Origin: Octopus bimaculoides | Taxonomy: Eukaryota | Assembly (NCBI RefSeq): GCF_001194135.2 | Contig: NC_069001.1 | Coordinates: 34,883,979-34,947,978 of the forward strand | Direction of reading: 5' to 3' | Length of the DNA: 64,000 bases | Part shown: one piece after another, positions 1 through 64,000 of the stretch | Numbering within the stretch: the stretch's first letter is position 1 | Layout of the letters: each line of letters starts with the position of its first letter | Notes under the pieces: model-generated | The model's database searches: none | The model's input: the letters and a program-made list of their open reading frames with translations, nothing else | Told to the model about the DNA's origin: nothing | Made by a program: the position numbers and the translations under genes

Positions 1-188
1 GTTGTGCCTGTAATTCAAAGGGTCAGCCTTGTCATACTGTGTCACGCTGAATATCCCCGAGAACTACGTTAAGGGTACACGTGTCTGTGGAGTGCTCAGC
101 CACTTGCACGTTAATCTCAAGAGCAGGCTGTTCCGTTGATCGGATCAACTGGAACCCTCGACGTCGTAAGCGACAGAGTACCAACAAC
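1..188 (+). mobile_element. 3' half of tRNA-derived SINE, family D/E shared tail (cut by window start)
   Basis: Near-identical to 36640-36781 (+), the reverse complement of 49752-49950, and the tail of 11506-11825; ends GGAACCCTCGACGTCGTAAGCGAC...CCAACAAC. Confidence 0.9.
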
Positions 189-315
189 ATAAAAGTCACG
201 AAATCTTTCTTCGCGCTAAAGAAACCGAGCAATTGTTTCGTGGGACAATATCATCGACCAGCGACACACGCACAGAAGTTTATTCACTCAAATCTTTTAC
301 TATTTCCCAATCACA

Positions 316-440
316 TTGTTCCGGTTTCAGTCCCACTGCTTAGCACTTTATGCAAGTGTCTTCTACTTTGGCCTTGGATCGACCAAAGCCCTGTGAGTGG
401 ATTTGGTGGACGGACACTGAATGAAGCACGTCACATCTGT
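316..440 (+). mobile_element. Degenerate SINE family B, head and core fragment
   Basis: TTCAGTCCCACTG...GCAAGTGTCTTCTAC...GACCAAAGCCCTGTGAGTGGATTTGG matches 9865-10020. Confidence 0.75.
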
Positions 441-1444
441 ATGCGTGTGTGTGTGTGTGCAGGCCTTCCTACCAAGCATTGCTGTAAACAGCGGAGATGA
501 GCTGGAACGTTGAAACTTAGTGCATATGCACAGCAAAGTTCAAGGTCAATCTGTGCCAAGCGGCTTCACTCTGCGTGCTCCAGCTTCGTTACTATGGCAA
601 CAGTTCGGAAACTTATTGATCAGACCTCGTATATATGTGCGTATAAAAGAATTTGACATATTTTCAGCCTTTTCTCCGTATTTTCCTCTCTGTGTGTGTG
701 TGTGTGTNNNNNNNNNNNNNNNNNNNNNNNNNNNNNNNNNNNNNNNNNNNNNNNNNNNNNNNNNNNNNNNNNNNNNNNNNNNNNNNNNNNNNNNNNNNNN
801 NNNNNNNNNNNNNNNNNNNNNNNNNNNNNNNNNNNNNNNNNNNNNNNNNNNNNNNNNNNNNNNNNNNNNNNNNNNNNNNNNNNNNNNNNNNNNNNNNNNN
901 NNNNNNNNNNNNNNNNNNNNNNNNNNNNNNNNNNNNNNNNNNNNNNNNNNNNNNNNNNNNNNNNNNNNNNNNNNNNNNNNNNNNNNNNNNNNNNNNNNNN
1001 NNNNNNNNNNNNNNNNNNNNNNNNNNNNNNNNNNNNNNNNNNNNNNNNNNNNNNNNNNNNNNNNNNNNNNNNNNNNNNNNNNNNNNNNNNNNNNNNNNNN
1101 NNNNNNNNNNNNNNNNNNNNNNNNNNNNNNNNNNNNNNNNNNNNNNNNNNNNNNNNNNNNNNNNNNNNNNNNNNNNNNNNNNNNNNNNNNNNNNNNNNNN
1201 NNNNNNNNNNNNNNNNNNNNNNNNNNNNNNNNNNNNNNNNNNNNNNNNNNNNNNNNNNNNNNNNNNNNNNNNNNNNNNNNNNNNNNNNNNNNNNNNNNNN
1301 NNNNNNNNNNNNNNNNNNNNNNNNNNNNNNNNNNNNNNNNNNNNNNNNNNNNNNNNNNNNNNNNNNNNNNNNNNNNNNNNNNNNNNNNNNNNNNNNNNNN
1401 NNNNNNNNNNNNNNNNNNNNNNNNNNNNNNNNNNNNNNNNNNNN

Positions 1445-1490
<46 letters not shown>

Positions 1491-1494
1491 TGTG

Positions 1495-1725
1495 TGTGTA
1501 TATGTTTGTGTGTCTACGTTTGTAACCCCGAGCATCGCTTGACAACCGATGCTGGTGTGTTTACGTCCCCGTAACTTAGCGTTTCGGCAAAAAAGACCGA
1601 TAGAATAAGTACTAGGCTTCCAAAGAATAAGTCCTGAGGTCGATTTGCTCGACTAAAAGGTGGTACTCCAGCATGGCCACAGTCAAATGACTGAAACAAG
1701 TAAAAGAGTAAGGAGTAAAGAGTAT
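1495..1725 (+). mobile_element. SINE family B 3' tail
   Basis: CATCGCTTGACAACCGATGCTGGTGTGTTTACGTCCCCGTAACTTAGC...CTCCAGCATGGCCACAGTCAAATGACTGAAACAAGTAAAAGAG; reverse complement of copies at 12552 and 39409. Confidence 0.9.
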
Positions 1726-2131
1726 GTACCAACACAACATCAGCTATATACCATGGGTACTACAACATTAAGACTTGACACTTCACCACTACCACTGTCA
1801 CCAGTGCACTGTCACCAGTGCACTGTCACTACAGCTTCATCCTTCCACCATCACCACAATTACAAAGTCACCAAACCACCACTGTCACCAACGCCATCAC
1901 ACCTACACCACCATTACAACAATAGCAACACCGCAACAACGTCGCTTCCACGCCATTACCACCATCCTTTCACCTCTACCTTTAATGAAGGGCGTTCCAA
2001 TCGTGACCGTTCCTCTTTTATACATTGGCGTGGATAGACAAAGCGGAGCTCCTTGGTATTTTTAAAGCGCAAAAACAAAAAAACACTGGATATTGTCGGC
2101 TGCTTTCAATGATACATGTGGCAGATAACAC

Positions 2132-2175
<44 letters not shown>

Positions 2176-2855
2176 ACACACNNNNNNNNNNNNNNNNNNN
2201 NNNNNNNNNNNNNNNNNNNNNNNNNNNNNNNNNNNNNNNNNNNNNNNNNNNNNNNNNNNNNNNNNNNNNNNNNNNNNNNNNNNNNNNNNNNNNNNNNNNN
2301 NNNNNNNNNNNNNNNNNNNNNNNNNNNNNNNNNNNNNNNNNNNNNNNNNNNNNNNNNNNNNNNNNNNNNNNNNNNNNNNNNNNNNNNNNNNNNNNNNNNN
2401 NNNNNNNNNNNNNNNNNNNNNNNNNNNNNNNNNNNNNNNNNNNNNNNNNNNNNNNNNNNNNNNNNNNNNNNNNNNNNNNNNNNNNNNNNNNNNNNNNNNN
2501 NNNNNNNNNNNNNNNNNNNNNNNNNNNNNNNNNNNNNNNNNNNNNNNNNNNNNNNNNNNNNNNNNNNNNNNNNNNNNNNNNNNNNNNNNNNNNNNNNNNN
2601 NNNNNNNNNNNNNNNNNNNNNNNNNNNNNNNNNNNNNNNNNNNNNNNNNNNNNNNNNNNNNNNNNNNNNNNNNNNNNNNNNNNNNNNNNNNNNNNNNNNN
2701 NNNNNNNNNNNNNNNNNNNNNNNNNNNNNNNNNNNNNNNNNNNNNNNNNNNNNNNNNNNNNNNNNNNNNNNNNNNNNNNNNNNNNNCCTCTCACACACAC
2801 ACACACACACTGTCTCTCTCTCTCCCTCTCTATCTCTCTCTCTCTCTCTCTCTCC

Positions 2856-2895
<40 letters not shown>

Positions 2896-3387
2896 CACAC
2901 GGGCACACACACACACTGACAGTAAACTAAATGATCACTTCGGGTTGTCAAAATCTAGAAGCGTCATATAAAATTGTGAACAACACAAACGAAATTTCTT
3001 AATCCAACAATAACAAATAAATAAATAAATAAAATTACCAACAAATAAATAACTAGATAAAAAAAACGAATTCTAAGTAATAAAGAGATCAGGTGAGGTC
3101 ACTTCCGGTACGAGTACGAAAGAGAATGTGGTGGTGGTGGTGGTGGTGGGAGGTGAGTAAGGTAGTGGAAACAAGAGGTCATGTGGCTTTCTGACTCGTC
3201 TCCTTCACTTGTCTGTTTGGCGTGAAACATTTTTAAAGATTTCCAGATACACGATGAGGTTTTCCAGATAAAAGGCGATATGCATGACCATGAAACTATA
3301 GATGTCTCGATCCCAATTTAATTCGTTTATTTTTATCGATTGTGTTTTCAGCTGGTATTTTTCATTTTAATATTTTAGCTTTTTCTA

Positions 3388-3603
3388 GGGCGGCAGAACT
3401 GGCAGAAACGTTAGCACACCGGGCGAAATGCTTAGCGGTATTTCGTCTGACTTTATGTTCTAAATTCAAATTCCGCCGAGGTCGACTTTGCCTTTCATCC
3501 TTACGGGGTTGATAAATTAAGTACCAGTTGCGTACTGGTCTCGATCTAATCGATGGCACCCTCTCTAAAAATTTCGGGCCTTGTGCCTAGAGTAGAAAAG
3601 GAT
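3388..3603 (+). mobile_element. Full-length tRNA-derived SINE family A
   Basis: GGCGGCAGAACTGGCAGAAACGTTAGC head, B-box-like TTCAAATTCC, central GGTCGACTTTGCCTTTCATCC...GATAAATTAAGTACCAG domain; more than 10 copies in the window. Confidence 0.9.
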
Positions 3604-4262
3604 ATATTTATCTTTTATTTCTTTCGGTCATTTGACTACGACCATGCTGTAGCACCGCCTTGAACGATTAGCCCAATGTTTCTCAGCCATTTTGTGCCTT
3701 TTCTTTTATTCTTTTACNNNNNNNNNNNNNNNNNNNNNNNNNNNNNNNNNNNNNNNNNNNNNNNNNNNNNNNNNNNNNNNNNNNNNNNNNNNNNNNNNNN
3801 NNNNNNNNNNNNNNNNNNNNNNNNNNNNNNNNNNNNNNNNNNNNNNNNNNNNNNNNNNNNNNNNNNNNNNNNNNNNNNNNNNNNNNNNNNNNNNNNNNNN
3901 NNNNNNNNNNNNNNNNNNNNNNNNNNNNNNNNNNNNNNNNNNNNNNNNNNNNNNNNNNNNNNNNNNNNNNNNNNNNNNNNNNNNNNNNNNNNNNNNNNNN
4001 NNNNNNNNNNNNNNNNNNNNNNNNNNNNNNNNNNNNNNNNNNNNNNNNNNNNNNNNNNNNNNNNNNNNNNNNNNNNNNNNNNNNNNNNNNNNNNNNNNNN
4101 NNNNNNNNNNNNNNNNNNNNNNNNNNNNNNNNNNNNNNNNNNNNNNNNNNNNNNNNNNNNNNNNNNNNNNNNNNNNNNNNNNNNNNNNNNNNNNNNNNNN
4201 NNNNNNNNNNNNNNNNNNNNNNNNNNNNNNNNNNNNNNNNNNNNNNNNNNNNNNNNNNNNNN

Positions 4263-4488
4263 TTATTGCCCATAAGGGGCTAAACATAGAAAGGACAAAC
4301 AAGGACAGACAAAAGGATTAAGTCGATTACATCGACCCCAGTGCGTAACTGGTACTTAATTTATCGACTCCGAAAGGATGAAAGGCAAAGTCGACCTCGG
4401 CAGAATTTGAACTAAGAACGTAACGGCAGACGAAATACTGCTAAGCATTTCGCCCGGCGTGCTAACGTTTCTGCCAGCTCGTCGCCTT
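4263..4488 (-). mobile_element. SINE family A, variant with alternative 3' tail
   Basis: Reverse complement of family A head and core, joined to a ...TTTGTCTGTCCTTGTTTGTCC...TTTAGCCCCTTATGGGCAATAA tail also seen at 43340-43478. Confidence 0.9.
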
Positions 4489-4544
4489 ACTATACAGCCA
4501 CGCATGCGTCTATGGACACCTTTGATTCCTACCATACAGCTACG

Positions 4545-4772
4545 CATGCGCTATGGACACCTTTGATTCCTATTTTATTAGGATGGACCCCCACAGCCAT
4601 TCGATGTTTAAAAAAATCCTATATATATTATTAAATATTATTAGGAATTGTGTTAAAAAATTGTCAAACTATTTTGCATATTGTAGGCGTACAACTAGTT
4701 TATGGCAAATAAATTCTAACAAAAAAAAATCCTATATGGATCTCTAAGAGTCATACGGGCCCCGGTTAAGAA
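4545..4772 (-). mobile_element. hAT-type MITE, partial
   Basis: Reverse-complement similarity to 35529-35771 and 58032-58269 (GGGGTCCAT...AATAGGAATCAAAGG motifs). Confidence 0.65.
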
Positions 4773-5461
4773 AACGATTTCTCCTGTCTACCTTCTCTTA
4801 CTGGTATTTCATTTTATCGGCCACGAAGGGATGAAAAGCAAACATTGAACTGGTCTGGAATCGAAAGCAGAGCGCTTGAAAGCTGGAACGCAAATAACAC
4901 AGGGATGGTATTTTGTGCTTCGCTCTGTCGAATCTGCCAATTTCACCCTGGTTTAGTCAAACAAATCGACCCCAGCATTTATTTTTTAACACCTGATGCT
5001 TATTGAAACGGTTCTTTTGCTAAACCTCCATCTTACGGTTTGCCAAAGTGCTAATTTTTCGTCAAAACATACGAGGAAACAAGGTGAGATGTAAAACTTA
5101 TGCGACCCCATTCCAATTTTGTTTTGTTTTCTTTAACTTCCGACGTAATCCGTAATCTCCATTTGAAACGCATTACCTGAAAATTTTATTTAAAAAAAAA
5201 TCCAGTTTCCAGAAAGTTACAAAGAAACAAATCAAGACGTGTGAATTATCCAAAACTCCTCATTCCACAAGCTCCCAAAAAATGTTTCGTGACAACTTCC
5301 GATATAATTTCAATCGAAGCCTTCAAAAATGTTTCTCTGGAAAATTTCATCAAAAAATATAATGAAACATAGTCGGTGGATATAACACGTCAGTTGATGC
5401 CCTGAATACATCCAAACATGCATACATACATACATACATACATACATACATACATACATAC

Positions 5462-5981
5462 AAGCTTAGAGAAAAAGAGAACAACTACGCCGAGCTACTG
5501 AGAAATTTGCAGATACTCCACCCAGACTACAAGTTCAGATTCATACCCGTGATTGTTGGGGCATTGGGATATGTAACGAACTGCCTCAACAAAAACCTGG
5601 AAAAATTAGGGTTCTCAAAACCTGAAAGAAAAAGGCTGATTAGAAGACTACAAATTCAAGCCATCAATGGAACTGTAAAGATATGTAAAACTTTCCAAAA
5701 GTTTAGCACATAAATACATATGCATGCATCTAGACNNNNNNNNNNCTGCGCATAAATACATATGCATACGCCTAGACATGAAAATATATACATAAAAACG
5801 CATCCATAAAACAAACATACAAATCTGCGCATGCACTAACACCAAATACTGCACACACACACACATATGCACAAATACCTAGATGATGTTGATAAAAGTT
5901 CCAATGAAGGAGCCTTGAATCTATGTTAGAGTCCGGCTCTTTCTCTATGGACAAGAAATACAGAAATGAAACTGATTGATA
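5462..5981 (+). mobile_element. 5'-truncated non-LTR retrotransposon (R4/Dong-like RLE C-terminus plus 3' UTR), copy 1
   Basis: Open frame 5462-5713: KLREKENNYAELLRNLQILHPDYKFRFIPVIVGALG...LEKLG...LQIQAINGTVKICKTF*, the typical K..Y..L / IPVIVGALG / GT.KI end of restriction-like-endonuclease LINE ORFs; flanked by (TACA)n. Confidence 0.8.
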
Positions 5982-6100
5982 ACATACATACATATATACA
6001 TACATACATACGTACGTACGTACGCATATGCATGCATATATAATACAAACATACATTCATACATTCATGCATACATGTACATACATACACACATACGTAC

Positions 6101-6449
6101 GAAAATCAAAGAAAAAGAGGATATATATGGACAACTGCTTCGAAACCTCCAGCTTCTATATCCAGACTATGAATTCATATTCATACCAATAATTGGAGCA
6201 CTAAGTTTTGGTAGTAAACGCTTAAAGGAGAATCTGGATAAACTGGGATTTTCACAAAGAGAAATCGACCGGCTAATTCGTACAAGTGCAATCCGTAAGT
6301 GGAACAATAAAAATATGCAAGACGTTTCTCAAGTTCTAAATGTGAATTTGTCAGTTTTAATTACATCTCAAAGATAGAGCCTTGTATCTTTGTTGGAAAC
6401 CGGCTCCGTCCTCAGTAGAAGATTTATAATAATTAAAAAATAGAAGAGA
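6101..6449 (+). mobile_element. 5'-truncated R4/Dong-like RLE retrotransposon end, copy 2 (frameshifted)
   Basis: KIKEKEDIYGQLLRNLQLLYPDYEFIFIPIIGAL...LDKLGFS...LIR, then a shifted frame QVQSVSGTIKICKTFLKF*; 3' UTR shares GAGCCTTG.ATCT.TGTT.GA..CCGGCTC with copy 1. Confidence 0.75.
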
Positions 6450-7309
6450 CATACATACATGATGATGAGGGCCGACCATTGCTGACCTTCAGGAACATTG
6501 TGCGCTCTAGGACTAAGGAATATTTTGCATTTACGACTCCGTTGGTGGCTATACATGACTGCAAACATTGCAGACCGAGCTTTCTCATCATAAAGACATG
6601 GAATTTAATTAAATTAAAACAGATGGACACATTAGTATAATTTTTATCTAAAATCTCCAAGAAGGTAAGGAGATAGACAAAGAACATGCTGCCTTCACGT
6701 CAGCTTAGAAGCTACTAGAAGCTTAGTATTATTATATAACTTTACACTCATCAGAGTTAGCCAATATGGAAGGGAATATGGTGACTGCTCTCTATTGTCG
6801 GAGGTGGATTAGCACAACCGGTCAGCGTTGTTGTAAAAAAAGGTAGTGGAACGAAAAAGGTTCCAGGGGATTAGTTTAGGAGTTATGTCACTGGGTAGGG
6901 GATGCAGTGAAGCCGGCAAGAGTTATCTTGCGTGGCGAAAGTGTGATGGGACGTGTGGTATGTGAAGCTGTGTCATATGTGTAATTTTTTGCGGGTGTGT
7001 GGGTATATATAGGTGTGTTCGTTGATTTGATCTCTTTCTGTAAAGGATAAAGTTGGTGGGGATATGTTAGTGTGTGGTGTTAGCATAGGATCTGTGTATG
7101 TGTGGGGGTACAATTTGTGTGAAAGGGTATGTGTTGGGGGAGACAGTTTATTTTGTGAGGTGTCCACCTTATAGGGGAGCGTGCGTGTCTGCTTTACAGG
7201 GGTGTGTACGTATGAGTACATGGGTGCCTTGGAGTGTGCTTTGATCAAACTCTTTTTTGCCAAGCTTAAGGGCAATGGTGGAAGATCTTTTGCGGAAGGT
7301 CGAGGCAGG

Positions 7310-7697
7310 GGACTTGTGGCTGCAGTCATGGTGGGTCATGCAGGTACGATAGAATGTACTTCCTTTCATGGTATTCAGGTAGACATCCGGGCGTTCGGTA
7401 CCTTTTAAAATTGCTCTCTTCGCAGAGAGGCATAAGCTGCAGTTTCTGCTACAATTGAAGCACGGTGTGCATCTTTTGAGGATCTTCATCTCGTGGCGTA
7501 TTTTTTCAAAATCAAGACGTGGCTACGGTTGTGGCGTTAGACCTCTCTGGGATGCGGAATGAGGACTTGTGATTATTAAAGCGGATTCAGAAGGGACCTT
7601 CTGTTGCCCCCACATACTTCTGCACGTTCGGTTGTCCATTGGATCCTGTTGCTGTTACTTCTGCCTCGCAAAAAACTGTTACTGCACTGCTGTGTTT
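7310..7697 (-). pseudogene. Penelope-like element GIY-YIG endonuclease relic
   Basis: Manual minus-strand translation: VFCEAEVT...KYVGATEGPF*IRFNNHKSSF...NATT, then ILKRCTPCFNCSRNCSLCLSAKRAILK...YLN...C; matches the YxG-TE / RxxNH and CxLC-EK-like layout of Penelope endonuclease C-termini; contains in-frame stops. Confidence 0.75.
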
Positions 7698-8260
7698 ATA
7701 TATATATNNNNNNNNNNNNNNNNNNNNNNNNNNNNNNNNNNNNNNNNNNNNNNNNNNNNNNNNNNNNNNNNNNNNNNNNNNNNNNNNNNNNNNNNNNNNN
7801 NNNNNNNNNNNNNNNNNNNNNNNNNNNNNNNNNNNNNNNNNNNNNNNNNNNNNNNNNNNNNNNNNNNNNNNNNNNNNNNNNNNNNNNNNNNNNNNNNNNN
7901 NNNNNNNNNNNNNNNNNNNNNNNNNNNNNNNNNNNNNNNNNNNNNNNNNNNNNNNNNNNNNNNNNNNNNNNNNNNNNNNNNNNNNNNNNNNNNNNNNNNN
8001 NNNNNNNNNNNNNNNNNNNNNNNNNNNNNNNNNNNNNNNNNNNNNNNNNNNNNNNNNNNNNNNNNNNNNNNNNNNNNNNNNNNNNNNNNNNNNNNNNNNN
8101 NNNNNNNNNNNNNNNNNNNNNNNNNNNNNNNNNNNNNNNNNNNNNNNNNNNNNNNNNNNNNNNNNNNNNNNNNNNNNNNNNNNNNNNNNNNNNNNNNNNN
8201 NNNNNNNNNNNNNNNNNNNNNNNNNNNNNNNNNNNNNNNNNNNNNNNNNNNNNNNNNNNN

Positions 8261-8295
<35 letters not shown>

Positions 8296-8896
8296 GTATA
8301 AGCAGGCCATGTGGTTGGAAGCAACCTTCTACCCACACAGTCTCGCCTTCCATAAAGATGTTTTCATGTGAAGCACTACATTCTGTAGAATGTTCTGTGG
8401 GTTTCATTTTAGGGTAGAACGGTATAATTTTGAGGAATATTCGGTTCCTACTTTTAGCAAATTAAACGACAATGTGGAAGCCCAATGACTGGCTGGTTGT
8501 GGCGGTTATGCTTACGACAGTAACGATCAATGAATGAACGAACGTTGTCTTTATTGGAAACCGACTGCTTCCTAGTACTGTCATGCCTGCGGTCGTAGAC
8601 AAATTATACACTCACACACGCCCGCACGTGCGCATCTTATTACCAAGTATATATATATATATATACACACAAATACATCCATCCATCCATCCATCCATAC
8701 ATACATACATACATGCGTACATACATATACGCATAAGCAGAAATTATGTATACCCACACGCATATACATCCAAATTCATAGATGGGCATATTGAGACATT
8801 AAATATTTACTGACTTTATTCAATTTATGTAATTAGCTAAATTAACAAACCTAATTATAAAACTTTCGTCCACTGTGCTTGTTTCGTATGGAGAAC

Positions 8897-8935
<39 letters not shown>

Positions 8936-8989
8936 TGTGTGTATGTATATATATATCTATATATGTGTATGTAAGTACGTGCGTATCTA

Positions 8990-9027
<38 letters not shown>

Positions 9028-9113
9028 CATATATATTTATATATATGTATGCGTGTCCGTTTATACGTGTGTATATATTTGTGTGCATGTGTGAATGTGT
9101 CTGTCTCTGTTTA

Positions 9114-9117
<4 letters not shown>

Positions 9118-9194
<77 letters not shown>
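9118..9194. repeat. (TG)n microsatellite, one of dozens of CA/TG, TA, GA and GATA tracts
   Basis: Directly visible pure dinucleotide run. Confidence 0.98.
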
Positions 9195-9195
<1 letters not shown>

Positions 9196-9677
9196 TGTGC
9201 GTGTATGTGTTCTATTCGTCTACATAACATATTTTGGAGTTTGTAATTGCGATTAGTCAAAGATACGTATTTGCACACACACACACACACACATATTCAC
9301 ACACACAGATATACATACCCTCCTGCCCTACCTACCGAATGACCTGCCTACATACACACACATACATGTATTCATATATACATTCTTGCATACATACACA
9401 TATTCACACATAGTACATACATACATACATACGAGAATGTATATACTTATGAAGAAAATGAAGAAAACTTCCAAGGAAAGTTTGACAATGGCGACATGTC
9501 TATGAAGACGTTTGCAACTGTCTCTTCTTGACATTCTCCGAAGTCTCCCGCAGACATCCAGCCTTCACCAGCCACGATTACCTCTCAGGATGCTCTCTAA
9601 TTAGTTTGTCTTCTATACAGACACGCCACCAAAAACAAACTTATCTTTTGAAACAAAGAAGTAAGAAAGAATGTATA

Positions 9678-10021
9678 CCGTAAATCCTCGAGTATAGTCC
9701 GCCCTTGAGTATAATGCGCAGGGGATTTTAGGAAGCTGTACCTCTGAAAATCCTAAACCTTGTGTATAATACGCACCCCTTCCCTAACTTGAGTCAAGGA
9801 GGTCTATATAACGTCCTTGGATTGTAAACATATAATAGGGTAACATGCTTTATTATTATTGTATAGGAGTGGCTGTGTGGTAAGTAGCTTGCTTACCAAC
9901 CACATGGTTCCGGGTTCAATCCCACTGCGTGGCACCTTGGGCAAGTGTTTTCTACAATAGACTCGGGCCGACCAAAGCCTTGTGAGTGGATTTGGTAGAC
10001 GGAAACTGAAAGAAGCCCGTC

Positions 10022-10057
<36 letters not shown>

Positions 10058-10515
10058 NNNNNNNNNNNNNNNNNNNNNNNNNNNNNNNNNNNNNNNNNNN
10101 NNNNNNNNNNNNNNNNNNNNNNNNNNNNNNNNNNNNNNNNNNNNNNNNNNNNNNNNNNNNNNNNNNNNNNNNNNNNNNNNNNNNNNNNNNNNNNNNNNNN
10201 NNNNNNNNNNNNNNNNNCTCCAGCATGGCCACAGTCAAATTACAGAAACAAATAACAAAAAAAAAAAGAAAAAAAGAAAATAACATAATGCAAACGTGTA
10301 GCTTTTTTGTGCACTTTGTTTGCAAAAAATAAAGAAATAACAGTAATAACGCCAGTGAAAAATAAATATTAAGTAAATTGCCTTTATATATTTATCACTT
10401 AGAAAATTTTGCTTAGAAAATATTTTTCATTTTTAACCTCGTATATAGTACGCACTAGAAATTTTGACCTTTAAATTTTGGGAAAAAAGTGCGGATTATA
10501 CTCGAGGATTTACGG
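9678..10515. mobile_element. Non-autonomous Tc1/mariner-superfamily element (Tc2/pogo-like termini) with a nested SINE
   Basis: Left end CCGTAAATCCTCGAGTATAGTCCGC and right end GCGGATTATACTCGAGGATTTACGG are inverted repeats (one mismatch), both flanked by TA (9676-9677, 10516-10517). Confidence 0.85.
9865..10280 (+). mobile_element. SINE family B (tRNA head, CORE-like GCACCTTGGGCAAGTG, internal microsatellite, 3' tail), gap inside
   Basis: GGCTGTGTGGTAAGTAGC...GGTTCAATCCC head; tail CTCCAGCATGGCCACAGTCAAAT after the gap. Confidence 0.9.
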
Positions 10516-11285
10516 TAATAATTCGTTTTTGTATACGGTTTGCAACATTCGTGACGTGAACTCGGATGTTGGAACAGATTTAGTTGTATCTTGGGAGGGT
10601 CGTTATGTCAATAATAAACACGCGCACTGGTTCTGTTTCACTTTTTTATTTTTATTAGTGAACTAGTCAACCGTTTAGGTCAATCAATCAATCAACTAAC
10701 AAACCATTGGTCGCACAAACGATTAGTTAATTAGCTAAATGGTTAACTAGTTAGATTGATGATAATCCAACCATACCATCATGTTTTGTTCGGAACATGT
10801 AGGACTTCATTATTGAACGTGCTATTTTCCTTATTTTCGCAAGTAGGCTTATGATTTAGCTGTTATCTCTAGCCTGTAACTTCCCGAACGAGAAATATTA
10901 AGAAATTTGAATTTATGTTGGTTATTACTGATTTAAAAAACCTTGGTTATTCCTCATCCATCAGAGTTAATTTCAAAACCGTCCGGTTATGACCATTCCA
11001 CCTTTAATACAGACGTAGTACATGACTTAACCACCAGGTCCAATCCTTCTTACAGTGAGGTTAGTTTGTGTACCACAATGACCCTTAGAACTAGGGCCTC
11101 TCATGCTGGACAAGTCAAAGGGTAGAGGCCAGACCAATATGCACCATCTCTTTCAAGAACTAAAAATGGGTTTGCATAGGGCAAAAAGCAGAAATTAATG
11201 GAGTAACTATGTTAAATGAAATCCAACGAGACCTGGAAGAGGAAGGCCTTCTCTTGGGAGGAAACAGGACGTGGTGCAGCAAAAT

Positions 11286-11495
11286 TCGAAAGGAAACCGA
11301 CATTTTGCACTACACGTCAAACCCTGACCTGAAAACCCACTCGGAAGGTGGAAGAGAGAACACCCTGAAGATAGCAGGAAGCGGGATGCTGAAGCAGAAA
11401 TGATAACAGCAGCCCAGAGTCGAGAACAGTGGAGAAAAATCTTCGATGACCAGCTAATTCTCTATAGGGAGCGAAGGGTTTAAATAAGTAGTATG
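11286..11495 (+). pseudogene. 3' end relic of an RTE-clade LINE
   Basis: With one frameshift: RKPTFCTTRQTLT*/NPLGRWKREHPEDSRKRDAEAEMITAAQSREQWRKIFDDQL...RRV*, resembling the RTE C-terminal pattern RKP...TRQALTWNP.GKRKRGRP...AQ.R..WR; short TAAGTAG-like tail. Confidence 0.7.
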
Positions 11496-11505
11496 TAATT
11501 AGATT

Positions 11506-37615: not shown

Positions 37616-39408
37616 GTCCTGCAACAGACTGGCATTTTATTCAGAGAGAATATTGTGGTCTCGTTCACCTATAAGTCGTGGAACCTGGTAACCACCCTTC
37701 AGTCCTAGGGCTCCAAAAAAATATATAGATANNNNNNNNNNNNNNNNNNNNNNNNNNNNNNNNNNNNNNNNNNNNNNNNNNNNNNNNNNNNNNNNNNNNN
37801 NNNNNNNNNNNNNNNNNNNNNNNNNNNNNNNNNNNNNNNNNNNNNNNNNNNNNNNNNNNNNNNNNNNNNNNNNNNNNNNNNNNNNNNNNNNNNNNNNNNN
37901 NNNNNNNNNNNNNNNNNNNNNNNNNNNNNNNNNNNNNNNNNNNNNNNNNNNNNNNNNNNNNNNNNNNNNNNNNNNNNNNNNNNNNNNNNNNNNNNNNNNN
38001 NNNNNNNNNNNNNNNNNNNNNNNNNNNNNNNNNNNNNNNNNNNNNNNNNNNNNNNNNNNNNNNNNNNNNNNNNNNNNNNNNNNNNNNNNNNNNNNNNNNN
38101 NNNNNNNNNNNNNNNNNNNNNNNNNNNNNNNNNNNNNNNNNNNNNNNNNNNNNNNNNNNNNNTATTAAGATATTTAAAAAGAAGTGTGTTATTAAGAATT
38201 AAACGGTGTTTTTTCTTTTTTCTTTTTTTTTCATACGATTTGTAGAAACTTTGTCAGCGCGTGAACTGCGGACGTCTGCTTTTCCATACATGCAGAATTT
38301 ATTCCGCAGAATTCTGTTTTAAGTATCCTATATAACACCACAATTGTTTTCATTTTTTGGAATTTTCAGAAAATATTTGCGTATCTGTGTTCTACACACA
38401 GGAATTATGACAAACAAAAAACAATTAAAAAAATTTTTTTAAACCCCTTCCCCCACATAAATCCTTCGTATGGCCTTCGTCTCCCAAATTCACACACCAG
38501 GCATTGGTCAGCTACAGTAGAAGACTCTTGCCCACGATGCCGCACTGTGGTATCGAACCCGAAACCGACAGGTTGCGAAGCGAACATCGTAACCCACACA
38601 GCCGAGTGTTACTGCTTATGAAGTGTAAGAGACATTATATGAAGCATAAGTTAAAACACGAGTGAAAAAAAGGTCCTTAACAGATAAAACGAAACCCTTA
38701 GATTAGAATGTTAGAGGAATTTCAATTCGACCTGGAGGGATGGGGTTTACACTAGCAGGGAGCTTTATTTAGCTGGGTAGTCGGTCAGTGAAACAAGATG
38801 TCAACTAATTTCATACGCCTTTCTTTGAATCAGTTTAATCCACTTGGATTTACGTGTAAGCTCTTTTCTATGAATCATTATAAATAGAAAATTTATTAAA
38901 CATTACGTAGTTTCAATGTTGTGAAGGCCGATTATAAATGCTTTGAGGTGGTTTGCCATGTACGTACGTCCTATTTGCCTTTTTACTTTGGAAAAAAAAA
39001 TATTGCCCGCATCCACAGCTACGAAGGATCAATTGTAGTAAGGAGCCACTACATGATCGCTCTCTGTGCTAGAAACAACAGCTGAATATATGAAAGTCAC
39101 ACAAATACCGTCTTTTAAGAAAAAAAAAGCCACATTTGATATGATATAATGTGATTCTAAGAAGATAAAACTAGATGACGATAGCTGGAACACTTCACCC
39201 TCAGGGGGACACGCAGATACAGACACAACAACTTCCAGAACGGTGAAGCTCCGGAACATTTTTTTCAATTCGTTCTAATTTAAATTAATAAGGTGTCTGT
39301 GTTTCATTTAATCATTTAAATAAATTTAATATTTGTGTAATTTAGAGAGTGCGTCGACCAAATCCGGAAAGGTTCCTGAAAATCAATGTTATATATATTA
39401 TTTTATTA

Positions 39409-39780
39409 TTTTACTTGTTTCAGTCATTTGACTGCGGCCATGCTGGAGCACCGCCTTTTAGTCGAACAAGTCGACCCCAGGCCTTATTCTTTGTAAGCCT
39501 AATACTTATTTTATCGGTCTCTTTTGCTGACCCGCTAGGCGATGGGAACATAAACACACCAGCATCGGTTGTCAAGCGATGGTGTGGACACACACACACA
39601 TATATATATACACGACGGGCTTCTTTCAGTTTCCATCTACCAAATCCAAACAAATCTACCCACAAAGCTTTGGTCGGCCTGAGGCTATAGTAGTAGCTGC
39701 TTACCCAAGGTGCCACGCAGTGGGACTGAACTCGGAACCATGTGGTTGGTAAGCAAGCTACATACCACACTGCCATTCCT
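39409..39780 (-). mobile_element. Near full-length SINE family B
   Basis: Complete tail-core-head order in reverse complement. Confidence 0.92.
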
Positions 39781-41747
39781 GCGCGCGCATATATATATAN
39801 NNNNNNNNNNNNNNNNNNNNNNNNNNNNNNNNNNNNNNNNNNNNNNNNNNNNNNNNNNNNNNNNNNNNNNNNNNNNNNNNNNNNNNNNNNNNNNNNNNNN
39901 NNNNNNNNNNNNNNNNNNNNNNNNNNNNNNNNNNNNNNNNNNNNNNNNNNNNNNNNNNNNNNNNNNNNNNNNNNNNNNNNNNNNNNNNNNNNNNNNNNNN
40001 NNNNNNNNNNNNNNNNNNNNNNNNNNNNNNNNNNNNNNNNNNNNNNNNNNNNNNNNNNNNNNNNNNNNNNNNNNNNNNNNNNNNNNNNNNNNNNNNNNNN
40101 NNNNNNNNNNNNNNNNNNNNNNNNNNNNNNNNNTATATATATTAGACGCACTGTGTATTTGCTTATTTAGACAGATTCGTTTCTGATTTAAGAGTCTTAG
40201 CAACAATCAATGGCCTCTCGTTATGCTCATGTACTTGAGTACACACAAGTTTCGTATATTCTTAGTCATCGATTTTTATATACAATTTACACACACACAC
40301 ATTCGCACCCGCTCTATTTCTAAGAACTCTTACACAATTCACATTCACCTGTTTTAACGATGGGAGTATTAAACGAAAGTTTCTTAGTGCAATCATCGTT
40401 ATTATTATTGTAGTTATTATTATTATTATTATTATTATTAGTTGTGGCAGTAGTAGTAGTAGTAGTAGTAGTAGTCGTTGCTGTTGTTGTTGATGAACTA
40501 GTGAGTTGTCATCAAAGACTGTTTTGATTTTACTTGTGAAATAAAATTTCCTGCCAATAACGTCTGGTTAATGAAATAATTCCTTCGCAATCGTTTTTCT
40601 TGGAACAATAAATGTTGTCTGACCGTGCGGCAGATTTCGAGGAGGCGTAAAAGAAAAACAAAAGACAAAAAAAAAAAAGAAAAGGTTAAGCAAAAAAAAC
40701 AAAACACGGAAGGTTTAATTCTTGAAGCGAGCGAAAGCCGTCATCCTCGTTTGTCTCCAAACCAAATGCCTAAACGAGTGACAATTATGTTATAATTCCA
40801 ATGAATTAACCAAGCTATCGGCATTCTCTCTCTCCCTCTCCGTCCGTCTCCCATTTTGGGGCGGCAGGGCACGGCTGTGCGGTTAAGAAGCTCGTTTGAC
40901 AGTCGCATGGTTTCGGGTTCGGTCCCATTGCACGATTCCTTGGGCAAGTGTCTTTTCCAACACCCCCTGGACGNNNNNNNNNNNNNNNNNNNNNNNNNNN
41001 NNNNNNNNNNNNNNNNNNNNNNNNNNNNNNNNNNNNNNNNNNNNNNNNNNNNNNNNNNNNNNNNNNNNNNNNNNNNNNNNNNNNNNNNNNNNNNNNNNNN
41101 NNNNNNNNNNNNNNNNNNNNNNNNNNNNNNNNNNNNNNNNNNNNNNNNNNNNNNNNNNNNNNNNNNNNNNNNNNNNNNNNNNNNNNNNNNNNNNNNNNNN
41201 NNNNNNNNNNNNNNNNNNNNNNNNNNNNNNNNNNNNNNNNNNNNNNNNNNNNNNNNNNNNNNNNNNNNNNNNNNNNNNNNNNNNNNNNNNNNNNNNNNNN
41301 NNNNNNNNNNNNNNNNNNNNNNNNNNNNNNNNNNNNNNNNNNNNNNNNNNNNNNNNNNNNNNNNNNNNNNNNNNNNNNNNNNNNNNNNNNNNNNNNNNNN
41401 NNNNNNNNNNNNNNNNNNNNNNNNNNNNNNNNNNNNNNNNNNNNNNNNNNNNNNNNNNNNNNNNNNNNNNNNNNNNNNNNNNNNNNNNNNNNNNNNNNNN
41501 NNNNNNNNNNNNNNNNNNNNNNNNNNNNNNNNNNNNNNNNNNNNNNNNNNNNNNNNNNNNNNNNNNNNNNNNNNNNNNNNNNNNNNNNNNNNNNNNNNNN
41601 NNNNNNNNNNNNNNNNNNNNNNNNNNNNNNNNNNNNNNNNNNNNNNNNNNNNNNNNNNNNNNNNNNNNNNNNNNNNNNNNNNNNNNNNNNNNNNNNNNNN
41701 NNNNNNNNNNTGTCTGAATAATTTATGAGCCGACTCCCCCATTTTGT

Positions 41748-41778
<31 letters not shown>

Positions 41779-43157
41779 GTCTTCGAAACGTCTGGATAGA
41801 ATAGAGACAGCTGATGAAGGGATATTCCAAGGGGCTTTCCGTTTTCCTATGTGTTCGTTCCGTTGTCTGTAGTTTATTGTTCTAACGTCCTGTACCCTGA
41901 TATGCATGTATATACACATGTAGATGTAAGTATGTACATATATGTGTGTATACATGTATATATATTCTTTGTATTATTATATATGTATATATCTATACAC
42001 ACACACACACACACATCTTATGCGATTACAATTGTTCCGCACTACCAGTATATTGAACTCTCTACACTTCCTTATATATCGAAGAAAAATGCTTTGAAGA
42101 TAATCCAGTTTCTTTCGACCGGTCTCCATAGATACGCGCGTGCCTGTGTGTGTGTGATTTCCCACTCATTCTCTACGTGGCTGTTTCCCTCTTTCTGTCG
42201 TTATATACTAATGTCCACCCCGTGCACGCTTTATATCACTAAATCATTCGTCTCGACGATGGAGCTTCTACGTGGTCGCTTGCTGTACTAGAAATAGTAA
42301 TCAAGTCTTCATCGAATCGCACCTCCTAGCGTCTTAAATAAACGTTATAATGTTCTCCTTAGTTCCCTGTAAATAATAATAATAATAATAAATCGATGGG
42401 ACGGTCACTGCTGGAAGGCTTTTGATCGTAAGTCTTCTTGGTCAGGTCTATCTTTGTGCTAAACAACAACGGCAACGCGTCTCCTTCAACTTCTGTCAAA
42501 GTTTCTTTTCATGCTATCGATTTTTTCCCTCCTCTTAAAGCCATCTGACTAAATTTAATCCTGTCGTCTTTCTTCGCCACTTAAGTTTCCGCTTCTCTTA
42601 TTTGTGCCCTTATTTTTAATCGCCTGAAGTGTAGCAGTCCTTGTTAGTTACTTCTGACTGGTAATAATCTCTCTTTCTACACACACACACACACACACAC
42701 ACAATANNNNNNNNNNNNNNNNNNNNNNNNNNNNNNNNNNNNNNNNNNNNNNNNNNNNNNNNNNNNNNNNNNNNNNNNNNNNNNNNNNNNNNNNNNNNNN
42801 NNNNNNNNNNNNNNNNNNNNNNNNNNNNNNNNNNNNNNNNNNNNNNNNNNNNNNNNNNNNNNNNNNNNNNNNNNNNNNNNNNNNNNNNNNNNNNNNNNNN
42901 NNNNNNNNNNNNNNNNNNNNNNNNNNNNNNNNNNNNNNNNNNNNNNNNNNNNNNNNNNNNNNNNNNNNNNNNNNNNNNNNNNNNNNNNNNNNNNNNNNNN
43001 NNNNNNNNNNNNNNNNNNNNNNNNNNNNNNNNNNNNNNNNNNNNNNNNNNNNNNNNNNNNNNNNNNNNNNNNNNNNNNNNNNNNNNNNNNNNNNNNNNNN
43101 NNNNNNNNNNNNNNNNNNNNNNNNNNNNNNNNNNNNNNNNNNNNNNNNNNNNNNNNN

Positions 43158-43478
43158 CACAAGGCCAGTAATTTCGGGGAGGGGGTAAGTCGATTGCAGC
43201 GACTCCAGTACTCAGCTGGTACTTATTTTATCGACCCCCGAAAGGATGAAAGGTAAAATCGACCACGGCGGAATTTGAACTCGGAACGTCAAGATGAACG
43301 AAATTCTGCATAGCATTATGCCCGGCGTGCTAACGTTCTTATTTCTTTACTGCCCACAAGGGGCTAAACATAGAGGGGACAAACAAGGACAGACAAAAGG
43401 ATTAAGTCGATTATACCGACCCCAGTGCGTAACTGGTGCTTAATTTATCGACCTCGAAACGATGAAAGGCAAAGTCGC
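43158..43478 (-). mobile_element. Two tandem family A fragments with different tails
   Basis: 43158-43340 matches the 46183-46402 type; 43340-43478 matches the 4263-4390 type. Confidence 0.85.
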
Positions 43479-45252
43479 CCTGTGTTTGTTCTGATAATGC
43501 ATACACACGCGCGTAGATATATAGACATATATTATTATTATTATTATTATTACGCACATACATATGGCTATCTACACGTCAATCTATAGTCAAATTTCAC
43601 TAACAATGCATTTGGTCAACCGTGGGTTAAAATAGAAAATTAAAAATCACGCAATGGGACCGAACCCAGAACACCCACGACTGCTGATCGAATTTCTTGG
43701 AAATTACACCTTGACGTTTTTAATATACATATATGCAGTCTTTGTGTGTGTGTGTGTGCGTGTTCAAAATCCATTAGAGTGAATCATTTCTATGCTTTTA
43801 TATTTTTTTAGACAACGCAATGATGTTTTTTTAATGGGTTGGAGTTTTCGTGATTTCGGGTGGATCCGAAAATTTTCACGACGTATGAAAATATTGCGAT
43901 AAAAGGAATAGCGCTCAAAAGCTTTCTTACTTGTGTATGTTGTGACGTGTCTATGCACACACACACACACGTTTATTATATACATACTTGTCTGCAAATA
44001 TATATATCTATATATACGTATGTGCATATTTATACATTCACATGTGTGTATGTATGTATATGCATTTGGTACCTGTGTATAATAAGTGTCCATGACACCT
44101 TTTTATTATGCCAAGTTGTCCTGTAAGTTGGGTCATTAGTTAATATATATTAAGTCTGTATGTGGTATACATTCGTTTGTGTATGTATGTGTGTGTGTAC
44201 GTGCGAGAGAGAGAGAATGGGTTTGACTGTATTATCTCTTAACTTGGGTCTTTCAACGGATCTTTACAAGACCTCGTTCGTTTGTTCTTCAGTCTGATTT
44301 TATATACATCAACAACAGAAGACCCGCTGGAAATAGTAGCCACGATTTTCCCACAAAGAAAAATTAAAGGGAAACTTCTTCCGTGGTAAAAAGAAAAGGA
44401 AAAGAAAAATGCGACAGACTTGATCAGAGACTGAACTGGTGTCGTAAGTGCATTGTGTGACTTGGGTAAAAGGACGGTTAAGATCTCGGCCGGAATGTCT
44501 TTGATGATAAGTTTTCTTGATCAAGATTGACTTGGGGGCTAGTCAACAACAACAACAACAACAGCTATGAAATAGTTGATTGTTTAGTTCCTTGCATTCA
44601 TCGTTCACCTTTATTATATGAAGCGTTGTAATCTTTTATGTTAAACACACTGATACATACTCCAGTATGGCCTTAGTCGTTTGTGATGGTTAAAACAAAA
44701 TAACTGAAGAAAATACGTACACAAACAATATACTCTCGATTTACCGGACTAATAGAGGAGAAGGTTTGTTCATTAATGCCCTAACGTCCGTTTAATCGAA
44801 GTTACGAAGCCCGTTTTTGTTTTCTTTTGCCTTTTTTTTTTTTTTGATAAAAAAAAAAGAGAGAAACTGGCATAAATACAATATATATACGGCAGCACAA
44901 AACAATATAAAGTTATAATGACATGAACTTTTTATTTCCCTGTTGTTACACTGTATATAGTTCAAGAAGTGGCACGTCGTAATCATTATTTTTATTAATA
45001 TTCGCCCTGTTAACTTCGTTAGCACACACACGTATATATGTAGAGAGAAAGAGAGAAACGTATACCAACAACCATTATTATTATATGTCTATAAGTTTTT
45101 ATTACAAAGGTACTTCTCTCTCTCTATCTTTCTCTGTCCTTCACACACATTTAACCGAGGAAGAAAGAGAGAGAGAGAGAGAATGAATTAAAAACCTTTT
45201 AACCTGTCGAAAGTAAAAAGGAAGCCCTTCGCTGAACTCACACTTTCTCCAT

Positions 45253-45284
<32 letters not shown>

Positions 45285-45463
45285 CACTCAAATTTGAAAG
45301 AATAAACGTGTATATTCTCATACACGCACACATTATATGTATAATGTAGACATTCAACTATTGTGATCATATTGGGACAATCTGATAAAATTATCCGTGA
45401 TTGTAATAACCGAATTCGTAATATATATAACTGCCGAGAAATGAAAGTATTCGATTGATTGCC

Positions 45464-45520
<57 letters not shown>

Positions 45521-45855
45521 GCACACATGCATATATACATATATATATACATAGCCAAATCTCCGGGTACCTATGCAGAATTACCAAATATTATATCTTA
45601 CCGTGTGTGTGTGTGTGTGCGTGTATTAATATTATGTTACGTATTTGTGTTCGATCTCGCTGTGGCCCACACTGGCTTTTATAATCACTCAGAGGTGAAT
45701 TGAATTACATATCAAAAGTACCAGCAGCTAATGTGAACATCGATTCAAAATCAATACGTCTTTTTGTAACTGTAAATAAACAGCCTTGTGCCAATGTAAA
45801 CAAATCGATATTATCAAATCTCACACATTGCGCTCGGCTATTAAAGAACAACTTA

Positions 45856-45889
<34 letters not shown>

Positions 45890-45892
<3 letters not shown>

Positions 45893-46155
45893 CCTGTGCG
45901 TGTGGTTTAAGAAGCTTGTTCTGCAACCGGTCGGTTTCGGGTTCAGTTCCACTGTTCGTCACTTTTGGCAAGTGACTTCCACTGTAGTCCCCGGTTGACC
46001 ATTTCCTTGTAAATGAATTTGGTAGACGGAAAACTGTATGGAAGCCCGTCGTATATATGATATATATTGGTGCCTGTGTGTGTGTGTGTGTGTCCCCTCC
46101 CACCACTTTTCAACCGGCGTTGGTTTGTTTACGTCCTCATAAACATAGCGGTGCT
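45890..46155 (+). mobile_element. Diverged SINE family B
   Basis: GGGTTCAGTTCCACTG...TTGGCAAGTG...GGTAGACGGAAAACTGTATGGAAGCCCGTCG. Confidence 0.8.
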
Positions 46156-46182
46156 TAAAAATTTTTTAAAAATGATAATAAC

Positions 46183-46402
46183 AATCCTTTCTACTGAAGG
46201 CACAAGGCCATGAAATCTTGGGGCAGGAGACTAGTCGATTATATCGACCCCAGTGTTTCACTAATACTTAATTTATCGACCCCGAAAGGATGAAAGGTAA
46301 AGTCGACCTCGGCGGAATTTGAACTCAAAACGTAACTGCAGACAAAATATCGCTAAGCATTTTTACCCGGCGTGCTGACGATTCGGCCAGCTCGCTGCCT
46401 TA
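46183..46402 (-). mobile_element. Full-length SINE family A
   Basis: Reverse complement of 3388-3603. Confidence 0.9.
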
Positions 46403-46732
46403 ATAATAAGTCCTGCATTCTATTTGTTCATGGCGTTGCCCCAGCATGGCCACATTCAGATGACTGAAACAATTAAAAGATGAAAGACACACACACAGAT
46501 ATACATACATACACACAGACTCACAGACACGCATACATGACATGATTACACACATAGACAGATAATGATTAAATAAGAAGGGAAAAAGAAAACGGTGATT
46601 AATTAATTCATTACATCCGTTGCTTATTGTTTTAGCCGGTGCTAAATTAATGAGTACCATTTCTTCAGAAGGTGAACAATTTTATAAATGCTGAAGAATT
46701 TCATAGAAAGTATTTAAATATTGAGAAATGCC

Positions 46733-46769
<37 letters not shown>

Positions 46770-47073
46770 GCGTAGCCATATTGTCTACTTGATAACATCA
46801 AAGGCGCACATCAGAAGCAAATAATGCTATATATTTATTATGGACGTATGTGTGTTTGTATTTATGTGTGCATGTATGTATATACATATTTTTAAGTATT
46901 GTATATAAATATATATTTAATTACTCTTTGAAACGACTGGGTAATTTTATAAGCAATATTTACTTTAGTTGTAAAATTATCTATAAAAAAGTACAATGCG
47001 ACTTCGACAATATTGCGTCTTATTCCGTCTTTTCTGTTCGCGATTTGAACTCGGAATACGAATCGTATAGAAA

Positions 47074-47108
<35 letters not shown>

Positions 47109-47128
47109 AAACGGTTTTCTAAAAAATC

Positions 47129-47742
47129 TTTTACTTGTTTCAGTCATTAGACTGCGGCCATGCTGGGGCACCGCCTTGAAGAATTTTAGTCGAAAGAATC
47201 GACCCCAGTACTTCGTATTGTTTGTGTGTTTGTGTGTGTGTGTGTGTATGTGTGTGTGTGTGTGTGTGTGTGTAAAGCCTGGTACTTATTCTGTTGCTTT
47301 CTTTTGCCAAACTGCTAAGTTACAGAGACGTAAACACAGCGACATCGGTTGTCAAGCGGTGGTGATAGGATAAACACATACACAAAGACACACACACACA
47401 CAGGTATATATATATTAGCGTGAAAGAGAGATTTACAATATAGAATTGTGATAGGACCCTAGCATTGGGCCCTGCCGTAAGAATACTTGGGAGTTCTTCA
47501 TCAATCTAAATAATACTGTTAGCCTGGTGGGCCAACAGAGGGCTTATGGTGTATTTTGCCCGGATTGATAATCCCTCACTATTAGTTAATATACGCGACG
47601 GACTTTCAGTTTCCGTCTATCAAATCCACTCAAAACGCTTTGGTCGGTTTGGGGCTCTAATAAAAGACACTCGCCCAAGGTACCACGCAATGGGATTGAA
47701 CCCGGACTCGTCGTTAGGAAGCAATCTTCTTACCACACAGCC
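47129..47742 (-). mobile_element. SINE family B interrupted by about 190 bp of unrelated sequence
   Basis: Tail 47129-47400, insert about 47405-47590, core and head 47592-47742. Confidence 0.8.
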
Positions 47743-48121
47743 ACGCCTGTTTTTTCTTTTCCTTTTTTTTTTTAATGTCAAGTTTTAATAAAAACAATTT
47801 ACCATTAAATTGAAGAATTACTAGAAACTGTTTTGGTACTGTACATGTTTATATTAAACTTTAACAAGAAGGCGAGTGACTGTGACTTCGAAGTATCCGC
47901 CTGCTCGCCTTCATCGGACATGTGTGTGTGTGTTTATACGTTCGTATATCTGTGTGTGATTCTATATATGCTGCCTGGATACACAACTCAGGATTGCCCA
48001 GATGAATTTCCGAAAGCTAGCAAAAAATTCTTGCAAAGCAGCAGTGTGTGCTAGGAAATAAACCTCTCCAAAAATGAAAACTTCGGTAATAAATATTTAA
48101 AAAAAAAATACTGTGTGTATA

Positions 48122-48156
<35 letters not shown>

Positions 48157-48358
48157 NNNNNNNNNNNNNNNNNNNNNNNNNNNNNNNNNNNNNNNNNNNN
48201 NNNNNNNNNNNNNNNNNNNNNNNNNNNNNNNNNNNNNNNNNNNNNNNNNNNNNNNNNNNNNNNNNNNNNNNNNNNNNNNNNNNNNNNNNNNNNNNNNNNN
48301 NNNNNNNNNNNNNNNNNNNNNNNNNNNNNNNNNNNNNNNNNNNNNNNNNNNNNNNNNN

Positions 48359-48632
48359 CTGTGTGGTAAGTTAGCTTGCTTACCAACCACATGGTTCCGG
48401 GTTCAGTCCCACTGTGTGACACCTTGGGCAAATGTCTTCGGCCGACCGAAATGAGTGTGTGTGTGCCCTCACCATCGCTTGATAATCGATGCGGGTGTGT
48501 TTACGTCCCCGTAACTTAGCGTTTCGGCAAAAGAGACTAGGCTTACAAAGAATAAGTCCTGGGGTCGTTTTGTTCGACGAAAGGCGGTGCTCCAGCATGG
48601 CCGCAGTCAAATGACTGAAACAAATGAAAGAA
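48359..48632 (+). mobile_element. SINE family B with internal deletion
   Basis: Head CTGTGTGGTAAGTTAGC..., tail GGCGGTGCTCCAGCATGGCCGCAGTCAAATGACTGAAAC. Confidence 0.9.
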
Positions 48633-49221
48633 AGAAAAAAAAAGCGGTAGAAGCGAGCAGTCCTGAAAAGTAATCAAGTGATACCGCATGGCCGAATGGT
48701 TTAGGAAGTTAGTTGGCTTTTTAGTCATGCAGGTGCTAGGTTCGGGCCCTAGTTAACGGCTTCGTGGATGTATCTTGTTTTACTTTTTTTTTCTCATTGC
48801 CTCGAGTTACGTAACCCAGTGAGAAGACTTTGTTACAGCGTAACCGAATGATTAAGAAGTTAAATTTGATTTGCTGCGAGCGAAGGCCCTGAATTCGATC
48901 TCGTGTCTCGGTATCTGCAGTGTATCTGTTTTCCCCCTCCTCGCCCATGGCTTCCAGTCAACCTGAGCCTTGTGCGTTAAGATGGATACACGGAAACTAT
49001 GCGGAAGCCCGTCAGATTTGTTGCGTCTGTAATACAAAAGTCCAGTTTTGTCATAAGCTGTGCCACGCTGGTTCTACTTGAGAATTATGTTTAAGGTACA
49101 CTTTCTAATTGGAATAATACTCAGTCTCTTTCATGAGAAGAGCTGGTAGATTTATTGAACGAATATCTGAGCACTCAGCAACGAAACGGGTGAGGATCCA
49201 TTTATGTTCCAATATTCGTAA

Positions 49222-49320
<99 letters not shown>

Positions 49321-49751
49321 TTTAGATGGATAGATAGATTGATTGATTGATTGATTGATAAGATTACTCGATGGACAGAATGATAAACATATGCAGACGA
49401 TCATCCATTGGGCGATATCCAATGCAAGATAGATCGATATCGAATGTCTAATGATTGATTGATTGACTGATTGATCCAATTTGTAACTGGATTTCACAAC
49501 CTTGTTTTATCGAATCCATCAGCGATTTTTCTTTGAGGAGTGATAAATCGATAAGCGACAACTTCCGATTGATCTCTCCTTCCTATGACACAGCCCTTAC
49601 CATTACCACCCCATTGTGACTTTTAGCGATCAGAGGAATATGGCCATATGATAATGGACGTCACAATACGAAACGACATATTGTCGATGCGAAAGGATAT
49701 GAAGATCTGTGTCGCCTTACGCATTGATACGAAGAGCTTGGTGATACGAAG

Positions 49752-50141
49752 AGTTGTTGTTGGCACTCCGTCGCTTACGACGTCGAGGGTTCCACTTGAT
49801 CCGATCAACGGAACAGCCTGCTCGTGAAATTAACGTGCAAGTGGCTGAGCACTCCACAGACACGTGTACCCTTAACGTAGTTCTCAGAGATATTCAGCAT
49901 GACACAGTGTGACAAGGCTGACCCTTTGAATTACAGGCACAACAGAAACAGGAAGAAAGAGTGAGAGAAAGTTGTGGTGAAAGAGTACAGCAGGGTTCGC
50001 CACCATCCCCTGCCGAAGCCTCGTGGAGCTTTTAGGTGTTTTCGCTCAATAAACACTCACAACGTCCGGCCTGGGAATCGAAACCGCGATCCTATGACCG
50101 CGAGTCCGCTGCCCTAACCACTGGGCCATTGCGCCTCCACA
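49752..50141 (-). mobile_element. Full-length SINE family E with an 11-bp target-site duplication
   Basis: Minus-strand tRNA-like head (A box TGGCCCAGTGG, B box GGTTTCGATTCCC), (CAA)n tail, flanked by GTGATACGAAG at 49741-49751 and 50142-50152. Confidence 0.93.
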
Positions 50142-50814
50142 GTGATACGAAGCGACATGAAGTTATACAGTGTGGCACGAAGTGCTTCCACACTGTGGAT
50201 TAACCATACGAAGTAACGCATGATCACAATGATAACAATTAGGATGTCACTCTAGTTCTTCTGTCGAACTTTGGCCGGAGATGGAAGGACATTTATACAA
50301 CTCTCACGAGGAATCGCGGCCAGTTGGTACCGTTTTCGGCAGCATAATCCACGATATTTGCGATTGTTGCCCATGTTATCTCTGCGTAGTAAAGTTATTG
50401 GTTGTTGCTGTGTAATCCGAAATGAGTCCTGAACGAGTAGGCCTGTGGTCAAAGACGTTCCAACCAAAACACTGTTAAGCCAGTCGGGTATAACTCGAAG
50501 GAGATATGGCTATTGTTTTCAGCAGATACAAAGACGGATGAACGCCTTAATATGAAGTGTAGTTTGAAACTGATACGAAGATATGAAACAATGTTATGAG
50601 AGGTGATAGGAAAATGTACTCCCTGTGAGGCTGTTAGGATATGAGTTGAGGAAGATTTGGCTGTTATTTCTAGCGGGACGAATGATCAATTAGAAACTTC
50701 CTCGTTAATAATGCGAGGTGTTGCTAACAAACGCCGTTATACGAACGAATTATGGTTTGAGACTCTACATCGTGGTATGATGTGATACATAGTTATTTTG
50801 TTTCTTATTCTCTC

Positions 50815-51195
50815 TTGATTCTGGGTTCAAATTCCGCCTCGGATTTCGGACAGTCAGCTAAAATATCAAAATGCTTAGCAGTATTTCGTCGGCTTTGCCT
50901 TTCATCCTTTTGAGGTCGATAAAGTAAGTACCAGCGAAGCACNNNNNNNNNNNNNNNNNNNNNNNNNNNNNNNNNNNNNNNNNNNNNNNNNNNNNNNNNN
51001 NNNNNNNNNNNNNNNNNNNNNNNNNNNNNNNNNNNNNNNNNNNNNNNNNNNNNNNNNNNNNNNNNNNNNNNNNNNNNNNNNNNNNNGAGTTCAAATTCCG
51101 CCGAGGTCGACTTTGCCTTTCATCCTTTCGGGGCCGCGACTAGCCCCCTCCCCAAATATTTAAAGCTCTGTGCCTTAGGTAGATAGAAAGGATTA
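50815..51195 (+). mobile_element. Rearranged family A fragments around a gap
   Basis: GGGTTCAAATTCCGCC, GCTTTGCCTTTCATCC and TAAGTACCAG segments, partly out of order. Confidence 0.75.
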
Positions 51196-51769
51196 TAATT
51201 ATTTTTTAATTCTGTGTTCAAATTCCGCCACGGATTTGTACTCAGAAATAAGTAAAGAACGACGTTTACCTTTCATTATTCTGGTAAAGTCGCTGAACAA
51301 TAAACACTGAGTACTCATCAAAAATTGGAGAGTTTTGTCGTCTGATTGAATTGACGACCTTATTATTTCCCATTCGTACGGTCTTCTTCGTAAGTTAAAA
51401 ATCGATTAAGGGATGACACATTCTGAAAATTGGTCGAGCATCAGTTAAAACAAACAAAAAAAAAAAAAATAAAAAAGAAAGGCCTTGCGGTATATAGTTA
51501 CGGCTCTTTATGTTCCGAGTTCAAAACAAGTCAGAATCGATAAAACAAGTACCAGTGATTACCCGAGGCATTACATTTTTTTTTTATTTCCCTCGTCTTA
51601 ATAAAATGGCAGCAATGATAGGAAGGAAGAAATTGGTTGTATTCTAATGATTTCCACGTTCAAATCCTGCCCGGGGGAGCTCTTTCATATTGTAACCCTT
51701 TGGGTGGGAAGGAGTCGATATTCTAAGTACCAGCTAAGTACTACTAGAAGTCGATTTTATCGACTGGAA

Positions 51770-51803
<34 letters not shown>

Positions 51804-52916
51804 ATCTGTCTGTCTGCATCACTTTCTCCCTTTCTCTCTCTCTTTCTGTATGTGTGTGTGTGTGTGTGTGTGTCTCGCTCTCTCTCTCTCTCTCTCACTT
51901 TCTCTTTGTGTATGTATATGTACACATGCTTATCTTCGCTTTTATCTCTCTCTTTCTTCCTATCTCAACATCTCTTTCTAATCTACCTGCATCTTTTTCT
52001 ATACATTTACATGTCTGTCTCTCTTTCTCTCTCTCTCTCTCTACCTACCTATCTATCTATCTATCTGAATGTGTGTGTGCATGTTTAGTCTTCACAGCTT
52101 CTCTCTGTCACCTCCCTCTCTCCTCCCTCTTTGTCACCCTCTCAAATAAGTCTCCCCCTCTATTTTTCAAATGTCTACTCTGTCTCCTCTCTTCTCTCAC
52201 CACCCCCACTACGCCATTCCGCCACTTGTCACCCTCCCTCGCTATGACTAACTTATACCATTTCTTTCTTTCCTTTCTTTCATTTTACCGTCTCCACCCC
52301 CCACTTCTATTTAATAAATATATTTGGTTAACCCACTCACCGCCTCCATCGTAACAATAGTTTCTCCCCACTCCCCATCACTGCTAACATCATCATCACC
52401 CCCACCCCACCGCCATTCATAGTCTTTCCGCTCCCACCGTCACCACCACCGTCATCATTTATACAACTTTGTCTGACGCATGCACACATGCATACACACA
52501 CACACACACACACACTTTTGATGGGATGGTTGGTTTTTTTTTCATCAGCCAATCCAGTTGTCCCAAGACCGGGTAGAGTTGAAGAACTCTTTTGAAAGAG
52601 ACGGAAAGAACGTGAAGAGATTGAGTAAGAGGGGAAGGACGGGAGAGAAAGAGTGACAGAGTGTGTGTGAGAGAGGGAGAGTAAGTGCGAGGGGGGGAAA
52701 GCTAGAGAGTGAATGAGTGAAGGAGAGAAAGAGAGAGAGAAAAAGAGAAGAGAAGAAAGAAAGAGCGCAGAAAACAACTGAACAGACAGCAGACTCTGTG
52801 GAATCGGTAACAACAGTGTGTGGTGATTGAACAACAGTAAATACACACACAAACTTGTACACTCGCTCATATATATACATAATTCCATATATCTTTCTAT
52901 CTATTTATCTATCACG

Positions 52917-52979
<63 letters not shown>

Positions 52980-54392
52980 ACTAACACAATATTCGGAAGA
53001 ATTGAAAGAAAGAAATGAAAATTTATGAAAGAAAAGTAACTGTTAATGCATAAAAGCCACAACTTCCTTCTAGTCTGCTGTTAAAAGAAAAACACGGAAA
53101 CAAAACATAATAATATCTAAGCAACAATATCTTCGCTTATCAGTGGAGATTTATAAATAATATCGCCAGCCGAAGTAACATGTTGGATGGAACCGGCGTC
53201 CACGACTCTGTTATTATGTTGATTACATTAAGTAGCTTATAAAGAAAGTATTGTGTGTTTTGTCATCACTAGGATTATGATGACGATGGTGATGAAGATG
53301 ATTACAATGATGAAGTTGACAAAGTCAGTGTTGTTGGATGTTACGATTATTCGAGTTACGGAATTTTAATACGTTCTAAAAGAGGTAAACCATTTTCATA
53401 CGTCTGCACACAAACACACGCATACAAGTGAACTTATCCAAGTGAACATTTGTGTTTGTCTGTCTATCTATTTATCTATCTATCTATCTATCGATCTATC
53501 ACTATTTCTCTGTCTATCTATCTATGTATCTATCTGTCTGTCTGTCTAGCTGTGTCTCTCTTCGTTTCAGTCAGCATAAATTCTTTTCCTGTATCCGAAA
53601 TGTGTGTGTATGCGGAACTTTTACAAGGAAAAAGTTGACACTGGCTTCGAAGTTACTGTCAACTTTTTTTCCCTTGTAAAAGTTGAATAAACGTGTACAG
53701 TACTAAAAAGATTTGAGTAAGAATTAATTTTAATAAGTGATTTTTTTCATAATATAACTCGACATAAAAGAAAAAAATTATATATACATACCTAGATACA
53801 TATACACATATATACACACATACAGATATATGTAATTACACGTATAGAATGTATTTGCGGATACATATGTCTGTGTGTGTGTGTGCGTTTCCCAAGTTAT
53901 CGAACAGGAAAAATCAAAGAAAAGAAGAATTTCACACACACACATACCTCTACTTTTATTGAGAATTTATAGAGAACTTTCTCCTTCAATGCAACAATCT
54001 GGGTGTGTGTGTGTGTATGTGTGTATATATATATATATATATAATTATTACAATTAAAAGGGTAAAGGTTTATCAATTTATTAATTTATTAATAAATCAA
54101 CAATTAATAATTTTTACCAAGCCCTTCGGTATGTAAACACCATTATCGGTGGAGAACTTATTTAAACGTTCTTATACATTTATAAACATAATTAAGGGAT
54201 CAGCAAACATTTGCTTCACCACATACCGAAGTTCAGAAATAGCAGCTAAAAAAGCTGAGACTCNNNNNNNNNNNNNNNNNNNNNNNNNNNNNNNNNNNNN
54301 NNNNNNNNNNNNNNNNNNNNNNNNNNNNNNNNNNNNNNNNNNNNNNNNNNNNNNNNNNNNNNNNNNNNNNNNNNNNNNNNNNNNNNNNNNNN

Positions 54393-54428
<36 letters not shown>

Positions 54429-55369
54429 TATATATATATATAGATATCTTTAGAGAGGGAGAGAGTTATAGTGACGCAGACAGGGCAAATAGAACTCAAA
54501 ATATGGATATATGTATATTTTTATTAATATTTTAGCAGAAGTAACAGGCTGACTCGAGGTTTGGGAGTTTCGTGCATTACACACACACGCGCATACACAT
54601 TTCTTTAACATGAACAGTAGTGACACTGGCTTCGAAGTTTCGGCCAACTAAGTCGTCATTGGACTGGCCGAAAACTTCGAAGTTACTGTCAGTACCATTC
54701 ATGTTATAAAATAATTCTGTACTCTACCAAATGTATTGAATAATACTTCAGTTTAATGTAAAAGTGTTTTTATGATAACTTAAACACACACACACATACA
54801 TGTCTACATTATCAAGCTATCTATCTATCTATCTAGCTAGCTATATATTTTTCTATTTATCTGTTGGTCTACCCTATCTATCTATCTGTCTGTCTATTTA
54901 TCTATCTATCTAGCTAGCTGGCTAGCTATATATTTTTCTATTTATCTGTTGGTCTATCCTATCTATCTATCTGTCTGTCTATTTATCTATCTGCCTATCT
55001 ATCTATTTAATATCTATCTATCCAACACAAGCATAGCGAAGCTAACCAGCGAACAAACTGCAACACACACACACACACACACACACCGATATGCATTGCA
55101 TGCTCCAACGTTCAGCGAAAAGTGTGCAGTAAACTTGATAACTTTTTGATAAACTTAAAACACATCTTTTACGTCAATTGATATTTTCATCTCGTGTATA
55201 TTCGTTTTGTTTCATTTGATACGTTATGTTTAAACGGTTTTCAAAACATCAATATAATAATATACATACATCAATTTAATCTAGTTATCTTAATAGCTAT
55301 TGATTGAAGGAACGGAAGAAAAAACTGTTTTTTCTCCATCTCTTTCTGTGTGCGAGTGTGTGTGTACAT

Positions 55370-56129
55370 ACATACATCATACATACATACCTATGTACGT
55401 ACGTATGTATACACACACACACACACACATACACACACGTAAATATATACATATATACGAATTAAAATATATAGTTACGCATATATCTACGCACACACAT
55501 GCATGTATTTGTATATATGTAATATATATATCTATGCATATATATGTGTGTATATGTATTGCATGCATATATATGTAGCTATACACTTGTATATGAATGT
55601 TATATATATATTTATATATACATATATATGTGTGTGTATACCTACAATATACATATATATATATATTGTAGCTATTGTATGTGTCCTTATATATTGCATA
55701 TATATGTGAAAGTTTGTATATGCATATATGTTTATATGTATTAAATGCGTATATGTAAACTATGTATGAGTGTGTGTGCGTATATATATAATATACATAT
55801 ACAGACGCGTAAGTATATATATGTATTTGTGTACACACATACATACATATATAATATATGCGTGTGTGTGCACGTATTATAGTAAATACATGTTCGTACA
55901 TATGTATATATGCATAAATATATATATGTCTGTTTAAGCGCGTGTGTATCCTATATGTATACATGTGTATATACATTTATATATATATATATATATACAT
56001 CTATATACATCTATATATAGCTGCATATACGTACAATATAGTTATGCATGTATATGAATGTATATATATATATGTGTGAGTCTTTCGATATATATATCAA
56101 TAGTTATACTGTATCGGGCTATGTATGAG

Positions 56130-56173
<44 letters not shown>

Positions 56174-56300
56174 CCGTATGGTTATATGTATATGTATGTA
56201 CATATGGAGAAGTGTGTATGCGTATATTTGTATACGTATGTATGTACGCATAATAAATAGTAATGTGTGTATAATCATATCTGTGTGTATAATCATATCT
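55370..56300. repeat. Long TA/CA/TG low-complexity tract
   Basis: Alternating purine-pyrimidine mosaic; source of the I/Y/C/V/H-rich ORFs. Confidence 0.92.
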
Positions 56301-57143
56301 TAGATATGTTTAAATGCATGCATGAACATTCACGTATTCGCGCATGTTTATACATCTATACACCTTTCTTTATCTTATATATATTTATTTGAATAGCTTA
56401 CCTCTTCATTCTCTCTCTTTCTGTCTTCCTATCCATCTATCTATCCTTTTGTATGTCTCTTTGTAATCTATATATGTGTGTGCATTTAACTAGATCTATG
56501 CGAGTGTGTGTGTGTGTATGCATGTGTATAGACCTCTATTGATCTTTTCATAGCGATCTAGTACTTTCTTTCTATCAATGTTATAGTGTTGCGTATTCAT
56601 TACATAATCTCTCAACTTATCATTTCTTAATAAAACTGAACACAACGTCATATCGAGTCTTGCCCAGGCCCATCGAGTGCCGGTTTCGAGTCGTAGTTTC
56701 ACGACGTTTTAGTTTTACTTTTAAGGTCATTAAATATTTCATGTCTTGCTTCAGAGAAAGGCTTCGATCAATGCCTTTTTCACAAGGCTTCGGTAACTGG
56801 CAGCGATGTACAAACAAGTTATTCATTTTATTGTGCCGTTGCTGAAGGCAAGAAAATCGTGTCTTCTCTTAACGTTCGCTATTAATCGAAACTAACTTCC
56901 GGTGTTTTCGGATCAGATCCGGCTTTAAACCAGGTTTGATTCCCAGGTATTTGCTATTTGATTCTTTTGGAGCTTCGGCAATTTTTCGGTATCAGTAGAC
57001 GACGTCATTCACTCACGCACCGTGCCCTCGTGACATAGATTTTAAGAGGCTAAGGTGAGTAAGAGGGTGAATGACGTCGCCTATTAATACCGAAAGATTG
57101 CTCATTTCTTTGTTTTTGTAATCTCTGAGGTGTTCATTACTAT

Positions 57144-57549
57144 TTATTACTTGTTTCAGTCATTGGACTGCAGCCATGCTGGAGTACTGCTTTAAATAGG
57201 CTTCGTCGAACGAATAGACCCAGTATTACCTTTCTTTATTTAAAGCGTACTTATTTCATCTGCCTGTTTTGGTGAATCGCTAAGTTACAGGGACGTAAAC
57301 AAACCAACAAGCGGTGGGATTGACACACGTACACACACGCATACGAACACACACACACACAACCACACACATTTATATAATGTACACGATGGGCTTCCAC
57401 ATAGTTTCCGTCAACCAAAAAAGTTCACTCGCTCAGTATTGGACGGGACGGGGCTGTAGTAGAAGATACTTACCCAAGGTGCCAAGCGCAAGGGATTGAT
57501 CTTGAAACCAGGTGGTTGCGAAGCGAGTTTCTTAACCGACACAAACATG
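57144..57549 (-). mobile_element. Diverged full-length SINE family B
   Basis: TTACTTGTTTCAGTCATTGGACTGCAGCCATGCTGGAG ... TACTTACCCAAGGTGCC ... GAAACCAGGTGGTTGCGAAGC. Confidence 0.85.
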
Positions 57550-57650
57550 CCTGGGCCTTCGATAGCAGCGTCTCTTTTTCTTTCTTTCTTTCTTTTTTTT
57601 TTTCTAATAAAAATCAATAAAGGTTCATCAACACTTGTATGTGTATACAA

Positions 57651-57848
57651 ATGGCGAGCTGGCAGAGACGTTAGCGCGCCGGGCGAAATACTTTGCAGTA
57701 TTTCTTCTGTCTTTATGTTCTGAGTTCAAATTCCGCTGAAGTCGACTTTGCCTTTCGATAAATTAAGTACCAGATGTGTACTGGGATCGATCTAATCGAC
57801 TAGCCCCTCCCCCAAAATATCAGGCCTTGTGTCTAGAATAGAAAAGAA
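57651..57848 (+). mobile_element. SINE family A
   Basis: GGCGAGCTGGCAGAGACGTTAGCGCGCCGGGCGAAAT head; tail GGCCTTGTGTCTAGAATAGAAAAG. Confidence 0.9.
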
Positions 57849-58031
57849 CATTTGTATGTGTATGTTTGTAGCCTGATGGGATGTGATATGCAGAAATGAT
57901 TGATTATCGATTGCAAGAACCGAAAAAGCCATCAAGGATGTTCGAACTCGATGAGGGACCCTCGGCACAGTCTCTCAACCTGATAGAATAGCAACTTAAA
58001 ATCTTGCTCAAATGGAAATGACACTTTAAAT

Positions 58032-58269
58032 CTGGGGTTCTCAACGAAAGTTCGTCTGCCCCTCGGGGGACCATAGAAGATTTTGTTGCTAAAATTTATC
58101 TCCAATAGATTGATTATACTTCTTCCATACACCAAACATTTCATGTTTTTATACAGTTCCTAATTAATATTTAATCATAAAAATGTCATAGAATGACTAT
58201 GAGGCCCCACCCGTGTAAGATAGGAATCCAAGGTGTCCGTCGATAAAAGAAAAAGGGTGAGAATCGCTG
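58032..58269 (+). mobile_element. Complete but degenerate hAT-type MITE
   Basis: Termini CTGGGGTTCTCAAC / GTGAGAATCGCTG; flanking 8-mers CTTTAAAT (58024-58031) and CATTAAAT (58270-58277) match at 7 of 8 positions, consistent with an 8-bp hAT TSD. Confidence 0.75.
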
Positions 58270-59298
58270 CATTAAATAGTGTAGTTTGTTTTCCTATAAA
58301 CGTGGAATGGTCATCAGTCATATATGTCTTAGCTATATATGACAGATGAAGCCGCTTATTGTGACCAATTTGGAGCGGTACCTTTTCATTAGCAATAACT
58401 TGGTTGATAACATTAAGCAGAGGATATAACTAATGCCCTGAGCGTGGTTTTAAGATTTACCAATTTTGATAAGAATAACCGTTTGTCACCATTGATAATA
58501 ATCATTGATGTTAATCGGCGTAACCAGGGCCGAGTTCGGGGCCAATGAACCCCTAACAACGATTTACTACAACTTTTACTACAACCACCACCACCACAAC
58601 TACTACTAGTAAGTACTACTATTAGCCAGTAAGGTATCCTCTACGTAGTCGCTAAACGTACTAGAAATAGCTGTCACATTGTCCTCACATTACATCCTTC
58701 TATTTCGCAAAAAAGACAGAACATGTCAGAAGAAAAATATAGAATTGGTACGGTTGGAGCGCTTTTGATCGTAGATCCGATTCAACAGAACTTATCTTGG
58801 GCTTAACAACATGTACTACTACTACCATCACCACCACCATTATTACTAATAATAATTAGTACTACAAGGTCGCTGTACTACTATCTATTACTAACTAGAA
58901 CTTGACTGATGGTTTCTTTATGGATTCGGGGGAAGGTTAAAAGCGAAGTCGAGATTGAAGTGATTTGAACCCATGAACGCAGAGCACCAGAAGAAATATT
59001 CTGTTCCCAAAACATTGTATCGAATCTGCTCTAGCGATATTGCTAAGTCGCCGCCAATTACAAGACAATTGCTGGAGATTATTTGGTCATGAAGATATTG
59101 ACCCAGAAGGAACGGCACAATTTCAGTCATCTCTCGCTTTCTTGGTAACTTTTCTTCCTTCCCTCCCTCCCACCTCTCTCTCTCTCTCTCGCTATCTCCA
59201 TTTTATAAAACCTGAAACAAGCATCAATACATGTATATAATGATTGCTCGTTCATGGACCCCACAGACAGAAGTTCTTGCACACACACACACACATTT

Positions 59299-59334
<36 letters not shown>

Positions 59335-59498
59335 ACACACACATTTAATCGCATTGAGGCAATTGCTTATTATGAATGTGAATCTATTCAAACGTATACA
59401 CAAATACCGGAATATGGATAAATACAGAACATGCAATGGTGATGCAAACAGGAAGAGAAACTCAACAAAACAGAAATATTTATGCCAGAACAGACAAC

Positions 59499-59600
59499 GG
59501 GAGCTTGGTGCAGCCCCTGGCCTTATCAGCTCCAGTCCAACCGTCCGACCCATATCGTCATGGAAAACGGACGTTAAATGATGACGATGGTGATGTGATG
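59499..59600 (+). mobile_element. 3' tail of another retroposon family (G) ending in (GAT)n
   Basis: GCTTGGTGCAGCC...CCGTCCGACCCATATCGTCATGGAAAACGGACGTTAAATGATGACGATG; recognised from memory as a common octopus repeat tail; single copy here. Confidence 0.5.
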
Positions 59601-59799
59601 ACATATATATATGAAGAGAAAGAGAGATGTATATAACTATTAATCGATAGTATGGTTGGGACGAAACTCTCGGCTCTTGAGTTACTCTCTTACTTCTACC
59701 GTTTGTTCGACTAAGCCTATTTAAAGCAGTACTCCAGCATGGCCGCAGTCCAATGACTGAAACAAGTAATAAACAAAAATATCAAAACTATATAGCTAC

Positions 59800-59852
<53 letters not shown>

Positions 59853-60071
59853 ATACTGATTTGTGAGAGAGAGAAAGAAAGAGGGGGGGGTGCAGAGAGT
59901 ATTGCTACATGCATTCATATATTCCCACATTCAAACACTCCTACATGTCTTTCTGCGGTTTATAACTCCATGTCACGACATTATCAAATGTATTATAAAC
60001 CAATCAACACACACACACACACACATCATGGAAATATTTTCAATTAAATGGAGAAGTGGTTTAACACCACG

Positions 60072-60330
60072 TTCATCACCATTTCTTCTTCTTCTTCTCC
60101 TTTTTCTTCTTCTTCTTTTTCTTCTTCTTCTTCTTCTTCTCCTTCTTTTTCTTCTTCTTCTCCTTCTTTTTCTTCTTTTTCTTTTTCTTTTTCTTTTTCT
60201 TCTTCTTCTTCTTCTTCTTCTTCTTCTTCTTTTTCTTCTTCTTCTTCTTCTTTTTCCTCTTTTTCTTCTTCTTCGTCTTCTTCGTCTTCTTCTCCTTCTT
60301 TTTCTTCTTCGTCTTCTTTTTCTTCTTCTT
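60072..60330. repeat. (CTT)n-based polypyrimidine tract followed by CAT/CGT/ACT trinucleotide blocks to about 60660
   Basis: Directly visible; explains the poly-E, poly-S and poly-L ORFs. Confidence 0.95.
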
Positions 60331-60401
60331 TATTGTTACTGAGTTTTGTCATTGCTGTTTGCTGCAGTGCAAAAGACAGAAAAGACCACCACCACTACCG
60401 T

Positions 60402-60436
<35 letters not shown>

Positions 60437-61042
60437 TACCACTACCGTCATCACCATCACCACCAGCATCATCGTACTCATCATCATCACTTATTGTTTA
60501 ATATCACAGCATCAATCGTTTGCCATTATGATTCTTATCGTCGTCGTCGTCGTCGTCGTCGACATGAGTTTCAAAATTAATTCTACTACTACCACCACTA
60601 CCACCACTACTACTACAACTACTACTACTACAACACCTCACCATCGCTGCCGCCTCCGCCGCTGTTCTTTTTTGTTGTTGTTAGTTATTCAGTTATAGGA
60701 TACAATACCGGAGATTGTCGCCTTAGGGATCAAATTATATAACTAACTGCTAATAATCGATCCCCGATAAATTTCCTATTTGTGTCAATATCTGCATGTG
60801 TTTATCCATCTGTGTGTGTGTTGGTAAATTTGAACGCATGTACATACGTATTTATATAGATTGCATGTATATGTATTATATGTGTGTGTGTGTGTGTGCA
60901 TACAATCATACACACACACATAATCACACTTAGCACGTACATACACACAATAACACACACACATGTATGTGTGTGTGTGTTTTTGTGAAATTCTGTCTCG
61001 ATTTGTTTGGTCTGATAGTCCCTCCTATATTTGGTTTTATTC

Positions 61043-61096
<54 letters not shown>

Positions 61097-62060
61097 CTAA
61101 TTGTAATATTTAAGCTAGGCAACGAATTGACAGAATCCTTAGAACTTCAGGTATAATGATGATAATAATAATAATAATAAAAATGATTGTTTCAGGTTTT
61201 GGCTCAAGGCCAGCAATTTCAGGGAAATAGTACGTAGATTGCGTCGGACCCAGTGATTAACTGGTACATCGACACCCGCCTCCCAAAAGAAAAAAAACAA
61301 AGTTGAAAGGTAGAGTCGACCCCGGTGGAATTTGAANNNNNNNNNNNNNNNNNNNNNNNNNNNNNNNNNNNNNNNNNNNNNNNNNNNNNNNNNNNNNNNN
61401 NNNNNNNNNNNNNNNNNNNNNNNNNNNNNNNNNNNNNNNNNNNNNNNNNNNNNNNNNNNNNNNNNNNNNNNNNNNNNNNNNNNNNNNNNNNNNNNNNNNN
61501 NNNNNNNNNNNNNNNNNNNNNNNNNNNNNNNNNNNNNNNNNNNNNNNNNNNNNNNNNNNNNNNNNNNNNNNNNNNNNNNNNNNNNNNNNNNNNNNNNNNN
61601 NNNNNNNNNNNNNNNNNNNNNNNNNNNNNNNNNNNNNNNNNNNNNNNNNNNNNNNNNNNNNNNNNNNNNNNNNNNNNNNNNNNNNNNNNNNNNNNNNNNN
61701 NNNNNNNNNNNNNNNNNNNNNNNNNNNNNNNNNNNNNNNNNNNNNNNNNNNNNNNNNNNNNNNNNNNNNNNNNNNNNNNNNNNNNNNNNNNNNNNNNNNN
61801 NNNNNNNNNNNNNNNNNNNNNNNNNNNNNNNNNNNNNNNNNNNNNNNNNNNNNNNNNNNNNNNNNNNNNNNNNNNNNNNNNNNNNNNNNNNNNNNNNNNN
61901 NNNNNNNNNNNNNNNNNNNNNNNNNNNNNNNNNNNNNNNNNNNNNNNNNNNNNNNNNNNNNNNNNNNNNNNNNNNNNNNNNNNNNNNNNNNNNNNNNNNN
62001 NNNNNNNNNNNNNNNNNNNNNNNNNNNNNNNNNNNNNNNNNNNNNNNNNNNNNNNNNNNN

Positions 62061-62545
62061 CGGCATTTCTTCCTTGCTATACGTTCTTCTGAGTTCAAAT
62101 TCCGCCGAGGTCGACTTTGCTTTGCATCCTTTTGCAGTCGATAGATTAAATGCCATTTGAGCTGAGCGTCGGTATCGATGTAATCGATTATCCCCTCCCC
62201 CAAAATGTCATGCCCTGTGCCTGCAGCAGGAAGAAATATTTATGCAAGGCGGTGAGGTGGCGGAATCGTTAGCATGCTGTGCGGCATTTTTTTTTTTGCT
62301 TTGCGTTAGGCGCTCAAATTTCACTGAAGCTCACTTTGCCTTTTATTCTTTCGGGGTCGATAAAAGAAGTACCAATTGAGCATTAGGGTCAGTGTAATCG
62401 ACAAACATCTTCCCTACAAGAATTCAGGTCTTGTGCCCAGAGTAGAGACGATTATTTTTCGTGCTGGCAGAATGGTTAGCGCGTCTGGCAAAATGCTTTA
62501 CGGCATTTCTTTCGGCTTTTGACAGTCTATGTTCCAATGTCGCCG
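62061..62545 (+). mobile_element. Three consecutive family A SINE copies or fragments
   Basis: Starts near 62061 (headless, after gap), 62247 and 62460. Confidence 0.8.
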
Positions 62546-62761
62546 TGAGTGTCTCTGACTGTTTGCGACTTCACAGGCATCTGAAACAATTAGAGAAAGA
62601 ACGGTACATATTACAAAGCCATAGTCGTGAGTAACGGGTGGCTATACTTGTACGGAATGTTGCTTCAACCATTGTCCATCCATATCAGGGATGTTCCCAT
62701 GTTATTTTACTACATGTAATGTTCCTTGCTCGTTCCGTTTGAAGAATAGTATATACAGATT

Positions 62762-63062
62762 GTGAAAGCGCGTGGTTTAGTGGTCAGCGTTTTCGGCACG
62801 CGATCGTAAAGTCACGAGTTGCATTCCTGGCAGCGCAGGACACTTTATTTCACGCTGCTCCAGTCTGCTCAGCTAGCAAAAATGAATTGTGCTTGTAATT
62901 CGAAGGGCCAGCCTTGTCGGATTCTGTGTCGCACTAAATCTCCTTTAGGACGACGTTAAAGGCCCTAATGTCTGTAGAGTGATCAACCACTTTAATTTTA
63001 CGAGCTGGCTGTTCCGTTGATCGGAACAGCTGGAACATTTGTCGTCGTAACCGAGGAAACCC
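62762..63062 (+). mobile_element. Diverged SINE family D
   Basis: GTGAAAGCGCGTGGTTTAGTGGTCAG head; colinear with 11506-11825. Confidence 0.8.
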
Positions 63063-63789
63063 AGTTTTACAGATGACTGACCTAGGGATTAACTTCCGCC
63101 CATTTGGCCAGTTACTAACTTAAAACTTGACACGTAAAGTTACACTTATTTCCCATTGTTCCGCAAGAATATATCAGTAAAATAATTATTGTCGTGTTGC
63201 TTTATTTCGGTGATGCTCTATGCTAATTTTTCCTCCGTTTCGTAGTTAACGTTTTTGTTTCATTTACCCCCTGGTAATTTTTTGAAAGTAAATTTACCCC
63301 CAATCTGTTTTGCTAAGTAATATGAGTTTTACACTTGTACCATAATCAAACAACCGACAAAGACGAAATTTAAAATGCTCTTTTTAAACATTATTATTTT
63401 AAGTTCAAATAACAATAAAAATAGCAACACATGACTCTGTTATTTCGTTTATTTCAGCACTAATGACGAACAGATACCAGAACTAAATACAGTCTTCTGC
63501 GTTAGTCTATTCCATTAACACCAACACAGTAATTAAGAAGCGTACAATAGGGAATGTTAAATCCAAAACGATAGAAAGGAGCAAAAATTTAATATTTTTT
63601 TCACAAAATAAGCGTAATTCAGATTTTCGTCTCAGAATGCATAGCAGTATTTCTTCCGTCTCTACATTCTGAGCTCAAATTTTGATCCTGTCGACTTGGC
63701 TTTTCATCATTTCGAGGGCGATGAAACTCAGAATAGAGCGACGGGCGAAATACTGCTAACGTCCAGCATTTCTGCCAGCTCGCCGCCTA

Positions 63790-63819
<30 letters not shown>

Positions 63820-63822
<3 letters not shown>

Positions 63823-63985
63823 CTTTTCCACTATAGGCACAAGGCCTGAAATTTTGGGGGAGAGGGCCGGTCGATTAGATCGACCCCATTACACAACTGG
63901 TATTTAATTTATCGACCCCGAAAGGATGAAAGGCAAACTCGACGTCTGTGGAATTTGAACTCAGAACGTAGCGGCAGAATTTCAA
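63820..63985 (-). mobile_element. SINE family A, 5'-truncated
   Basis: CTATAGGCACAAGGCCTGAAATTTTGGGG...TTTATCGACCCCGAAAGGATGAAAGGCAAA...GGAATTTGAACTCAGAACG. Confidence 0.88.
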
Positions 63986-64000
63986 CCCGGAGCGTAAAGA

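What the first reader, a model, noticed from the sequence alone, without database searches (positions are those of the whole stretch)
53616..54703. Two long hairpins 1 kb apart share a core but have unrelated, self-complementary arms; one has pri-miRNA geometry
Seen: hairpin 1 (53616-53684) has 25-bp arms AACTTTTACAAGGAAAAAGTTGACA / TGTCAAC...CCTTGTAAAAGTT (3 extra bases) around CTGGCTTCGAAGTTAC. Hairpin 2 (54621-54691) has the same TGACACTGGCTTCGAAG and CTTCGAAGTTACTGTCA ends, plus an internal inverted segment. It forms a 26-bp stem (1 mismatch, 2 G-U, 1 bulge) with an 18-nt loop and a further 12-nt basal stem with 9 pairs (54609-54620 / 54692-54703). The outer arms of the two hairpins are unrelated, yet each pairs with itself. 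The G-U pattern favours the + strand. Established: Drosha substrates have an ~11-bp lower stem and an ~22-bp upper stem, and coleoid cephalopods have many lineage-specific miRNAs and extensive ADAR editing. Inference: a young miRNA or structured-RNA cluster, or a palindrome that repeatedly seeds fold-back inversions.
Basis: partly seen in the sequence, partly recalled or inferred. Interest (0 to 1): 0.7.

Follow-up and report, generated by a model that had tools for sequence, protein, structure and literature searches.

The report
Hairpins from an old octopus repeat
The two hairpins are fold-back versions of one old, common interspersed repeat of octopus genomes, so they are most likely repeat-derived structures, not a dedicated microRNA cluster, unless small-RNA data show otherwise.

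Summary
Both hairpins are real and fold far better than shuffles (z -7 to -10). They are not isolated and their arms are not unrelated. Each is the 5' part of a copy of a roughly 190-nt interspersed repeat: a conserved core around the palindrome AACTTCGAAGTT, an AT-rich tail, then an A-rich or simple-repeat end. The window holds five copies. I found two more in about 113 kb of other octopus DNA. One of these is orthologous in O. bimaculoides, O. vulgaris and O. sinensis.

In three of the seven copies, the repeat's first ~75 nt also lie upstream in inverted orientation. At the rhodopsin-locus copy the two arms are about 40 nt apart. In hairpin 2 the centre has been deleted down to 6 nt. In hairpin 1 it was deleted exactly between the two direct CTTCGAAGTT, which leaves a 4-nt loop.

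The left arm of each hairpin aligns with the reverse complement of the family's right arm. Seven stem positions differ between the hairpins yet stay paired. Hairpin 1's stem is much cleaner than its diverged tail predicts, which points to arm-to-arm copying.

The miRNA reading has no positive support: no Rfam family reaches threshold, and the hairpin has decayed at the orthologous copy. Expression was not testable. Interest is low to moderate.

The parts
53616..53644 (+). Copy c1, left arm: an inverted copy of the element's positions ~43-75
   Evidence: Its reverse complement aligns with the right arms of all family copies. It pairs with 53653-53684.
53645..53652 (+). Copy c1, palindromic centre CTTCGAAG (hairpin apex, loop TCGA)
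   Evidence: CTTCGAAG occurs only 4 times in the window, always inside family copies.
53653..53684 (+). Copy c1, right arm (the element proper)
   Evidence: Alignments A1 and A3 and the arms alignment.
53685..53777 (+). Copy c1, AT-rich tail ending ...CGACATAAAAGAAAAAAA
   Evidence: Homologous to the tails of c2, c3, c4, r1 and b2. It is 66% identical to the family consensus.
54603..54652 (+). Copy c2, left arm: an inverted copy of element positions ~22-75
   Evidence: Its reverse complement aligns with b2, r1 and c3 over 55 nt, including the supposed 'insert' TTTCGGCCAACTAAG.
54653..54658 (+). Copy c2, 6-nt centre of symmetry (TCGTCA), the junction of the inverted and direct copies
   Evidence: Read together with the arms alignment.
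54659..54711 (+). Copy c2, right arm (element proper from position ~22), containing the perfect 12-nt palindrome AACTTCGAAGTT at 54673-54684
54712..54783 (+). Copy c2, tail, followed by a (CA)n microsatellite
   Evidence: It is 78% identical to the consensus.
47763..47919 (-). Copy c3: the basic element without an inverted 5' copy, ending in A11. It has its own 9-bp inverted repeat GAAGGCGAG (47904-47912) / CTCGCCTTC (47868-47876).
   Evidence: nhmmer E 7.5e-07 to 1e-30. Sequence, weak fold z -1.85, coordinates.
17076..17197 (+). Copy c5: the basic element, more diverged, flanked by (TG)n and (CA)n
   Evidence: E 3.6e-11.
25301..25354 (-). Copy c4: a tail-only (5'-truncated or interrupted) copy
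54264..54392 (.). Assembly gap between c1 and c2. It is not part of either unit.

Best explanation
Both hairpins belong to copies (c1, c2) of an old, abundant, octopod-wide interspersed repeat of about 190 nt.

The element has these parts:
- a 5' region of ~75 nt containing the palindrome AACTTCGAAGTT and a well-conserved core, CTTCGAAGTCACTGTCA;
- a ~100-nt AT-rich tail;
- an A-rich end that often runs into simple repeats.

In a 'long form' of the element, the first ~75 nt are also present just upstream in inverted orientation, so the copy carries a long inverted repeat. The fullest example is the copy downstream of rhodopsin in O. bimaculoides (r1), which has ~75-nt arms and a ~40-nt spacer holding a (TG)n run.

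Hairpin 2 (c2) is this form after a central deletion that left a 6-nt centre. Its 18-nt 'loop' is decayed arm sequence. Hairpin 1 (c1) is the same form after deletion of exactly the 45 nt between the two direct CTTCGAAGTT copies. These copies are direct repeats because the motif is palindromic. The deletion leaves a 33-bp stem and a TCGA loop.

Shown: the 'shared core' is simply the inner, best-conserved end of the family's arms, and the 'unrelated' outer arms are diverged homologues.

Inferred: the near-perfect pairing, especially in c1, comes from DNA-level arm-to-arm copying, that is, template switching or quasi-palindrome correction during replication or repair. The central deletions are inferred to be slippage or repair at the hairpin tip.

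Nothing indicates a dedicated gene. Any transcript through these copies would form a hairpin as a by-product.
For: 1. Family membership. nhmmer with either unit finds c3 (E 7.5e-07 and 3.5e-09). A tail profile finds c1, c2, c3 and c4, and an r1 query finds c5. The family is also present in O. vulgaris, O. sinensis and O. bimaculoides at the orthologous rhodopsin-downstream site and at L127:22578-22703. That makes 7 independent copies in about 169 kb.

2. Arm homology. In one alignment, both arms of c1, c2 and r1 (left arms reverse-complemented) align with the 5' region of the basic copies b2, c3 and c5. The arm profile hits every arm at E 4e-07 to 6e-22.

3. c2's 'insert' is ancestral. TTTCGGCCAACTAAG... 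aligns with r1's TTTTGGTCAGCTAAG....

4. c1's core equals c2's core minus the 45 nt between the direct CTTCGAAGTT copies. The two share the same arm-specific differences (L' CCAG versus R TTAC), so they descend from a form that already had both arms.

5. r1 in O. bimaculoides folds as a ~75-bp-arm hairpin (-65.6 kcal/mol, z -5.0).

6. Arm-to-arm copying. c1's tail is 66% identical to the consensus, like r1 at 65-67%, and r1 predates the species split. Yet c1's outer 20 bp have no mismatch. Arms differ at 5 of 33 scored columns in c1, against 16 of 49 in c2 and 15 of 55 in r1. Seven stem columns differ between c1 and c2 but keep Watson-Crick pairing, and both copies carry derived double changes.

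7. The mechanism is documented elsewhere. Template switching creates and repairs hairpin stems (PMC8794818, PMC10710096) and homogenises the arms of imperfect inverted repeats (PMC13100816 abstract).

8. No conservation of the structure. O. vulgaris and O. sinensis lost 36 nt of r1's left arm, and the fold z-score goes to +1.1.
Against: - There are only 7 copies, so subfamily structure, the true 5' end and the copy number are poorly defined. The estimate of about 1 copy per 24 kb, or of the order of 10^5 per genome, is a rough extrapolation.
- The element's class is not established. I found no target-site duplications outside microsatellites, no terminal inverted repeats, and no tRNA-like head.
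- The 26-nt core of c1 and c2 is 100% identical, while their flanks are 55-65% identical (0.65^26 is about 1e-5). Neutral decay plus arm homogenisation does not explain this. It needs either short-tract repair between the two neighbours or a constraint on the core.
- The core is also more conserved family-wide: 82-94% in the six copies scored over the whole core, against 46-78% in the tails. That is the pattern expected if something functional sits there in the source elements.
- Compensatory changes could equally reflect selection for pairing in the source copies.
- Expression and small-RNA processing were not testable.
Confidence: 0.72

Rival explanations
1. The hairpin is a functional RNA (or DNA) structure of the mobile element itself. 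Source copies of a 'long-form' subfamily are selected to keep the 5' stem paired and the apical core constant, for example for transcription, stability or recognition by a reverse transcriptase. On this view c1 and c2 are fairly young insertions from diverged source lineages, and the compensatory differences are classical covariation.
For: - The core is 82-94% identical to the consensus in the six copies scored over the whole core, against 46-78% for the tails.
- c1 and c2 have identical cores but diverged arms that still pair, with 7 compensatory columns.
- The left arms of c1, c2 and r1 end at the same element position (...GTTAAAG), as expected of an inherited structure.
- The G-U pairs fall on the strand that carries the A-rich tail.
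Against: - Four of the 7 copies (c3, c4, c5, b2) have no left arm.
- Loop size ranges from 4 to ~40 nt, so there is no conserved geometry.
- c1's tail is as diverged from the consensus as the old copy r1, so c1 is not obviously young.
- The r1 hairpin decayed freely and was partly deleted in two species.
Confidence: 0.13
2. One or both hairpins are young, repeat-derived miRNA or endo-siRNA precursors: the + strand is transcribed and processed by Drosha/Dicer.
For: - Hairpin 2 has about 35 paired positions with an 18-nt apical loop and very low free energy. This matches the stated preference for a ~35-bp stem and a loop of 10 nt or more (PMC10710096).
- Inverted duplications created by template switching are a documented source of new miRNAs.
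- Octopuses gained many lineage-specific miRNAs (PMC9699675).
Against: - No Rfam miRNA family comes near its threshold. The best scores are 24.8 bits against a cut-off of 100, and 17.1 against 47.
- Hairpin 1 has a 4-nt loop.
- The hairpins belong to a multi-copy repeat. The 94 curated novel octopus miRNA genes fall into 90 families, none of which shares a scaffold with another.
- The structure is not conserved at the orthologous family copy.
- No expression data could be consulted. The held supplements of PMC9699675 carry no precursor sequences.
Confidence: 0.08
3. Each hairpin arose independently at insertion, by twin priming or snap-back of the cDNA at the palindrome during retroposition. 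This would be a 5' inversion with duplication, as seen in L1 5' inversions.
For: - The tails are A-rich, and a tail-only copy is consistent with target-primed reverse transcription.
- A palindrome lets two antisense cDNA ends anneal, and c1's junction lies exactly on it.
- The junction positions differ among c1, c2 and r1.
Against: - c1 and c2 share three arm-specific differences in the core, and all three left arms end at the same position. Both facts argue for a single origin followed by deletions.
- r1's inverted part extends beyond the apparent 5' end into flanking or microsatellite sequence. An RNA-templated inversion should not do this, unless that sequence is part of the element.
Confidence: 0.05
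4. The hairpins are the ends of a MITE or other DNA transposon, for example a foldback-like or Helitron-like element with a terminal hairpin.
For: The element is short, non-coding, repeated and AT-rich, and it has a strong inverted repeat at one end.
Against: - There is no inverted repeat between the two ends of the unit. The best matches are 6-8 nt of AT-rich sequence.
- No target-site duplication was found outside microsatellites.
- Read in reverse, the sequence after the hairpin lacks the CTRR end of a Helitron (by eye).
- Most copies lack the inverted arm altogether.
Confidence: 0.02

Closest known systems
Repeat-derived hairpins: inverted duplications of SINE-, LINE- or MITE-type elements that form long stem-loops
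   Same: A multi-copy non-coding element whose copies carry an inverted repeat of their own sequence. The hairpin is a by-product of element structure. Some such hairpins elsewhere have become small-RNA precursors (from my own knowledge).
   Different: Here the inverted repeat involves only the 5' ~75 nt of a tailed element, not terminal inverted repeats. Only 3 of 7 copies have it, and the spacer has been deleted to different extents.
Template-switch mutations / quasi-palindrome correction (Monttinen and Loytynoja, PMC8794818 and PMC10710096; inverted-repeat arm homogenisation, PMC13100816)
   Same: A cluster of changes makes one arm the exact reverse complement of the other, giving multi-base 'compensatory' changes in one event. 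c1's outer arms and the 7 compensatory columns fit this.
   Different: No ancestral state at the orthologous locus is available, so no individual switch event can be reconstructed. The identical, imperfect core of c1 and c2 is not explained by arm homogenisation.
Deletion between direct repeats at the base of a hairpin (slipped mispairing stimulated by palindromes; centre-break revision of palindromes)
   Same: c1 equals c2 minus the 45 nt between the two direct CTTCGAAGTT copies that flank c2's apical hairpin. c2 equals r1 minus the central spacer.
   Different: The direction of change is inferred from only three copies. Literature on this mechanism is recalled from memory and was not checked here.
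L1-type 5' inversion by twin priming
   Same: An inverted 5' segment is joined to a direct 3' segment of a poly(A)-tailed element, and the junction lies at a microhomology.
   Different: The inverted and direct parts overlap completely, which is a duplication rather than an adjacent segment. The arm-specific mutations shared by c1 and c2 argue against independent events.
Canonical animal pri-miRNA
   Same: Hairpin 2 has about 35 paired positions and an apical loop of more than 10 nt.
   Different: The hairpins belong to a repeat family, match no miRNA family, and have variable geometry among relatives. Hairpin 1's loop is 4 nt, and there is no evidence of processing.
SINE 'highly conserved domains' (CORE, V, Deu, Nin, Ceph; PMC5804259)
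   Same: A short central or 5' block is much better conserved than the rest of a short retroposon-like repeat.

Membership tests
Canonical animal miRNA gene | A hairpin with a stem of about 35 bp and an unstructured apical loop of roughly 10 nt or more | tested here: inconclusive
   Hairpin 2 meets this (26-bp upper stem, 9 basal pairs, 18-nt loop). Hairpin 1 does not (33-bp stem, 4-nt loop).
Canonical animal miRNA gene | Reads of ~22 nt from both arms with homogeneous 5' ends and 2-nt 3' overhangs | not testable with these tools
   No small-RNA data are accessible. PRJNA791920 / GSE192550 is named in PMC9699675.
Canonical animal miRNA gene | A match to a described miRNA family | tested here: not met
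   Rfam at gathering thresholds gives 0 hits. The best sub-threshold hits are mir-2063 at 24.8 bits (cut-off 100) and mir-2253 at 17.1 bits (cut-off 47). MirGeneDB itself could not be searched.
Canonical animal miRNA gene | A single-copy or low-copy locus with the structure conserved in related species | tested here: not met
   There are 7 family copies in about 169 kb. At the only copy with known orthologues, the hairpin is lost in 2 of 3 species. Orthologues of c1 and c2 themselves could not be fetched.
Interspersed repeat family | Several dispersed copies with different flanks, in more than one genome | tested here: met
   c1-c5 in the window, r1 in three species and b2 in O. bimaculoides. 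The flanks are unrelated apart from microsatellites.
Non-LTR retroposon (SINE-like) | An A-rich or simple-repeat 3' end on one strand | tested here: met
   c3 ends in A11, c1 in AAAAGAAAAAAA, and r1 and b2 in AAAAA(A). c2, c4 and c5 run into (CA)n.
Non-LTR retroposon (SINE-like) | Target-site duplications of variable length flanking each copy | tested here: inconclusive
   Only c2 shows a flanking direct repeat, and it is (CA)n microsatellite.
Non-LTR retroposon (SINE-like) | An internal polymerase III promoter or a tRNA-, 5S- or 7SL-derived head | tested here: not met
   ARAGORN finds no tRNA-like sequence in the window, and there is no Rfam hit. The element may be a LINE 3' fragment or an unclassified SINE. 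O. vulgaris has 893 unclassified SINE families with recently active insertions (PMC13282606).
MITE / TIR DNA transposon | Terminal inverted repeats at both ends of the unit plus a fixed-length target-site duplication | tested here: not met
   The best end-to-end inverted match is 6-8 nt of AT-rich sequence, and there is no target-site duplication.
Helitron | A 3' hairpin 10-12 nt upstream of a CTRR terminus, a 5' TC, and insertion between A and T | tested here: not met
   Read in reverse orientation, the sequences after the hairpins (CCGCATAC..., AAATGTGT..., ATCGGACA...) contain no CTRR (by eye).
Template-switch / quasi-palindrome correction product | Clustered changes in one arm that equal the reverse complement of the other arm, relative to an ancestral state | tested here: inconclusive
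   With other family copies as outgroups, c1 has 3 or more derived changes shared by both arms, and c2 has 1 to 4. No orthologous outgroup is available.

The most novel reading that the evidence does not exclude
The repeat family carries a selectively maintained structured element. Under this reading, the invariant 26-nt core with co-varying arms is a functional hairpin. It could be needed for the element's own propagation, or it could have been co-opted in some copies as a small-RNA precursor. Either way, an abundant octopod repeat would act as a standing nursery of miRNA-shaped hairpins, refreshed by fold-back copying at a built-in palindrome.
Probability: 0.1. Interest if true: 0.5.

Novelty: new member of a known kind. 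Interest (0 to 1): 0.25.

Why it matters
The main value is as a caution. In repeat-rich cephalopod genomes, a long, thermodynamically outstanding hairpin with 'compensatory' arm differences can be produced entirely by an interspersed repeat that carries an inverted copy of its own 5' end. Hairpin shape and covariation between paralogous copies are therefore not evidence of an RNA gene.

There is a smaller positive point. The family has a built-in 12-nt palindrome, central deletions of different sizes, and signs of arm homogenisation. With whole genomes, that makes it a convenient natural series for studying how inverted repeats are created, shortened and 'perfected'. This is the raw material from which new miRNAs have been proposed to arise (PMC10710096).

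Tried and rejected
- Translated frames across the hairpins, used as bait in the 5.8-billion-protein collection to fish out other genomic copies: no hit. Exact look-ups of the ORFs over the hairpins: not on record.
- Scan of metagenome contigs for the core CTTCGAAGTYACWGTCA: 120 or more hits, all chance. None shares the tail.
- Supplements of the octopus miRNA paper: they hold k-mer tables and no precursor sequences, so the negative search is uninformative. Full-text search for the core sequence in 8 million papers: nothing.
- A LINE C-terminal fragment from the window as protein bait: no hit. Pfam scans of the window's best ORFs: nothing.
- One look-up spent on P0039, which turned out to be bacterial. 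L125 (an ENA contig) shares no repeats with the window and was dropped.
- Hairpin 2 as 'hairpin 1 plus a 35-nt insertion with a 10-nt target-site duplication': rejected, because the 'insert' aligns with the rhodopsin-locus copy. The insert has no other copy in the window.
- c1 and c2 as a tandem or segmental duplicate, or as haplotype copies across the gap: rejected. The flanks do not align, and the tails are only 65% identical.
- Helitron, MITE and tRNA-derived SINE head: features not found.
- The c3 9-bp inverted repeat as a clean template-switch cluster: downgraded. The whole c3 5' region is about 50% diverged from r1 and b2, and the chance of such a repeat arising at random is roughly 0.01.
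Full report
**1. The observation.**
As RNA, hairpin 1 (H1) folds into a 33-bp stem with a 3-nt bulge and a TCGA loop. Its energy is -32 to -34.3 kcal/mol, with z -7.1 to -8.4. Hairpin 2 (H2) folds into a 26-bp upper stem, 9 basal pairs and an 18-nt apical region. Its energy is -48.8 to -53.5 kcal/mol, with z -9.5 to -9.7. No shuffle out of 200 reached either value.

The reverse strands fold almost as well (-29.9 and -52.1 kcal/mol), so the strand preference from two G-U pairs is weak. The shared 17-mers are exact, and the 26-nt core occurs nowhere else in the window. Among inverted repeats with short spacers in the whole 64 kb, everything else of comparable length is microsatellite.

The assembly gap (54264-54392) lies between the two structures and touches neither. 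Only their spacing of about 985 nt and their order depend on it.

**2. They are copies of a repeat.**
The ~75 nt downstream of each hairpin also align with each other. In that comparison, 14 of 2470 random real windows scored as well.

nhmmer with either unit finds a third copy on the minus strand at 47763-47919 (c3; E 7.5e-07 and 3.5e-09). A tail profile adds a tail-only copy at 25301-25354 (c4). A longer query adds a fifth at 17076-17197 (c5).

All copies share three parts (alignments A1 and A3):
- a core, CTTCGAAGT(C/T)AC(T/A)(G/A)TCA;
- a block ending in ...CTTGTTAAAG;
- a ~100-nt AT-rich tail that ends A-rich (A11 in c3, AAAAGAAAAAAA in c1) or runs into (CA)n.

The octamer CTTCGAAG occurs four times in the window, always inside these copies.

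**3. Getting octopus DNA.**
No cephalopod genome is directly searchable with these tools. I therefore used a composite protein query and obtained octopus rhodopsin and two octopus 'uncharacterised' proteins. I then fetched their loci:
- L121, L123 and L127 from O. bimaculoides GCA_001194135.2;
- L122 and L128 from O. vulgaris;
- L124 from O. sinensis.

These loci share many repeats with the window at 65-89% identity, which confirms an octopus origin. An unrelated ENA contig shares none. The window's 12.8% N resembles the O. bimaculoides loci (7-16% N). The O. vulgaris and O. sinensis loci have none. This similarity is only an inference about the species.

**4. The family elsewhere.**
A copy (r1) lies about 4 kb downstream of rhodopsin at the orthologous position in all three species. 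The family is therefore older than the O. bimaculoides / O. vulgaris split. Another copy (b2) lies at L127:22578-22703.

In total there are 7 independent copies in about 169 kb of non-redundant octopus sequence. That suggests roughly one copy per 24 kb, or of the order of 10^5 per genome. This is a rough extrapolation from a small sample.

**5. What the hairpins are.**
The O. bimaculoides r1 copy is the key. Upstream of its core it carries CATCTTTAACGAGAAGAGGATCGACAGTGACTTCAAAGTTTTGGTCAGCTAAGCCACAATCAGATTGTCAG, then a (TG)n run and a short spacer, then the element proper.

Reverse-complemented, that upstream block aligns base for base with the first ~75 nt of the basic copies b2, c3 and c5. 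So do the left arms of c2 and c1 (arm-profile hits E 4e-07 to 6e-22). The 'long form' of the element is therefore the element plus an inverted copy of its own 5' region.

- In r1 the arms are ~75 nt with a ~40-nt loop (-65.6 kcal/mol, z -5.0).
- In c2 the centre is reduced to 6 nt (TCGTCA, 54653-54658). The supposed 'internal inverted segment' TTTCGGCCAACTAAG... is ancestral arm sequence.
- In c1 the whole apex is gone. c1's core is exactly c2's core minus the 45 nt between the two copies of CTTCGAAGTT. These are direct repeats because the motif is part of the palindrome AACTTCGAAGTT. This is the classical signature of deletion between direct repeats held together at the base of a hairpin (mechanism recalled from my own knowledge).

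**6. Are the outer arms unrelated?**
No. Across 40 homologous columns of the c1 and c2 arm alignment (40 columns in all, the outermost three unpaired in both):
- 21 hold the same Watson-Crick pair in both copies;
- 7 hold different Watson-Crick pairs;
- the rest hold wobbles or mismatches.

c1 and c2 also share three arm-specific differences in the core (left CCAG versus right TTAC). They therefore descend from a form that already had both arms. All three left arms (c1, c2, r1) end at the same element position. A single origin followed by central deletions is more parsimonious than three independent inversions.

**7. Why the arms still pair.**
- c1's tail is 66% identical to a leave-one-out family consensus. 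That is the same as r1 (65-67%), a copy older than the species split. Yet c1's outer 20 bp have no mismatch.
- Its arms differ at 5 of 33 scored columns, 3 of them in the core. c2's arms differ at 16 of 49, and r1's at 15 of 55.
- Both c1 and c2 carry derived bases shared by both arms. Examples are c1's GTAAAAG against GTTAAAG elsewhere, and c2's CATG against CTTG.

Independent neutral decay cannot give this pattern. Either one arm was recopied from the other after insertion, or pairing was selected in the source elements.

Recopying is a documented process. Template switching and quasi-palindrome correction can create and repair stems in one event (PMC8794818, PMC10710096). Template switching can also homogenise the arms of imperfect inverted repeats (PMC13100816). 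I favour the DNA-level process for three reasons:
- 4 of the 7 copies lack the left arm;
- loop sizes range from 4 to ~40 nt;
- the r1 hairpin decayed freely and lost 36 nt of its left arm in O. vulgaris and O. sinensis (fold z +1.1).

**8. What remains unexplained.**
The 26-nt core of c1 and c2 is identical, although their flanking arms are about 55% identical and their tails 65% identical (0.65^26 is about 1e-5). Family-wide, the core is 82-94% identical to the consensus in the six copies scored over the whole core, against 46-78% for the tails.

Two explanations are possible:
- short-tract repair between the two neighbouring copies after a break at the palindrome tip;
- a real constraint on the core in the source elements.

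With seven copies I cannot decide between them.

**9. Class of the element.**
The following point to a retroposon (an unclassified SINE or a LINE 3' end):
- the A-rich end on one strand;
- the simple-repeat tails;
- a tail-only copy;
- no terminal inverted repeats.

However, target-site duplications could not be shown outside microsatellites. No tRNA-like head was found either. O. vulgaris is reported to be 66% repeats, with 11.6% SINEs. It has 893 unclassified SINE families among its recently active insertions (PMC13282606), so an unnamed family is unremarkable. Helitron and MITE features are absent.

**10. The miRNA reading.**
- No Rfam family reaches its threshold. The best sub-threshold scores are far below the cut-offs.
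- H1's 4-nt loop is unlike a Drosha substrate. H2's proportions are what any ~50-nt inverted duplication gives.
- Curated octopus miRNAs comprise 94 novel genes in 90 families, and no two novel families share a scaffold (PMC9699675). A pair of hairpins from a repeat with many copies does not fit that profile.
- Expression could not be tested, so a repeat-derived small-RNA source is not excluded (my estimate is about 0.08).

**11. Verdict.**
The interpretation as an RNA gene cluster is not supported. This is a new example of a known kind of thing: repeat-derived inverted duplications, shortened and 'perfected' at the DNA level. Interest is low to moderate.

Noticed in passing
window 47600-47760 (-), and also 319-423, 9863-10012, 24698-24847, 28845-29035, 30715-30805, 38475-38617, 39623-39781, 40868-40967, 45887-46033, 48358-48439, 57403-57614: A tRNA-like SINE (GGCGTGGCTGTGTGGTAAGAAG...GGGTTCAATCCCA) is present in at least 12 copies in the window. 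One copy sits directly after c3's poly(A). Its translated frames match O. bimaculoides and O. vulgaris 'uncharacterised' gene models (P0006, P0040, P0044). This suggests SINE-derived exons, or spurious gene models, in the annotations.
   Followed up: partly
L122:18128-18296, L124:18130-18298 and L123:18312-18515: At the rhodopsin-downstream copy, O. vulgaris and O. sinensis lack 36 nt (CAGTGACTTCAAAGTTTTGGTCAGCTAAGCCACAAT) that are present in O. bimaculoides. The deletion is bounded by CAG microhomology and removes half of the left arm. The fold z-score changes from -5.0 to +1.1.
   Followed up: yes
window 47904-47912 and 47868-47876 (minus strand): Copy c3 has a perfect 9-bp GC-rich inverted repeat, GAAGGCGAG / CTCGCCTTC, between its 5' region and its right arm. 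This repeat is absent from r1 and b2. It may be a small template-switch product, but the surrounding region is about 50% diverged and the probability of it arising by chance is roughly 0.01.
   Followed up: partly
window 53602-53614, 54578-54600, 47921-47934, 17045-17075 and L123 ~18290-18311: Every copy has a CA or TG microsatellite within about 10-25 nt of its 5' boundary. Only 16% of window positions lie that close to such a run. Several copies also end in (CA)n. Either the element carries microsatellites at its ends, or it inserts into them, or it seeds them.
   Followed up: partly
window 14012-14197 (+): An ORF fragment (…FAMKPPQFWEEGIFKLKERWKRTVQQNGSYLVD) resembles the C-terminus of mariner-type transposases. 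This is a judgement by eye, and Pfam found nothing.
   Followed up: no
window 5366-5710 and 5976-6374 (+): Two adjacent, degenerate copies of a LINE ORF2 C-terminal region (…FIPVIVGALGYVTNCLNKNLEKLGF…). The chimeric bait, which included the first copy among other segments, recovered ENA reverse-transcriptase proteins P0003 and P0004 at ~58-59% identity; which bait segment they matched was not checked.
   Followed up: partly
window 53783-53886 and 53989-54052: Rfam scores of up to 40 bits for mir-3149, mir-297, mir-1277 and mir-568 fall on TA/TG/CA low-complexity sequence between the two hairpins. All are far below the gathering cut-offs and are composition artefacts.
   Followed up: yes
whole window: The window contains 8174 N (12.8%) in many gaps, with GC 38.7%. 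This density of gaps matches the O. bimaculoides GCA_001194135.2 loci fetched here. It does not match the gap-free O. vulgaris and O. sinensis loci.
   Followed up: partly
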